Positions 1 to 64,000 of a stretch of DNA of 64,000 nucleotides are shown here, piece after piece. This stretch comes from a bacterium. GTDB lineage: Bacteria > Chlamydiota > Chlamydiia > Chlamydiales > SM23-39. Each line of letters starts with the position of its first letter. The first letter of the stretch is position 1. The position numbers and the translations under genes were made by a program. The DNA lies in assembly GCA_021780355.1 (NCBI GenBank), contig JAJXYX010000097.1, positions 1,594 through 65,593 on the forward strand. The letters run 5' to 3'. The notes beneath the pieces were generated by a model. It was given only the letters and a program-made list of their open reading frames with translations, was not told where the DNA came from and did not search any database.

Positions 1-820
1 GGTCGTTAGATTCATACCCTAGTTCGATAAGTAAATCTCCAATTGCTTGTTTTGCTGCAGCTTTATGCTCTTGTTTAAAATAATCTCTCCAAGATCCCAC
101 TTTTCCTCGAAAAAAATTCCACCCTTTTCCGAAATGTTTTTTATAGAGGACAAGAAGATGCGCATCTGTGATTTGGATAGATAGGGTTTGTGTGATTTTT
201 TTAAGTTCTAAAAGCGCTTCCCGCTCTGTCGCGCCTCCTCCATGAGATCCCATTAATCGATGAAAATCTAGAACGCAGCATTGCGAACTTTGCAGCCATC
301 CTTGAAAACTGATAAAATTTTTACGAAGTTCATGTTGAATGAGGTGGAGAAGCTTTTCATCATCGGAAGAGAGTTCATTGAGTTGGGGATGGTCTGAAGA
401 AATGTATTTATAATGATTTAGCAGGGAAACTACTTGATCTCTCGGATCTCTTTTTACAAAAAAATTGATGCATTTTTTTTGGGCTAAATAGGTTTCCATT
501 GCGAGAGAATAAGGTGCGTGCAAATGGAGGAACGCTTTTTGTTTGTTTGTTTCCTTCCAAACTTGTTCCATAGTCAGATGGCTCCAAGGAGTTTTGTTTA
601 CAGAAAAAGGAAAGTGATTGAGATCTGTTGGATTCCATAAAGTATCTGTATCTCTATTGAATTGATTGGTAAATTCTGGAGCCCAGTAAATTCTTTTATG
701 AGTCAGTTCTTCAAGAATGGGGATTAGTAAATGCGTTCCCGTTTTAGGTTGGGTGAAAAGGACGAAATCGATTCCTAGAAGGGAGTAAGACAAACATAAG
801 AAAAAAATCATGATTCGCAT
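1..820 (-). CDS. PAPS-dependent sulfotransferase-domain protein (Sulfotransfer_1-like); 3' end runs off the window
   Basis: Missing from the ORF track because there is no stop inside the window. The minus-strand frame from ATG 820-818 (AAGGA 7 nt upstream) stays open to base 1 (273 codons, checked triplet by triplet). The translation MRIMIFFLCLSYSLLGIDFVLFTQPKTGTHLL... contains PKTGTH (5'-phosphosulfate loop), KRDPRDQVVS (3'-phosphate motif) and RGKVGSWRDYF, the three hallmark sulfotransferase motifs. The N-terminus is hydrophobic. The start overlaps the stop of the upstream gene by 13 nt. Confidence 0.75.
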   Translation of the reverse strand, partial: MRIMIFFLCLSYSLLGIDFVLFTQPKTGTHLLIPILEELTHKRIYWAPEFTNQFNRDTDTLWNPTDLNHFPFSVNKTPWSHLTMEQVWKETNKQKAFLHLHAPYSLAMETYLAQKKCINFFVKRDPRDQVVSLLNHYKYISSDHPQLNELSSDDEKLLHLIQHELRKNFISFQGWLQSSQCCVLDFHRLMGSHGGGATEREALLELKKITQTLSIQITDAHLLVLYKKHFGKGWNFFRGKVGSWRDYFKQEHKAAAKQAIGDLLIELGYESND

Positions 821-1878
821 GGTGATTCCTTTTTCATGAATGATATAAAACAGGGGCTTTTACTTTTTTTGATTCGATTGTGCATGGCTTGCAGATTGAT
901 GAGCTGAGTGTCCATAGAAAATTTTTCTGTGAAAATTTGATGGGCTCTTTTGGCCTTATCCAGAGCGTCCTTTGGATTTTGGCGAATTGTATCCATATGC
1001 TGTCGAATTTGGGCGCAAATTTCTTCTGCGGACAAGGAAGTATCAACATAGAAAATAGTATCTTTGAAATGTTTTTTCACGAATTCATTTTCATCAGAAA
1101 TAATCACCGTCGAAGCCGCAGCGGCTTCAAAAATTCGAGAAGAGGGAATTTTCTCTTTGTTGTGGATTTCAGAGTGAAAGATCAGAACGATCCCGTGCTT
1201 TTGTAAAACTTGAATCACAGAGGTTCCATCAAAGGGAATTTTTCCCATGTAGCCGTCTTCTATGATGTCCTTATTTTCATGGATCCCGTAAAACTTTGTG
1301 AAACCGCTTCGGCTAAGCGTTTTGTAGATCGTTTTAAATTTCTCGTCGGTGAGTCGGTTGCTCCAGACTGGAATCATGGTCATCAAGCTATCTAAAACCA
1401 GTTCCTTATAATCAACATGTTGCAGCGTTGGGTAAAAAGCAGAGGAAAAAAATTGTCTGTTTTTTAATTGGAAATCATTTTCGAGCTCGTCTGTTTGATC
1501 GATTGTGAGCAGATACCCATCGTATTTTTCATAGAAAGGTTTCAATTTCCTTTCAGAGTTGAGGTAATTAAATGGATGGAAAATGGTCAGATACGTTGGG
1601 CAATATTTATAGATCCGCCGGTTGTTAGGAAGAAGGCAGATAATCCAATTGAGTTTTTTTTTCTTTTTGAGCTTGTGCCCTTCTTTTTCATCTAAAAAAA
1701 CCTCCCAGCCTAAATGTTCAGCTGCGATTTTAATCCTCCAGGCGACCTCCCTTTCTCCGCAGTATTTCGCATCACTCACAATCCCAATTTTGATTTTGGG
1801 TTGGAAGTGAAAAAAATGGGTAAAGGCTGTGCTGGCAAAAAGAAACGCAAAAAGAAAAAAGCTTTTTTTTCGAGACAT
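808..1878 (-). CDS. Glycosyltransferase-like protein (GT1-type C-terminal half, CgeB-like) with N-terminal signal/anchor
   Basis: 356-aa ORF. The N-terminus MSRKKSFFLFAFLFASTAFTHFF is hydrophobic. The C-terminal half (SSRIFEAAAASTVIISDENEFVKKHF...AEEICAQIRQHM...AKRAHQIFTEKF) resembles the sugar-nucleotide-binding half of family-1-type glycosyltransferases. The family call was made by eye only. Confidence 0.5.
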   Translation of the reverse strand: MSRKKSFFLFAFLFASTAFTHFFHFQPKIKIGIVSDAKYCGEREVAWRIKIAAEHLGWEVFLDEKEGHKLKKKKKLNWIICLLPNNRRIYKYCPTYLTIFHPFNYLNSERKLKPFYEKYDGYLLTIDQTDELENDFQLKNRQFFSSAFYPTLQHVDYKELVLDSLMTMIPVWSNRLTDEKFKTIYKTLSRSGFTKFYGIHENKDIIEDGYMGKIPFDGTSVIQVLQKHGIVLIFHSEIHNKEKIPSSRIFEAAAASTVIISDENEFVKKHFKDTIFYVDTSLSAEEICAQIRQHMDTIRQNPKDALDKAKRAHQIFTEKFSMDTQLINLQAMHNRIKKSKSPCFISFMKKESPCES

Positions 1879-2148
1879 ATTTTAGATGTGTTGACCTATG
1901 AAAAGTTCAAGGAAATGTATCTAAATAGGTAAATAATTCCAATCAAAAATTTTGTTCGCAAAAAAAAGCTGCAGCCAACCTTTTTTTACCTCGAATCTTA
2001 GAAAAAATCTTACATTAAATAGGTGTCTGGCTGGCTCAATTTACTTAAATTTCTTATAAAGAAGGTTGTAAAAAAAATTTTTATGTTTTAGCCTTGGAGA
2101 GGCTTCGTGCTGACGTGGCCTTTTCTTAAGTTAAAAACAGGAAATTTT

Positions 2149-4212
2149 ATGATGAAAAACCATCTTCCGCATTTTATCTCATTGATGTTAGCCTTTGCTC
2201 TTCAGGCGAGTGCAGAATCTTCTTCTGTAAGACTTTCTGGACACGTCCCTACTAAGGCGGTGTCCCATGCAACCCATTTGGAGCGTTTAGATAGTGCCGT
2301 TGAAGTGCCTATTACGTTTGTTTTGCCGTTGCGCAATCAAGAGGCATTGGAGGCCTTAGTGCAGCGTATGTACGACCCATCTGATGAAGAGCATTATGGC
2401 AACTATCTGACACCTGAAGAATTTGCCGAGCAGTTTGCTCCGACTCAAGAGGACTATGAACAAGTTGCAGCCTATGCGCAGAGTTTAGGTTTGACTGTGA
2501 CGGGAACTCACGCTAATCGTACATTACTGAATGTTTCAGGTCCTTCAGCCGCCTTAGAATCTGCTTTTAATTTGAAGTTTCATCACTACCAAAAACATAA
2601 CGGCCAGGTCTTTCATGCTCCCGACAATGAACCTGAAGTTCCTTCTGCGATTGCCTGTGTGATTCATGGGATTGTTGGTTTGGACAATCATGCTTTGCGG
2701 CATACGTACAATCGGCATAAAGAGATGGGAGAAGCTGTCAGAGTGTCTCATTCGACTTCTTTAGCGCATCCTTCAGGGCCTGGAGGCGGCTATTCTCCCA
2801 ATGATATTTTGACCGCTTACAATCTCAATCGAGTGTCTGTCGATGGATCCAATCAGATCATTGCTCTGTTTGAACTGGGAAGCTATCTTGCAAGCGATAT
2901 CGATCAATATACGAACCATTTTGGTTTGCCCTCTGCCAAATTGACCAATATTTTGGTCGACGGCGGATCGAAAAGCGGCATTGATCCTGAAGTGACACTA
3001 GATATTGAGCTAGCTGTAGCGCTCGCTCCTGCTAGTCAGATTTATGTTTATGAAGGTCCCAATTCGGACCAGGGAGTTTTGGATACCTATAATCGCATTG
3101 CGACAGATAACCTGGCTAAACAAGTCAGTACATCTTGGGGTTTGGGGGAAAGTTTCTCAAGCGCTCAATTTCTTCGCGCTGAAAATGCCATTTTTCTTCA
3201 GATGGCAGCTCACGGACAAACCATTTATGCGGCAGCTGGCGATAGCGGCGCTTATGATGAATATCCGAATAATGTCTCCTTGGTTGTCGACGATCCGGCT
3301 TCTCAGCCCTACGTAGTTGGCGTAGGAGGGACGAGATTGACAGTGAATGCATTGACAGGCGCCTATGGTAGTGAATCTGTTTGGAATGATGGTATGGGCA
3401 ATGGTGCAGGCGGCGGAGGCATTAGCGGTTTTTGGCCGATCCCTTCATGGCAGAAAAATGTTGCCGGCGTGGCTTCGACAACCCATCGAAATGTTCCCGA
3501 TGTCGCCTTGAATGCGGATACCAATACAGGCTATTCGATTTATTATAATGGACAGTGGACAATCTACGGCGGCACTAGCTGCGCAGCGCCTCTTTGGGCA
3601 GCCTTTACGGCTCGGGTCAATCAAGAGCGGCTGGCTCAGCAAAAATCTACTTTAGGTTTTGCAAATCCCTTTCTTTATTCTATTGGAGTTGGATCATCTT
3701 ACACGAATGATTTCCATGACATCACCTCGGGTGATAATTTATATTACCACGCTCATGCGGGCTATGATAATGCCTCAGGATGGGGATCGTTTAACGGAGC
3801 TCCTTTATTGGCCAGTTTGACGCAGTCTATCCAGGCGGTTTCTCATTCTTTGCCAGTTTTGGCTGTGTCGATGACTCACGCTGGTTCTATTGTCAAAGGG
3901 AGAAGCGCTAGTTACACAATCGCTGTCGCTAACCAAGGCGACATTTCCACTTCGGGTTCTGTCACTGTAAGCATCGTCCTTCCGACAGGTCTTACTTATA
4001 AATCTTTCCAAGGTGCGGGGTGGACGTTTAATCAACGCACTTTGACTTGCAGCCGGAGCAATGCTCTGGCAGCAGGCTCAAGCTATCCTCCTATTACTTT
4101 GGGAGTCTATGTAAGCCGTAATGCGCCAAGTTCTGTTAGCTTAACCGCGATAGCATCAGGCGGGGGAGCTACTGCCAGCGCGAGCGCTACAGATGTTGTG
4201 AACATTCATTGA
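2149..4212 (+). CDS. Secreted sedolisin (peptidase S53, pro-kumamolisin-like) with C-terminal DUF11/CARDB-like domain
   Basis: The track ORF starts at GTG 2107; in-frame ATG 2149 gives the signal peptide MMKNHLPHFISLMLAFALQASA. A pro-kumamolisin activation domain is present (RNQEALEALVQRMYDPSDEEHYGNYLTPEEFAEQFAP). S53 catalytic residues appear in context: EVTLDIELAVALAP (Glu/Asp), AAAGDSGAYD (oxyanion Asp), GGTSCAAPLWAA (Ser). The last ~110 aa (SYTIAVANQGDISTSGSVTVSIVLPTGLTY...PPITLGVYVS) look like a DUF11-type beta-sandwich. Confidence 0.85.
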   Translation: MMKNHLPHFISLMLAFALQASAESSSVRLSGHVPTKAVSHATHLERLDSAVEVPITFVLPLRNQEALEALVQRMYDPSDEEHYGNYLTPEEFAEQFAPTQEDYEQVAAYAQSLGLTVTGTHANRTLLNVSGPSAALESAFNLKFHHYQKHNGQVFHAPDNEPEVPSAIACVIHGIVGLDNHALRHTYNRHKEMGEAVRVSHSTSLAHPSGPGGGYSPNDILTAYNLNRVSVDGSNQIIALFELGSYLASDIDQYTNHFGLPSAKLTNILVDGGSKSGIDPEVTLDIELAVALAPASQIYVYEGPNSDQGVLDTYNRIATDNLAKQVSTSWGLGESFSSAQFLRAENAIFLQMAAHGQTIYAAAGDSGAYDEYPNNVSLVVDDPASQPYVVGVGGTRLTVNALTGAYGSESVWNDGMGNGAGGGGISGFWPIPSWQKNVAGVASTTHRNVPDVALNADTNTGYSIYYNGQWTIYGGTSCAAPLWAAFTARVNQERLAQQKSTLGFANPFLYSIGVGSSYTNDFHDITSGDNLYYHAHAGYDNASGWGSFNGAPLLASLTQSIQAVSHSLPVLAVSMTHAGSIVKGRSASYTIAVANQGDISTSGSVTVSIVLPTGLTYKSFQGAGWTFNQRTLTCSRSNALAAGSSYPPITLGVYVSRNAPSSVSLTAIASGGGATASASATDVVNIH

Positions 4213-4221
4213 ATAATGACT

Positions 4222-4360
4222 GTAAGCGTTCAGGCAATGCTGTCAACTTAAGGTCTCCGCCCCATAGGCCTCAACCTATCAAAAATTTGCGATAAATTTT
4301 TGATAGGTTGAGGTCTATGGGGCGGAGACCTTAAGTTGACACCATGGCTTGAACGCTTAC
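4222..4360. repeat. 139-bp near-perfect palindrome (singleton in this window)
   Basis: Left arm GTAAGCGTTCAGGCAATGCTGTCAACTTAAGGTCTCCGCCCCATAGGCCTCAACCTATCAAAAATTTGC. The right arm is its reverse complement with a few mismatches (…TTGATAGGTTGAGGTCTATGGGGCGGAGACCTTAAGTTGACACCATGGCTTGAACGCTTAC). It lies between two convergent genes, 10 nt after the sedolisin stop. Confidence 0.9.
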
Positions 4361-4415
4361 TTTTTATGAGACCTGTTTCGGTCAGTGGGCATTGAGGCTG
4401 AGAGATGATCCCAGT

Positions 4416-4571
4416 TTATCCTTTTCGTCTTTTGAAATATTGGATTTCTCTTTCATGCTTCACGGCTTCTTCACGCGTTTTGAATGTTCCAAGATTTCTC
4501 CTTTTTCCTGTTTCGGGATTCACGGAAAGAGAATAAATGCGATATGTGCCATCTTTTAATTTGCGGATCAT
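4416..4571 (-). CDS. Small basic protein, 51 aa (below ORF-track cutoff)
   Basis: Hand translation of the minus strand gives MIRKLKDGTYRIYSLSVNPETGKRRNLGTFKTREEAVKHEREIQYFKRRKG followed by TAA at 4418-4416. The composition is protein-like and basic, with no internal stop. The RBS is weak (GGA about 8 nt upstream). It overlaps antisense track ORFs that look spurious. No family assigned. Confidence 0.45.
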   Translation of the reverse strand: MIRKLKDGTYRIYSLSVNPETGKRRNLGTFKTREEAVKHEREIQYFKRRKG

Positions 4572-4587
4572 TTGTGTTCCGTTTATT

Positions 4588-4659
4588 TATACCGTTCGTG
4601 ACTCAAGAATCGGCTATTGGACGGCTTCAAAGCCGATTCTTGAGTCAGGAATGGGTATA
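4588..4659. repeat. Family-1 palindromic element (TATACC...GGTATA), internally deleted 72-bp copy
   Basis: TATACCGTTCGTGACTCAAGAATCGGCTATTGGACGGCTTCAAAGCCGATTCTTGAGTCAGGAATGGGTATA. GACTCAAGAATCGGCT pairs with AGCCGATTCTTGAGTC. The termini match those of the copies at 10331 and 21372. Confidence 0.9.
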
Positions 4660-4846
4660 TATAGAAAGTTTTTTTCTCTCTCATGCATCGCTTCGAAGAT
4701 TTTTTCACATTGCTTCAAGGAGATATTTTTTGCAACTTGAACTGTATGCAATATATCTTTAATGTGTATACCAAACAAAGCTGAAGAATCGGCTTATAGA
4801 CAGGTCCTTCAGCTTTCTTCGATATATCGACAACAATGAGAGGCTT

Positions 4847-5578
4847 ATGAGTTATCAAAGTACACTGTCATTTTGGAAAAAAAAATCTCTGAAAGATCTG
4901 TTGCCTCCTCCTGTGAAGGCGGAACACGGCGAATATTCGATGATCTTATCTGCCCGTGATTGTCCTGCTGTCTTGACGCCAGAGCTGCTTCAAGTGAGCT
5001 TGAAGGCGATAGAGTACGCTGCCAGTGTCGATTTGGGGGAGCTCCGAGAGAGGAATGAACAGGCAAAAAGGTATGCCGATCTTTGGCCTGGAGAGCATTA
5101 CCGTTTGTTGGCGGGGTTTATGCTTGCTTTGAAACCGAAAGTTGTGATTGAAATAGGAACTTCCACGGGGCTTTCGGCTTTATGTTTGAAGCGTTATTTG
5201 CCCTCTGATGGAAAAGTTGTGACGTTTGATATTGTGCCTTGGCAGCAGTATCCAGACACGCTATTTAAGCCAGAGGATTTTGACGACAAGCTCGTACAGC
5301 ATGTAGCTGATTTAAGCCTTGCATCCTCTATGGATTTTTATGCTTCTTCCATTCAAGAGGCTGGACTCATTTTTATCGACGCTTCCCACGACGGAGATTT
5401 GGAAGAGCGCCTTTTAGAAAACCTAAAAAAAATTCCGTTTTCTCACAAAGTATTTTGTGTGCTTGATGATATTCGCGTATGGACCATGCTAAGTATGTGG
5501 AGAAGTATCGAGCTACCCAAAATCGATTTGACGTCATTTGGCCATTGGTCTGGCAGCGGAGTGATAGAACTGCGCTAG
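4847..5578 (+). CDS. Class I SAM-dependent methyltransferase (O-methyltransferase/Methyltransf_24-like)
   Basis: 243 aa, with GAGAGG RBS 4-9 nt upstream of the ATG. Motif I is VVIEIGTSTGLSALCL, followed by an acidic residue after beta-2 (VVTFDI) and IFIDASHDGD, typical of small Rossmann-fold SAM methyltransferases. Confidence 0.7.
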   Translation: MSYQSTLSFWKKKSLKDLLPPPVKAEHGEYSMILSARDCPAVLTPELLQVSLKAIEYAASVDLGELRERNEQAKRYADLWPGEHYRLLAGFMLALKPKVVIEIGTSTGLSALCLKRYLPSDGKVVTFDIVPWQQYPDTLFKPEDFDDKLVQHVADLSLASSMDFYASSIQEAGLIFIDASHDGDLEERLLENLKKIPFSHKVFCVLDDIRVWTMLSMWRSIELPKIDLTSFGHWSGSGVIELR

Positions 5579-5608
5579 CGCCTTCTTGATAAGGTTTTTC
5601 ATTGCTTA

Positions 5609-6649
5609 TTAGGGTATGTCGATTTCGTAGAGATTGAGAGTAGCCTCTTTTGCTTTCATTGTTTTTTCCCAGATGACGTCTCCTTCAGACGTAAAAGTAA
5701 TGCCGCCAAATTGTGTAATGGCCATATGCCGTCCGTCGGAAGAAAAAGCTATCCCATGAGGGGTATGAAGTCTAGACTCTGGATTTTGGAGAGTTTGAAA
5801 AGGGGTGGTTTGTAGAATAAAGTTAGACTCCCGATCGAAAAGATAAAAGGTGACAGTATGTTGATCGCTGTTTGTGACGGCGCAACAGGTTTGATCGGGA
5901 GAGAACTTTACGTCCTCGGGACGGGATAGTTGTGTCCGTGGGCCTTCGATCATTTGATGGGGTTTTGAAGCAATCGTTTCATTTTCTATGGAGAAAATGC
6001 CTAGGCTGGGAGGTTCGGCAAATGTGGCGATGAGATGAGTCCCATCTGGAGTGAAAGCGATCCCTTTCGGAATGCCTGGCAGCTCTTCATTTTTCAACAG
6101 ACTTATGCAGGTAAAGCGGTTGTTTTCTTGTTTAAATAAAACGATCGCGCGCTCAAAATAGCTCGCTGCGCCATAACTGATAGCAAGATACTTTCCGCAA
6201 GGAGAAAACATCACTCCGTGGGGCTTGCAATGTTGAAGGATTTTTGGGGGAAGAGTGACAGCTATGGGCTTTTTTGAGAAAAGTCTATTGGAATTCCTCT
6301 GGTAAACATTCAACGTTTGGGTGAGCCAATTGGCTACAACGAGTTGGTTCCCATTCGGAGAAAAAGCTGCGTGTTGTGGCTGATCGAGCCTTGATGAAGG
6401 ATTGTGGAGCGTTTGGATGATTTTAAGTTGCCCTTCTTCTCCTATTTGATAGAGGGTAATTTTATTATTGTGAGTGTAGACAACGGCGCAAAGATTTTCT
6501 TTGGGATGGAAATCTACGCTATTGATCAAACTATAGGTAGAGGCGTCATTAGGAAGGACGATCAGCGGAATGGGAGCAACCAGAGCGCTGGCCGCTGAAA
6601 AGTGCATGAAAAAAAAGAATCCGATTCGTCTCATTTTAATCTGTCCCAT
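5609..6649 (-). CDS. Secreted beta-propeller repeat protein (lactonase-type 7-blade-like)
   Basis: 346 aa. The N-terminus has a signal peptide (RRIGFFFFMHFSAASALVAP); an alternative start at 6634 would remove the overlap with the upstream gene. Blade motifs recur: FSPNGNQLVVAN, FSPCGKYLAISY, FTPDGTHLIATF, FSPDQTCCAVTN, FSSDGRHMAITQ. Confidence 0.6.
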   Translation of the reverse strand: MGQIKMRRIGFFFFMHFSAASALVAPIPLIVLPNDASTYSLINSVDFHPKENLCAVVYTHNNKITLYQIGEEGQLKIIQTLHNPSSRLDQPQHAAFSPNGNQLVVANWLTQTLNVYQRNSNRLFSKKPIAVTLPPKILQHCKPHGVMFSPCGKYLAISYGAASYFERAIVLFKQENNRFTCISLLKNEELPGIPKGIAFTPDGTHLIATFAEPPSLGIFSIENETIASKPHQMIEGPRTQLSRPEDVKFSPDQTCCAVTNSDQHTVTFYLFDRESNFILQTTPFQTLQNPESRLHTPHGIAFSSDGRHMAITQFGGITFTSEGDVIWEKTMKAKEATLNLYEIDIP

Positions 6650-7508
6650 CGAGATCGTCTATGATCACTTCTTTTTCTTTTCCTGAAGAGTTAGATCTCG
6701 ATACTACGGGATATTGGGGTAGCGGTTGAATCTTGCCGCCTATGTTTTCTAATGCTTCTAGATCCAGCTTCTGTTCAGAAGGCAAGATATATCCTGTTTC
6801 AGTTAATTTACGATCGATTTCTCGAGCGTAGTATTTAATATAAGGAAACATCAAGACGGTCATATAGTTTATTAATTCTTTTTGCCTATCTCCGGAGTTG
6901 GGTTTATTGACAATCAATTCTACCTCTTTCCATCGGCTCGTCAGAAAATTAGGGACAATATTGGCAGGTAGGGAGTTGATGCCATTGAGAAAATTGGCAA
7001 AAAGAGAGGGGAGATTATTGTCTGGATCAGGTGTAGTGCAGATGCAGGCCATTTTGTAGAATTCTTCTAGAACTGCTTTAAACTTGATGAGATCGTTGAT
7101 GTTTTTTTTGTTTTTCTCTGCTGTTTGCAGTAATAGAGCGTGTTTTTCTTTATGCCAAGACAGCGCTTTGTAAGCACACGCTAAAAGCATGAGGGAAGCG
7201 ATAAAAACGACGCGAATAATGTTGTCAGACTCGGTTCTGCTCTTCCATTCTACCGCGGTATGAAGAGCAAAGCCGGCAATGATCGTTCCGAAGCCTCCAT
7301 GAGCAAACTGTGTGGCGAAAGTATTGTTAGCGAGAGAATTTGTGATGTTTTGTATGTCTTGAGCGATTTGGCCTTGCGCTTGCTCTGTGTTGGATCCAGT
7401 AGATACAAGCGTTTGAGCAACCTCTGTTGCGTCGCCGATGAAAGTAGCCAGCAAAGGAGGTTTTATGCGTGCGGGGGGAGATGAAGAGGACGGAACTGTT
7501 AACGACAT
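6636..7508 (-). CDS. Putative inclusion-membrane (Inc)-type protein, 290 aa
   Basis: I prefer ATG 7508 (GGGAGG RBS, 6-nt spacer) over the TTG 7568 used by the track. The N-terminus is Ser/Pro-rich (MSLTVPSSSSPPARIKPP). It is followed by a bilobed hydrophobic segment, FGTIIAGFALHTAV-EWKSRTESDN-IIRVVFIASLMLLACAY, then a long soluble C-terminus. No enzymatic motif recognised. Confidence 0.5.
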   Translation of the reverse strand: MSLTVPSSSSPPARIKPPLLATFIGDATEVAQTLVSTGSNTEQAQGQIAQDIQNITNSLANNTFATQFAHGGFGTIIAGFALHTAVEWKSRTESDNIIRVVFIASLMLLACAYKALSWHKEKHALLLQTAEKNKKNINDLIKFKAVLEEFYKMACICTTPDPDNNLPSLFANFLNGINSLPANIVPNFLTSRWKEVELIVNKPNSGDRQKELINYMTVLMFPYIKYYAREIDRKLTETGYILPSEQKLDLEALENIGGKIQPLPQYPVVSRSNSSGKEKEVIIDDLDGTD

Positions 7509-7571
7509 ATAAACCTCCCGTGTGGGGATTTTTAATAAAATATTAAAATTTATTTTATTTTTTTGCAATCG

Positions 7572-16012: not shown

Positions 16013-16408
16013 ATGAGCGATTGGGAAAATTTTCTATTTTTGTTAGGTCGAGTGCTGATTGGGGTTTTTTTTCTTTGGAAAGCTTCAGAAAAAATTCGGC
16101 ATTGGAATGAAGCTGCGAGCATTTTAAAGAAGAAAAAAGTGCCTTATATCTCTTACGTTTTGCCTCTTTCAACGGCTATACAACTTGTGGGCGGTTTGTC
16201 GATCGTTTTAGGGTTATACACTGACATTGGAGCGACTTTCTTAGCTCTTCATATGATCGCTCATATGTACAAAGTGCATAATTTCTGGAATATGAACCAG
16301 GGCCAGGAGAGAAATTTTGAAAAGCTCTCTTTTATGAAAGATCTAGCCATTCTCGGTGAACTTTTTATCTTCATCGTGATCGGCAGCGGACCGTTTAGCA
16401 TCTACTAA
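16013..16408 (+). CDS. DoxX-family membrane protein
   Basis: 131 aa with four predicted TM helices. The N-terminal LLGRVLIGVFFLWKASEKI is typical of DoxX. Confidence 0.65.
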   Translation: MSDWENFLFLLGRVLIGVFFLWKASEKIRHWNEAASILKKKKVPYISYVLPLSTAIQLVGGLSIVLGLYTDIGATFLALHMIAHMYKVHNFWNMNQGQERNFEKLSFMKDLAILGELFIFIVIGSGPFSIY

Positions 16409-16418
16409 CCAAAATTCC

Positions 16419-16544
16419 TCAAAGGGCTCGCGCCCTTTGATGTCCCTTCTTATTTTTGTGTTTTTCCAAAAGAAAAATCAAAAATGGTTTCTTCGAAAGA
16501 AGAACTCCAAAAAATAGAAGGGATTTCAAAGGGCGCGAGCTCGT
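16419..16544. repeat. Palindromic element related to family 2 (126 bp)
   Basis: The left arm TCAAAGGGCTCGCGCCCTTTGATGTCCCTTCTTATTTTTG pairs with the right arm AAAAAATAGAAGGGATTTCAAAGGGCGCGAGCTCG. The left end carries an hp2-like local hairpin, CAAAGGGC-TCGC-GCCCTTTG. It starts 11 nt after the doxX stop. Confidence 0.8.
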
Positions 16545-16552
16545 TTTACTTT

Positions 16553-16865
16553 GGGGGGCTTCGCCCGAAACCCCATTAAGGGACTGTCTCTCCTTATACC
16601 CAACGTGATTCAAAATTTGGCCGCTAGACGGGTTCAAAGCGCAAAAAATCGATTGTTACAAAAGGGGATTGTATTGATTTAATACTACCCCCCTTTGTAA
16701 CAATCGATTTTTGGCAGCTTTCAATCCCGCCTAGCGGCCAAATTTTGAATCACGTTGGGTATAAAACCCCGTTTTCTTTTTTTTTCTATATTTAATAAAA
16801 AACCCAAGGATCAAGGGGTTTTAAGGGGCGATAGCCCCTTAATGGGGTCCGGGGCGAAGCCCCGG
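16553..16865. repeat. Family-2 element (subtype a) interrupted by a family-1 element
   Basis: The left arm GGGGGGCTTCGCCCGAAACCCCATTAAGGGACTGTCTCTCCT (16553-16594) and the right arm ...GGGGTTTTAAGGGGCGATAGCCCCTTAATGGGGTCCGGGGCGAAGCCCC (ending at 16865) are complementary. They are separated by the complete element at 16595-16763. Confidence 0.85.
16595..16763. mobile_element. Family-1 palindromic element, full-length subtype-2 copy (169 bp), nested inside a family-2 element
   Basis: TATACCCAACGTGATTCAAAATTTGGCCGCTAGACGGG-TTCAAAGCGCAAAAAATCGATTGTTACAAAAGGGG-ATTGTATTGATTTAATACTA-CCCCCCTTTGTAACAATCGATTTTTGGCAGCTTTCAATCCCG-CCTAGCGGCCAAATTTTGAATCACGTTGGGTATA. The nesting indicates past mobility. 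There is no coding capacity, so it is non-autonomous. Confidence 0.8.
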
Positions 16866-16883
16866 ATTTGAGGAGATGAAAAA

Positions 16884-18107
16884 TTATCTCTTAGGTTTGT
16901 TGAAGTGTGATCTTTTGGGACGGAATGAGGGTTTTCGCTTAGGACGCGGGAAGGATTTTTTTTCTTGGATTTGAGGTTCCATGCCTTGGATGACGTGGAA
17001 GCTGAGAGATTGTCCTGTGAACTGTTCAATCCGTTTAACGAGGTGGCGATCTTTGGGGGCGGCGAATGAGAGGGCGGTTCCTGTCGCGCCGGCTCTTCCT
17101 GTACGGCCGATGCGGTGGACGTAGTCTTCTGGGCTCATGGGGAGGTCGAAATTGATCACGTGAGTGATGGTTTGCACGTCGATGCCGCGGGCGGCCACGT
17201 CGGTGGCGACGAGGATGCGGATCTCGGATCGGCGCAGGCGCGTGAGGGTTCTCGTCCTTTGACGCTGGTTCATGTCTCCATGAAGCGCCGCTGCTTTGTG
17301 TCCTTGATCGACGAGCTTGTCGGTTAGCTGATCGGCTTGATGTTTGGTCGCAGTGAAAATGATCGTTTGATAGACCGTCTCATCGGATAAAAAGTGATCT
17401 AGCAGCTGGTATTTATGGTTAATGTTATCGACCTTATGGACCCTTTGGTCGATTTGCTCATGCTTTTCATGGGCATGGGCAACGCTGATCTCGAGAGGAT
17501 TTTTCAATAAATTTTTGGATAAATTGATGACGCTGCCTTTGAGGGTAGCTGAGAAGAGGAGCGTCTGTCTTGAAGCGGGGAGGGCCGCCGCAATTTCTTG
17601 AACAGGCTCGATAAAGCCCATATCGAGCATCCGATCCGCTTCGTCGAGGATGAAGAGTTCAACTCCAGAGAGATCGATCCGTCCCCGTTCTAATTGGTCG
17701 ATCAGCCTTCCTGGCGTCGCGACAAGAATTTCATAGGGGCGGGAGAGGTCTCTATTTTGGACGCCGTAGGGGATGCCTCCATAAATGCAAACAGTCTTTG
17801 TTTTAGAGAGATATTTACTATATTTGGCTGCTTCCACTGCAATCTGCATGGCTAATTCGCGGGTTGGCGTCAGAACCAATACACGTGGGCCTCGGGTCTT
17901 TTTGGCAGCAGGAGTCATGAGTTTATGCAGGGCGGGAAGGATGAACGCCGCTGTTTTTCCCGTGCCTGTTTGAGCGGAAGCTCTTAGATCGCAGCCTTTT
18001 AAAATGCTGGGAATCGCTTCTTTTTGAATCGGAGTGGGGGTGGTGTGTCCCATCTCTTCGATCGCTTTCAAGATGAGGGGGTGTAAAGATAATTCTGTAA
18101 ACGCCAT
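16884..18107 (-). CDS. DEAD-box ATP-dependent RNA helicase
   Basis: 407 aa. Q-motif region, AQTGTGKT (motif I), PTRELA, ILDEADRMLDMGF (DEAD), LFSATL (SAT), HRIGRTGRAG (motif VI), and a basic C-terminal tail RPKRKPSFRPKRSHFNKPKR. Confidence 0.9.
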   Translation of the reverse strand: MAFTELSLHPLILKAIEEMGHTTPTPIQKEAIPSILKGCDLRASAQTGTGKTAAFILPALHKLMTPAAKKTRGPRVLVLTPTRELAMQIAVEAAKYSKYLSKTKTVCIYGGIPYGVQNRDLSRPYEILVATPGRLIDQLERGRIDLSGVELFILDEADRMLDMGFIEPVQEIAAALPASRQTLLFSATLKGSVINLSKNLLKNPLEISVAHAHEKHEQIDQRVHKVDNINHKYQLLDHFLSDETVYQTIIFTATKHQADQLTDKLVDQGHKAAALHGDMNQRQRTRTLTRLRRSEIRILVATDVAARGIDVQTITHVINFDLPMSPEDYVHRIGRTGRAGATGTALSFAAPKDRHLVKRIEQFTGQSLSFHVIQGMEPQIQEKKSFPRPKRKPSFRPKRSHFNKPKR

Positions 18108-18219
18108 ATCTGGTATATATTTCCATTTGTTAGGTCAGATAGTTATATCAAGTTTCTATAATAAAAGATAGGGAAATGGGTAAATGAGGGAAAAGAAGCA
18201 GATTTTGAAAAATGTCTAT

Positions 18220-19827
18220 CTATTCGTATGAGACTGGAGGGAAACTATGGAGCTCATCTTGATTGCGCCTGGCCTCGAGTTCATCTCGCTTGGTTTGAAA
18301 GTGTTTTTGCAGCCATTCGCCGACGGAACGCAGCTCGTAGCCTATGACTTGCCGGTCTTGGTTTTTAGAAATTTTACATACGCCAAGAGCGGATTCCGCT
18401 CCTCGGTTCCATTCCAGTTGAGCTGGCTTTAACATGCCATCTTCATTGTAGCCGGTACTTGCGTGGAGGGTCCAGACAAAAAGGGCGGTGATGTGATCTT
18501 TGAAAGGAGCTAAAATGGGTACGTATTGTTTGAAAACTTGTTTTTGTTTTTCTTCATCGATTTCAAAAGAGGGCTTGCCATGGGGCTGAGTTCTAGCGTC
18601 GCATCCGATTTCTGAAATGTGGACAGGGTGGCCCAGTTCGATCGCTTCTTGTAAATTCTCGCTGAGGGATTCAGGGTCGACGGTAGGACCAAAGCTCATC
18701 ACGCTTTTCCCAGGAGGGCAGGTTCCTCCAAAAGAAAGTCCCATTCCCAATGATTTGCAGCCCATATTGTAGATTCGATGGCCTGGAAAATCGACGCCTC
18801 CATTGCCTCCTAAAATGATGTAGGCAGGCCCGTAGAATTGAAGTCCGATGTGATCCAAAAAGCCATTATGCTGCGTGAATTGTTCAGGAGCGATGGAGAA
18901 ATGGATATTAGATAAGAAGCCAGCTTGAAAAGTAAAATTTCCTGTTTTGAAAAATTCATAAATAGCTCGGTGGGCTACTTTATTGGCTAAATCGCAGACA
19001 AAATTTTCTAGTGGATTCCCATTGATCGCATGGAATTTAAGCCATTGATGGGTGATCCCTATTTGAGTTTCTGGTGAAAACGTCTTGGCTTCTACATAAA
19101 TATCGCAGTGGGTTTTTAGCATATTGCCGATCATTCTAGCTGCTTGATCGAGTGAGTTGATCTGCGAGGGATGATCTTTCAACAGGCACTCTAATGTAAA
19201 GGCTCCTATCTCATTGAATGTGTACCAATGGCTGACTTCAGGAAAGAGCTGGATCATATCTAGCGCGTATTCTTTATAAACAGGACCATTTTCTTCATAT
19301 TTAAACGCTCCTCTTTCTTCGAACCATAAAGGGTGGACGAAGTGATGAAGCGTGATGTAGGGCTCTATGTGATTGGCTAATAAGAGGTGGATGAAGCGGC
19401 GGTAAAGAGCGATCGCTTCTTCGCTATAGGTTCCTTTGAAAGCGGGTTGAATCACGGACCATTCGAGAGAAAAACGGTACGCCGTGGATCCTTGCTTTTT
19501 AAGAATATTGACGTAAGCCTCAGGATCTCGGAGGATATCAATGAAAAACTGAGGAAAATCTTTTTCATGAGTTCCATCAATATGTTTTGAGGTAAGCCAA
19601 GGATCCCAATGGCAAGTGCCCTCTAATCCTTGTGTTGCCGAATATCTAGATCCGATGCCGGAATCTTGGAACATTGAGCTTGCGTAGCCCACGTGATCAG
19701 GCAGTATGGAATGGAAGGAAAGACCTTCTTGCTTTAGAGAGCCAGGTGCGCAGCTCTCTTGGGCTTGAATGGCGGTAAGCCAAAAAATGGCGAAAAGCGG
19801 CAAGCGGTCAAGCAAAAAGGTCATCAT
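18220..19827 (-). CDS. Glycoside hydrolase family 1 (beta-glucosidase-like) with signal peptide
   Basis: 535 aa. The N-terminus MMTFLLDRLPLFAIFWLTAIQAQE looks like a signal peptide. GH1 motifs: YRFSLEWSVIQP, TLHHFVHPLWF, acid/base Glu in YTFNEIG, nucleophile Glu in HISEIGC. The start lies 3 nt downstream of the htrA stop. Confidence 0.8.
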   Translation of the reverse strand: MMTFLLDRLPLFAIFWLTAIQAQESCAPGSLKQEGLSFHSILPDHVGYASSMFQDSGIGSRYSATQGLEGTCHWDPWLTSKHIDGTHEKDFPQFFIDILRDPEAYVNILKKQGSTAYRFSLEWSVIQPAFKGTYSEEAIALYRRFIHLLLANHIEPYITLHHFVHPLWFEERGAFKYEENGPVYKEYALDMIQLFPEVSHWYTFNEIGAFTLECLLKDHPSQINSLDQAARMIGNMLKTHCDIYVEAKTFSPETQIGITHQWLKFHAINGNPLENFVCDLANKVAHRAIYEFFKTGNFTFQAGFLSNIHFSIAPEQFTQHNGFLDHIGLQFYGPAYIILGGNGGVDFPGHRIYNMGCKSLGMGLSFGGTCPPGKSVMSFGPTVDPESLSENLQEAIELGHPVHISEIGCDARTQPHGKPSFEIDEEKQKQVFKQYVPILAPFKDHITALFVWTLHASTGYNEDGMLKPAQLEWNRGAESALGVCKISKNQDRQVIGYELRSVGEWLQKHFQTKRDELEARRNQDELHSFPPVSYE

Positions 19828-19830
19828 CTG

Positions 19831-21282
19831 CTAATTGATTTTAAGTGTGTAATAACGTTGATAATTTTGATGTCGAATGATCAAAATAATATATTTTTTG
19901 CTGCCGATGGTTTTTAAAACCTCTTCAAGTTCTTCGACATTATGCACCTTTTTCTGGTCGTTCCAGTCGGTAGCTACGCCTGTGATGATAAAAGAGGGGC
20001 GAAGGCCTGCAGAGGCCGCTATCGATCCGGGTTTAACTTTTGTGATGACAACGCCAGTTACATCGGATCCATAGCCAAAACGAGACGCAAATTCGGGGGT
20101 GAGATTTTCAATATCTAAGCCGAGCTGCTGAATCACCTCTGCAGAGATGATCTCACCTTCCGATTGAGATCCCATGGAGGCGGTAATTTTTATCGTTTTC
20201 CCGCTGCGCAAAATGGTGAGCATGATCGTAGAGCCTGGAGGCATCATGGCGATTTCATTGCGGAACTTTGTCATCGATTTGATCGGCTTATTGTCGTAGG
20301 CCAAAATAATATCGCCTTGTTGTAAACCGGCTTTTTCGGCGGGAGATCCTTTGACGACATCCGAAATCAAAATGCCTTCTTGTTTTTCGAGCGACATCGC
20401 TTCGGCGAGCTGTTTATCTACAGGTTGTAGAAGCACTCCTAGATAGGCTCTCTTGACGCTGCCACCTTGAATGATTTGGTCTGCGATATGTTGGACCATT
20501 TTGCTAGGGATTGAAAGTCCTATCCCCATATAGCCGCCGCTTCGGGTCATGATGGCTGTGTTTACGCCGATCACATCGCCGTGCAAATTGAGTAGAGGTC
20601 CTCCTGAATTGCCTGGATTGATAGCTGCGTCTGTTTGGATGAAATCCTCAAAGGCTGCAATGCCTAAGTCCTGCCGCCCCTTGGCGCTGACGACGCCGAC
20701 AGTTAAACTCGCTTCAAGAGCAAACGGATTGCCGATGGCCACTACCCATTCTCCGATGTCTAAAGAATCGGAATCTCCGAATTTTAAAAAGGGAAATGCT
20801 TCCCCTTCAATCTTGAGAACGGCCAGATCTGTTCTAGGATCAGAGCCTTTGACTATGGCCGTAAATTCCCTGCCGTCATTGAGTACAACCGTGATTTGTT
20901 TTGCGTCTTTGATCACATGGGAGTTCGTGACAATATGGCCATCTGCCGAAATAAAAAATCCAGATCCGCTAGCAGTTGGTGGCTGCATGGGCTGTTGAGG
21001 TCTGCCGAAGGGGGAATTGCCAAAAAAGCGCTGAAAAAAATCGTCTCCACGGAAATCAAATGGACTCATGTATTCTTCTTGCTGAGGAGCGCAAAGGGTG
21101 GTTTTAATAAAGACTGTAGCAGGCATAGCTGTTTTGGCTATTCGGGTAAAAGCTTTCGAGGTTTGTTCTAGTAAACTCGTTCCGTTGCCTTCTGGCGCAG
21201 GTTTTTCTTCTGCAAACAGGAAATGGGCAGAGAAAGCAAGGGCTCCAAGCAAGAAAAGATGGGTTTTTTTAGGTGATGCCAT
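19831..21282 (-). CDS. htrA: Periplasmic serine protease HtrA/DegP (trypsin domain plus two PDZ domains)
   Basis: 483 aa with a signal peptide. Catalytic His in IVTNSHVI, Asp in DLAVLKI, Ser in GNSGGPLLN. Two PDZ-like regions follow (GSPAEKAGLQQGDIIL; GSIAASAGLRPSFIIT). Confidence 0.9.
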   Translation of the reverse strand: MASPKKTHLFLLGALAFSAHFLFAEEKPAPEGNGTSLLEQTSKAFTRIAKTAMPATVFIKTTLCAPQQEEYMSPFDFRGDDFFQRFFGNSPFGRPQQPMQPPTASGSGFFISADGHIVTNSHVIKDAKQITVVLNDGREFTAIVKGSDPRTDLAVLKIEGEAFPFLKFGDSDSLDIGEWVVAIGNPFALEASLTVGVVSAKGRQDLGIAAFEDFIQTDAAINPGNSGGPLLNLHGDVIGVNTAIMTRSGGYMGIGLSIPSKMVQHIADQIIQGGSVKRAYLGVLLQPVDKQLAEAMSLEKQEGILISDVVKGSPAEKAGLQQGDIILAYDNKPIKSMTKFRNEIAMMPPGSTIMLTILRSGKTIKITASMGSQSEGEIISAEVIQQLGLDIENLTPEFASRFGYGSDVTGVVITKVKPGSIAASAGLRPSFIITGVATDWNDQKKVHNVEELEEVLKTIGSKKYIILIIRHQNYQRYYTLKIN

Positions 21283-21371
21283 TGGGTTTTTCCTCCTTGA
21301 TAAAAAGCCCTTGAATGTAGCAATTTATTGAAAATATTTCAAGCCGTTTTCCCTCCAAAAAAAACAGTTTT

Positions 21372-21405
21372 TATACCGTTCGTGACTCAAGAATCGGCTA
21401 TTGGA
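21372..21405. repeat. Family-1 element, solo terminal arm (34 bp)
   Basis: TATACCGTTCGTGACTCAAGAATCGGCTATTGGA. Read on the minus strand, it encodes the last five residues (PIADS) and the TGA stop of the M16 peptidase. Confidence 0.85.
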
Positions 21406-24347
21406 GCGCTGAGTTCTGCGCAGTAAATGTTGTGAGACGCGATATGTTCTCTTTCTTGCTTATATAAATCCGCGCCTAAAAAGGTGATTGTCGTCCTTTG
21501 AAGCGGAAGCAAGCGATGTTGGACGGCAGCTGCTATGTCCGAAGAAGTGGCCTCTAGGATTGCATTCCTAAAAGCTTGTCTTTGCTCTTGTGTTATTCCA
21601 GAGCGGTGCCAGCCATAAGGCGTCAGGGTTCGATATCCTGGCGGAGTGGGAGTGTCTAATCCTTGGATAACGCCAAATTTTGCCTCTTCCAAATCGTCTT
21701 CATTAAAATTGCCTGCGGCGATTTGTTCTAAGGCTTGCTGGAAGGTGGAAAGAGTTTTGGATAAGTGAGGATCTCGATAGGAATAGAGATAAAAATTACC
21801 CGTGGTGGGGGAGTAATTGGCCCCGCTACCATAGGCTCCTCCTTTTTCCCGAATCTCTGTGTGCAGCACGATATTGTCGAGCAGGTCGGCGGCGATGAGG
21901 AGAAAAGGGCTCTCTTTTTCCTTGCAGCTGCAAGTACGCAGAGTTTGCGCAGTAAATGCAACGGGCGAGGCGATGACATGGGCTTGAGAAGAGACCAAAG
22001 GGACATGATATTTTCCCGTCCATGGTTCCCATGTCGGTTTTCTCATCTTACCTAGCTTTTCTGGCAGGCCGTAGTAGCGATTTTGCTCAATGTCATGCCG
22101 GTGTGTTTCGTCGCAGGCTAAAATGAGTTGGGAAGGTCCTGTAAAAAGAATCTTTTGCAGGGCTTTCAAGCCATCGATCCAATCGGTATTTTTTGTCCAG
22201 GCTTGTACGGCTTTAAAATAAGGGAGCCCATGCCATTCATTGTACGCAAAAGAGGAAGCTGAAAGGCCGCTGAAGCCTAGCTGGATGGCGTAGTGCAGTG
22301 CGCTTTTGTTAAAGCGGTTTTGCAGTTCTGTGGCATGTTGCAAGAGCCATTCGCGCAATCTTTTTTCATCTGTCAAGTCGATGCCATTCGAAAAATCCCT
22401 GAGCAACTCGAAAAGAGATGAGGTATGTCTTTTCAGCGCTTTGATCCGAATGCCAAAAGCCGGGGTGCATTGGTTGGGATCTGCAAAAGTGGGATAAAGA
22501 GAGAGGCTTGCCGATACGCCACCTGTGCAGGCTTCAATCTTGGCTAAATTGTCTGCGTAGTTGCGTCCGGCGCATCCCATTTCTGCGAATAAGCGGGCAT
22601 AAAGAGAGAGAAGAGGAAGTTCTTTAGCAGAAATTTCAGGGAGGTCGAACAGTAGGTCTGCATAGAGGATTTGATTGGTAAAACAATCGGAATAAAATAT
22701 AGGGACATTGTTGATGGATTCGGAAGCGAGCGGAAGATGCTGCGGTTTTCGAGGCACGTCGTGCAGTGTCACTGTGGGCAGGCAATCGAGCGGGATGTTT
22801 TCTTGCTCTTCTTGAAAAGCTTTGAGAGTTTTTGCTTGTAAAACGATCTCTTCGCATTCTTTAGAGGTCATTTGCTGCTTTAAATCTTCTAAACGCTTTT
22901 CTTCCCGCGATTTTTCTTGCTGCTCTAATGTAGGATCGGGATGCATCGAAAGGACAACGTAATGGGGATTGTTTAAAAGATACGTTCGCACAAGATCGGG
23001 CAAGAAGGAGGGGTTTTGTAATCGATTGCGCAAATCGTCAAAGAGGGAATGAATCAATAGAGTGTGTTCAGGTGCGATGCCTTGCTGTTTTGCTAGAGCG
23101 GCCCGAAAGAAAAGGGTAAGGCCAAAAGGGATCCCTTCTGCGCCGATTTCTGTCCTCTCAAATTCTAGTTGGTGCAAGGCCGTTTCGATGGCTTGAGGAT
23201 CGATAGGATGGGCGATAAATTGTTGCAGCGTATCAAAACAAAGCGCTTTGATCTTTTCGGCCGCCTCTTTTGCGCATCCCTTGGCTATAACGGTGAAAGG
23301 GACTTCGCTCATTTCTAAATCGAGAGAAGCTTCCGCTTGTCCGCAAAGGCCCGATTGAAGAAGCGCTTTTTTCAAAAAGGATGCATCTGTGTCCATCAGA
23401 ATACTGGCAATTAAGCTAAGCCCTAACAAATCTGTCTGCTGGGAAATGGACGCTGTAAGCCAGCTGATCGCAATGAGTGTTTTTTTCTCAGGAGATTCGT
23501 GAGCGGAAATGGGATATTTGCCTTCAGCATGCCGTGGCGCTGTAAATCGCTTTTGCAAAGGCATTGGGGGCAGCTGGGGAATTTTTTTTGTTTGTTTGAA
23601 CACGTGATGAAGAAGGAAATCGAGATGTTGGACGAGCGGCAGATTGCCGTAAAAAAAGAAAAGACATCGAGAGGGGTGATAAAATGTTTGATGAAACTCG
23701 ATCAATTCTTCGAGAGTTAAATTGGGGATTTCTTCCGGGTCTCCTCCGGAATTATGGGCGTAAGTGAGATCGGGTGTCAGCAAGGCTCCTAACATTTTCG
23801 ATAAGCGCGAATCGGGGGAGTTCATCGCCCCTTTCATTTCATTATAGACAATACCTTGAAAAGTGAGTGGAGAAGAACTGTCTTCAGGTTCTGCAAAGGC
23901 AAGTCGATGTCCTTCTTGTAAAAAGCTCTCTTTTCTCAAATTGGGATGAAAGACAGCATCCAGATAGACTTCAAGTAGATTGTAAAAATCCTTTTCCACG
24001 AGTGAGCTCGCAGGATAGCAAGTAAAATCCTGCCCTGTTAGCGCGTTCATGTAGGTATTCAAACTGCGCCTTGTCATCGCAAAAAAAGGATCTTTGATGG
24101 GAAATTTTTTAGAGCCGCAAAGAACGGTGTGCTCTAAGATATGGGCGACTCCATTTGAGCTGTCAGGCAAAGTTTGAAATGAGAGGGAAAAGAGGTTCTC
24201 TTCATCTTCGTTGACAATATGCATGACGCGGGCCCCCGTGGGTTCGTGAACCAGTTCAACGAGAGTGCTTTGCAGCTCTGCTAAGGGGAGATATTGGGTG
24301 ATGCGAAATTGGTGATAAGTTTGTCCGATGGCGTTGAGTGCTTTCAT
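21387..24347 (-). CDS. M16-family zinc metallopeptidase (pitrilysin/PreP-like, ~1000 aa)
   Basis: 986 aa. The inverted zinc motif HxxEH is in GVAHILEHTVLCGS, with a downstream Glu in YNEMKG. The four-domain length is typical of M16C presequence-protease-like enzymes. Confidence 0.85.
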   Translation of the reverse strand: MKALNAIGQTYHQFRITQYLPLAELQSTLVELVHEPTGARVMHIVNEDEENLFSLSFQTLPDSSNGVAHILEHTVLCGSKKFPIKDPFFAMTRRSLNTYMNALTGQDFTCYPASSLVEKDFYNLLEVYLDAVFHPNLRKESFLQEGHRLAFAEPEDSSSPLTFQGIVYNEMKGAMNSPDSRLSKMLGALLTPDLTYAHNSGGDPEEIPNLTLEELIEFHQTFYHPSRCLFFFYGNLPLVQHLDFLLHHVFKQTKKIPQLPPMPLQKRFTAPRHAEGKYPISAHESPEKKTLIAISWLTASISQQTDLLGLSLIASILMDTDASFLKKALLQSGLCGQAEASLDLEMSEVPFTVIAKGCAKEAAEKIKALCFDTLQQFIAHPIDPQAIETALHQLEFERTEIGAEGIPFGLTLFFRAALAKQQGIAPEHTLLIHSLFDDLRNRLQNPSFLPDLVRTYLLNNPHYVVLSMHPDPTLEQQEKSREEKRLEDLKQQMTSKECEEIVLQAKTLKAFQEEQENIPLDCLPTVTLHDVPRKPQHLPLASESINNVPIFYSDCFTNQILYADLLFDLPEISAKELPLLSLYARLFAEMGCAGRNYADNLAKIEACTGGVSASLSLYPTFADPNQCTPAFGIRIKALKRHTSSLFELLRDFSNGIDLTDEKRLREWLLQHATELQNRFNKSALHYAIQLGFSGLSASSFAYNEWHGLPYFKAVQAWTKNTDWIDGLKALQKILFTGPSQLILACDETHRHDIEQNRYYGLPEKLGKMRKPTWEPWTGKYHVPLVSSQAHVIASPVAFTAQTLRTCSCKEKESPFLLIAADLLDNIVLHTEIREKGGAYGSGANYSPTTGNFYLYSYRDPHLSKTLSTFQQALEQIAAGNFNEDDLEEAKFGVIQGLDTPTPPGYRTLTPYGWHRSGITQEQRQAFRNAILEATSSDIAAAVQHRLLPLQRTTITFLGADLYKQEREHIASHNIYCAELSAPIADS

Positions 24348-24391
24348 AAGTCCCTTTTCAAAAGAAGCTCATTCTATACGAAAGGGGAGTT

Positions 24392-24472
24392 TATACCTAA
24401 CGTGATGCAAAATTTAGCCGCTAGGCGGGATTGAAAGCGCCAAAAATCGATTCTTGAGTCACGAACGGTATA
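24392..24472. repeat. Family-1 element, chimeric 81-bp copy (subtype-2 end plus subtype-1 end)
   Basis: TATACCTAACGTGATGCAAAATTTAGCCGCTAGGCGGGATTGAAAGCGCCAAAAATCGA joined directly to TTCTTGAGTCACGAACGGTATA. The left end matches the arms at 16595-16763 and the right end matches the arms at 4588/10331/21372. Confidence 0.85.
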
Positions 24473-24511
24473 CACCTTGCATCCCCTTTTCAGGAGATGC
24501 AAGATGTTGAA

Positions 24512-24820
24512 TTACACTCTTTTGGAAGTTCTTTTAGGCTGCTTAGGAAGGTGGTCGATCCATCGGACGCATTCGCGGGCCATGTAGTTGCATTCTCCCA
24601 AGAGAAGCATAAGGTGGTTTTTGTCTTCGAGCAGGATTTGAGGGCTTGCGTGTCTTTTTACATCGTTTTGGAGCTTGGCCCAGGCGGCGTTGATTTGTTT
24701 TTCTATGGTTCTATAGGCTTCCCATTGGAGTTGAGGATTGATCATGTCGGCGGGATAAGTAGTTGGCTGTTTGTATTTTGCTTTTTTTGAGTAAGTTGCC
24801 TTGTTTTTTTTTCTGACCAT
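24512..24820 (-). CDS. Small basic hypothetical protein (102 aa)
   Basis: ORF with Lys-rich termini (MVRKKNKATYSKKAKYK...KQPKRTSKRV) and a helical middle. No motif recognised. Confidence 0.5.
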   Translation of the reverse strand: MVRKKNKATYSKKAKYKQPTTYPADMINPQLQWEAYRTIEKQINAAWAKLQNDVKRHASPQILLEDKNHLMLLLGECNYMARECVRWIDHLPKQPKRTSKRV

Positions 24821-24933
24821 GGGAGCCTCTTGGTTCTTTGGTTTTTACCTTCTTTTCTTTATAGTATCAATCTGTTGATAAAAAATCAAATTTATTTGTG
24901 TTAATTTGTGCTTTTAAGTTTTTTGCGAATTTA

Positions 24934-26991
24934 TTAATGAATGTTAAAAAGGTTTAAAAAGGTTTCGTGTTTATTGTTTCCTACCTCTAAAAGCTCGATC
25001 ATAGCAATGGTTATGTAAGAAGATAGGAGGCCGCCTTGCATGGTCACATTCCATTTAACAACAAATTCTCCCACTTTAAGATCGTCGTTTTGGATCTCAT
25101 AGATTTTTGTGAGGATTGTTTTAAAGTCTTTATTTGTAGCTAGATAAAATTCAGAGGTGGGATAATCTTGGGGATTTGATGCTTTGATTGTAAAACCTGC
25201 TTCAATCAAGGGGTTAGCGATTCGGCGTCGCAAAGTGGAATCCGCATAGCCCCACGAAGAAAATGAGCCAGCTTTTAATATGAAGGCGATTTCAGGGATG
25301 GCAGCCAATTCCCGATGCTCTAGTAGGTCTTGAGCGTAGAGTAAAGCATCAAAAGAGGGGATCTCTTGAGGTTCTGAGATCATCAAAGAATCGAGTAAAG
25401 TAGTTGTCTTTGCGTGGGATGTATAATAAAGGGCTTCAATGAATTGCTGATAGTATTCAAGAGGAGAAAGCGATGAATAGAGGGGGAGCAGTTCCATTCC
25501 ATTGATCCACACGGAGGTGATAGGTTTTTGAGAATGACGGGGGTAGTAGGATCGGCTGACTTGTTCTATGTCAATTTTGGCCAGCATGTCCATTGTGAGG
25601 GGAGTGAGCGGGGGGAATTGAACGGACTCGATTTGATATTTTAAAACAGCTGTTTGATTAACTAATTTATACTGAGCGCTACCCTTAAATCCAAACAATA
25701 AATGCATGCGGATAGGGGAATAGTTGCAATGAGTTTTTAAATAAGCTGTGAATTTTTCTTGACAAACTAAAGTTGTTTCTCTGTCTTGCATCGCCTCAAA
25801 ATGGGCAAATAAATTGTGTAGATTCTGTGATTGGGCCAGCCGCTTTATTCTTTTAGAAGATTTTGCGTTGCAATCAGATAAGAATGGTTGCAACGTTCCT
25901 CCAAAGGTGCGTAAAATAAAAGGGATCTCAAGGCTGGTTTTGCAGATTGTTTCCCAAGCATCGATGTCGTCAGGCGGCGGGGCTAAAGTTTGTCTTTGAT
26001 GCAAGGTAAAACTTATGAAATTGGCAAAAATGGAATTTTGGGAGTTGAACTCTTTTTGCAAGCTATCATCCAGTATGACAGTGGGAGCGCTCGTTAACTT
26101 CCTTGCAGGGGATTGAAGATCGATCGGATCTTTTTCGTGAGGGGAAAAAGAGGAGTGTTGCTGCTTTAAGTAAGATAAGGCCTCTTCGATTTGCGTAAAA
26201 ACGTGTAGAGCTTTTTGATTGATGATGGCGTTTTTGTACAGCCCGATGTGTACACCGCCAATGAGGGTCTGGGTTTCAGTGAGAACGGATCTGACTTGCT
26301 TTGGGAAAAGTTGTAGAATAATTTTTTTTAGAAACAGCCGATCATACCCTGCTGCAGGATCGAATATTTTTTTTCTTTTGAATGCAACTGCTAGTTCTAT
26401 TTTTTTCGCAATTTCGGCCACTTTATGTAGATATTTCGAAGAGGCTTGAAATCGATCGGGGTTGATAAGGCGGATGGATCTGCTTTGTACGTGTTCAACT
26501 GATTGAATGATTGGCAATAACTTGAAAAGATCCTTGGAGCCTTCTTCCGGGTATGAAGGTGGTAGGCAAGATGATTCTTCAAAAAGAGAAATGTGAATGC
26601 GCTTTTTTTTATATACAGCTGATTGGATATGCGGCTGGATCTTGAGAAGGAAAAGAAGTAAATAAGGTGAATGAGGGTCAACCTCAATGGGCTTTTCTTG
26701 AAAATATTTGCTTTGGTCTAATATCCGGTTCCAGATTTTGCAGATTTTCCCTTGTAAGAAAAAATCATGGCAATAGGATAAAGGCATCCAATGATGAAAA
26801 TAGGAAAAATCTCGATGGTTTAGATCGTTTTCTTTGTTTGATCTACCATGCAGAAGGAGAGGAGTGACGAGATCATACGATGTGGAATCGGGGAGCAGAG
26901 AGCTTTCATCAAAAGACCTGTCTGTAGCGAGGGCGCTTGAAGAAGATGAGGAGGAGGAAGAAAAACTTGGAGAGATTGCCATATAGCTCAT
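24934..26991 (-). CDS. Large orphan protein (685 aa) with poly-Ser N-terminus; effector candidate
   Basis: Long uninterrupted ORF in a visibly AT-richer stretch. The N-terminus is MSYMAISPSFSSSSSSSSSALATDRSFDESS. No TM segment or catalytic motif recognised. Confidence 0.6.
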   Translation of the reverse strand: MSYMAISPSFSSSSSSSSSALATDRSFDESSLLPDSTSYDLVTPLLLHGRSNKENDLNHRDFSYFHHWMPLSYCHDFFLQGKICKIWNRILDQSKYFQEKPIEVDPHSPYLLLFLLKIQPHIQSAVYKKKRIHISLFEESSCLPPSYPEEGSKDLFKLLPIIQSVEHVQSRSIRLINPDRFQASSKYLHKVAEIAKKIELAVAFKRKKIFDPAAGYDRLFLKKIILQLFPKQVRSVLTETQTLIGGVHIGLYKNAIINQKALHVFTQIEEALSYLKQQHSSFSPHEKDPIDLQSPARKLTSAPTVILDDSLQKEFNSQNSIFANFISFTLHQRQTLAPPPDDIDAWETICKTSLEIPFILRTFGGTLQPFLSDCNAKSSKRIKRLAQSQNLHNLFAHFEAMQDRETTLVCQEKFTAYLKTHCNYSPIRMHLLFGFKGSAQYKLVNQTAVLKYQIESVQFPPLTPLTMDMLAKIDIEQVSRSYYPRHSQKPITSVWINGMELLPLYSSLSPLEYYQQFIEALYYTSHAKTTTLLDSLMISEPQEIPSFDALLYAQDLLEHRELAAIPEIAFILKAGSFSSWGYADSTLRRRIANPLIEAGFTIKASNPQDYPTSEFYLATNKDFKTILTKIYEIQNDDLKVGEFVVKWNVTMQGGLLSSYITIAMIELLEVGNNKHETFLNLFNIH

Positions 26992-27076
26992 TTCTTAACG
27001 AAGGATTAATTTATAGAAAATATTTTATTAAAACAAGAAAAATGGAAGGAAGCGAACAAGGCTACTGAACTTTGTC

Positions 27077-27250
27077 TATATAGTGCTTCCGGTTGAAAGG
27101 CACCCAATCTTTTCGTTTTTAACAGTTCAATTTTCCAGCTATTTTGGCAGGGTTACTATTCGAAGATCATAGGACCCTGCCAAAATAGTTGGAAAATTGA
27201 ACTGTTAAAAACGAAAAGATTGGGTGCCTTTCAACCAGAAGCGCTATATA
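27077..27250. repeat. 174-bp near-perfect palindrome flanked by TATATA (singleton)
   Basis: TATATAGTGCTTCCGGTTGAAAGGCACCCAATCTTTTCGTTTTTAACAGTTCAATTTTCCAGCTATTTTGGCAGGGT...ACCCTGCCAAAATAGTTGGAAAATTGAACTGTTAAAAACGAAAAGATTGGGTGCCTTTCAACCAGAAGCGCTATATA. Confidence 0.9.
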
Positions 27251-27329
27251 CTACCCCCTTTTATGACAATCGATTTTTGGCAGCTTTCAATCCCGTCCAA
27301 CAGCCGATTCTTGAGTTACGAACGGTATA
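27247..27329. repeat. Family-1 element, right half only (83 bp), abutting the 174-bp palindrome
   Basis: ATACTACCCCCTTTTATGACAATCGATTTTTGGCAGCTTTCAATCCCGTCCAACAGCCGATTCTTGAGTTACGAACGGTATA. The apical loop end and inner segment resemble 16595-16763, with a subtype-1 outer arm. Confidence 0.8.
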
Positions 27330-27451
27330 AAGGCTTTGAATGCGGTCCTTTCGGCGCCTTTCAGGCGGAGCGCATGGATTTTGTCGCATATAAATCTTTT
27401 TTGTATTAGGATTTTCCTTTCGCGTAAAACATAACATATAAGGAGGTATCT

Positions 27452-27649
27452 ATGCGAAAATTAGCACAAGCACTACTCATCACTTTGGGTTGTTTTTCTG
27501 CTGTAGGCGTTTATGCTCAAGAAGATGAAGCTTCATCAGAAGTTGTTATCAGCACAGAGGGCAGCGAAGAGACTTCTCAGAATCGCAACTTCTATTTACT
27601 TCAACAGCAAGAAGATGATTCAGCTGATGATGAGAGCAGCAAAAACTAA
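27452..27649 (+). CDS. Small secreted acidic protein (65 aa)
   Basis: Strong RBS AAGGAGG 6 nt upstream. Signal peptide MRKLAQALLITLGCFSAVGVYA|QED. The mature part is D/E/S/Q-rich. A strong terminator follows 20 nt downstream. Confidence 0.65.
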   Translation: MRKLAQALLITLGCFSAVGVYAQEDEASSEVVISTEGSEETSQNRNFYLLQQQEDDSADDESSKN

Positions 27650-27669
27650 GGTGTAAATCACTGATCGCA

Positions 27670-27706
27670 CTGAAGTTTGGACTTTGTCCAAACTTCAGAT
27701 TTTCTT
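27670..27706 (+). terminator. Rho-independent terminator
   Basis: CTGAAGTTTGGAC-TTT-GTCCAAACTTCAG followed by ATTTTCTTG. The 13-bp stem is perfect. It lies between the convergent small ORF and nrdB. Confidence 0.8.
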
Positions 27707-27712
27707 GACAGA

Positions 27713-28753
27713 TCAGCTCCAGACAAGATTAGAAGATTTCTGATAGTCAGTCACTCGCGTTTCAAAGAAGTTTTTCTCTTTGCCCAAGTCGATTGTTTCG
27801 CTCATCCAAGGGAAAGGGTTTTTAGAGCGGTAGATGGCTTTGAGTCCGATTCTTTCGAGTCTTCGGTCTGCGATGTGCTGCACGTAATCGCGGAACATGG
27901 GGGCAGTTAAGCCTAAAATGCCGCGTGGCAGGCAGTCTTCTGCGTACTGGATTTCCAATTCAACGGCTTGCTGGATTTTATCGATGGTATACGCTTGAAA
28001 TTCCGGAGTCCAGAGATGAGGGTTTTCCTCTTTGATCGTATTGATCAGATCGATGCCGAAATTAAGGTGGATCGTTTCATCTCTTAAAATGTACTGGAAT
28101 TGTTCGCCAATGCCTACCATTTTATTTTGACGCAAAAACGAGAGGATCATAGCAAAGCCGCTGTAGAAGAAAATCCCTTCCATGATGATGTAAAAGCCGA
28201 TCAAGTTTTCCAAAAATTTTTGAGCGCCCTCTTGCGTAGTCGTCGTAAAATCAGGCTGGAGAATATCTGCGGTCAGCTGCATTTCAAACGCATCTTTATT
28301 ATGAATGGTATTGACCTCATTATACATATTGAATACTTCGCTCTGATCAAGAGAGAGAGATTCCACGATGTATAAAAAAGTGTGCGTATGAATCGCCTCT
28401 TCGAAAGCTTGTCTTAAAAGATATTGCCGCGCTTCGGGGTTGGTGATGTGGCGGAAAATAGCGAGTACAATATTATTTCCCACCAAGCTTTCTGCAGTGG
28501 CAAAAAAGCCCAAATTTCTCATGATGACGCGTCTTTCGTCTTCATTGAGGGCGTTGGATTTCCATAATTCGATGTCTTTTCCCATCGGCACTTCATTGGG
28601 CATCCAATGGTTTGCGCATCCGTTTAAATAATGTTCCCAAGCCCAAGTATATTTTAAGGGCATGAGTTGGTTCACATCCACGGCATGGCAATTAATGAGC
28701 CGTTTGCTTGCGACATCGATTCGATTTTTGTTTGTTTTCATTACATTTTGCAT
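27713..28753 (-). CDS. nrdB: Ribonucleotide reductase small subunit, class Ic type (R2c)
   Basis: 346 aa. Metal ligands appear in FFATAESLV (Glu where class Ia has Asp), [22 protein letters not shown] and [10 protein letters not shown]. The residue four positions after the first His is Phe (F126) where class Ia has the radical Tyr. Confidence 0.95.
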
Positions 28754-28819
28754 GTAGATCCTCTTTCTAATATTTCCAAGTTTCCCATGCAGGGCCTGTG
28801 CCCTGCATCAAAAAAAATA

Positions 28820-28867
28820 GGATTCCAAAGGACGATAGTCCAATGGTTAGGTTTGGGGCAAAGCCCC
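28820..28867. repeat. Family-2 element, single arm (subtype a)
   Basis: GGATTCCAAAGGACGATAGTCCAATGGTTAGGTTTGGGGCAAAGCCCC in the nrdA-nrdB spacer, ending 2 nt before the nrdA stop codon. Confidence 0.75.
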
Positions 28868-28869
28868 AA

Positions 28870-31800
28870 TTACTGACAGCTTTCGCAGCCTTCTCCTAAA
28901 GTGCAGACGGTTGGAGTGGAAGCGTCTCTATCTACTTTAATGTTGCTGGAAGCTGATTTGCTCTTCATCCAACGGGGCTGGAGGCCTCGTTTGTTAATAT
29001 CGATGGAAGATTTTTCAATTTGCGTGGCTCCAAGCGAGCGGAGATAGTAGGTCGTTTTGAGTCCTTTCTCCCAGGCTTGCATGTACATCTGATGCAATTT
29101 TTTGCCGCTCGGTTCGGAGAGATAGAGATTGAGAGATTGGCCCATGTCGATCCATTTTTGTCTGCGTGCGCCGCATTCGATGATCCACTCTGGTTCAATT
29201 TCAAACGCTGTAAGGAACAGTTGTTTGATCTCATCGGGTATTCGCTCAATTTCTCGAATCGAACCATCGAAATATTTGAGATCGTCGATCATCTCCTCAT
29301 CCCAAAGGTTCTCTGCTTTGAGCCTTTCTACGAGATAAGGGTTCGTGATGGTAAACTCGCCAGACAGATTCGATTTGACAAACAGATGCTTATACATCGG
29401 TTCAATGGAAGGAATGCTTCCCGTGATATTGGCAATCGTCGCCGTGGGGGCGATCGCCATGGTGTTGCTGTTTCTTAGTCCGTGCTTTTTGACAGCTTCT
29501 CTAACAAGCGCCCAATTCATAGACTTGGAGCGGTCCACATCGATGGGAAGGTTTCGCTCTTTTTCTAGAATTTCCAAAGTATCGATAGGCAAATAGCCTC
29601 GATCCCATTTAGATCCTGCATAAGTGGGGTAGCGGCCTTTCTCTGCCGCTAGCTCTGTCGAAGCGAGGATGGCATAATAGGAAATCATCTCCATGCTTTT
29701 ATCTGCAAATTCAACAGCCTCGTGGCTGGCGTAGCTGATATTTAGTAGATAAAGAGCATCTTGGAAGCCCATGATTCCCATGCCGATGGGCCGGTGTCTG
29801 AGGTTCGCATTTTTCGCTTCTACTGTTGGGTAGAAATTGATGTCGATCACATTGTCGAGCATTCTTACAGCGGTTCTAATGGTTTCAGCTAGCCGTTTTT
29901 CATCGAGCCCTTTGCTCGTTATATGTTTGGCTAAATTGATCGAGCCTAAGTTACAGACAGCTGTTTCTTCTGCTGATGAATTGAGAAGAATCTCTGTACA
30001 TAAGTTGGAAGAGTGGACGACCCCTTGGTGATCCTGCGGAGAGCGGATATTAGACGGATCTTTAAATGTAATCCAAGGATGGCCGGTTTCAAATAGCATG
30101 CTGAGCATTTTTCTCCAGAGCTGGAGCGCTTCGAGCTTTTTAAAGAGCTTGATTTCTCCTGTTTCTGTCATTCGCTCATATTCATCGTAGCGTTTTTCAA
30201 AAGCCTGTCCGTAAAGATCGTGGAGATCAGGCACATCGTTTGGGCTGAAAAGGGTCCAAGAACCTCCCTCTTTGACTCGCTTCATGAAGAGGTCAGGAAT
30301 CCAATTGGCCGTATTCATATCGTGCGTGCGGCGTCTCTCATCGCCTGTGTTTTTGCGCAGCTCTAAAAAGTCTTCGATGTCCAAATGCCAGGTTTCTAGA
30401 TAAGCGCACATCGCTCCTTTCCGTTTCCCCCCCTGATTGACAGCGACTGCAGTATCATTGGCAACTTTAAGAAAGGGGATAACTCCCTGCGAAGTGCCGT
30501 TTGTTCCTTTAATGCGAGCGCCTGTGGCTCGAACGTTCGACCAGTCATTGCCAATCCCTCCTGCCCATTTGGATAGCTGCGCGTCGTCCGCGACAACTTT
30601 GAAGATGTGGTGCAAATCATCCATGACAGTAGATAGATAGCAAGAGCTAAGCTGCGAATGGAGCGTCCCTGAATTAAAGAGAGTCGGCGTGGATGAGGTA
30701 AAGTGAAACTGGGAGAGCACATGATAAAATTCTATGGCTCTTTCATTTTTCTGCTCTCCTTCGCCGAGAGCAAGTCCCATAGCAACGCGCATCCAGAAAA
30801 TTTGAGGAGTTTCCAGCCTGCGCTGCTCGTGATGGAGGAAATAGCGATCGTATAGAGTTTGCAGGCCAAGATAGGTGAAAAGATCATCTCTAGACAAATC
30901 CATCGCCTGGCCCAAAAGATCTAAATCGTAATCGAGCAAATCCGGAGAGATCCGCTGATAGGAAATCGCTTGTTTGACATATTTTTTGAAATATTTTTGA
31001 TGCGCCTTTTTGATTGTGGAATCTGAAGCTGGAAGGCCCATCGTTTCTCGGTATAAAATGTCGAGAAGCAGACGCGATGCAACTTGCGAATAGGCGGGCT
31101 CTTTTTCAATTTTCGAGCGGGCGGCCATAATGTGGGCTAAATCGACCTCTTCTTCTTTGATTCCTACATAAAATTGGGCGAGGGAGGTATCGAGCATTTC
31201 GTCGACCGAGACAACAGACTCTAAGCCCCGGCAGGCAAAGGAGAGTTTTTTGCGCAGCTGGTTTTCATTGATGACGACGGTTTTGCCATCGACAGCAACG
31301 ATTTCAAATTCCCGCACCGACGCTCCCTCCTCTTGAGAAATCGCAGCCGCTTCGTGCTGCAAATTTTTTTCAGCGCGGTAGAGAATATAGTTTTTCGCAA
31401 CATCGAAATATTTCTCTCCCATAAGCTCCCTTTCGATCCGATCTTCTACGGCATCGATGTAAAGAGCCTCTCCTTGAGAGGACAAGTAAATCATCTCGTC
31501 TACAATTTTTTTTGTAATTACATTGACTGCATCAACCACTTCATCTGGCGATTGCTCTTCAATCTTTCTCGCTCTGCGAAAAGCTCTTTCTATAGAAGAG
31601 GCGATCTTCATGGGGTTAAAACGGGTCGGCGTCGTTTTGTCGCGGCGGTAGATTTTTACATTTTGCGGAGTCTCTTTTCGGGTCGCTTTGCGGCTGTCTC
31701 TATAGATAATGTAATCGCGGGCCACATCGTGATATCCGTTTTTCATTAAAGTAACTTCCACGACGTCTTGAATTCCCTCTACAGTAAGACTCGCGCCCTT

Positions 31801-32103
31801 TGATGCTAAGCTCAGCACTTGTTTAGCTACGCTGCTCGTAATTTGATCGATGACCGCCTGCAGTTCCTTATCTAAAGGCGCTGCTTCCTCTATGTTTTTG
31901 GTGTCTCGAAAAGCCGCTTCAATCGCGCGGAAAATTCTCTCCCGACGAAAAGGAACTAAGGTCCCGTTTCTTTTGACTACAGTATATTGCGCCTCTTTTG
32001 AAGATGTGCTTTTTTTTCCCACTCCCTTTTCATGGCACGCTTCTACTAAAGAAGCGGGATCGAGAAATGAAGCGGTGGTGTCGTGGTTGGTTTGCTTTTT
32101 CAT
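28870..32103 (-). CDS. nrdA: Ribonucleotide reductase large subunit with three N-terminal ATP-cone domains
   Basis: 1077 aa. ATP-cone starts: [67 protein letters not shown]. The catalytic core has NLCTEI and a C-terminal redox Cys pair ([11 protein letters not shown]). GAGG RBS. Confidence 0.95.
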
Positions 32104-32187
32104 TGTCTTTACCTCTTTGGCGCAAAAAAACTTAAGGTCCAGCGCAGTGTTTTGGTTTGTAAATAACTGGTTAATTTCTTATGTCAC

Positions 32188-32203
32188 CTACCAGATGTGG
32201 TAG
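32188..32203 (-). promoter_or_regulatory. Candidate NrdR box 1
   Basis: CTACCAGATGTGGTAG is 14/16 self-complementary. It has the spaced core C-A-AT-T-G of the NrdR consensus as I recall it (acaCwAtATaTwGtgt). It lies 85-100 nt upstream of the nrdA ATG. Confidence 0.55.
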
Positions 32204-32219
32204 GTTTTCTTGGTTTACA

Positions 32220-32235
32220 TAACTATATATTGTAG
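32220..32235 (-). promoter_or_regulatory. Candidate NrdR box 2
   Basis: TAACTATATATTGTAG fits aCwAtATaTwGt at every conserved core position. Its centre is 32 bp from the centre of box 1, about three helical turns, which is the usual tandem NrdR-box spacing. Confidence 0.6.
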
Positions 32236-32363
32236 TTGTGGGTTTCTGGTCTAGAAAAAAAAACCGCGATTGCATACCCACTTACACAGAGTCGTTAAGG
32301 GTAGCAAAAATCATCAAAACATGCGATTTTTTTGTCGCGAATGAAGTTTGTGCGCTCTCCATC

Positions 32364-32488
32364 TTGGGGCTTCGCCCCAAACCCCATTAAAGGACTGTCG
32401 TCCTTTAAAATCCCGTTTTTTTTATATAAAATCAAAAAGGATTTTAAAGGACGATAGTCCTTTAATGGGGGGTGGGGCGAAGCCCCAA
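32364..32488. repeat. Family-2 composite-hairpin element, complete subtype-a copy (125 bp)
   Basis: TTGGGGCTTCGCCCCAAACCCCATTAAAGGACTGTCGTCCTTTAAAATCC-CGTTTTTTTTATATAAAATCAAAAA-GGATTTTAAAGGACGATAGTCCTTTAATGGGGGGTGGGGCGAAGCCCCAA. Confidence 0.9.
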
Positions 32489-32565
32489 CATGAAATGATG
32501 AGGTATTTCTAGGCGTTGCGAATTTTAGCTTGGGATGCGGGAGGGTTTGTGTTATTATGGGGATT

Positions 32566-33411
32566 ATGAAGAGAGTCTATTTAGTTCCCAATATCATCAC
32601 TGCGTTCAGTTTGGCCTGTGGTCTTTTTGTGATTTTCAAGGTCAACATGATTGAGCCGGGGAGCGGGGATTATGAGGTGGTGTATGCGGCGGCTCTTTTG
32701 CTTTTGGTGGCGGCTTTGGCCGATTTTTTGGATGGGGCGGTAGCTCGCGCTTTTCATGCCGAGAGTCAGTTTGGCCTTGTTTTCGATTCGTTGGCTGATT
32801 CCATCTCTTTTGGGGTGGCGCCTTCTGTGATTTTGCTGAAGACGCTGTCTTTGGAGCAAGGGACGTTTCTCTCTTTTTTTAGTACGACAGGTGCGATGAT
32901 TTTTTCTCTCTGCGGGGTGCTTAGGCTGGTGAGATTTAGCGTAAAGGCCTCGGAGGCTAGAGGAAATGAAGAGCTGCAAGCTGCGCAGAAAAAGCATTTT
33001 ACGGGCTTGCCGATCCCGGCGGGAGCTGCTGCGGCAGTTTCTGCGAATCTATTTTTTCTTTCTCCTTTCGTTCGGCAGTGGATCGATTTGAACACATTCG
33101 ATCGATCTGTTTTTTTGACATGCGTGATGATCGTTCTAGGGTATTTGATGGTTTGCCGCTTAAAATTTCCTAGTTTGAAATCGCTGCATTTTAGGATTCC
33201 ATCGTTTCACTGGGTCTTTTTGGGCGTTGTGATCGCTGTTTTTGTCTTGTATGGCATTTTATATTTTTTCCCCTTGATTTTGGCTTTTGCTGCTTGGAGC
33301 TATATTTTAGTCGCCTTTGTTTTGACGGTCATTCGGCTGATTGCTGGCAAAAAGTCCAAGACATTGGAAGAATTCGAGCCTGAATCCGATGATTTTGAGC
33401 AGTTGCATTAA
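32566..33411 (+). CDS. pssA: CDP-diacylglycerol--serine O-phosphatidyltransferase (CDP-alcohol phosphatidyltransferase family)
   Basis: The start is set at MKRVYLVPNIITA (ATG 32557 is also possible; the track start 32530 looks too long). The family motif DFLDGAVARAFHAESQFGLVFDSLADSISFG matches DG(x)2AR(x)8G(x)3D(x)3D. Multiple TM helices. Confidence 0.85.
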   Translation: MKRVYLVPNIITAFSLACGLFVIFKVNMIEPGSGDYEVVYAAALLLLVAALADFLDGAVARAFHAESQFGLVFDSLADSISFGVAPSVILLKTLSLEQGTFLSFFSTTGAMIFSLCGVLRLVRFSVKASEARGNEELQAAQKKHFTGLPIPAGAAAAVSANLFFLSPFVRQWIDLNTFDRSVFLTCVMIVLGYLMVCRLKFPSLKSLHFRIPSFHWVFLGVVIAVFVLYGILYFFPLILAFAAWSYILVAFVLTVIRLIAGKKSKTLEEFEPESDDFEQLH

Positions 33412-42112: not shown

Positions 42113-43194
42113 GATTTGCCCTCATTCAGCGCATGAAGACGAGTTACGCTGGCCAGCCAAAGAAGTGGATGGGGAAGTAAAAATGCCATCGTCGCAGCTA
42201 TCGGAAATGCCTTGAGCCCCTTTCCTAAAAAATAACTGATTAAGACAAGAAGCGTCCAGCTTGCAGCGTAAAGCAGAGGCGTTTTTCGAGGGTTTCTTCC
42301 CATTTGAATCCCGAAAGCGCATCCTAAAAAAGTAAAGCTAAACACCGCCGCGCTTAAACTATAACGTCGCAAAGCTTCAATCCTTGCCAATCTCTCTTGT
42401 TTAGGCCCCTCCTTCATTTGCAAGAAAAGAGCCTGCAAACTGAGCGCATTCGCCTCCATATTCGGTCGTTTCTTTTTTAAAGCAAGCGAGAGAAGCGGAG
42501 CTGATGTTGACATCGTCTTTTGATTTTCCAACAAAGTGCAATCAAACCCTTCCGCTTCATTTCCCGGCAAATGAGATAAAATCGCTGTTTGCTTTCCGAG
42601 CAACTCATCTTTTTCGATTGATAGTTTTTGCGCCTTAATAAGATTAAGCCTCTCATTATTCTCATTATAAGTGATGCAAATGAAATCTTTCGCTCTTTGT
42701 CCTTCCTCTTGCACATCCAAATCCAAATAGGTATTTCTAATCTTAGCCAATTGCTGTCTTTGGAGTAGCACAAGAGGGTTCACAGAGGTTTTTCGATAAA
42801 GAAGTGTTTTGGTTTCGCGTCTGCAATAGGGCGCTAAACTCGCGCATATCGAAAAATTAGCAAGGCTCAAAAACAAAGAGATCCAAAGCAAAGGGGCAAT
42901 CGAAGAAAAAAGCCCCACCCCAGACGCCCGTAGCGCCGTAAGCTCATGGCTGCGGCTCAATCTTTGAAATAAAAGAAACGACGCAATCAGCGCCGAAATC
43001 GGAAGCGCAATAGGTAAAATATGAGGAAATTGATAAAGGATAAACAACGTAGTTTTCATCCCATCCGCGCTCAAAGCAGCAAAACGGGCGATATCTTTGA
43101 ACCGCAAAACAAACAGCACACCCACAAATGAGCCCACAGACAGAAAAAAAACGCGCAAATAGCTAAATAAAAGATAGCGCCATAAAATAGGCAT
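42109..43194 (-). CDS. LptF/LptG-family LPS export permease (YjgP/YjgQ), upstream member
   Basis: 361 aa. The N-terminal ILWRYLLFSYLRVFFLSVGSF is typical of the family, with the same TM/periplasmic architecture. Confidence 0.7.
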   Translation of the reverse strand: MPILWRYLLFSYLRVFFLSVGSFVGVLFVLRFKDIARFAALSADGMKTTLFILYQFPHILPIALPISALIASFLLFQRLSRSHELTALRASGVGLFSSIAPLLWISLFLSLANFSICASLAPYCRRETKTLLYRKTSVNPLVLLQRQQLAKIRNTYLDLDVQEEGQRAKDFICITYNENNERLNLIKAQKLSIEKDELLGKQTAILSHLPGNEAEGFDCTLLENQKTMSTSAPLLSLALKKKRPNMEANALSLQALFLQMKEGPKQERLARIEALRRYSLSAAVFSFTFLGCAFGIQMGRNPRKTPLLYAASWTLLVLISYFLGKGLKAFPIAATMAFLLPHPLLWLASVTRLHALNEGKS

Positions 43195-43220
43195 GTATGA
43201 ACCTGTCGAAGTTTTTTTTC

Positions 43221-43350
43221 TAAGGGCTTCGCCCTTAAGAACCCACCAAAGGGCTGTCGCCCTTTGGAATCCCCTTTGATTTTATATAAAAAACAATAGG
43301 AGTCCAGAGGACGAAGTCCTTTGGTGGGTTGTTAAGGGCGAAGCCCTTAA
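43221..43350. repeat. Family-2 composite-hairpin element, complete subtype-b copy (130 bp)
   Basis: TAAGGGCTTCGCCCTTAAGAACCCACCAAAGGGCTGTCGCCCTTTGGAATCCC-CTTTGATTTTATATAAAAAACAATA-GGAGTCCAGAGGACGAAGTCCTTTGGTGGGTTGTTAAGGGCGAAGCCCTTAA, in the divergent lptF / tilS spacer. Confidence 0.9.
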
Positions 43351-43421
43351 ATAGAGGTGAGTTCCTAGATTATTTAGCATAAATTGTGTTAAAATTGCAA
43401 TTTTGCAAACAACAATTCATT

Positions 43422-44681
43422 ATGATGTCTTTAACTTGCCAGGTGCTAAAATTTTTAGATGAGCATTGGGATCGAACAAGTCCTCTTTTGTTGGGGTATT
43501 CAGGAGGACCTGATTCTAAGGCTTTGCTTTACCTTCTTCTTGAAGCGGGAGTTCGTCCCCATTTGGCGCATGTGGATCATGGGTGGAGAGAGGAGAGTGC
43601 AGCGGAAGCTCAAGCGTTGAGAGAAGAGGCTGATGGTTTGGGTCTTCCTTTTCATACGGTCAGATTGGAGCCGGAGCCTAGCGAATTAGCGGCTAGAGAA
43701 AAACGGTTGGGTTTTTTTTCTTCTTTATTTGAAAAGATCCCTTTTCAGGCCCTTTTGCTCGCTCATCAGGCGGATGATTGGGCTGAGACGGCGCTTAAGA
43801 GGGTTCTTGAGGGGGCTCATTTAGTGTATTTAAGCGGAATGAAGCCGATTTCTTCTTTGCGGGGGATGACGATTTGGCGGCCTTTGCTTTCGATCGCTCG
43901 CCGAGATTTGTTGCGTGATTTGGAAAGAAGAGGGTTGAAGGCGATTGAAGATGCTACGAATAGGGATCCTGCGTATTTAAGGGCGAGGATGAGAGTCGAG
44001 ATGCTGCCTGCTTTATCTAGCTCTTTTGGCAAAGAGGTTTCTGGCAATCTTGCCCTTTTGGCTAAGCGTTCTTTGCAGCTGCACGATTATTTAGATAGGA
44101 AAACGGAAGAAGCTTTTGCCCAGCTGCAAAAAGGGCCTTGGGGCTGGGTTTTGCCCCCGAGTTCTCTTGAACCTTTGGAAATATGCCACCTTTTACAGAG
44201 ATTAAAGTTGAATTTGAGCCGGACTGTGCTGGAGGGGCTTGCCGATGCTTTGGCAAAAAAGCTGGCCCACCGCTCGTTTGGCCCTCGCTTACTGGCGGAT
44301 AGGGGGTATTTTTTTTACTTGGCAGAAACATTTCCTAGGTTTGCGGAGCCTGTCGTTTTGCGAGAGGGGGTTTTTTATTCTGGAGATTGGCGGGTTGAAA
44401 TTTCTTCTTTAAAGAAAAAGGCGAGTACGTGGCTTGACTTTTTCTTAGGGGAAGCTTCTTTCACTGTTCCTGCTGGCAGCTATCAAGTTGGTCTGCAAGA
44501 AGCGGGAGACCGCTTGGAGGCTAAAAAGCTCTGTCAACAAAAAATTCCAGCTTTTTTAAGGCCCCATGTTCCTCATCTTTATGGCCAAGAGGGGTGGGTG
44601 TCCGATTTGTTTAGTTTGCAGTCTCTTGAGGGCTATAGTGTTCGATTTTCTTGCGATACAAATCACTTTTGTTCAGTATAA
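43422..44681 (+). CDS. tilS: tRNA(Ile)-lysidine synthase
   Basis: PP-loop LLGYSGGPDSKAL and downstream HVDHGWREES. The start is set at ATG 43422 (MMSLT) rather than GTG 43386. Confidence 0.85.
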   Translation: MMSLTCQVLKFLDEHWDRTSPLLLGYSGGPDSKALLYLLLEAGVRPHLAHVDHGWREESAAEAQALREEADGLGLPFHTVRLEPEPSELAAREKRLGFFSSLFEKIPFQALLLAHQADDWAETALKRVLEGAHLVYLSGMKPISSLRGMTIWRPLLSIARRDLLRDLERRGLKAIEDATNRDPAYLRARMRVEMLPALSSSFGKEVSGNLALLAKRSLQLHDYLDRKTEEAFAQLQKGPWGWVLPPSSLEPLEICHLLQRLKLNLSRTVLEGLADALAKKLAHRSFGPRLLADRGYFFYLAETFPRFAEPVVLREGVFYSGDWRVEISSLKKKASTWLDFFLGEASFTVPAGSYQVGLQEAGDRLEAKKLCQQKIPAFLRPHVPHLYGQEGWVSDLFSLQSLEGYSVRFSCDTNHFCSV

Positions 44682-44784
44682 TGAAAGTTTTTTCTCTTTA
44701 GATCGGAGACAATTTATCTTTTTTTTGCTATGAGCTGATTTTTGGCGATGAGACCTTTACTTTTATGGTGTAAAGGTGCTTTAA

Positions 44785-44813
44785 TTGACCCGACATATTT
44801 ATGATTATACACT
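44785..44813 (+). promoter_or_regulatory. Candidate sigma-70-type promoter for ftsH
   Basis: TTGACC, then 17 nt, then TACACT, 72 nt upstream of the ftsH ATG. Pattern match only. Confidence 0.3.
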
Positions 44814-44884
44814 TAAGAGCTCGTATCCTACGTGGGAACATGGTTGGGATGGGGGCCTGTTTATTTGAATAAGGCGGCTTACGC

Positions 44885-47611
44885 ATGAAACCAGACGCGA
44901 AAAAGAGTTTTCCTGGAGGATTTTTTTTAGTTCTCTTGGCGGCTATTTTGATCATTTTTGGCATTCAGACTTTTACTTCAAATCGAGAAGCGACAGTCTC
45001 TTTTAGCCATCAAGTTGAGCATTTGATCAACTTGGATTTGACGGTTCCTGAAGAAAATCGAAAAATTGCCCAAAATGAAAATTTGGTTACATTCAGCGGA
45101 AAATTCCGCACCCAGCTCGAATCCGACAGCATAGAGCGCTACCGCTATTTAGAGCTATTGCAAGAGCACCATACACTTTCCAGCGAAGCTGCTGGACTGA
45201 CTGCTGAATTAGATACTTTGCAGAAAAATGTGCGCGATGCGGCCGATTTGTTTCTTCATCTCACAGGCACTTCTTTGTCTCGCTCAGGTTATACAGTGGT
45301 GGGTGCGTCTTATGATACAATAGATAGAGATAGCTCGATTGTGATCAGACAACTGTCAGACTCGGATGTCGTTAGCTTGCCGCTAATCCAAAAAGCGTTT
45401 AGTTTGGCTCAAAGCCAGCCTACATTTGAGCATGTAGATGTCGTAGGAAAAGAGCTGAGGGAGTTTGTGTCCCAGCTTCGCTCTCCAGCTTTGGGGATTG
45501 GCAGTGAGGAAGCGAAAGGAAAGTTAAAAGCGCTCGATCGGACGCTGCAGCAAGCGGAAGGGCAAGAGCCTGAGAGTCAGCTCCGCGTATATCGCGATGT
45601 TATTTCTGAATTGACCACGTTTATGACTTTATTAGGCGCAGAGCAAGATGGCGTAAGACTGGGAGTTTTACGCAGCGTACGCGGCTACGTGGAAGAATTA
45701 AAGCAGTACGCGCAAGTGGAGCAGAATTTGGCGAAAAACACGGCGCTCCTCGATAAATCAAGACAAAAAGTCTCTTCGGTCATTTGGTATTTTAATAACC
45801 AAGAGCTCTCGACGAGAGCATTGGAAAAGCAAGATCCAGAAGTGTATGGCCACTGGTTCGCTTCTGCTCAGCAGGAGTGGAAGAGTTTTGAACAAAATAA
45901 GGGGCTTGCCTATCGGGCGCCTGATCAAGCTCGCAACACAGTATTGGAAAGAACATTTAAAAGCCAAGAGCCTTCTCCTAACTATTTTAGCTATCTTTTG
46001 ACTGTTTTGCCGCTGCTTTTAGTGGTGCTTTTTTTATACTTTGTGTTTTCCCGCCAAATGAAAGGCGTGGGTTCGTCTGCTATGAATTTTGGTAAATCGC
46101 CGGCAAAATTGATGACGAAAGAGACGAACAAAGTCACCTTTAAAGATGTGGCTGGCGCTGATGAGGCTAAAGAAGAGCTCACTGAAATCGTCGATTTTTT
46201 AAAAGATCCTTCCAAGTTCACAGCTCTCGGCGCCCGCATCCCTAAAGGGGTGCTTTTAGTAGGTCCTCCAGGAACGGGAAAGACCTTGATCGCAAAAGCT
46301 GTTGCCGGAGAAGCGGACCGCCCCTTTTTCTCGATTTCCGGTTCTGATTTTGTGGAAATGTTTGTGGGAGTCGGAGCTAGTCGCATTCGCGATATGTTCG
46401 ACCAAGCGAAGAAAAATGCTCCTTGCATCATCTTCATGGATGAGATCGACGCTGTCGGCCGTCATCGCGGCGCTGGCATCGGCGGAGGCCATGATGAGAG
46501 AGAGCAGACTTTAAACCAGCTTCTCGTTGAGATGGATGGATTCGACACGAAAGAGGGAGTGATTTTAGTCGCCGCAACGAACCGTCCCGATATTTTAGAC
46601 CGCGCTTTATTGCGCCCCGGCCGTTTTGACCGCCGCGTGACTCTCGATCTGCCTGACATTAAAGGGCGCTATGAAATTCTTAAAGTCCACGCTCGAAGAA
46701 TTAAAATCGATTCATCGGTCGACTTGATGGATGTGGCCCGTGCTACTCCTGGCAGTTCTGGGGCTGATTTAGAAAATGTGCTCAATGAGGCAGCTCTCCT
46801 TGCTGCGCGTAAGGGACGTTCGGCTGTGACATCTGTTGAAGTGAAAGAGGCTTGCGACAAGGTTCGCTATGGTAAAGAGCGGCGCAGTCTCGAGATGGAT
46901 GAAAAAGAGAAACTAACGACAGCGTATCACGAATCGGGGCACGCGATCGCAGGTCTCGTCGTTACGCACAGCGATCCAGTGGATAAAGTCACGATCATCC
47001 CTCGCGGTTTTTCTCTCGGCGCTACCCACTTCATGCCTCAGAAAAATCGCCTCAGCTATTGGAAAAAAGAAGTTTTAGACCGTCTCATCGTTCTCTTAGG
47101 AGGGCGAGCCGCTGAAGAGATCTTTGTTCAAGATATGTCTTCCGGCGCCCAGCATGACATTACCCAAGCGACCAAAATTGCCCGCGCGATGGTTTGCGAG
47201 TGGGGCATGAGCGATACGCTCGGCACCGTTTCCTATGACGAACAGACAGAGTCCGGTCAGTATCTCGGCATGCAAAATTACCGAGAAAAGAACTACTCCG
47301 ACGAGACGGCCCGAGCCATCGACAAGGAAGTTCGTACCCTCATCGACGAGGCTCACAAGCAAGCTCTCGACCTCCTCGAAAAGAATCGAGACAAAGTTCA
47401 GCTCATGACCGACATGCTCATGGAGTTTGAAACTCTCGACGCTACAGATGTCAAAGAAATCATGGACGGCACCTGGAACGCCGATATCAAGCGAGGTCGC
47501 CTCAAAGCTGCAGATGATCTCCAAATGAAATCTCCTCCGCCTCCACCCCCCGCACCCGCAGCAGCGCCTAGCGCTTCGAATGCAACTCCTCAGCCTGGAT
47601 TGAGCTCGTAA
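44885..47611 (+). CDS. ftsH: ATP-dependent zinc metalloprotease FtsH with extended periplasmic domain
   Basis: 908 aa with two TM segments flanking a ~330-aa periplasmic insert. The AAA module has GPPGTGKT and IIFMDEIDA. The zinc site is in YHESGHAI. The C-terminal tail is Pro/Ala-rich. Confidence 0.95.
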
Positions 47612-47627
47612 GGGCTCTCCTCAAAGC

Positions 47628-47672
47628 GGGGCTCCGCCCCGCCCCCGCCAAAGGACTCAATCTCTGGACTCC
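47628..47672. repeat. Family-2 element, single arm (subtype c)
   Basis: GGGGCTCCGCCCCGCCCCCGCCAAAGGACTCAATCTCTGGACTCC, 17 nt after the ftsH stop. Confidence 0.75.
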
Positions 47673-47688
47673 TGCTCTTTTTTTGATA

Positions 47689-47715
47689 ATCTTCCGAGAC
47701 GGAAGATTTATTTTT
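47689..47715 (+). terminator. Rho-independent terminator after ftsH
   Basis: ATCTTCCG-AGA-CGGAAGAT followed by TTATTTTT. Confidence 0.7.
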
Positions 47716-47740
47716 AGCGCTCGACACAGTTGAGTGCTAG
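47714..47740 (+). promoter_or_regulatory. CIRCE element (HrcA operator)
   Basis: TTAGCGCTC-GACACAGTT-GAGTGCTAG versus the consensus TTAGCACTC-N9-GAGTGCTAA gives 16/18 matches with the exact 9-nt spacer. It lies 78 nt upstream of the hsp20 ATG. Confidence 0.8.
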
Positions 47741-47817
47741 ACAAAAAACAGCCTTATTTTTATCATGGGTTTTGTTAGAAACAACGAAACCTGCCGGGGA
47801 CGGCAAAGGAGATCAAA

Positions 47818-48219
47818 ATGAAACGTGGTATGTTGCCTTTCTTTTTAGATGAAGTATTTGACGACTATCGAACAAGTCCCATATTGGCTGATATAAAAGC
47901 GGTGCAATCGGATGTGTCGATTTCTGAAGATGAAGACCGCCTTTATATTAGAGCTCATGTTCCGGGTGTTAAAATGGATCAGATCCATGTAACTTTTGAA
48001 AAAGGAGTTTTGTGGATTAAAGCTGAAGCTCAAGAAGAAGAAAAAGGGGAAAAGTATTTATGCAAAGTCAATAGCAGCTTTTCTTATCGAGTTCCTATTC
48101 CTGTCCGCGTGGACGAGCAAACGGTTCCGCAAGCTACTTGTAAAGATGGACTCTTAAAAGTAACTTTCTTAAAAAGTAAAGCTTCCCGCCCTGTGAAAAT
48201 CGCTATTAAAGAAGGGTGA
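47818..48219 (+). CDS. Small heat-shock protein (Hsp20/alpha-crystallin family)
   Basis: 133 aa with AAGGAG RBS. The alpha-crystallin domain reads DISEDEDRLYIRAHVPGVKMDQIHVTFEKGVLWIKAE...SFSYRVPIP...ATCKDGLLKVTFLK. Confidence 0.85.
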   Translation: MKRGMLPFFLDEVFDDYRTSPILADIKAVQSDVSISEDEDRLYIRAHVPGVKMDQIHVTFEKGVLWIKAEAQEEEKGEKYLCKVNSSFSYRVPIPVRVDEQTVPQATCKDGLLKVTFLKSKASRPVKIAIKEG

Positions 48220-48248
48220 AGAGGTTGTATTTTGATTAAAATTGATTT

Positions 48249-48282
48249 CAAAGGGGCTTTTTGAGCCCCTTTGTGTTTTTTT
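48249..48282 (+). terminator. Rho-independent terminator after hsp20
   Basis: CAAAGGGGC-TTTTTGA-GCCCCTTTG followed by TGTTTTTTT. Confidence 0.8.
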
Positions 48283-48319
48283 GAAGATTTTGATCTATTA
48301 AATGCTGTAAAAAAAATTA

Positions 48320-50131
48320 TCAAGATCCCTTGGCAAAGCGGCCGAATTTGGGGTTGACGAGTGTAATCAAATCATGAGATTGCATGACGATCGACTCGGT
48401 GAGTAATCCGCAGTTGAAAGCAGCTCTTTCATGACTCACGATCTGCTCATCGAAATAAGTATCGAGGTTTAGCAGTTGCCCAAAAGGAGGGATGCCTCCA
48501 ATCTTGAGTCCATAGCGCTCTTCTAAGACGGCTGGATCTTCGAACTCACATTTTTCACCGACTGCTTCTGCAACGGCCTTCATGTCGAGTTTTAAATGAG
48601 AAGGAATATTGAATTGGTAGTTTTTCTTAGTCGACTTGCCTCGAAGAACTAACGCTTTAACCCCTTCTGCCATTGAAGTGCCTCGCACGCGAGCAGAATC
48701 TTCGGATGTTGGCGTCGCTTCGTGCTGCTGATGATCAAATGGCATCTTGTGCAAATGTAAAAGCCGGATGATCTCGTTGCGCACAGTTTCGGGGCCGAAA
48801 AAGAATTTAGCCTTAATCCGATTCCCTGCGATCCTTTTCGTATCGGAGGGGAAAAGCGAAGCTTCTCGAATATTTCTCAGTTTCAAAAGCGTCATCGTGA
48901 GCCTTTCAAGGCCCATCCCAAAGCCTCCATGCACCGGCATGCCGTATTCAAAAATGCTTAGATAATCAGGAAAGTTGGCCGGATCCATCTCTTTGCCGCG
49001 GATCCCTTCTAGCATCGAAGCATACGTATGTCGTCTTTGCCCGCCCGATGTAATCTCCGTGCCCGCGCAAAGTAAATCAAAGGTATTTGTCAGCGTAGGA
49101 TCTTCTTCTTTAGGATAAGCATAGAAAGGTCTCTTTTCTGCCTTCCAATCGGTAATAAAGACAAGATCTGTTCCCTTCTCTTCTCGCGCCCATGCACATA
49201 AATCTCTTTCAGCTGCAGGACTAAGATCAGGTTCTCCTTTTTCGTCAACTCCTGTTCTTTTAAAATACAGTTCCTGCGCCTCTTTAAACGTAAGCCGTGG
49301 AAAAGGGACATCTTTTGGCGCCAAAACAATCTTTCCGCCTAGTACATCAATTTCCGCCTGAGCATGCTGATGAAGGTATTCTAAAATGAACTTAACGCAG
49401 CCTTCTTGAATATCTAAAATCTCATGCCAGTGGGTAAAAAATCCCATTTCAAATTCAAACTGTTTCCCTTCTGATAAGTGTCTTGTCGTCTGGGAAGGTT
49501 CCGCTCTAAAAAAAGGCATCAGCGCAAAGACCCTCTCATTCACTCCAACCATAATCTGTTTATACAGCTGGCTGCTTTGGGCCAATGTCGCTGTATATCC
49601 AAAATAATCGACATTAAAAAATTCCGCTCCCCCTTCCGAAGAAGCTCCAATGATATTGGGCGCAAAATACTCCACTGCCTGCACATGATCATGCATATAC
49701 AAACGGTAAGCATGAACAATTTCCGCCTGAATTCTAAACACCGCCGCCAGCTCTCTATTCCTAAGCGAAATCGGCCGATGATCCAAAATCACTTCTAAAT
49801 CGCTTCTAATCTGAGGTTTATAATATTCAATCGGAGGCACTGCATGAATAGGATTTTCCACTTCAATTAAAGCGTCGACAATTTCCATCCCTTGATTTGC
49901 TTCTCTCGACTCAATCACCTTGCCTTTCACAGACAAAATCGAACCGGGCTGCAAATTCTCTATCTTTTTGCACTCTTCCTTATCTTCCACCACAATCTGC
50001 ATAAATCCAGATCGGTCGCGTACAATTAAAAAGGTAAGTTTACCAAATGAGCGAGTCGTATTCAGCCAACCTTTCACTAGCACAGGTTGACCTACATGTT
50101 GAGACAATTGTCGAGCTAAAATTCTTTGCAT
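48320..50131 (-). CDS. aspS: Archaeal/eukaryal-type (type 2) aspartyl-tRNA synthetase fused to a C-terminal YbaK/ProX-like aminoacyl-tRNA deacylase domain
   Basis: The start is set at MQRILARQL (50131). The 43 upstream in-frame codons of the track ORF are translated repeat sequence. The protein has an OB-fold anticodon domain (VLVKGWLNTTRSFGKLTFLIVRDRSGFMQIVV), QSSQLYKQ (the AspRS QSPQ-type motif), motif 2 FRAEPSQTTRHLSEGKQFEFEM and motif 3 GGFGMGLERLTMTLL, with no GAD insertion. The last ~165 aa (GVKALVLRGKSTKK...GLKIGGIPPFG...AAFNCGLL) look like a YbaK-family domain. Confidence 0.8.
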   Translation of the reverse strand: MQRILARQLSQHVGQPVLVKGWLNTTRSFGKLTFLIVRDRSGFMQIVVEDKEECKKIENLQPGSILSVKGKVIESREANQGMEIVDALIEVENPIHAVPPIEYYKPQIRSDLEVILDHRPISLRNRELAAVFRIQAEIVHAYRLYMHDHVQAVEYFAPNIIGASSEGGAEFFNVDYFGYTATLAQSSQLYKQIMVGVNERVFALMPFFRAEPSQTTRHLSEGKQFEFEMGFFTHWHEILDIQEGCVKFILEYLHQHAQAEIDVLGGKIVLAPKDVPFPRLTFKEAQELYFKRTGVDEKGEPDLSPAAERDLCAWAREEKGTDLVFITDWKAEKRPFYAYPKEEDPTLTNTFDLLCAGTEITSGGQRRHTYASMLEGIRGKEMDPANFPDYLSIFEYGMPVHGGFGMGLERLTMTLLKLRNIREASLFPSDTKRIAGNRIKAKFFFGPETVRNEIIRLLHLHKMPFDHQQHEATPTSEDSARVRGTSMAEGVKALVLRGKSTKKNYQFNIPSHLKLDMKAVAEAVGEKCEFEDPAVLEERYGLKIGGIPPFGQLLNLDTYFDEQIVSHERAAFNCGLLTESIVMQSHDLITLVNPKFGRFAKGS

Positions 50132-50154
50132 AACACATCTGTTGTTTAAACGTC

Positions 50155-50460
50155 TTGGGGCCCTGCCCCAAACCCCGCCAAAGGACTTCGTCCTTTGGAA
50201 TCCTGAGTTTGTTGAGGGATTATAGCACGATGGGATTTTCTTGACTGTTAGTTTATGCAAGACTTCGTCTTGTATAAACTAAAAAAATAAGCAGATTTCA
50301 AAGAACTTCGCCTTGAAATTCTGAATTTGTTAAGGGATCATGGCATGAGGGGATTTTCTTAACTATTAGTTTATGCAAGACTCCGTCTTGCATAAACTAA
50401 AAAAAACAAATAGGATTCCAAAGGACGAAGTCCTTTGGCGGGGCATGGGGCAGCGCCCCA
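50155..50460. repeat. Family-2 element (subtype c), expanded copy with 2 x 120-bp internal tandem duplication
   Basis: The arms are TTGGGGCCCTGCCCCAAACCCCGCCAAAGGACTTCGTCCTTTGG and CCAAAGGACGAAGTCCTTTGGCGGGGCATGGGGCAGCGCCCC. Internal units start at 50179, 50299 and 50419 (CAAAGGAC / CAAAGAAC / CAAAGGAC), giving a 120-bp period. Each unit carries GGGATTTTCTT(G/A)ACT(G/A)TTAGTTTATGCAAGAC-TYCG-TCTTG(T/C)ATAAACTAAAAAAA. Confidence 0.85.
50219..50227 (-). promoter_or_regulatory. Extended -10 box (TGCTATAAT) inside the expanded repeat, facing aspS
   Basis: The minus strand reads CGTGCTATAATCCC. No good -35 is present. A transcript from here would start about 85-90 nt upstream of the aspS ATG. The second repeat unit has a degenerate version (TGCCATGAT). 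Confidence 0.3.
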
Positions 50461-50480
50461 TAAAAAACCCCGCGAATCGA

Positions 50481-52586
50481 CTAGCGGTGAGCTGCTTGTT
50501 CGAGGACGGCTCGGTGGCTTAGTTTGATTTGGCCTCTATCGTTGATGTCGAGTACTTTGACTTCGATAGAATCTCCGTCGCGGAAAGGGGCATCTTGGAT
50601 CGTGGCTAGCCGTTTTGTAGAGATTTCGGAGATGTGGCAGAGGCCCTCTTTTCCAAAGATTTCTACGAAGAAGCCGAAGGCTACTGTCGAGACGATGCGG
50701 CCTGTGTAGATTTTTCCGATCTCGAGTTCAGCTGTGAGGTTAAAAATGATTTTTTTGGCTTTTTCCATGGCTACAGCGTCTGTCGAGGCGATGCTGACGA
50801 GGCCTTCGTCGTTGATGTCGATCTGAACGCCGGTCTCTTCGATGATCGCGCGGATCTGTTTGCCGCCGGGGCCGATAACGACGCCGATCTTGCTTGGTTT
50901 GATCTGCATGGTTTCGATGCGAGGCGCATAGATCGACATCTCTTGCTTTGCTTGAGGGCAAACGGCCAGCATCTTTTGGAGGATGTGGGCTCTGCCTTCT
51001 TTGGCTTGATGGAGCGCTTGGGTCATGACGGCGTGCGTGATGCCCTCGACTTTGATGTCCATTTGAAAAGCTGTGATGCCGCGATCGTCGCCTGTGACTT
51101 TAAAATCCATGTCGCCGAGCGCATCTTCAGCTCCGAGGATGTCGGAGAGGATCGCGTGGCGGTCGCCTTCGAGGATGAGACCCATGGCGATCCCTGCGAC
51201 AGGTCGCGTGATGGGGACGCCGGCGTCCATGAGGGCAAGACAGCCGCCGCATACGGAAGCCATGGAGGAGGAGCCGTTGGACTCTGTGATGTTGGATTCG
51301 ATGCGGATGACGTAGGGGAAGGTCTCTTTTTTAGGCAAGATAGCGCTCAGTGCTCTTTCAGCGAGTTTGCCGTGCCCGACTTCGCGCCGACCTGGAGCTC
51401 CGATCCGTCCTACTTCGCCGACTGAGAAAGGTGGGAAGAAGTACTGGAGGTAAAAGCGGGCAGCCCCTTCTCCGTGCAGATCTTCAAAACGCTGCGCTGT
51501 GTTCTCTCCGCCGAGCGTGCAGACGGCAATCGCTTGCGTCTCGCCGCGGGTAAAAAGAGAGCTGCCGTGCGTGCGGGGAAGCAGGCTTTGCTCGATGTGG
51601 ATGGGGCGGATGTCTTTTAAGCCGCGTCCGTCGATCCTTTTGTGCGTATCGAGAATCATGTTGCGCATGAGAGTCGATTGCAGCTGTTTGAAGGCTAGAA
51701 GAATGTTGGTTTTCAGATCTTTTGATTCGCTATTTTCTGCAGTAAGAGTGGCTAACACGGTTTGCAGAATTTCAGCGATTGTCGCTTCTCTTTCGCTTTT
51801 AGAAGCGATGCGGAGAGCGGACGATAAAAGATCGTTCGCAGATGCGCGGACAGCATGTTGGATCTGTTCAGGAATTTTGCGCAGAGTGTCATTTTTCTTA
51901 GGCTTGCCGATCTCTTTTTGCCATTGGCTTAGGTGATGGCAAATCGTTTGGATGGCTTTATGTCCTGTTTCGATCGCTTCGATCACCTGCTCTTCTGTAA
52001 GGAAATCGCAGAATCCTTCGATCATCAAAATCGCATCTTCTGTTCCAGCTAGAACGAGATCGAGTTTGGATTGCTTCATCTCTTCGGCAGTCGGATTGAT
52101 GACGAATTGACCCTCGATCAAACCTACTCGGACAGCGCCGATGGGCTTGATGAGAGGAATTTCAGAGATGGTGAGAGCTGCCGAGGCGGCGCAAATGGCC
52201 AATACGTCGGGCATGTGGAGCGCGTCATAGGAGAGAACATAAGCTAGGACTTGGACTTCATTGTAGTAGCCTTCTTCAAACATAGGGCGAAGAGGGCGGT
52301 CGATGAGGCGGCTTGTGAGGATTTCTCTCTCTGCAGGTCTGCCTTCTCGTTTGATGAAGCCGCTAGCTGTTCTGCCAACGGAAGAAAATCTTTCTTGATA
52401 ATCGACGCGGAGAGGAAAAAAGTCGACCCCTTCCGCAGGAGCTGCAGCAGCGCAAGCGGTAGCAAGTACAGCTGTTTCTTCGCAGCGCAAAAGGACAGAG
52501 CCTCCGGCTTGACGGGCAATTTTTCCAGTTTCTAAGTGAAGGGTCTTTTTTCCGACAGGGATGGACAGTGTGTGTTGTTTTAACAT
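50481..52586 (-). CDS. pnp: Polyribonucleotide nucleotidyltransferase (PNPase)
   Basis: 701 aa with two RNase PH domains, a KH domain (IGPGGKQIRAIIEETG) and a C-terminal S1 domain (GKIYTGRIVSTVAFGFFVEI). Confidence 0.95.
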   Translation of the reverse strand: MLKQHTLSIPVGKKTLHLETGKIARQAGGSVLLRCEETAVLATACAAAAPAEGVDFFPLRVDYQERFSSVGRTASGFIKREGRPAEREILTSRLIDRPLRPMFEEGYYNEVQVLAYVLSYDALHMPDVLAICAASAALTISEIPLIKPIGAVRVGLIEGQFVINPTAEEMKQSKLDLVLAGTEDAILMIEGFCDFLTEEQVIEAIETGHKAIQTICHHLSQWQKEIGKPKKNDTLRKIPEQIQHAVRASANDLLSSALRIASKSEREATIAEILQTVLATLTAENSESKDLKTNILLAFKQLQSTLMRNMILDTHKRIDGRGLKDIRPIHIEQSLLPRTHGSSLFTRGETQAIAVCTLGGENTAQRFEDLHGEGAARFYLQYFFPPFSVGEVGRIGAPGRREVGHGKLAERALSAILPKKETFPYVIRIESNITESNGSSSMASVCGGCLALMDAGVPITRPVAGIAMGLILEGDRHAILSDILGAEDALGDMDFKVTGDDRGITAFQMDIKVEGITHAVMTQALHQAKEGRAHILQKMLAVCPQAKQEMSIYAPRIETMQIKPSKIGVVIGPGGKQIRAIIEETGVQIDINDEGLVSIASTDAVAMEKAKKIIFNLTAELEIGKIYTGRIVSTVAFGFFVEIFGKEGLCHISEISTKRLATIQDAPFRDGDSIEVKVLDINDRGQIKLSHRAVLEQAAHR

Positions 52587-52618
52587 AGATAGTATTCTCC
52601 TATAGAGTGTGATGTAGG

Positions 52619-52757
52619 CCAGGAGGAGAATCGGATGGGAATAGAAATCAGAAAGAAAACTTCGAGATTCGAAGGCTTATTTCTGTTCTCTATTGCTTCC
52701 GATCTCCTGTGGTTGATATTATGGATTCGCTCCTTCCGATAGAGATCTGAAGGAGCG
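52619..52757 (-). promoter_or_regulatory. Structured rpsO-pnp intergenic leader (long imperfect stem-loop plus a 9-bp hairpin after rpsO)
   Basis: AGGAGAATCGGATGGGAATAGAAATCAGAAA pairs imperfectly with TTTCTGTTCTCTATTGCTTCCGATCTCCT around the apex CTTCGA-GAT-TCGAAG (52619-52712). A separate hairpin CGCTCCTTC-N12-GAAGGAGCG lies at 52728-52757, 15 nt after the rpsO stop, with no U-tract. Confidence 0.5.
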
Positions 52758-52771
52758 CATTAGTAAAAACT

Positions 52772-53041
52772 TTATTTTCTCAAGTTCAAGCGAACGATAA
52801 GGTTTTGATACCTCTTCGTATCTGTGGAATTGAGATAATCGAGAAGTTTTCTTCTTTGCCCAACGAGTTTTAAGAGGGCAAGGCGAGAGCTGTTGTCTTT
52901 TGGAGCTAGTTTGAGGTGCTCTGTGAGCTCAGCAATTCTTTCAGTTAAAATAGCGATTTGGACGTCGGCCGAACCGGTATCTTTTTCGTGTAGTTGAAAT
53001 TTTTTAGTAATTTCTTCCTTAGTACCTTTATCTAAAGACAT
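52772..53041 (-). CDS. rpsO: 30S ribosomal protein S15
   Basis: 89 aa. [24 protein letters not shown]...[22 protein letters not shown]. Confidence 0.95.
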
Positions 53042-53200
53042 GGAGGACGTTCTCCTGATTCAAGGGTTAGTTCGCAAGTTTTTGACATATCATACACGTA
53101 TTGTAGCTGATTTTCTCAATCTAAGCAAGAGTCTTAAAGACGCCGTTGCATTTTGCTTGCCTCGGTGCTATGCTTTTCTTAGCAACAAGCAGGTGGTTTT

Positions 53201-53848
53201 GTGGAAAATAAATTTGAATTGTTACGCCCTTGGGTGAATGATATTTTAACTTCTATTAAAAAAGATATTAAAACGGATTATTTAATAGGCGATAAGGTTT
53301 TTTATAAAAAACATTTTGGAAATCGCCCGTTAAATCGTTTACATACGGAAGAAATTTTTGGAGCTTTTGAAAAAGAACTTCTTGAAGGCCATGAGTCGCT
53401 CACAGAATGGGTGGTGAACCATTGGGTGTTCAAGCATGGCGATCTCTATGCTCATTTCGCCGAATGCCTCAGTGAAATTCGTCCCGATTTCAACGAACTA
53501 ACAGAGTTGACAGAAGCGGAAAGCGACCAGGTATTGAGAGGAACAGAGTCGTTTGGAGCGGTGGATCTTTATCTATTTTCCGTTCTGAATGGAGTCGTTT
53601 TCCCTCCTTCGATCTTTGAAGCTCTTCGCTCGACTGCTTTAGAGGCAAAACAGTTAGAAGAGGCTAATGCAGCATCCGAGTTGAACCAAGAAGCGTTGCA
53701 GCAAATCATTGAACGTCAGCAAAGAGAGCTTTCGCGCTTGCAGGAAAAATATGAGAGTAAAGTCTCCGGGGTTCTTCGCAAGTACCAAGTCGATACCGAA
53801 GCCTTGAAAAAACAAATTCGAGCCCTTCAAAAACAATTGCAAGCATGA
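53201..53848 (+). CDS. Conserved-looking hypothetical protein with C-terminal coiled coil
   Basis: 215 aa with a GTG start and AGGTGG RBS 4 nt upstream. The C-terminal third is heptad-rich (QQIIERQQRELSRLQEKYESK...LKKQIRALQKQLQA). It overlaps the tadA start by 4 nt. Confidence 0.6.
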   Translation: MENKFELLRPWVNDILTSIKKDIKTDYLIGDKVFYKKHFGNRPLNRLHTEEIFGAFEKELLEGHESLTEWVVNHWVFKHGDLYAHFAECLSEIRPDFNELTELTEAESDQVLRGTESFGAVDLYLFSVLNGVVFPPSIFEALRSTALEAKQLEEANAASELNQEALQQIIERQQRELSRLQEKYESKVSGVLRKYQVDTEALKKQIRALQKQLQA

Positions 53849-54330
53849 ACGATCCTTTTCTTCGAGATGTTCAATTTATGAAAGAAGCCTTGAAAGAGGC
53901 TTTGAAAGCCTATGAAAAAGATGAGGTCCCTGTCGGCGCTGTCTTGGTTTTTGAAAATCGGATCATAGCGAGAGGGCACAATCAAACGGAGCTTTTGCAA
54001 GATGCGACGGCTCATGCAGAAATGCTCTGTTTGACTGCCGGAGCCTCCCAGCGTAATAATTGGCGGCTAACGGACACGACTCTCTATTGTACGCTAGAGC
54101 CTTGCTGCATGTGCGCTGGAGCTTTGCTCTCTTCTCGAGTAAAAAGGCTTGTCTGGGGAGCCAAAGACCTTCGAGTCGGCGCCAATGGCAGTTGGATTGA
54201 TGTCTTTTCTCAAAAACATCCCATGCATGAAATCGAAATCCTTTCCGGCGTCTTAGAAGAAGAATCGGCGGCTCTTTTGAAGAAATTTTTCCAGCAAAAA
54301 CGAAAAAAGGCCATCCTCCATGAATGTTGA
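53845..54330 (+). CDS. tadA: tRNA adenosine(34) deaminase
   Basis: 161 aa with the CDA zinc motifs HAEMLCL and PCCMCAGAL. Confidence 0.9.
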   Translation: MNDPFLRDVQFMKEALKEALKAYEKDEVPVGAVLVFENRIIARGHNQTELLQDATAHAEMLCLTAGASQRNNWRLTDTTLYCTLEPCCMCAGALLSSRVKRLVWGAKDLRVGANGSWIDVFSQKHPMHEIEILSGVLEEESAALLKKFFQQKRKKAILHEC

Positions 54331-54556
54331 AGTGCAGCTTTTGCAAGAACTCATTGAAGGGCAAAGAAAAAAAATGCTGGCGTCAGCTCAGCGTATAGTG
54401 CCCCACGTAACACTCGACGATCTGTTGCAGCCCAATGACTTTCCTGAGCTAGAGCTGCATCCCCATTTTCGCTATGAAGAGGGAATTTTAGACGGTCTCC
54501 AGGTAGCCTACACAGCTCTTTTAGCTCATCAGCAAGATAGAAAAGTTGACTCTTGA
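54320..54556 (+). CDS. Small hypothetical protein (78 aa)
   Basis: The ORF overlaps the tadA end by 11 nt, consistent with translational coupling. No motif recognised. Confidence 0.45.
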   Translation: MNVEVQLLQELIEGQRKKMLASAQRIVPHVTLDDLLQPNDFPELELHPHFRYEEGILDGLQVAYTALLAHQQDRKVDS

Positions 54557-54560
54557 ATCG

Positions 54561-54702
54561 CCAAATGAAGGGCTCCGCCCTTAGACCCGCCAAAGGGCTG
54601 TCGCCCTCTGGACTCCCATTTGTTTTTATATAGATAAATAAAAGGGGTTCCAAGGGGACTTTGTCCCCTTGGCGGGTCGAAGGGCGGAGCCCTTCATTTG
54701 GG
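54561..54702. repeat. Family-2 composite-hairpin element, complete subtype-c copy (142 bp)
   Basis: CCAAATGAAGGGCTCCGCCCTTAGACCCGCCAAAGGGCTGTCGCCCTCTGGACTCCC-ATTTGTTTTTATATAGATAAATAAAA-GGGGTTCCAAGGGGACTTTGTCCCCTTGGCGGGTCGAAGGGCGGAGCCCTTCATTTGG. Confidence 0.9.
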
Positions 54703-54867
54703 CAGCTTTGTTTGACATGTTCTTAAGAAAAAATCTTTCGCCTCTTAATCAGCCATTAACGTATAATGCACTCTAAAAAACTCGATGGTTTGAGTTTTTA
54801 GTGAGAAAAATGAATGATGCCAGCCGTGATAAGTGTGACATTTGATTTCGGCTGAGACAAAGGAGTA

Positions 54868-55482
54868 ATGAAGATGAAAGTAGCTGATGTTTGCAAGGAA
54901 TTTTTTACGGGTTTTAAGGATTTGCATGTCTCATTTCAAAATGATGATTCTAAATCGTTCGTCTCTGGAGCGTTAAAAGTTTGCGCTTATTGCACATGCA
55001 TTATTCCTGCGATAGTCGCTTTGACTTATGGCGCGGATGTCTTAATTCGGCATTATCATTTAGATCAGCAAGCAGCAGATATGGGGCGAAAAGTTTCTTC
55101 TGCCGCATGTTCAGTTTTTCAACAAGCTGGCAAGACAATAGAAGAGAAATCTGGGGCTCTGCGCAGAGAAGCTTTTGTTTTTGCCAAAGCAAGATATGAA
55201 GATATCATTCATTTTAAAGACGAGTTGGTAGGGAATCGGAATTCTCCAAGAAATTCCCGGACTTTAGAAGAGCGGGCAGCTGATTGGGTAGCTCAGTATG
55301 GTGCTGACTATCAAAACGAGCGTTTGGCGTATATTTTGGAAGTTTTAGAAAGTCCTCAATATCAAACAAATAAAAGAGAGTATGTGCGCCAATGGATGGA
55401 CAGAAGAGGACCTCTTGATTTTTTCCGTCACGTAGAAGATGTTGCGCTAAGGTTCTTTAAAAATGAACACGGAATTCGTTAG
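54868..55482 (+). CDS. Membrane-anchored hypothetical protein, paralog A of a tandem pair
   Basis: 204 aa with AAGGAG RBS and one hydrophobic segment (FVSGALKVCAYCTCIIPAIVALTYGADVLI). The C-terminal domain ERLAYILEVLESPQYQTNKREYVRQWMDRRGPLDFFRHVEDVALRFF is shared with the next gene. Confidence 0.6.
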   Translation: MKMKVADVCKEFFTGFKDLHVSFQNDDSKSFVSGALKVCAYCTCIIPAIVALTYGADVLIRHYHLDQQAADMGRKVSSAACSVFQQAGKTIEEKSGALRREAFVFAKARYEDIIHFKDELVGNRNSPRNSRTLEERAADWVAQYGADYQNERLAYILEVLESPQYQTNKREYVRQWMDRRGPLDFFRHVEDVALRFFKNEHGIR

Positions 55483-55513
55483 TTCTCGAATTGAATGAAA
55501 AGGAGATCGTCAG

Positions 55514-55960
55514 ATGCGAATGCAAAGAGAAGTAAACTCATGGTTTGGTAAATGCAAAGGCTTGGGGAAATTTCGGAAAATCTCTTCTGAAATGAGTTTT
55601 TTTGGGGGTGTTTTCCTGTGTCTAGTTTGTTGTTCAGCTGCACTTCCTTGCCTTGCTGACTTCTTTTCTCTTCACAGTTCTTTTATACAGAGAGAAGAGT
55701 TGGTCCAGAAGTTGAAAGAAAAAGCTTTCGCTTTTGTAGAGACCGATCCCTCTGAATATAGAGAGGATAGGCTCGCTTATATTCTGGATGTGATCGATAC
55801 CCCAAGATTTCAAGAGAATCCAAGGCAATTTATTCTCGATTGGATCGACCAAAGAGGGCTTACGAAAGAATATCGTTTTGTGGAAGATGCCGCTTTGAGT
55901 TTTTTTAGATTGGAGTTTGATATCGATGCTTGGCCAAACGAGCTCGATTGCAGCTTGTAG
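55514..55960 (+). CDS. Membrane-anchored hypothetical protein, paralog B of a tandem pair
   Basis: 148 aa with AAGGAG RBS and a hydrophobic segment MSFFGGVFLCLVCCSAALPCLADFF. The C-terminal domain DRLAYILDVIDTPRFQENPRQFILDWIDQRGLTKEYRFVEDAALSFF is shared with the previous gene. Confidence 0.6.
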   Translation: MRMQREVNSWFGKCKGLGKFRKISSEMSFFGGVFLCLVCCSAALPCLADFFSLHSSFIQREELVQKLKEKAFAFVETDPSEYREDRLAYILDVIDTPRFQENPRQFILDWIDQRGLTKEYRFVEDAALSFFRLEFDIDAWPNELDCSL

Positions 55961-55963
55961 CTT

Positions 55964-56839
55964 CTACTTTTTCTTGCGCTGTGAAATTTGCTCCATGCGT
56001 CTTTTGTCTTCGGGAGAGATCGACTCTTCCCCGTAAAGGGAAATGCGCGTCAGCATGGCATCCATAAATTGCTCGTCATCTAAGACCGGTCTTCCTGAGC
56101 GGATATCGTAGATTTTACTCGAACGGTAGGTCTGCGGAGTTTTTTGCGGCCAGCGTTTCAGGCGGCTGCTGAAGCGAATGAACGCTTTTTCAAAGCGGTG
56201 GAGAAAAGAAAAAGGGCTAAGCATTTGACACGCGGCGAGGGTGAAAAAATAAGTATAGGCGAGGGCTGCTGCAAGCGCTGCGGCCGATGGCCAGTCTCCG
56301 TGGGACAAATCAATCAGTAGGCTGATGCCGAGAAATACGTAGAGCGCGCGGCAGGCGTTCAAAGGGATGGCAAAGAAAAGGAAAACAGTCGCGTTCGCGT
56401 TGAGAAGCGTCCATGCGAAAAGACATGCGTAGAGGGGAGGCGCTGAATTGATGAACAGTCGAGGCGAGTTAAGAGCAGAAAGAAGTCTCGAGGCAGTTAA
56501 GCCGCCGACAAGAGCTGCTCCTAAAAAAATGGCGAGAAAGCGGGGTAAGCCTAGTCTATCGATTAAGGAGCGTCCGAAAATCCATAAAACATAAAGAGAA
56601 AATGCGAGCTGAATGATGAGAGCGAAAGAGAGGCCTCCGCTCGAAGGTTCAAATAAACCATAAGAGATCCATTGCCAGAAATAGAAACGGTCGATTCCTT
56701 CTTGTGAAAGGGCTAGAAAAGGGGTGAACTGAGGGAAGAAGGCCGGCCCTAAGGTGAAAGTTGTCATGAGAGCTAAAAAAAATTTTAGCCGCTTGGGGGT
56801 GTCTGTTGGACTCATTTGCTGGTAAAATGGATTAGACAT
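55964..56839 (-). CDS. Polytopic membrane protein, divergent rhomboid-like
   Basis: 291 aa with about six TM segments. The layout recalls rhomboids (FWQWISYGLF for WRxxT..F.H, FGRSLIDRLG, INSAPPLYA at the GxSG position, DLSHGDW at the His position). The glycines around the putative Ser are missing. Low-confidence family call. Confidence 0.4.
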   Translation of the reverse strand: MSNPFYQQMSPTDTPKRLKFFLALMTTFTLGPAFFPQFTPFLALSQEGIDRFYFWQWISYGLFEPSSGGLSFALIIQLAFSLYVLWIFGRSLIDRLGLPRFLAIFLGAALVGGLTASRLLSALNSPRLFINSAPPLYACLFAWTLLNANATVFLFFAIPLNACRALYVFLGISLLIDLSHGDWPSAAALAAALAYTYFFTLAACQMLSPFSFLHRFEKAFIRFSSRLKRWPQKTPQTYRSSKIYDIRSGRPVLDDEQFMDAMLTRISLYGEESISPEDKRRMEQISQRKKK

Positions 56840-56939
56840 ATTTCGTTTATAGCATAAGGGGTGATAAAATTCTTGTGTTTTTGCTTAGCATCAGATATGT
56901 TTGATGGGAAATTATTCTAAGAAAACAAGGTTTGTTCCC

Positions 56940-57260
56940 ATGAAAGATGACACTCATCCTCAATATCAAGAAGTTCTTTTTGAAGATTCCGCAACCGGCA
57001 CGAAATTTTTGATTGGCAGCACTTTGCAGCCTAAAGAAAAAGGTTTGTTTGAAGGAAAAGAATATCCTTTATTCCGCGTTCCTGTCTCTTCGGCTTCCCA
57101 CCCTTTCTTCACAAAGGCCAATCAGTTTATCGACTCTGAAGGGCGAGTGGATAAATTTACGAAAAAATATCAGAGAAATTCTGAGCAAGTAAAGAAAGCT
57201 CAAGAAAAGCAAGAAGAAGTCAAAAAAGAAGCTTTAAAAAGTTCGAAAAAGAAAAAATAA
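56940..57260 (+). CDS. rpmE: 50S ribosomal protein L31, type B (no zinc-binding cysteines) with Lys-rich tail
   Basis: MKDDTHPQYQEVLFEDSATGTKFLIGST...HPFFTKANQFIDSEGRVDKFTKKY. The start is set at ATG 56940 rather than the track start 56901. Confidence 0.85.
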   Translation: MKDDTHPQYQEVLFEDSATGTKFLIGSTLQPKEKGLFEGKEYPLFRVPVSSASHPFFTKANQFIDSEGRVDKFTKKYQRNSEQVKKAQEKQEEVKKEALKSSKKKK

Positions 57261-57266
57261 TCTTCT

Positions 57267-58331
57267 ATGGAAGCTAAGGTTCAGCAACTGCTGAAGCGTC
57301 TTCATGAAGTGGAAGGCCTTCTCGGTCAGCCAGATATTTTTTCTGATCAAAAAGCTTATCGCCAGTTAGCTCAAGAGCACTCCCAGCTATCTCAACTCAA
57401 AGAGATCTGGGATCGCCTTGAGAAAATTGAAAGGCAGCTGCAGGATAATCAAGCCTTGCTCTCATCAGAGCAAGACCTTGAAATGGCTCAGCTCCTGCGC
57501 GATGAGATTGATCAGCTGGAAAAGGAGAGGGTGGTTTGCCAAAAAGAGGTAGAAATCCTCTTGGTTCCTCCAGATCCTCGCGACAGCAGAAACATCATTA
57601 TGGAACTTCGCGCCGGCACAGGCGGAGATGAAGCGGCTCTTTTCGTTGCCGATTGCGTCCGTATGTATCGAAACTATGCGGATAGCAAAGGTTGGAAATA
57701 CGAGGTGCTCTCTACATCTGCTTCGGAGGTGGGTGGGTATAAAGAATATATTTTATCTTTTTCAGGAACGAATGTCTTTCGTTTGATGCAGTACGAAGCA
57801 GGTACGCACCGCGTGCAGAGAGTTCCTGAGACAGAGACGCAAGGGCGCGTGCATACTTCCGCGATTACTGTGGCCGTCTTGCTAGAACCGACAGAAGATG
57901 ATGAAATTCGCATCGAAGAAAAAGATCTTCGAATCGAAACTTACCGCGCTTCGGGAGCTGGAGGCCAGCACGTCAATACGACCGATTCGGCGGTTCGGAT
58001 CGTGCACATTCCCACGGGAACTGTCGTTACTTGCCAAGACGAGCGAAGTCAGCATAAAAACCGCGATAAAGCGATGAGGCTTCTTTCTGCTCGAATTTCT
58101 GAAGAGCAGCGGCGTAAAGCTCATAAAGAGATGTCGGATACTCGTTCGGAACAGGTCGGCTCCGGCGATCGCTCTGAGAGGATCCGCACCTATAATTTCC
58201 CTCAAAATCGGGTGACCGATCATCGAATCAACCTGACTCTCTATAAACTAGATCGAGTCATGGAGGGTGATTTGGACGATTTGACTGTGGCTTTAGTCAA
58301 TCATTTTTATCAAGAGAAGCTGCAGTCGTGA
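57267..58331 (+). CDS. prfA: Peptide chain release factor 1
   Basis: 354 aa with the GGQ motif in [16 protein letters not shown] and a PxT-type recognition loop ([13 protein letters not shown]). Confidence 0.95.
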
Positions 58332-59176
58332 AAACGGTCGGAGAGCTTCTTTCCTTATCGACTGCTTTTTTGTTAGAGAAGGGAGTTTCTCAGCCTAGAC
58401 GCGATGTGGAAGAGCTTTTGTCTCGCGCTCTGCGCCTTCAAAGGCTCGATCTTTACTTGCAGTTTGATCGTCCTGTGGAAGAAAAAGAGCTTACTCTTTT
58501 TCGAGAATGGATCAAAAGAAAGGCTCGTTTAGAACCTGTAGAATATATTGTAGGCCAAACAGATTTTTACCATTGTACCATCCGCGTAAACCAAGCGACT
58601 TTGATTCCTAGGCCCGAAACAGAAATTTTAGTGGATTTGATCAGTAAAAAACTTCAAAACGGGGGGCTTCAGGGCAAGGTGCTTTGGGATCTTTGCTGCG
58701 GTTCAGGTTGCATAGGAATCGCTTTAAAAAAGGCTTTGCCTAAGCTTCGTGTCATTTTATCCGATCTTTCGCCAGATGCTCTGGCGATCGCTGCTGAAAA
58801 TGCACGGCTCAATGGAGTCGAAGTGGAGTTTAGACAAGGAGATCTTTTAACTCCTTTTGCGGGGGAAAAAGCCGATTATATTACGTGCAATCCTCCTTAT
58901 ATTTCAGAAAAGGAGTATAGGGCGTTGGACTTATCGGTTGCAGCCTATGAACCTAAAACCGCATTAGTGGGTGGGGAAACGGGACGAGAATTTTATGAGA
59001 GGCTATCCTCGGAGCTTTTTCCTCATTTGCAAGATGGCGCCCAGGTGTTTTTTGAGATAGGATCTACCCAGGGGGGGGAGCTGAAAAAAATATTTTCTAT
59101 GCATTCTTGGGCTCGATTTACCATAAATCAGGACTGGTCTGGATTAGATCGTTTCTTTTTCCTTGAAAAGCAATGA
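58328..59176 (+). CDS. prmC: Release-factor glutamine N5-methyltransferase (HemK)
   Basis: 282 aa. SAM motif [13 protein letters not shown], catalytic NPPY in ITCNPPYIS. It overlaps prfA by 4 nt. Confidence 0.9.
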
Positions 59177-59213
59177 AATTCTCGAGTATCCTTAGTGCAT
59201 AATTTGGAGTTTT

Positions 59214-64000: not shown

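Follow-up and report, generated by a model that had tools for sequence, protein, structure and literature searches.

TA-targeting MITEs derived from IS630, and nested insertions as markers of relative age, are already textbook phenomena. Elements of the IS630 family insert at a TA dinucleotide, which is duplicated in the process. In plants and cyanobacteria, the insertion of one MITE within another marks the relative age of the two. The RUP elements of Streptococcus pneumoniae are small and non-coding, possess IS630-like terminal inverted repeats, insert at TA and are often found inside other mobile or repeated elements (PMC2229807). For RUP and IS630-Spn1, insertion at TA is accompanied by duplication of the TA (PMC2229807). 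The Correia/NEMIS and ERIC/IRU elements are 100-170 bp in length, with TA termini, a target duplication and long stem-loop transcripts; they are intergenic and often lie between convergent genes (PMC2229807). The REP and REPIN sequences are recognised by a tag, a GTAG or CGTC tetranucleotide at one end of the palindrome (PMC3733652).

The locus described here lies in a window of 64,000 nucleotides (the whole stretch of DNA that was analysed) from an uncultured member of the Chlamydiae with a GC content of 45%. As judged from its sequence, the spacer between doxX and a DEAD-box helicase gene in this window is very probably a stack of mobile palindromic repeats that were added in turn. The newest of these is a 165-bp MITE, referred to as family 1a, which is a non-autonomous derivative or relative of IS630. 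It is situated inside a unit of a second repeat, family 2, and beside a third, f6.

RUP/IS630-Spn1 is the closest analogue of family 1. Similar to RUP, family 1 has IS630-like ends, a duplicated TA and a landing site within another repeat. Unlike RUP, its host belongs to the phylum Chlamydiae, and there is no sequence relationship between the two. Family 1 is also larger (165 bp compared with 107 bp), has much longer inverted repeats (~36 nt) and is a near-perfect palindrome throughout, and the repeat that it hit is a non-IS palindromic repeat rather than an IS. TA ends are a feature shared with the Correia and ERIC elements, for which the comparison of filled and empty sites is the standard proof of insertion, as here. 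Correia elements have no established transposase partner, whereas a candidate IS630 partner of family 1 is present on the same contig. No sequence similarity to the Correia or ERIC elements was detected by the Rfam search, and of the Correia consensus only the TATA start is apparently shared with family 1. A limited search of the literature found nothing on MITEs in Chlamydiae. As an example of nested mobile DNA the insertion is clean but ordinary, and it does not represent a new kind of system.

The window and the doxX/helicase spacer

The sequence of the window is also found on the ENA contig ERZ27236866:k141_620252 and in the MAGs GCA_027457305.1 and GCA_027351235.1. The portion of the genome open to inspection is ~100 kb. 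Chlamydiae MAGs are the nearest representative genomes, with a helicase identity of only 60-68%. These nearest relatives, obtained by a helicase-based search of the representative genomes, do not have the doxX synteny and are uninformative on the spacer.

Repeats fill 436 of the 475 bp of the spacer (92%) and are organised as three elements, the f6 unit, family 2 and family 1 (Table 1). The preliminary description of this DNA had regarded the spacer as almost entirely stacked repeats, which is borne out, and its coordinates for the nested elements agree with those in Table 1 to within 2 nt. The f6 unit, which is related to family 2 but has a single hairpin per arm, has arms of 38 nt that are 84% complementary. 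Orthologues of f6 occur downstream of doxX in three related lineages (L093, L092 and L101), and f6 is considered older because three lineages carry it.

A scan of the spacer for promoter and terminator consensus sequences gave nothing beyond the shuffled expectation, and a role of the repeats as terminators is therefore unsupported. There was no match to the spacer by BLAST in the plasmid and phage collections, and the tRNA gene search found none. In Rfam, at both gathering and permissive thresholds, nothing was above threshold for the repeats, and the sub-threshold matches were to generic long-hairpin models of microRNA precursors.

Table 1. Positions of the genes and repeats of the doxX/helicase spacer and of related elements. 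Positions are those of the window unless a locus is named.
Feature	Position	Size	Strand	Description
doxX	16013-16408		+	ORF and Pfam
doxX/helicase intergenic spacer	16409-16883	475 bp		Between convergent genes
f6, palindromic unit	16419-16545	127 bp		One GC-rich hairpin per arm (TCAAAGGGCTCGCGCCCTTTGA), AT-rich centre
Interrupted family-2 unit	16555-16863			Split by the family-1 element
Family-2 left arm, outer part	16555-16596			Hairpin 1 (GGGGCTTCGCCC), linker AAACCCC, hairpin 2 up to the target TA
Family-1 element including both TA copies	16595-16763	169 bp		Inside the family-2 unit
Left copy of the duplicated target TA	16595-16596
Family-1a MITE body	16597-16761	165 bp		Terminal inverted repeats and inner hairpin
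Family-1a terminal inverted repeats	16597-16632 and 16726-16761	~36 nt each
Family-1a inner hairpin	16641-16715
Right copy of the duplicated target TA	16762-16763
Rest of family-2 left arm (AAACCCC) and AT-rich centre	16764-16816			Contiguous with the left arm in L093
Family-2 right arm	16817-16863			Hairpin 2', linker, hairpin 1' (GGGGCGAAGCCCC)
DEAD-box helicase gene	16884-18107		-	ORF and Pfam; convergent with doxX
Family-1b MITE, full-length	10331-10496			No family-2 flanks; between convergent genes; provides the stop codon of the upstream gene
Family-1 element, internally deleted	24392-24472	81 bp		1a-type left end, 1b-type right end
Further family-1 copies	4588-4660; 21372-21405; 27251-27331
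Intact family-2 copy	32360-32492	133 bp		Nearest relative of the interrupted unit
Intact family-2 copy	43221-43349	129 bp
Intact family-2 copy	54561-54701	141 bp
IS630-family IS	L088 13280-14400	1121 bp		1.4-2.5 kb upstream of the first position of the window, on the same contig

The nested insertion

Each arm of a family-2 unit consists of a GC-rich hairpin 1 (e.g., GGGGCTTCGCCCC), a short linker and a hairpin 2 (e.g., TTAAAGGACTGTCGTCCTTTAA), with an AT-rich centre between the two arms. The sequences on either side of the family-1 element (16555-16601 and 16817-16863) form 47-nt arms that are 81% complementary. The left flank is 90% identical to part of the intact copy at 32360-32492 (at 32366-32405; E 3e-5), and the right flank shares 82-84% identity with the matching arm of this copy (E 4.5e-6). 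Once the insert is removed, both arms align with the three intact copies of the window, and the flanks are family-2 arms. In L101, the DNA immediately downstream of the helicase gene is orthologous to the outer half of the right arm.

Within this family-2 unit the family-1 element is intact, as the preliminary description had stated. Its terminal arms of 39 nt are 97% complementary. Folded as single-stranded DNA, the element forms one hairpin over its whole length (-74 kcal/mol, z = -18.6). The motifs of the nested repeats had 0 matches in 100 shuffles. The coding capacity of the 165-bp element is restricted to a spurious 72-aa ORF that crosses it.

These repeats break or misjoin metagenome assemblies, and the nested arrangement could be an artefact of assembly over multi-copy repeats. 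Three assemblies (L002, L003 and L006) end inside the family-1 element, and one (L005) jumps to another locus there; at least one public MAG contig, DAIEEB010000001.1 (GCA_027457305.1), changes locus inside this element. Such an artefact is nevertheless extremely improbable. Each junction is seen in several independent assemblies, from four samples in all: L001, L002 and L003 have the same sequence where the family-2 arm passes into family 1 on the left, and L004, L005 and L006 agree with one another at the right junction. The ENA contig covers the entire family-1 element and is identical to the window.

The preliminary description had named two results that would speak against nesting. The first, flanks without homology to family-2 arms, is contradicted by the alignments above. 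The second is an arrangement in which the 313-bp segment is a single composite repeat, always so configured, and families 1 and 2 are not independent. Other stacks or junctions of palindromic elements are indeed present at 27077-27331, 34571-34783 and L088 15546-15842. Both families are, however, found separately. Family 2 stands alone at 32360, 43221 and 54561, and family 1 lacks family-2 flanks at 10331, 4588, 24392, 21372 and 27251, as well as in L005, L007, L008 and L088. The orthologous site in L093 has no insert. As the families are seen apart at so many sites, a fixed composite repeat is ruled out with next to no doubt.

Target duplication and the restored palindrome

The insertion added 167 bp (16597-16763), which comprise the 165-bp element and one TA. 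The filled site has the structure CCT-TA-(165 bp)-TA-AAACCCC. When the 167 bp are removed, the restored unit measures 146 bp and can be aligned over both arms with the three intact family-2 copies. The length of 144 bp given previously for this unit was two short, one TA being a duplicated target. The restored hairpin 2 has the form TTAAGG...CCTTAA (TTAAGGGACTGTCTCTCCTTAA). Reconstruction with a single TA also adds a perfect pairing between AAAACCCC and GGGGTTTT, the latter in the right arm, and lengthens the pairing of the arms (CCTTAAAACCCC with GGGGTTTTAAGG). Folding of the restored 146-bp unit gives a single unbroken hairpin (-46.8 kcal/mol, z = -8.2).

Two other reconstructions were considered and rejected, the removal of 169 bp with no duplication and the duplication of TATA. 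The palindrome is not restored by either, and both are contradicted by L093. In terms of sequence, a TA duplication at the insertion of family 1 is formally indistinguishable from a terminal TA that would be owned by the element.

An empty site in a relative

The DoxX search identified three close relatives. In one of these, L093 (ENA ERZ1066136), DoxX is 93% identical at the amino acid level and doxX is 85.6% identical at the nucleotide level. The f6 orthologue is followed in L093 by GGGGCTTCGCCCCAAACCCCATTAAGGGACCGCGCCTCTTAAAACCCCTTTTTCTTTTTATATTT, in which the family-2 left arm continues straight into the AT-rich centre without family 1. The orthologous left arm is uninterrupted (...CTCTTAAAACCCC...) and contains a single TA. 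The empty site reads GGGGCTTCGCCCCAAACCCCATTAAGGGACCGCGCCTCTTA / AAACCCCTTTTTC, and around the TA CTCTTA/AAACCCC (also given as CTT-TA-AAACCCC). From the stop codon of doxX as far as the AT-rich centre, the reconstructed window sequence and L093 are collinear, and the two are 87% identical up to the TA.

Past the AT-rich centre, L093 runs into a different gene, which encodes an HTH protein. The alignment with orthologous spacers suggested in the preliminary description gives a partial answer at this point: the uninterrupted left arm and centre exist in L093, and the right arm is absent there. An allele with both family-2 arms and no insert was not found among the relatives. In L101, only the outer right arm of family 2 is present, fused to f6.

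It could be argued that no complete unit was ever hit, and that two independent family-2 half-units came to flank family 1 in inverted orientation by chance or by recombination. Single arms or half-units of family 2 exist at 28807-28869, 34571-34800, L088 15782-15842 and L090 13960-14007, a complete uninterrupted unit is present in no relative, and L101 has the outer right arm without the left arm. Against this, the insert cuts the left arm itself, and the AAAACCCC segment and the AT-rich centre are contiguous with that arm in L093. The arms pair continuously after excision of the insert, in a unit of normal size and layout. This origin from half-units is very unlikely, and a separate history of the right arm would not alter the entry of family 1 into family-2 sequence.

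Family 2 is found in both the window organism and L093, and family 1 only in the window lineage. The ancestor that these two organisms have in common already carried family 2. The orthologous flanks of the two are ~87% identical, compared with 96-97% for family-1a copies at separate loci, and family 1 is therefore later than family 2. This is the order of arrival that had been proposed from the nesting, and the empty site of L093 is in agreement with it.

The empty site would be silent on the order of arrival if family 1 was ancestral and was precisely excised in L093. Cut-and-paste elements can excise, and precise excision would leave a single TA. Family-1a copies remain 96-97% identical across loci, even on a contig of 35% GC, whereas family-2 copies share 75-80% identity and the flanks 87% with L093. 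Ancestral presence followed by precise excision is for this reason highly improbable. Whatever the history of excision, family 2 must predate the element inside it.

The IS630-family insertion sequence and the proposed movement of family 1

An IS630-family IS is located on the contig of the window. Its transposase is intact, with a length of 347 aa and the domains HTH_23/29/33 and DDE_3 (1e-34), and scores 214 bits on the NCBIfam model NF033545 (cut-off 100). The ends of the IS, TATACCCAAGTAATCTCAAAAGTTGGTCGC and TACACCCTTCGTGAATCAAAATTTTG, each match the family-1a terminus TATACCCAACGTGATTCAAAATTTGGCCGC at 22/30 positions and are the best two matches in the 21-kb locus on both strands. The IS is itself mobile: copies with an identical or 98% identical transposase occupy other sites in other samples, each of them beginning with TATACCC and ending with GGGTATA. 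Close relatives of the transposase number in the thousands, and one is annotated as a Chlamydiales IS630 transposase. Many of these are on contigs of ~1121 bp, a pattern typical of an IS with many copies.

Due to its IS630-like termini and the TA duplication, family 1 is best read as an IS630-dependent MITE. The shared termini, and the presence of the IS and family 1 on one contig, suggest that it may be mobilised in trans by this particular transposase. However, the ends of the IS are only ~73% identical to the family-1a termini, so the true mobilising copy may be another member of the IS630 group. The inner hairpin of family 1 has no match in the nearby IS and is not derived from it.

By analogy with IS630/Tc1-mariner elements, the chemistry of family-1 movement would be cut-and-paste. 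An IS630 DDE transposase, supplied in trans, would bind the ~36-nt terminal inverted repeats of family 1 and cut out the element. Integration would follow at a TA by staggered cleavage, and repair would duplicate the TA. The element hit the TA in ...CCT-TA-AAACCCC..., where hairpin 2 has its inner foot within the left arm of a family-2 palindrome already in place, and split this older unit. With the empty site and a candidate transposase in its favour, and with the TA duplication as a small correction, the original reading of the locus holds as a whole.

Family-1 copies and conservation of the hairpin

Family-1 copies are also present outside the window, in L005, L007, L008, L088 and L094. All copies begin with TATAC and finish with GTATA, a TA is found at both ends in all of the ~15 sites, and a T mostly precedes the TA (~30 element ends). 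Identity is 96-97% among family-1a copies from different loci, which include the second copy in L005 and that in L007, an unrelated contig (96%). An 81-bp version of the element is carried by L008. At L088 15617-15842, a 1b element adjoins the right half of a family-2 unit at its TATATA centre.

A scan for the family-1 terminus in the contigs of the representative genomes, which do not include this species, gave no match, and the same scan of the metagenome contigs gave one locus only, L007. The GC content of L007 (35%) was considered as a sign of a different host and is inconclusive, since L007 is a glycosyltransferase island. The IS630/MITE pair appears to have been recently active in environmental Chlamydiae.

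Across seven full-length 1a and 1b copies, 96% of the paired positions stay base-paired. Compensatory changes are seen in 23 of 69 pairs, compared with 14.8 +/- 1.8 in shuffles and 1-5 in slid controls. Part of this compensation is co-variation of the two transposase-binding ends between the subfamilies. The inner stem, for which the IS offers no counterpart, also contains several independent compensations. The inner stem is common to elements with different termini, namely families 1a and 1b, the L094 variant and the element at 34607-34772. The compensation possibly reflects selection for the hairpin, or homogenisation of the arms via hairpin-templated repair.

These features, together with the fact that the whole family-1 element is palindromic and not just its termini, might point to movement by a hairpin or single-strand mechanism (IS200/IS605-derived, or that of a RAYT-driven REPIN) or to retention as a structured RNA, in which case the likeness to IS630 would be secondary. 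Elements of the IS200/IS605 type have neither terminal inverted repeats nor target duplications. In contrast, a TA lies beside every family-1 copy, and the comparison of filled and empty sites shows a TA duplication. The termini match those of an IS630-family IS with the same TATACCC/GGGTATA ends, and Rfam offers no match that would favour a structured RNA. A hairpin-based mechanism is unlikely when set against an IS630-dependent MITE.

Family 2 and its relation to REPIN sequences

The mutual identity of family-2 copies is 75-80%, and the stems of their hairpins vary yet remain complementary. Copies are found between convergent, divergent and tandem genes alike. Family 2 has no TA ends, and there is no consistent target duplication in the flanks of its copies. 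Several features are REPIN-like: the inverted GC-rich hairpin doublets around a spacer, the lone arms, the complementary but varying stems and the lack of an obvious target duplication. Unlike REPIN, each family-2 arm contains two hairpins and a linker. The GTAG/CTAC tetranucleotide is present in 0 of 11 family-2 copies or arms, and CGTC/GACG is confined to the loop of hairpin 2 in some of them. Membership of family 2 among the REPIN sequences is rejected because the GTAG/CGTC tag is absent. No RAYT gene or Y1_Tnp domain was detected in the ~100 kb inspected (Pfam calls of L001, L004, L005, L088 and L090).

A broader reading, which is doubtful and is put forward tentatively, is that the palindromic repeats are modules selected for their structure rather than inert DNA. 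The family-1 hairpin would then be kept by compensation, family 2 and f6, having no TA, target duplication or REP tag, would be an undescribed hairpin-of-hairpins with a novel form of movement, and the stack would be a recurrent breakpoint of synteny. If this holds, the elements could influence the order of genes in environmental Chlamydiae, either as hotspots of recombination or as terminators.

Growth of the spacer across relatives

The size of the doxX/helicase spacer differs among relatives of the window organism. In L102 and L103-L106, with a helicase identity to the window of 85% and 84% respectively, the spacer is -17 bp, i.e., the two genes overlap; there are no repeats and the synteny is otherwise identical. 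In L101 and a JGI 28-kb contig, with a helicase identity of 92%, the spacer is 206 bp. The window has f6, family 2 and family 1 in its 475 bp. As the genes overlap by 17 bp in the distant relatives and are separated by 206 bp in the closer one and by 475 bp (92% repeat) here, the whole spacer is acquired DNA. The locus provides a time-ordered record, at the level of sequence, of an intergenic region that grew from overlapping genes to 475 bp by successive insertions of mobile repeats.

In the L101 lineage, a hybrid hairpin joins f6 to the outer right arm of family 2. This arrangement fits either an insertion of family-2 material in the window lineage or its loss in L101, where two similar hairpins would have recombined. 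The sequence downstream of doxX is different in each of four relatives, and every departure begins within a repeat.

Family-1 elements and the IS630-family insertion sequence

The IS630-family insertion sequence found on the same contig as the window (Table) carries a transposase of 347 aa. Both of its ends resemble the family-1 termini, one being 1a-like and the other 1b-like. Identical copies are present at different sites in different samples (L097-L100). The same pairing of ends is seen in the element at 24392-24472, which may be a direct deletion derivative of the insertion sequence, as its 1a and 1b ends mirror those of the larger element. Horizontal spread is possible for the family-1 copies in L007 and L008, two loci from other contigs.

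Among other assemblies containing parts of the locus, three (L002, L003 and L006) terminate within the family-1a element. A fourth, the metagenome-assembled contig DAIEEB010000001.1 (GCA_027457305.1; L005), jumps to an unrelated locus within the family-1a element (L005 11345-11512). This switch is the result of either a misassembly or a true recombination between two family-1a copies.

Family 1b also extends into coding sequence. The last codons and stop codon of an AAT-domain gene (end 10344) are derived from family-1b sequence at 10331-10344, and those of an M16 peptidase gene (end 21387) are provided by family-1b sequence at 21372-21405. On the basis of these two genes, MITE insertions have remodelled gene 3′ ends.

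The TATATAGTGCTTCCGGTTGAAAGG-ended family is a further palindromic family which is repeatedly found next to family-1b elements or in hybrid form with them, with a TA(TA) at the junction common to both. These recurrent shared junctions suggest a mutual attraction between TA-flanked elements.

The region around doxX

The protein with two D-Ala-D-Ala ligase modules is encoded beside doxX, a position in which it is conserved in all relatives examined. The sequence 3′ of doxX exists in four different versions in four relatives (L092, L093, L101 and L094), consisting of an unknown gene, an HTH gene, the helicase gene (joined through a hybrid hairpin) and a further MITE resembling family 1. In L094, the first MITE has an additional element end (TACCG...) nested at a TA inside its right terminal repeat. 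As the start of each difference falls within or beside a repeat, the repeat stack looks like a rearrangement hotspot. The older one-hairpin palindrome f6 (16419-16545) has orthologues in L093, L092 and L101, and its position is unchanged among them despite ~15-18% nucleotide divergence of doxX. The palindrome is followed by a T-run in three lineages, a sequence feature that makes it a candidate which could serve as the doxX terminator.

Nested and composite palindromes

In the second nested case, at 34571-34800, the hairpin-2 loop holds a palindrome of ~166 bp (roughly 34607-34772). This palindrome has an inner hairpin similar to the family-1 core but termini unlike those of family 1, and a target duplication could not be defined around it. 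The upstream ORF (33412-34605) crosses the family-2 arm, and its stop codon, a TAG, lies at the junction. The interior of the filled unit at 50156-50460 is composed of two tandem units of ~120 bp (82% identity), and a separate hairpin (TTAGTTTATGCAAGAC...GTCTTGTATAAACTAA) is present in each.

Table. Location of the elements and genes described (window positions unless a locus is named).
Feature	Location	Description
Family-1 element	24392-24472	81 bp; left end 1a-type, right end 1b-type, interior nearly absent
Family-1a copy	L007 5216-5384	96% identical; glycosyltransferase island, 35% GC, unrelated metagenome contig
81-bp element	L008 5802-5879	Termini same as L007 family-1a copy; upstream of helicase gene, another Chlamydiae species
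IS630-family insertion sequence	L088 13280-14400	1121 bp, intact; same ENA contig, ~1.4-2.5 kb upstream of the window start
Tandem D-Ala-D-Ala ligase protein	13490-15835	- strand; 781 aa; Dala_Dala_lig_N/C twice
TATATAGTGCTTCCGGTTGAAAGG-ended palindrome	27077-27250 (within 27077-27331)	174 bp
TATATAGTGCTTCCGGTTGAAAGG-ended palindrome, other sites	L005 18353-18554; L088 11944-12013; L088 12797-12875	
Second nested case	34571-34800	Family-2 left half with a different palindromic element inside
Family-2 unit, filled interior	50156-50460	Arms 49 nt, 94% complementary, around 207 bp
Palindromic intergenic element	4222-4360	139 bp; arms 94% complementary
Short palindromic family-2 relative, intergenic	11622-11712	91 bp; hairpin-1 and linker sequence common with intact family-2 copy 43221

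Follow-up and report, generated by a model that had tools for sequence, protein, structure and literature searches.

A polar two-hairpin repeat at gene ends in a Chlamydiota genome, with near-identical copies in other bacterial phyla

Introduction

ERIC/IRU, the Correia elements of Neisseria and the BOX elements of Streptococcus pneumoniae are imperfect palindromes of 100–150 bp that lie in transcribed intergenic regions. They combine modular ends with a variable middle, and their larger variants result from internal insertions. They are thought to affect mRNA stability and processing and sometimes to serve as promoters, and they are confined to a genus or family.

The REP superfamilies are more widespread. 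Members from 8 phyla have been described, which form inverted dimers and for the most part are found downstream of ORFs (Di Nocera et al., 2013, PMC3733652). Their defining tag is an unpaired GTAG or CGTC (TGTC/CCTC) at one end of the hairpin; they typically exceed 100 copies per genome and lie between tandem or convergent genes. Double-palindromic inverted repeats border some Y1 transposase genes, and the CGTC REPs are without a known transposase (PMC3733652).

Here we describe a family of hairpin repeats in a 64-kb stretch of chlamydial DNA (hereafter the window), which a sequence-only reading had compared with REP/BIME/ERIC-type elements, and we follow the family into sister genomes and other phyla.

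Results

The repeat is built from a polar arm of ~50 nt, in which hp1, ACCCC, hp2 and GGAAWCC follow each other in fixed order. The first hairpin, hp1, has the formula N2-GGGGC-N3-GCCCC-N2', with a G+C stem of 5–7 bp and a 3-nt loop; its bottom strand includes GCGAAGC, known as a motif that folds into a very stable DNA mini-hairpin. The second, hp2, has the formula YY-AAAGGAC-N3-4-GTCCTTT-RR, with a 9-bp stem and a loop of 3–4 nt. In Chlamydiota arms, GGAAWCC is followed by a T-rich tract. A complete element consists of an inverted pair of arms flanking an AT-rich or variable centre.

Covariance model R1, run on the window with filters off, detected 14 arms at 9 intergenic loci (Table 1), a density of ~1 arm per 4.6 kb, and 12 of these 14 arms had E-values between 4e-15 and 2e-7. 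Inverted repeats were found at 32360-32492, 54561-54701, 11622-11712, 43221-43349, 50156-50460 and 16555-16863. The hairpin repeat family proposed for these coordinates is real. The string GGGGCTTCGCCCC, with ≤2 mismatches allowed, matched 12 times against 1.2 expected, a number reached in 0 of 100 shuffles.

The earlier estimate was about ten copies in 64 kb; the palindrome at 16419-16545 that it listed as related is only weakly so. Two further assignments held in part. The locus at 11622-11712, read as a complete copy, retains the first hairpin of the module and departs from it in the second. At 34573-34789, read as a one-armed copy, there is indeed one arm, but a 168-bp palindrome belonging to another family (~34603-34770) interrupts the loop of hp2.

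Table 1. Copies of the two-hairpin repeat and a related palindrome in the 64-kb window
Feature	Span	Arms (strand)	R1 score (bits)	Structure and site	Fold
Complete element	32364-32488	32364-32414 (+), 32438-32488 (-)	73.3, 68.9	AT-rich centre TTTTTTTTATATAAAATCAAAAA; inverted repeat I3 (64-nt arms, 88% complementary); divergent nrdA/pssA spacer	RNA, -97 kcal/mol, z -16.5
Complete element, AGGGC/GCCCT subtype	43221-43349	43221+/43298-	61.6, 58.3	hp2 cores unlike between arms, AAAGGGC vs AAAGGAC; divergent lptG/tilS spacer	-87.8 kcal/mol, z -12.9
Complete element	54561-54702	54567-54617 (+), 54644-54695 (-)	60.9, 49.7	palindrome extends outward; begins 4 nt past stop of 78-aa ORF 54320-54556	-99.6 kcal/mol; local hp2 hairpins branch from long stem
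Expanded element	50155-50461	50155-50204 (+), 50412-50461 (-)	73.2, 71.6	centre of 207 bp with ~120-bp unit duplicated in tandem and a degenerate internal hp2; repeats I6, I14; 19 nt past pnp stop, upstream of aspS	
Interrupted complete element	16553-16865	16553+ (weak), 16815-16865 (-)	22.3, 67.2	the other palindromic family of the window is nested inside at 16594-16764 as a TA-flanked copy and interrupts the element; repeats I9, I10, I13; right arm 18 nt past stop of DEAD-box helicase gene	
Divergent variant	11622-11712	11623+/11647-	8.5, 22.1	hp1 kept, TTAAGGGC...GCCCTTAA type, second (inner) hairpin different; repeat I8 (42-nt arms, 95% complementary); end overlaps stop codon of ABC-F ATPase gene 11709-13493 (-) (Pfam)	
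Single arm, sense	28819-28869	(-)	61.6	abuts nrdA stop (28870), then T8	
Single arm, sense	47626-47673	(+)	45.8	14 nt past ftsH stop; hp2 degenerate	
Single arm, sense	34571-34789	(+)	39.8	repeats I5, I7	
Weakly related palindrome	16419-16545		18 (partial matches)	hp2-like hairpin AAAGGGCTCGCGCCCTTT at both ends; repeat I12; 10 nt past doxX stop	

All nine loci in the window are intergenic or overlap the last codons of a gene, with four in tandem, three in convergent and two in divergent spacers. The family fills 8 of the 21 spacers of ≥100 bp, or ~25% of the intergenic DNA, which is less than the "most of the longer spacers" that had been claimed. The gene names given in the earlier reading are upheld by Pfam (DoxX, the large subunit of RNR, FtsH, PNPase, PssA and AspRS, and a TilS-like PP-loop protein).

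Across the loci analysed we counted 41 paired elements, with centres of 6–382 nt, and ~64 of 146 arms were single. Centres can be enlarged by tandem duplication or by the insertion of other small palindromic elements. The centres of elements 32364-32488 and 43221-43349 contain weak promoter-like matches. In the JAUXXF elements, the variable central hairpins were considered as native bidirectional terminators and rejected, as they are preceded by a T run (5') and followed by an A run (3'), which is the reverse arrangement.

Both hairpins covary. Among 146 model-aligned arms, double changes occurred in 13 of 16 pairs, and 227 cells carried a double change, compared to 51.6 in shuffled alignments (0 of 500 reached 227) and ≤40 in slid controls. 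At pair 3-15, for instance, 124 arms have GC and 12 have AU, and at pair 34-61 AU is found in 106 arms and GC in 25. In the 103-arm set, which was selected by a pattern that fixes the 5' halves alone, 95% of the cells were paired, and 82 carried a double change, compared to 23 in shuffled alignments and ≤19 in slid controls. This covariation supports the description of the arms as two self-complementary modules, and the paired stem changes that had been noted (GGGGC/GCCCC vs AGGGC/GCCCT, and GGAC/GTCC vs GGGC/GCCC) recur in the alignment. The non-Watson-Crick cells on the sense strand of the arm comprised 17 G.U, 68 A.C and 58 others; the lack of G.U enrichment fits pairing that takes place in DNA or on both strands.

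Partner arms often differ in their hp2 core, AAAGGAC/GTCCTTT being combined with AAAGGGC/GCCCTTT or with AAGGGGAC/GTCCCCTT. Since these unlike cores are each internally complementary, local hairpins are maintained, and not the long foldback alone. Complete elements fold at -88 to -100 kcal/mol, with z-scores for the long hairpin of -12 to -17. Covariation and fold scores agree with the proposal that an element can adopt one long hairpin or, alternatively, a series of small local ones. Partner arms had the same hp1 loop in 15 of 41 pairs against 10.8 expected (p = 0.06), and in 1 of 13 pairs from Alphaproteobacteria. This excess is not significant, and hence we do not claim concerted evolution of the arms.

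In Chlamydiota and Clostridia, the arms lie 0–30 nt past stop codons, in sense orientation. According to placement statistics based on crude ORF calls, a sense-strand stop codon lay ≤40 nt from hp1 in 38 arms at Chlamydiota loci and a start codon in 8, in line with the expected enrichment at gene 3' ends. Single arms were likewise biased in orientation (23 sense, 6 antisense, p = 0.002). The three single arms of the window all run with the direction of the gene, and its GC skew is nearly of one sign (2 of 32 bins slightly negative). Arms of Alphaproteobacteria showed no such bias.

Comparison with related Parachlamydiales genomes revealed that some copies are kept, and that there are reciprocal empty and filled sites. 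The element at 32364-32488 has a diverged orthologue in L092 and L093, and the single arm at 28819-28869, between nrdB and nrdA, is found at the same place in both; L097 and L098 lack the element as well as the arm. L098 carries an arm after its M32 peptidase gene, where the corresponding two genes of the window overlap. Similarly, the element at 54561-54702 is missing from the sister genome L089 (CTOTU1218, flanks with 86% DNA identity), which shares the structure of the expanded element, at 1739-2044, at the site orthologous to 50155-50461. In a species with 92% identity, the lptG/tilS spacer measures just 54 bp, as read from gene coordinates alone; the same spacer in L092 was dropped as an empty site, since synteny is broken there. 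The arm at 34571-34789 encodes the last 10 codons and the stop codon of rmuC, and its counterpart in L092 (12035-12085) is an intact arm of 71 bits; rmuC terminates within the arm in two species. Some species, and not others, have other small palindromes within their arms. Between the elements of the window and L092, an identical loop change was observed in both arms. Hence, orthologous spacers of sister genomes contain copies in some cases and lack them in others, and the reciprocal empty and filled sites indicate that the family is or was mobile.

Contrary to what had been assumed of the family, the two-hairpin module is not restricted to one lineage. Besides three further MAGs of Chlamydiota, it was found in Acetobacteraceae (Asaia and others), in Methylobacterium, in Myxococcota MAGs and in Clostridia. 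Individual carriers are Asaia sp. BMEF1 (NZ_CP157575.1), A. krungthepensis, Methylobacterium sp. Leaf456 and the MAGs GCA_964440435.1, JAUXXF01 and DAINNB01. Carriers include isolate genomes, among them a complete Asaia chromosome, and one Asaia locus (L064, 7401-7789) holds an array of three elements. A pattern of the arm with 21 fixed and 2 half-fixed bases matched at least 89 stretches of 596 Gb, for which uniform base composition predicts ~0.07 matches by chance. The module is nearly unchanged between unrelated phyla, with a patchy distribution and lineage-specific sub-signatures.

Searches for a named counterpart were negative. Rfam, searched at gathering and E-value thresholds, gave no matches in the window, only spurious below-threshold matches of the element to generic long-hairpin miRNA models, and nothing at the arms of 19 loci from four phyla. 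A tRNA/tmRNA scan yielded nothing. A blastn search (word size 11, query 32355-32497, E ≤0.01) of 5,426 complete E. coli genomes, a set in which REP and ERIC would be represented, returned no match, and viral contigs scanned with the arm pattern gave 0 matches. No description of the module was found in the open-access literature, searched by topic and by sequence strings. The suspicion that the family is undescribed is in line with Rfam and the open-access literature, the two resources against which it was checked.

Discussion

On balance, we favor the interpretation that the hairpin repeats are of the REP/BIME/REPIN kind, neither coding nor autonomous, and that they represent a superfamily undescribed in the libraries searched. 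Such elements may spread through a single-stranded DNA hairpin intermediate, with an enzyme acting in trans and encoded elsewhere. For the mobilising enzyme, the best precedent would be a RAYT- or TIRYT-type HUH/Y1 transposase. Pfam detected neither an HUH/Y1 nor any other transposase in the 64-kb window, and when ~700 kb of loci rich in the elements were searched by tblastn for IS200 TnpA and E. coli RAYT, nothing scored below E = 0.3. However, these query sequences were approximate, and such genes are usually single-copy, so that this negative result carries little weight either way. Copies could persist because insertion between a stop codon and a terminator does the least harm. The arm would then be transcribed within the 3' end of the mRNA, where it probably acts as a barrier to 3' exonucleases or as a weak terminator, and inverted pairs would form long double-stranded RNA hairpins, potential substrates of RNase III. 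The orientation bias is not predicted by purely selfish DNA, which hints at a role at the RNA level or at insertion coupled to transcription.

A bolder extension of this interpretation, which we put forward tentatively, is that the module represents a third, unnamed, pan-bacterial REP-like superfamily, conserved near base-for-base in at least four phyla, namely Chlamydiota, Alphaproteobacteria, Myxococcota and Clostridia, and recognised by a conserved factor, which would make it directional past stop codons. Between phyla the stems are conserved in sequence and not in pairing alone, which suggests sequence-specific recognition by some factor. This factor might be a horizontally moving enzyme with transcription-coupled insertion, or a universal host component acting at mRNA 3' ends.

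An alternative explanation might be that the arm is a conserved cis-acting RNA module of the 3' UTR, for instance an unusual terminator, an mRNA stabiliser or a hairpin near the stop codon that tunes the termination of translation, and that it is retained by selection and repeated owing to its function and not to mobility. The sense arms shortly past the stop codons of Chlamydiota and Clostridia and the covariation of both hairpins would fit such a role, and so would the tract after chlamydial arms, with 63% T compared to 28% in the background and ≥9 T in 14 nt for 57 of 91 arms. In two scanned regions covering 8 of the 14 window arms, two arms passed a lenient terminator rule (hp2 plus tail). 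Yet, the T tract begins 6–7 nt beyond the hp2 stem and is missing in Alphaproteobacteria and Clostridia, whereas the U tract of an intrinsic terminator follows its G+C-rich hairpin within 0–2 nt. The terminator scan also identified a separate canonical terminator-like hairpin (47688-47708) after the ftsH arm. Moreover, arms also form inverted pairs and are found upstream of genes in divergent spacers (32364, 43221), the sense strand shows no excess of G.U pairs, orthologous genes of sister species manage without an arm, no Rfam family matches, and near-identical stems between phyla are not expected from selection on structure only. We therefore consider this explanation unlikely.

Still less probable, in our view, is that the elements are ordinary MITEs, derived by deletion from an insertion sequence with a DDE transposase and mobilised by it in trans, with the arms as terminal inverted repeats. 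The inverted-arm elements are 90–310 bp long and intergenic, contain nested other elements, vary in presence between sister genomes and are patchy among taxa, all of which a MITE would explain. Conversely, the direct repeats flanking six elements were no better than those of shuffles (p = 0.17-0.87), and a comparison of filled and empty sites at 54561 gave only a gapped, non-significant resemblance and no target duplication. Many arms are single with a preferred orientation, partner arms often belong to different subtypes, and covarying hairpins within each arm would be needless for a duplex end bound by a protein. An all-against-all blastp of the proteins beside the arms at 89 loci returned only housekeeping orthologues and Ser/Thr kinases as recurrent neighbours; the genes between distant inverted arms were housekeeping, kinase or AbiE toxin-antitoxin genes. 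Plasmid and phage collections, queried with the consensus arm and an Asaia element, contained no match.

That the repeats are independent palindromic terminators, chance G+C hairpins or artefacts of metagenome assembly or binning is hardly credible, for although the window and most of its chlamydial relatives are metagenome assemblies and hairpins are common after genes, the pattern far exceeds its chance expectation, the 3' halves of the hairpins, which the pattern leaves free, nevertheless pair in 95% of cells, and copies occupy orthologous sites in independent sister assemblies and are present in isolate genomes.

About a quarter of the window's non-coding DNA consists of hairpin repeats like these. 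The genomes of environmental chlamydiae are considered compact and poor in repeats, and a mobile family of hairpins whose copies differ from one sister species to the next is therefore useful as a strain marker and for the study of genome dynamics. The arms also remodel gene ends, as seen in the C-terminus and stop codon of rmuC, and such repeat families break metagenome assemblies. The wider point is that a near-identical non-coding module of 50 nt recurs in unrelated phyla, and that it lies past stop codons in a consistent place and direction. By what means REP-like elements spread when they lack a dedicated transposase, and what role they have, is a long-standing question, and since the Asaia and Methylobacterium carriers are culturable, it can be approached by experiment.

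The sequence-only reading had noted a resemblance to REP, BIME and ERIC elements. This is borne out for the kind of element, its placement at gene ends and its alternative foldings, but the module is not a member of these named families. Like ERIC/IRU, Correia and BOX, it forms intergenic imperfect palindromes that are modular and enlarged by internal insertions. Correia elements have a TA duplication, in contrast to the elements described here, and ERIC shows no sequence similarity to the module, as judged from the E. coli genome collection.

The resemblance to REP/BIME is closer. These are also small extragenic hairpins, mostly downstream of ORFs, often arranged as inverted dimers that fold into larger structures, with mosaic clusters possible, and they occur in several phyla (Di Nocera et al., 2013, PMC3733652; Nunvar et al., 2010, PMC2817692). 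However, a REP is a single palindrome of 20–40 bp, whereas the module is a fixed pair of different hairpins spanning ~50 nt. By itself, hp2 resembles a REP unit (8–9-bp stem, 4–5-nt loop), but the module always carries hp1 as well. The consensus of the 103 and of the 146 arms has no unpaired GTAG or CGTC tag: in both, the flanks of hp1 are variable and those of hp2 are ACCCCRYY and GGAAWCC, and where CGTC occurs, in some copies, it lies only at the junction of the hp2 loop and stem. Unlike E. coli REPs, to which it is unrelated in sequence, the module shows an orientation bias of its single units that is related to transcription.

REPIN-RAYT and TIRtron systems share with the module two inverted hairpin units with a short spacer and without target duplication, the occurrence of singles, dimers and clusters, and differences in presence between related genomes. 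They differ in that no RAYT or TIRYT gene was found near the copies examined and the GGGGWSAS motif is unmatched. Furthermore, vertical inheritance and lineage specificity have been described for REPIN-RAYT systems, whereas the module is nearly identical between phyla.

Repeat family in the window

The family is built from a polar arm of about 50 nt with two hairpins, hp1 and hp2, which stands alone (single arm) or as an inverted pair around a centre (complete element). The string GGGGCTTCGCCCC, with at most two mismatches, occurred 12 times in the window against 1.2 expected. An inverted-repeat scan recovered all complete copies listed by the sequence-only reading. A covariance model of the two-hairpin arm (R1), built from an arm alignment annotated with this structure and run with filters off, found 14 arms at 9 loci. 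E-values were 4e-15 to 2e-7 for 12 of these arms, and the positions agreed with those noted earlier to within a few bases. The window, part of an ENA metagenome contig of 120,839 bp, contained no tRNA genes, and no Rfam family at gathering score.

Features in the window and in stretches fetched from other genomes (L-numbers)
Stretch	Positions	Strand	Feature
Window	32364-32488		Complete element: TTGGGGCTTCGCCCCAAACCCCATTAAAGGACTGTCGTCCTTTAAAATCCC, AT-rich centre, then the arm's reverse complement
Window	11622-11712		Divergent copy, loosely related: hp1 kept, inner hairpin different
Window	16419-16545		Loosely related element: only an hp2-like hairpin in common with the family
Window	4585-4660		Second palindromic family
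Window	10325-10500		Second palindromic family
Window	16594-16764		Second palindromic family, inserted in an arm of the studied family
L095	~2110-2225		Related second-family insert, splitting the rmuC arm
Window	34603-34770		168-bp palindrome, ends AGGAACCTATCC...GGATAGGTTC
L027 (another Chlamydiota MAG)	~5270-5390		Element similar to the 168-bp palindrome, GAACCTATC...GATAGGTTC, breaking an arm's hp2 region
Window	4222-4360		Near-perfect palindrome in a large spacer, arms 67 nt (94% complementary)
Window	27077-27250		Near-perfect palindrome in a large spacer, arms 77 nt (96% complementary)
Window	13490-15835	-	781-aa protein, two tandem D-Ala-D-Ala ligase units; N and C domains each match twice
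Window	32186-32240		Upstream of nrdA: conserved palindrome ACCTACCAGATGTGGTAGGT plus ACATAACTATATATTGTAGTTG; kept in L092, L093, L097 and L098
Window	34801-36639	-	LRR and NEL (novel E3 ligase) effector gene, between rmuC and a miaB-like gene
Window	48320-50131	-	Aspartyl-tRNA synthetase, C-terminal YbaK-type editing domain (Pfam tRNA_edit, 513-633)
Window	50210-50400	-	Duplicated unit of the pnp-aspS element, with TGCTATAAT (TGTTATAAT in L089)
L098	5374-9765		RNR large subunit, 1,463 aa vs 1,077 aa in the window; weak LAGLIDADG match
L049 (Acidisphaera sp. L21)	2000-2050		Arm within an rRNA operon, between a tRNA gene (2075-2147) and the 23S rRNA gene
L056	6054-7754		AbiEi/AbiEii toxin-antitoxin pair (type IV) enclosed by two inverted single arms

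Structure of the arm

From 5' to 3', the arm consists of hp1 (N2-GGGGC-N3-GCCCC-N2'), a linker (A/G-ACCCC-R) and hp2 (YY-AAAGGAC-N3-4-GTCCTTT-RR), and hp2 is followed by GGAAWCC. In Chlamydiota, T makes up 63% of the 14 bases after the arm, compared with a background of 28%.

Both hairpins are kept up by compensatory change. In 103 arms gathered with a pattern that fixed the 5' halves only, 95% of cells in the free 3' halves were paired. The four variable pairs had 82 double-change cells; shuffles gave 23, and sliding the partner column gave at most 19. Among 146 arms found by R1, double-sided changes affected 13 of the 16 pairs, with 227 double-change cells against 52 after shuffling (none of 500 shuffles reached 227) and at most 40 in slid controls. 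The paired-change subtypes described earlier, GGGGC/GCCCC versus AGGGC/GCCCT and GGAC/GTCC versus GGGC/GCCC, belong to this covariation.

Partner arms within one element often have unlike hp2 cores, each self-complementary, and in the minimum-energy fold of the copy at 54561 local hp2 hairpins branch off the long stem. Hence, the small hairpins are conserved structures and not just parts of a long foldback. Complete elements folded as long hairpins reach -88 to -100 kcal/mol (z -12 to -17), so that both of the folds proposed earlier, one long hairpin or a row of small ones, find support. Non-Watson-Crick cells on the sense strand of the arm comprised 17 G.U, 68 A.C and 58 others; the lack of G.U enrichment is only a hint, from few independent events, against selection purely on the sense RNA.

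Placement at gene ends

With window genes defined by Pfam matches and ORFs, all nine loci were intergenic, in four tandem, three convergent and two divergent spacers. Of the 21 spacers measuring 100 bp or more, the family occupies 8, and it makes up about 25% of all intergenic sequence; the earlier statement that it occupies most of the longer spacers was thus too strong. The distance from stop codon to arm was 0 nt for nrdA, 4 nt for a 78-aa ORF, 14 nt for ftsH, 18 nt for a helicase gene and 19 nt for pnp, while the stop codon of the ABC-F gene lies inside an element. The arm even supplies the last ten codons and the stop of rmuC, in the window and in L092 alike. In the fetched Chlamydiota loci, crude ORF calls placed a sense-strand stop codon within 40 nt of hp1 in 38 arms, and a start codon in 8.

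Single arms were mostly in sense orientation (23 sense, 6 antisense, p = 0.002). Chlamydiota (16 sense, 2 antisense) and Clostridia (4 and 1) account for most of this bias, and the few single arms of Alphaproteobacteria (1 and 3) lack it. All three single arms of the window, two on the plus and one on the minus strand, point along the gene. Since GC skew has one sign nearly throughout the window (2 of 32 bins slightly negative), polarity tracks transcription and not replication, as far as three arms can tell.

Canonical terminators were considered and rejected as an identity for the arms, the T tract beginning 6-7 nt past hp2. A lenient terminator rule picked out 2 of 8 arms in two scanned regions, and a distinct terminator-like hairpin lies downstream of the ftsH arm.

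Gain and loss between relatives

The sister-genome comparison called for earlier used orthologous loci fetched along a gradient of PssA identity and searched with R1; close homologues of the window PssA are labelled Parachlamydiales or Chlamydiales. Some copies were kept and others varied in presence. Three copies are retained in L092 and L093 (96-97% identity): the arm between nrdB and nrdA, the arm in which rmuC ends and, upstream of pssA, a complete element that has diverged. This rmuC arm is intact in L092, carries the foreign 168-bp palindrome in its hp2 loop in the window, and has a different nested insert in L095 (89%). L089 (CTOTU1218) has the expanded pnp-aspS element, internal duplication included, and lacks the 54561 element. 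The element upstream of pssA in L096 (87%) belongs to another subtype and has a hairpin at its centre. L097 and L098 (84-86%) lack the nrdB-nrdA arm and have an element-free nrdA-pssA spacer of 233-235 bp, compared with 462 bp in the window. Conversely, L098 has an arm 6 nt past the stop of an M32 peptidase gene, at a site where in the window and L092 two convergent genes overlap; both C-termini differ there. In a contig of 92% identity, known from gene coordinates, the lptG-tilS spacer is 54 bp versus 191 bp in the window. Such gains and losses in both directions show a family that is mobile or was so until recently. Flanking direct repeats did not exceed chance.

Other palindromes also occur. 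The second family (TATACCGTTCGTGACTCAA...GGTATA, with an inner GCCAAAAATCGA... hairpin) has TA on both sides of its nested copy, like an IS630/mariner-type MITE. The family of the 168-bp palindrome may target the hairpins studied here. The two near-perfect palindromes have no sequence relation to the studied family.

The LRR-NEL gene is present in L092 and L093 and absent at this position in relatives of 92%, 87% and 84% identity, so that it is a recent insertion adjoining an arm. The aspartyl-tRNA synthetase with its YbaK-type aminoacyl-tRNA editing domain is an unusual fusion. Upstream of it, TGCTATAAT reads as a putative extended -10 box toward aspS, which a simple promoter scan did not flag as it has no -35 box. 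The motifs upstream of nrdA look like NrdR boxes, and the RNR of L098 probably contains an intein, judging from its LAGLIDADG match.

Distribution beyond Chlamydiota

An exact scan with GGGGCNNNGCCCCNNNCCCCNYYAAAGGAC, one genome per species, matched at least 89 stretches, against about 0.07 expected in 596 Gb by our own calculation with uniform base composition. Carriers among the matches listed were three Chlamydiota MAGs (JAUXXF01, DAINNB01, JAZKAZ01), Asaia isolates (one a complete chromosome), other Acetobacteraceae, Acidisphaera, Methylobacterium, G+C-rich Myxococcota MAGs and several Clostridia MAGs; in all of these the unconstrained half of hp2 was complementary. The Clostridia hp2 stem is longer by further paired bases. 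Acetobacteraceae elements share the build of the window copies, an arm and an inverted arm around a short centre, and have the same two subtypes; one Asaia locus has a 140-bp array of three elements. Viral contigs, phage records, plasmids and E. coli gave no arm matches.

The sequence after hp2 is lineage-specific: Chlamydiota have GGAATCCT and the T tract, Acetobacteraceae GGAAACCTG, a Myxococcota MAG GGAATCCTCAAT and several Clostridia arms GGAWYCCCAARAACTTT. Such signatures point to a module that was amplified within each lineage once introduced.

At the JAZRVP loci of one Myxococcota MAG (L003, L069, L083 and others), a longer repeat unit of about 200 nt (...GGAATCCTCAATATTTTTAGATAGTATAAGCC...GCCGGGGCC...GGCTCTCATCAATTTCTGCC) has the arm as its 5' portion. 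A second hp1 unit often stands in tandem in front of the arm, and no Rfam family matches. At L056, each arm flanking the toxin-antitoxin pair follows the stop codon of the outer neighbour gene.

Spread, possible roles and relation to known repeats

Three observations, namely hairpins kept at the DNA level, no target duplication and hairpins nested within hairpins, lead us to infer that copies spread via a single-stranded hairpin intermediate. The enzyme that handles it would act in trans, from a gene located elsewhere. The search for a transposase of any kind was negative in the window, among recurrent neighbours of the arms and in a rough tblastn of about 700 kb of element-rich loci. Copies would survive where they do least harm, between stop codon and terminator.

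Both the bias in orientation and the T tract of chlamydial arms suggest that arms, once inserted, may also act in the transcript. By analogy with REP biology, they might block exonucleases or terminate transcription weakly, and a pair of inverted arms might provide RNase III-type substrates. Arms inside the ribosome footprint of the stop codon may affect translation termination. A purely functional 3'-UTR RNA motif is nevertheless disfavoured: inverted dimers exist alongside single arms, some arms sit in 5' spacers, there is no excess of wobble pairs, and orthologous genes manage without the arm. Spread as a DDE-type MITE is likewise disfavoured, given the missing target duplication, the oriented single arms, partner arms of unlike subtype and self-complementary ends. 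Chance or assembly artefact is excluded.

No Rfam family matches the repeat. Its characteristic strings had no match in the open-access literature searched, and a search by topic there found no description of such repeats in Chlamydiae or Acetobacteraceae. The family, its two-hairpin polar unit, the stop-codon placement and the presence in environmental chlamydiae are new; the crossing of phyla is already known for REP superfamilies.

REP-type repeats are small hairpins that form inverted dimers, lie downstream of ORFs and fall into superfamilies across phyla (PMC3733652). Some Y1 transposase genes are flanked by double-palindromic repeats, and the CGTC superfamily has no known transposase (PMC3733652). 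The resemblance to REP/BIME/ERIC elements suggested by the sequence-only reading therefore stands for these general features but not for the defining tags, since the family lacks the GTAG, CGTC or GGGGWSAS tags of named REP families. We class it with the REP/BIME/REPIN repeats, as a new form whose unit is a polar double hairpin.

Follow-up and report, generated by a model that had tools for sequence, protein, structure and literature searches.

Editing domains of the INS superfamily, which share the YbaK/ProX fold, have generally been described as single-domain proteins, and a 2024 review counts seven editing synthetase families, with AspRS not among them; the synthetases with a cis-editing domain are IleRS, LeuRS, ValRS, ThrRS, AlaRS, ProRS and PheRS. 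AspRS is held to need no proofreading, and current reviews depict YbaK-type deacylases as stand-alone enzymes that deal mainly with the errors of ProRS. A conserved Lys and a GXXXP loop are, according to one review, used by every characterised INS member. YbaK itself is a single-domain deacylase that gains its tRNA specificity by binding to ProRS, a class II synthetase, and ProXp-x acts on Abu- and Ala-tRNAs; the characterised YbaK/ProX relatives work on mischarged tRNAPro or on Ser-, Thr- or Abu-tRNAs, not on Asp-tRNA. The sole INS-superfamily domains described as covalently joined to a synthetase, whose own errors they edit, are the INS domain of ProRS (inserted between motifs 2 and 3) and the protist ProXp-ala-ProRS fusions (N-terminal to ProRS). 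On the synthetase side, T. thermophilus AspRS2 (1n9w; transamidosome 3kfu) is a compact type-2 AspRS without the GAD insertion, described as non-discriminating and without a C-terminal domain. No description of an AspRS-YbaK fusion was found in the literature searched, and the remark in a first-pass annotation of this DNA that AspRS has no known editing domain agrees with the 2024 review.

The locus described here combines a type-2 AspRS with an editing domain that is C-terminal to it, unlike either arrangement known from ProRS. The gene lies in a window of 64,000 nucleotides (the whole stretch of DNA analysed) from a member of the Chlamydiota:

48320 to 50131, minus strand: fused gene, type-2 AspRS with a C-terminal INS-superfamily editing domain, 603 aa plus stop

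In the translation of the window the gene is one uninterrupted open reading frame of 603 aa, running from the ATG at 50131 to the stop at 48320-48322. The frame can be extended mechanically to a TTG at 50260, but homologues begin at MQR or MxR. The first-pass annotation had pointed to a stop or gap near 48830 as the likely trace of two separate genes joined by mistake, and the frame is continuous there, with neither a stop nor a frameshift. The architecture of OB domain, class IIb core and tRNA_edit domain is kept in 120 of the 120 top protein clusters (the total exceeds 120). With the fusion protein as query, relatives were found in 161 species-level genomes. The 80 loci listed from these, mostly labelled Chlamydiota, all span the full length of the query. 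The continuous frame and the architecture kept across clusters and loci rule out an assembly or frameshift artefact; the editing-fold domain sits covalently within the synthetase polypeptide and is kept so across a lineage. An Rfam scan around the gene gave nothing at gathering score, and no T-box or known leader.

The AspRS half comprises two features:

49880 to 50083, minus strand: OB-fold anticodon-binding domain, residues 17-84 (Pfam PF01336; alignments to 1n9w and 3nel)
48842 to 49795, minus strand: class IIb catalytic core, residues 113-430; motifs 1-3 and QSSQLYKQ present, GAD insertion absent (PF00152, 1e-66; NF003483)

Pfam assigns tRNA_anti-codon to residues 17-84 and tRNA-synt_2 to residues 113-430 (1e-66), and GAD (PF02938) has no Pfam match in the protein. 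Residues 1-434 score 446.4 bits with the aspartate--tRNA(Asn) ligase equivalog NF003483 (cut-off 353), the fusion protein falls slightly below the cut-off of TIGR00458 (359.6 against 368.4 bits), and, among solved structures, residues 1-434 are best matched by T. thermophilus AspRS2 (1n9w/3kfu, 5e-95). These matches bear out the earlier description of the N-terminal ~435 aa as a compact, GAD-less type-2 AspRS with an OB fold and a class IIb core, and the motifs quoted with that description (QSSQLYKQ, GVKALVLRGK, GLKIGGIPPFG and AAFNCG) are all found in the translation. In the alignments to 1n9w and 3nel, N24 and N79 of the fusion protein fall at W26 and K85 of T. kodakarensis AspRS, two residues that reportedly enforce discrimination in that enzyme. 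Judged from its sequence, the archaeal-like AspRS half is probably non-discriminating.

One explanation of the fusion starts from such a relaxed enzyme: the appended domain would specifically hydrolyse Asp-tRNAAsn made by a non-discriminating AspRS. Together with AsnRS it would render the enzyme effectively discriminating; together with GatCAB it would trim the Asp-tRNAAsn that escapes transamidation. The match to the non-discriminating equivalog, the T. thermophilus enzyme as closest solved relative and the Asn residues in place of the discriminating Trp and Lys are all consistent with this. So is the asnS found near the editing gene at two metagenomic loci: at L083 asnS, aspS and the editing gene appear to form one operon, and at L150, where asnS adjoins aspS, it is found on the other strand from the editing gene, ~860 nt upstream of it. 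A parachlamydial genome, that of Protochlamydia amoebophila, also encodes AsnRS (PMC2490706). However, asnS adjacency is seen at those two loci only, and bacterial-type AspRS that are linked to the same kind of domain (see below) match the generic aspartate--tRNA ligase model. Moreover, on DPANN contigs gatC and an amidase gene of gatA-like type are found 4.5-5 kb from the fusion, and Asp-tRNAAsn would there presumably be a needed intermediate whose hydrolysis is futile. EF-Tu already rejects Asp-tRNAAsn, which further counts against dedicated clearance, and we regard this explanation as improbable. The Asn-tRNA route varies among linked lineages (gatC and gatA in DPANN, asnS at L083), and no single Asp/Asn-pathway logic therefore fits all cases. 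The expectation that the lineage pairs a non-discriminating AspRS with GatCAB thus holds as one of several readings: gatC and gatA near some linked genes agree with it, but an asnS in the operon elsewhere does not. The window contains no second aspS and no asnS, gatCAB, proS or tRNA genes, and within ±10 kb of 80 chlamydial aspS genes there is no second aspS or asnS, with a weak class II match at L060 only.

The C-terminal part of the protein is made up as follows:

48734 to 48841, minus strand: linker, residues 431-466 (36 aa; SD.KRIAGNRIKA.FFG...), taking in helix 1 of the C-terminal domain; 74% mean pairwise identity, with invariant columns
48338 to 48733, minus strand: YbaK/ProX-fold predicted aminoacyl-tRNA editing domain, residues 467-598 (PF04073; AF2; Foldseek)
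48683 to 48724, minus strand: clade signature H470-x4-T475-S476-x3-A480-x2-R483, at least 80% conserved in 129 representatives
48656 to 48658, minus strand: codon of K492 (GVKAL), at the position of the catalytic Lys in YbaK and other INS members (E. coli YbaK 'YKTLLV')
48485 to 48499, minus strand: GXXXP loop, G545-G-I-P-P549 (GGIPP; GGISP in E. coli YbaK)

The tRNA_edit profile PF04073 is covered whole by residues 470-590, far above its gathering score (1.6e-17; 64.1 bits against 25.5). The AF2 model of the C-domain (pLDDT 95.8, pTM 0.90) aligns in Foldseek with 1dbu, 2cx5, 2dxa and 2z0k at TM 0.78-0.85, and the 37 PDB chains retrieved at E<=1e-3 are almost all YbaK/ProX-fold proteins or ProRS INS domains; two larger proteins, SadB (9qzk) and Maqu_0641 (3mem), are also among them. 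The YbaK/ProX look first noticed in the last ~165 aa is thus confirmed in profile and in fold, at TM of about 0.8 to 1dbu, 2cx5 and 2dxa. YbaK proper, the Cys-tRNAPro deacylase, was ruled out as an identity for the domain, as both equivalog cut-offs are missed (57 bits against 153.25 for TIGR00011, 37 against 243 for NF007951). The term YbaK-like accordingly stands for superfamily and fold, and not for YbaK itself.

Identity of the C-domain to its solved relatives is low (21-26%, with values down to 18% in Foldseek). YbaK (H. influenzae 1dbu, E. coli 2dxa) has the same fold (TM 0.78-0.83), and its Lys and GXXXP loop align, but it is only 23-26% identical and the C-domain has a signature of its own (H470, T475-S476, R483 and FN[AC]G); it pairs with AspRS where YbaK pairs with ProRS, and in the fusion protein the link is covalent. 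ProXp-x/TTHA1699 (2cx5, 2z0k) and the uncharacterised L. pneumophila lpg1207 (3op6) are comparably similar in fold (TM 0.81-0.85) at 18-22% identity. The best profile match is lpg1207 (54 bits), which has the PPFGNL and FNAG motifs in common with the C-domain. Where the clade has Thr-Pro-Thr-Ser, however, lpg1207 has Thr-Ala and TTHA1699 has Thr-Arg-Thr-Ala, and R483 is missing in both (its counterpart is Leu in YbaK, Val in TTHA1699 and Ala in 3op6). Neither TTHA1699 nor lpg1207 has a known linkage to AspRS, in contrast to the clade of the C-domain.

The catalytic elements of the superfamily, identified by alignment with E. coli YbaK, are conserved in homologues of the fusion. K492 is found in every one of 119 chlamydial homologues and in 106 of 107 DPANN homologues; the G545-P549 loop is invariant in the former and nearly so in the latter, and the H470...R483 signature is invariant in both sets. 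Besides these, about ten further clade-specific polar residues are kept across distant lineages. Among the 119 chlamydial homologues mean identity is 84% in the catalytic core, 74% in linker and editing domain and 61% in the OB domain; the better conservation of the editing domain than of the OB domain points to purifying selection on it. This pattern bears on another possibility, that the YbaK fold binds the tRNA acceptor end without hydrolysis, raising tRNA affinity or holding Asp-tRNAAsn until it passes to GatCAB in a transamidosome-like arrangement. In bacterial transamidosomes the GAD insertion is said to contact GatCAB (P. aeruginosa structure 4wj3). The absence of that insertion from the type-2 backbone, the gatC and gatA genes near DPANN fusions and literature reports that appended domains enhance tRNA binding in ProXp-ala variants would all suit such an accessory. 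Yet the Lys, the GXXXP loop and the clade-specific polar residues would be superfluous for pure binding, and the domain also occurs on AspRS that contain GAD, so a non-catalytic role has in our estimate only a small chance of being right.

The clade signature (H..TS..A..VRG / GxKA / GxxPPFG / FN[AC]G..T.S) extends beyond the type-2 enzymes to bacterial-type AspRS, both GAD-less and GAD-containing. Three AspRS backbones are therefore found with the clade: type-2, bacterial type without GAD and bacterial type with GAD. Among the fusions to GAD-containing AspRS are more than 100 clusters with Woesearchaeota or Nanoarchaeota in their names. The namable carriers of the AspRS-linked clade are Chlamydiota, Woesearchaeota/Nanoarchaeota and at least two CPR/Patescibacteria entries, and these groups are genome-reduced and host-dependent. 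In addition to fusions, free-standing clade members are encoded directly 3' of aspS (at 0-90 nt or overlapping) in six independent metagenomic loci (L081/L082, L083, L084, L086, L117 and L138). The partner synthetases scored above AspRS model cut-offs in ten of ten cases tested, which ruled out AsnRS as the partner; at these loci AsnRS was seen as a separate gene, in L083 only. In a neighbour-joining tree the fused and free forms are interleaved, which implies repeated gene fusion and fission. What is new here is that one and the same deacylase clade is either fused to several AspRS types or encoded directly after aspS.

Linkage is not universal. Fourteen free-standing proteins with the signature, mostly from marine contigs, have no aspS in the available flanks and have varying neighbours, so the clade can work without genetic linkage to AspRS. 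As a distinct group of deacylases, the clade goes with AspRS in many lineages but not in every one. The unlinked members fit a further explanation, in which the domain is a general trans-editing factor riding on AspRS that clears Ala- or Cys-tRNAPro or Ser/Thr-tRNAs, the fusion serving for co-expression or as a tRNA-rich scaffold. YbaK and ProXp-x are the closest characterised homologues; at L081 an INS-less ProRS (with a ProRS-C_1 domain) is encoded 5 kb from the pair of aspS and editing gene; and T. brucei MCP3, another INS member, has been reported in a complex containing ProRS and AspRS. On the other hand, the clade's recurrent linkage is exclusively to aspS, never to proS, on three independent backbones, and the clade found near proS is a sister clade that lacks the signature. 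With the YbaK equivalog models also missed, a general trans-editing role seems rather unlikely.

The explanation that we lean towards, with slightly better than even confidence, is an AspRS-coupled post-transfer editing module: a working type-2 AspRS with a tethered, predicted competent INS-superfamily deacylase. The proposed mechanism is drawn by analogy from YbaK and ProRS. The AspRS half would bind the tRNA; after aminoacyl transfer the tethered editing site would sample the tRNA 3' end, where the conserved Lys and the GXXXP loop would position the ester, and a wrong product would be hydrolysed. Association with AspRS would thereby supply tRNA specificity, which a YbaK-fold domain lacks on its own. 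We infer that the domain hydrolyses aminoacyl-tRNA and, since linkage to aspS recurs, that it acts on products of AspRS, including the synthetase's own mischarged product. Candidate substrates can be ranked: first, tRNAAsp or tRNAAsn charged with the wrong group, for example D-Asp or an aspartate analogue; second, Asp on a tRNA that should not carry it, for example surplus Asp-tRNAAsn. We know of no documented amino-acid misactivation problem of AspRS that calls for editing. Also counting against the module are the members of the clade with no aspS nearby, the differing Asn-tRNA routes of the linked lineages and the substrates of all characterised relatives, which do not include Asp-tRNA. The full-length AF2 model is poor (pLDDT 64, pTM 0.40), probably due to a shallow alignment (72-95% identity), and is of no use for judging the distance between the active sites; reach of the tRNA 3' end to the editing site is for that reason a step that the model does not support. 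In that model residues 420-445, which include the N-terminal part of the linker, have low pLDDT, and helix 1 of the C-terminal domain spans residues 447-460. The first-pass annotation raised the possibility of quality control on Asp-tRNA species. That three AspRS backbones are tied to one and the same clade, whether by fusion or by operon adjacency, strengthens this idea.

The most specific form of the editing-module explanation is chiral or analogue proofreading, in which the domain removes D-Asp or an analogue (beta-hydroxyaspartate, cysteine sulfinate) from tRNAAsp or tRNAAsn. AspRS reportedly charges D-Asp, which DTD is said normally to clear; on the distribution of DTD in Chlamydiae nothing was found in the literature searched. 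The carriers scavenge host amino acids and may lack other deacylases, and the genome-reduced, host-dependent character of the namable groups is in keeping with this. Proofreading of this kind is also compatible with all three AspRS backbones and with any Asn route. The clade's invariant R483 and Thr-Ser pair, missing in YbaK and ProXp-x, could speculatively bind a carboxylate side chain, but the placement of R483 in the pocket is itself speculative. To our knowledge, no INS-superfamily member has a role as a chiral checkpoint, and this specific form is on balance unlikely, if well short of negligible.

A broader proposal, held tentatively and at somewhat less than even confidence, is that AspRS constitutes an unrecognised eighth editing family in non-Chlamydiaceae Chlamydiota, DPANN and CPR, in which a dedicated INS clade, joined to AspRS by fusion or within an operon, would break down one particular erroneous product of AspRS by hydrolysis, for instance D-Asp-tRNAAsp, an aspartate-analogue-tRNAAsp or Asp-tRNAAsn. 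If true, it would expose an unnoticed fidelity problem of AspRS. That the clade has joined AspRS repeatedly, in bacteria as well as archaea and on three backbones, speaks for an uncharacterised selective pressure on the quality of AspRS products. The identity of the substrate would define a new specificity in the INS superfamily, which has three unassigned clusters, and would clarify the accuracy of Asp and Asn codons in organisms with a non-discriminating AspRS. It would also correct the database annotation of the free-standing clade members, which are currently labelled 'nondiscriminating aspartyl-tRNA synthetase' or 'Cys-tRNA(Pro) deacylase'.

The aspartyl-tRNA synthetase (AspRS) with its C-terminal YbaK-like domain is encoded by one continuous open reading frame on the minus strand, which opens with an ATG at 50131 and stops at 48320-48322 (603 aa). 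An extension back to a TTG at 50260 is an artefact of mechanical ORF calling and was rejected because homologues start at the same MQR/MxR. Pfam places three domains in the protein and found no GAD domain in it:

residues 17-84: tRNA_anti-codon
residues 113-430: tRNA-synt_2 (1e-66)
residues 470-590: tRNA_edit, PF04073 (1.6e-17; 64 bits against a gathering score of 25.5)

The fusion proposed in the first-pass annotation is therefore real: a single frame holds an OB fold, a GAD-less class II core and, at the C-terminus, PF04073. Residues 1-434 pass the NCBIfam equivalog NF003483, "aspartate--tRNA(Asn) ligase" (446 bits; cut-off 353), and among solved structures their best relative is Thermus thermophilus AspRS2 (1n9w/3kfu; 5e-95), a non-discriminating, archaeal-type enzyme. 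N24 and N79 occupy the positions of W26 and K85 in the T. kodakarensis AspRS, and the rule attached to those two residues reportedly comes from Feng et al. in 2003. Since the non-discriminating equivalog is passed and asparagines stand at the W26 and K85 positions, the AspRS part looks non-discriminating.

The alternative that two separate genes were wrongly joined by a frameshift or assembly error is rejected: the three-domain architecture occurs in 120 of the 120 best protein clusters (73-100% identity, about 600 aa), and the query is covered from residue 1-3 to 599-603 in 80 of 80 listed loci, the best 80 of the 161 genomes found to have a relative when one genome for each GTDB species was scanned. 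Where the 120 clusters carry names, these read "aspartate--tRNA(Asn) ligase" and belong to Chlamydiales or Parachlamydiales MAGs. The 80 listed genomes, three of them complete or near-complete chromosomes, bear taxon labels taken from MAG records, mostly Chlamydiota (Parachlamydiaceae, Rhabdochlamydiaceae, Simkania). A few are labelled Verrucomicrobia or Legionella, and these labels, like those of "Chlamydia trachomatis" MAGs, seem to be mistakes of binning or naming. In a set of 119 chlamydial homologues, pairwise identity averages 61% for the OB domain, 84% for the catalytic core and 74% for both the linker and the editing domain; purifying selection on the editing domain is therefore at least equal to that on the anticodon-binding domain. 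One cluster representative, P0007 (736 aa), is an ENA gene call in which the AspRS-editing protein is joined with an S1 domain (PF00575). It is probably a run-on call or a local rearrangement in its contig, because in the window the gene just upstream of aspS on the same strand is pnp, whose product has an S1 domain at its end.

The AlphaFold2 model of the C-terminal domain (pLDDT 95.8, pTM 0.90; 31-sequence alignment) matched mainly INS-superfamily structures when compared with the PDB by Foldseek, at 15-26% identity:

H. influenzae YbaK (1dbu): TM 0.78-0.83
T. thermophilus ProX (2cx5, 2z0k): TM 0.81-0.85
E. coli YbaK (2dxa), APE2540 (1wdv), Atu3699 (1vki) and lpg1207 (3op6): TM about 0.8 each
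ProRS INS domains (several PDB entries): TM 0.67-0.71

A conserved Lys and a Gly-XXX-Pro loop are common to all characterised superfamily members, according to a paper on the superfamily. In the alignment with E. coli YbaK, K492 (in GVKAL; codon 48656-48658) falls on the Lys and G545-G-I-P-P549 on GGISP. The earlier description of the domain as YbaK-like thus holds for PF04073, fold, Lys and GXXXP loop, but YbaK proper is rejected, both equivalog cut-offs being missed (TIGR00011, 57 bits against 153; NF007951, 37 against 243).

The finding is broader than could be seen from the window sequence: it concerns a clade of INS-superfamily deacylases that looks dedicated to AspRS. An exhaustive HMMER search with residues 441-603 against 1.84 billion cluster representatives gave 988 matches, of which 249 fell below 1e-10. 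In 129 near-full-length representatives a signature reaches 80% conservation or higher; it comprises H470, T475, S476, A480, R483, G490, K492, G545, P548-P549-F550-G551, D561, F572, G575, S580 and D587. R483 is specific to the clade, since the aligned residue is Leu in E. coli YbaK, Val in TTHA1699 and Ala in lpg1207; that R483, T475 and S476 line a pocket is speculation. Every long match is an AspRS fusion, and three different backbones are represented (P-numbers are cluster representatives):

type-2 AspRS: the window protein, P0122, P0128, P0129
bacterial-type AspRS without GAD: P0134, P0142
bacterial-type AspRS with GAD: P0170, P0177, P0199, P0204

With P0204 as query, over 100 clusters came back that are about 744 aa long and combine AspRS, GAD and tRNA_edit; the named ones are from Candidatus Woesearchaeota or Nanoarchaeota, and the signature residues are essentially invariant across 107 homologues of this DPANN type. 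Records of CPR/Patescibacteria type contribute at least one more fusion (P0219, KKU91974) together with a free-standing protein (P0131), so that the survey suggested earlier extends the fusion beyond Chlamydiota, to other backbones as well as to DPANN and CPR. Fused and free forms interleave in a crude neighbour-joining tree, which suggests repeated fusion and fission rather than a single ancestral event. Among relatives of the editing domain, P0197 (448 aa) and P0234 (491 aa) have three putative tandem copies per polypeptide, and P0239 (336 aa) has a putative C-terminal extension that is acetyltransferase-like by eye.

Free-standing, signature-bearing editing genes lie directly after aspS in several loci (L-numbers):

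L081/L082: bacterial-type aspS ending at 7997; editing gene starting at 8001
L083: GAD-less aspS, 6602-8008; overlapping editing gene, 8001-8468
L084: fragmented aspS; editing gene directly downstream
L086: type-2 aspS, 4381-5685; editing gene, 5774-6235
L117 and L138: aspS present; editing gene directly downstream

On the metagenomic contig L083 an apparent operon (6602-10244) runs from the bacterial-type aspS through the editing gene and a DUF5665 gene to a true asnS. In a metagenome scan that classified 80 loci by context, 57 were type-2 AspRS fusions, two had aspS directly adjacent, one (L091) was scored as adjacent by the script and is probably a frameshifted fusion, six had too little upstream DNA to judge, and 14 were free-standing without an adjacent aspS. 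Most of these 14 are marine contigs with the same signature and varied neighbours; one (L150, 1757-5728) has asnS and a type-2 aspS about 860 nt upstream of the editing gene on the opposite strand. The sister clade of P0175 and P0417, in which the TS...VRG motif is missing, has no aspS next door.

Fusion to three AspRS backbones, adjacency in operons and the exclusive partnership with AspRS make the genetic evidence strong enough to regard the clade as functionally tied to AspRS. Across Chlamydiota and DPANN the Lys, the GXXXP loop and about ten more polar positions are strictly conserved, which speaks for an active hydrolase and against either a decayed remnant or a module that only binds; a non-catalytic, tRNA-holding role is possible and fits less well. 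The closest mechanistic precedent is YbaK, which has no intrinsic tRNA specificity and gains it through a complex with ProRS and tRNAPro, whereas in the window protein the association with the synthetase is covalent. The reading that we modestly favour, by that precedent, is that the tethered domain edits the AspRS product after transfer.

What the clade edits is a clear and tractable biochemical question. Action on Asp-tRNAAsn, the quality control envisaged in the first-pass annotation, has support from the non-discriminating look of the synthetase (NF003483, N24, N79), from asnS in the L083 operon and from the AsnRS recorded in Protochlamydia amoebophila (PMC2490706). It does not serve as the sole logic, however: two DPANN-type contigs carry gatC, a peptidyl-prolyl isomerase gene and a gatA-like amidase gene (L167, 12737-14235; L168, 13005-14241) 4.5-5 kb downstream of the fused gene. 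Asp-tRNAAsn is presumably a needed intermediate there, so no single Asp/Asn-pathway logic covers all carriers. Correction of an error in the aminoacyl moiety, with D-Asp or an aspartate analogue as candidates, is compatible with every carrier lineage. AspRS is reported to transfer D-Asp, which DTD normally removes (Soutourina et al. 2000). General trans-editing on tRNAPro-type substrates is possible and fits less well. In both L167 and L168 a translin-family gene lies immediately upstream of the fusion.

A review lists the INS-superfamily clusters ProXp-7 (the trypanosome MCP3 group), ProXp-8 and ProXp-9 as having no known function. Full-text literature searches turned up no account of a member linked to AspRS, and the clade appears undescribed, though it may coincide with ProXp-8 or -9. 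Fusion proteins are already in public databases, annotated simply as aspartate--tRNA ligase, and free-standing members are labelled "nondiscriminating aspartyl-tRNA synthetase", "Cys-tRNA(Pro) deacylase" or "Ala-tRNA(Pro) deacylase". The first of these labels, given by JGI to editing-domain proteins of 145-200 aa (P0394, P0396, P0407, P0409 and others), looks like annotation transfer from fusions.

The window is ordinary chlamydial chromosome, with ftsH, an hsp20-family gene, pnp and rpsO as neighbours of aspS and, elsewhere, ribonucleotide reductase, htrA, lptFG, prfA, ffh and an LRR/IpaH-like effector. The pnp-aspS intergenic region (50156-50460) is a composite repeat: 49-nt inverted arms (50156-50204 and 50412-50460, 94% complementary) enclose two 93-nt direct repeats (118 nt spacing, 87% identity), each with a perfect or near-perfect 16-bp hairpin beside an A7/T7 run. 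No other copy of the hairpin motif was found in the window or in 168 fetched loci, and Rfam gave only meaningless miRNA-like matches; the repeat may be a small insertion element, or else a structure with a regulatory role upstream of aspS. Further features of the window are:

47679-47827, plus strand: sub-threshold match to the Moco/tungsten riboswitch RF01055 between ftsH and the hsp20-family gene (29.5 bits, E=3e-4; gathering score 36), adjoining the upstream side of the small heat-shock gene (47818-48219) and overlapping a terminator-like hairpin (47688-47708); probably chance or terminator structure
13490-15835, minus strand: 781-aa protein with an N-terminal D-Ala-D-Ala ligase (Ddl) module (residues about 8-350), the other ~430 residues uncovered by any NCBIfam model among the matches listed; the chlamydial MurC-Ddl fusion model NF011171 has the opposite order and matches through its Ddl half only
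34801-36639, minus strand: 612-aa candidate type III effector with XopAC/XopL-like leucine-rich repeats and a C-terminal IpaH/SspH2/SlrP-type novel E3 ubiquitin-ligase domain (residues about 385-560)
44885-47611, plus strand: FtsH (908 aa) with an N-terminal extension of ~380 aa ahead of the transmembrane/AAA+ region and a C-terminal tail rich in Pro/Ala
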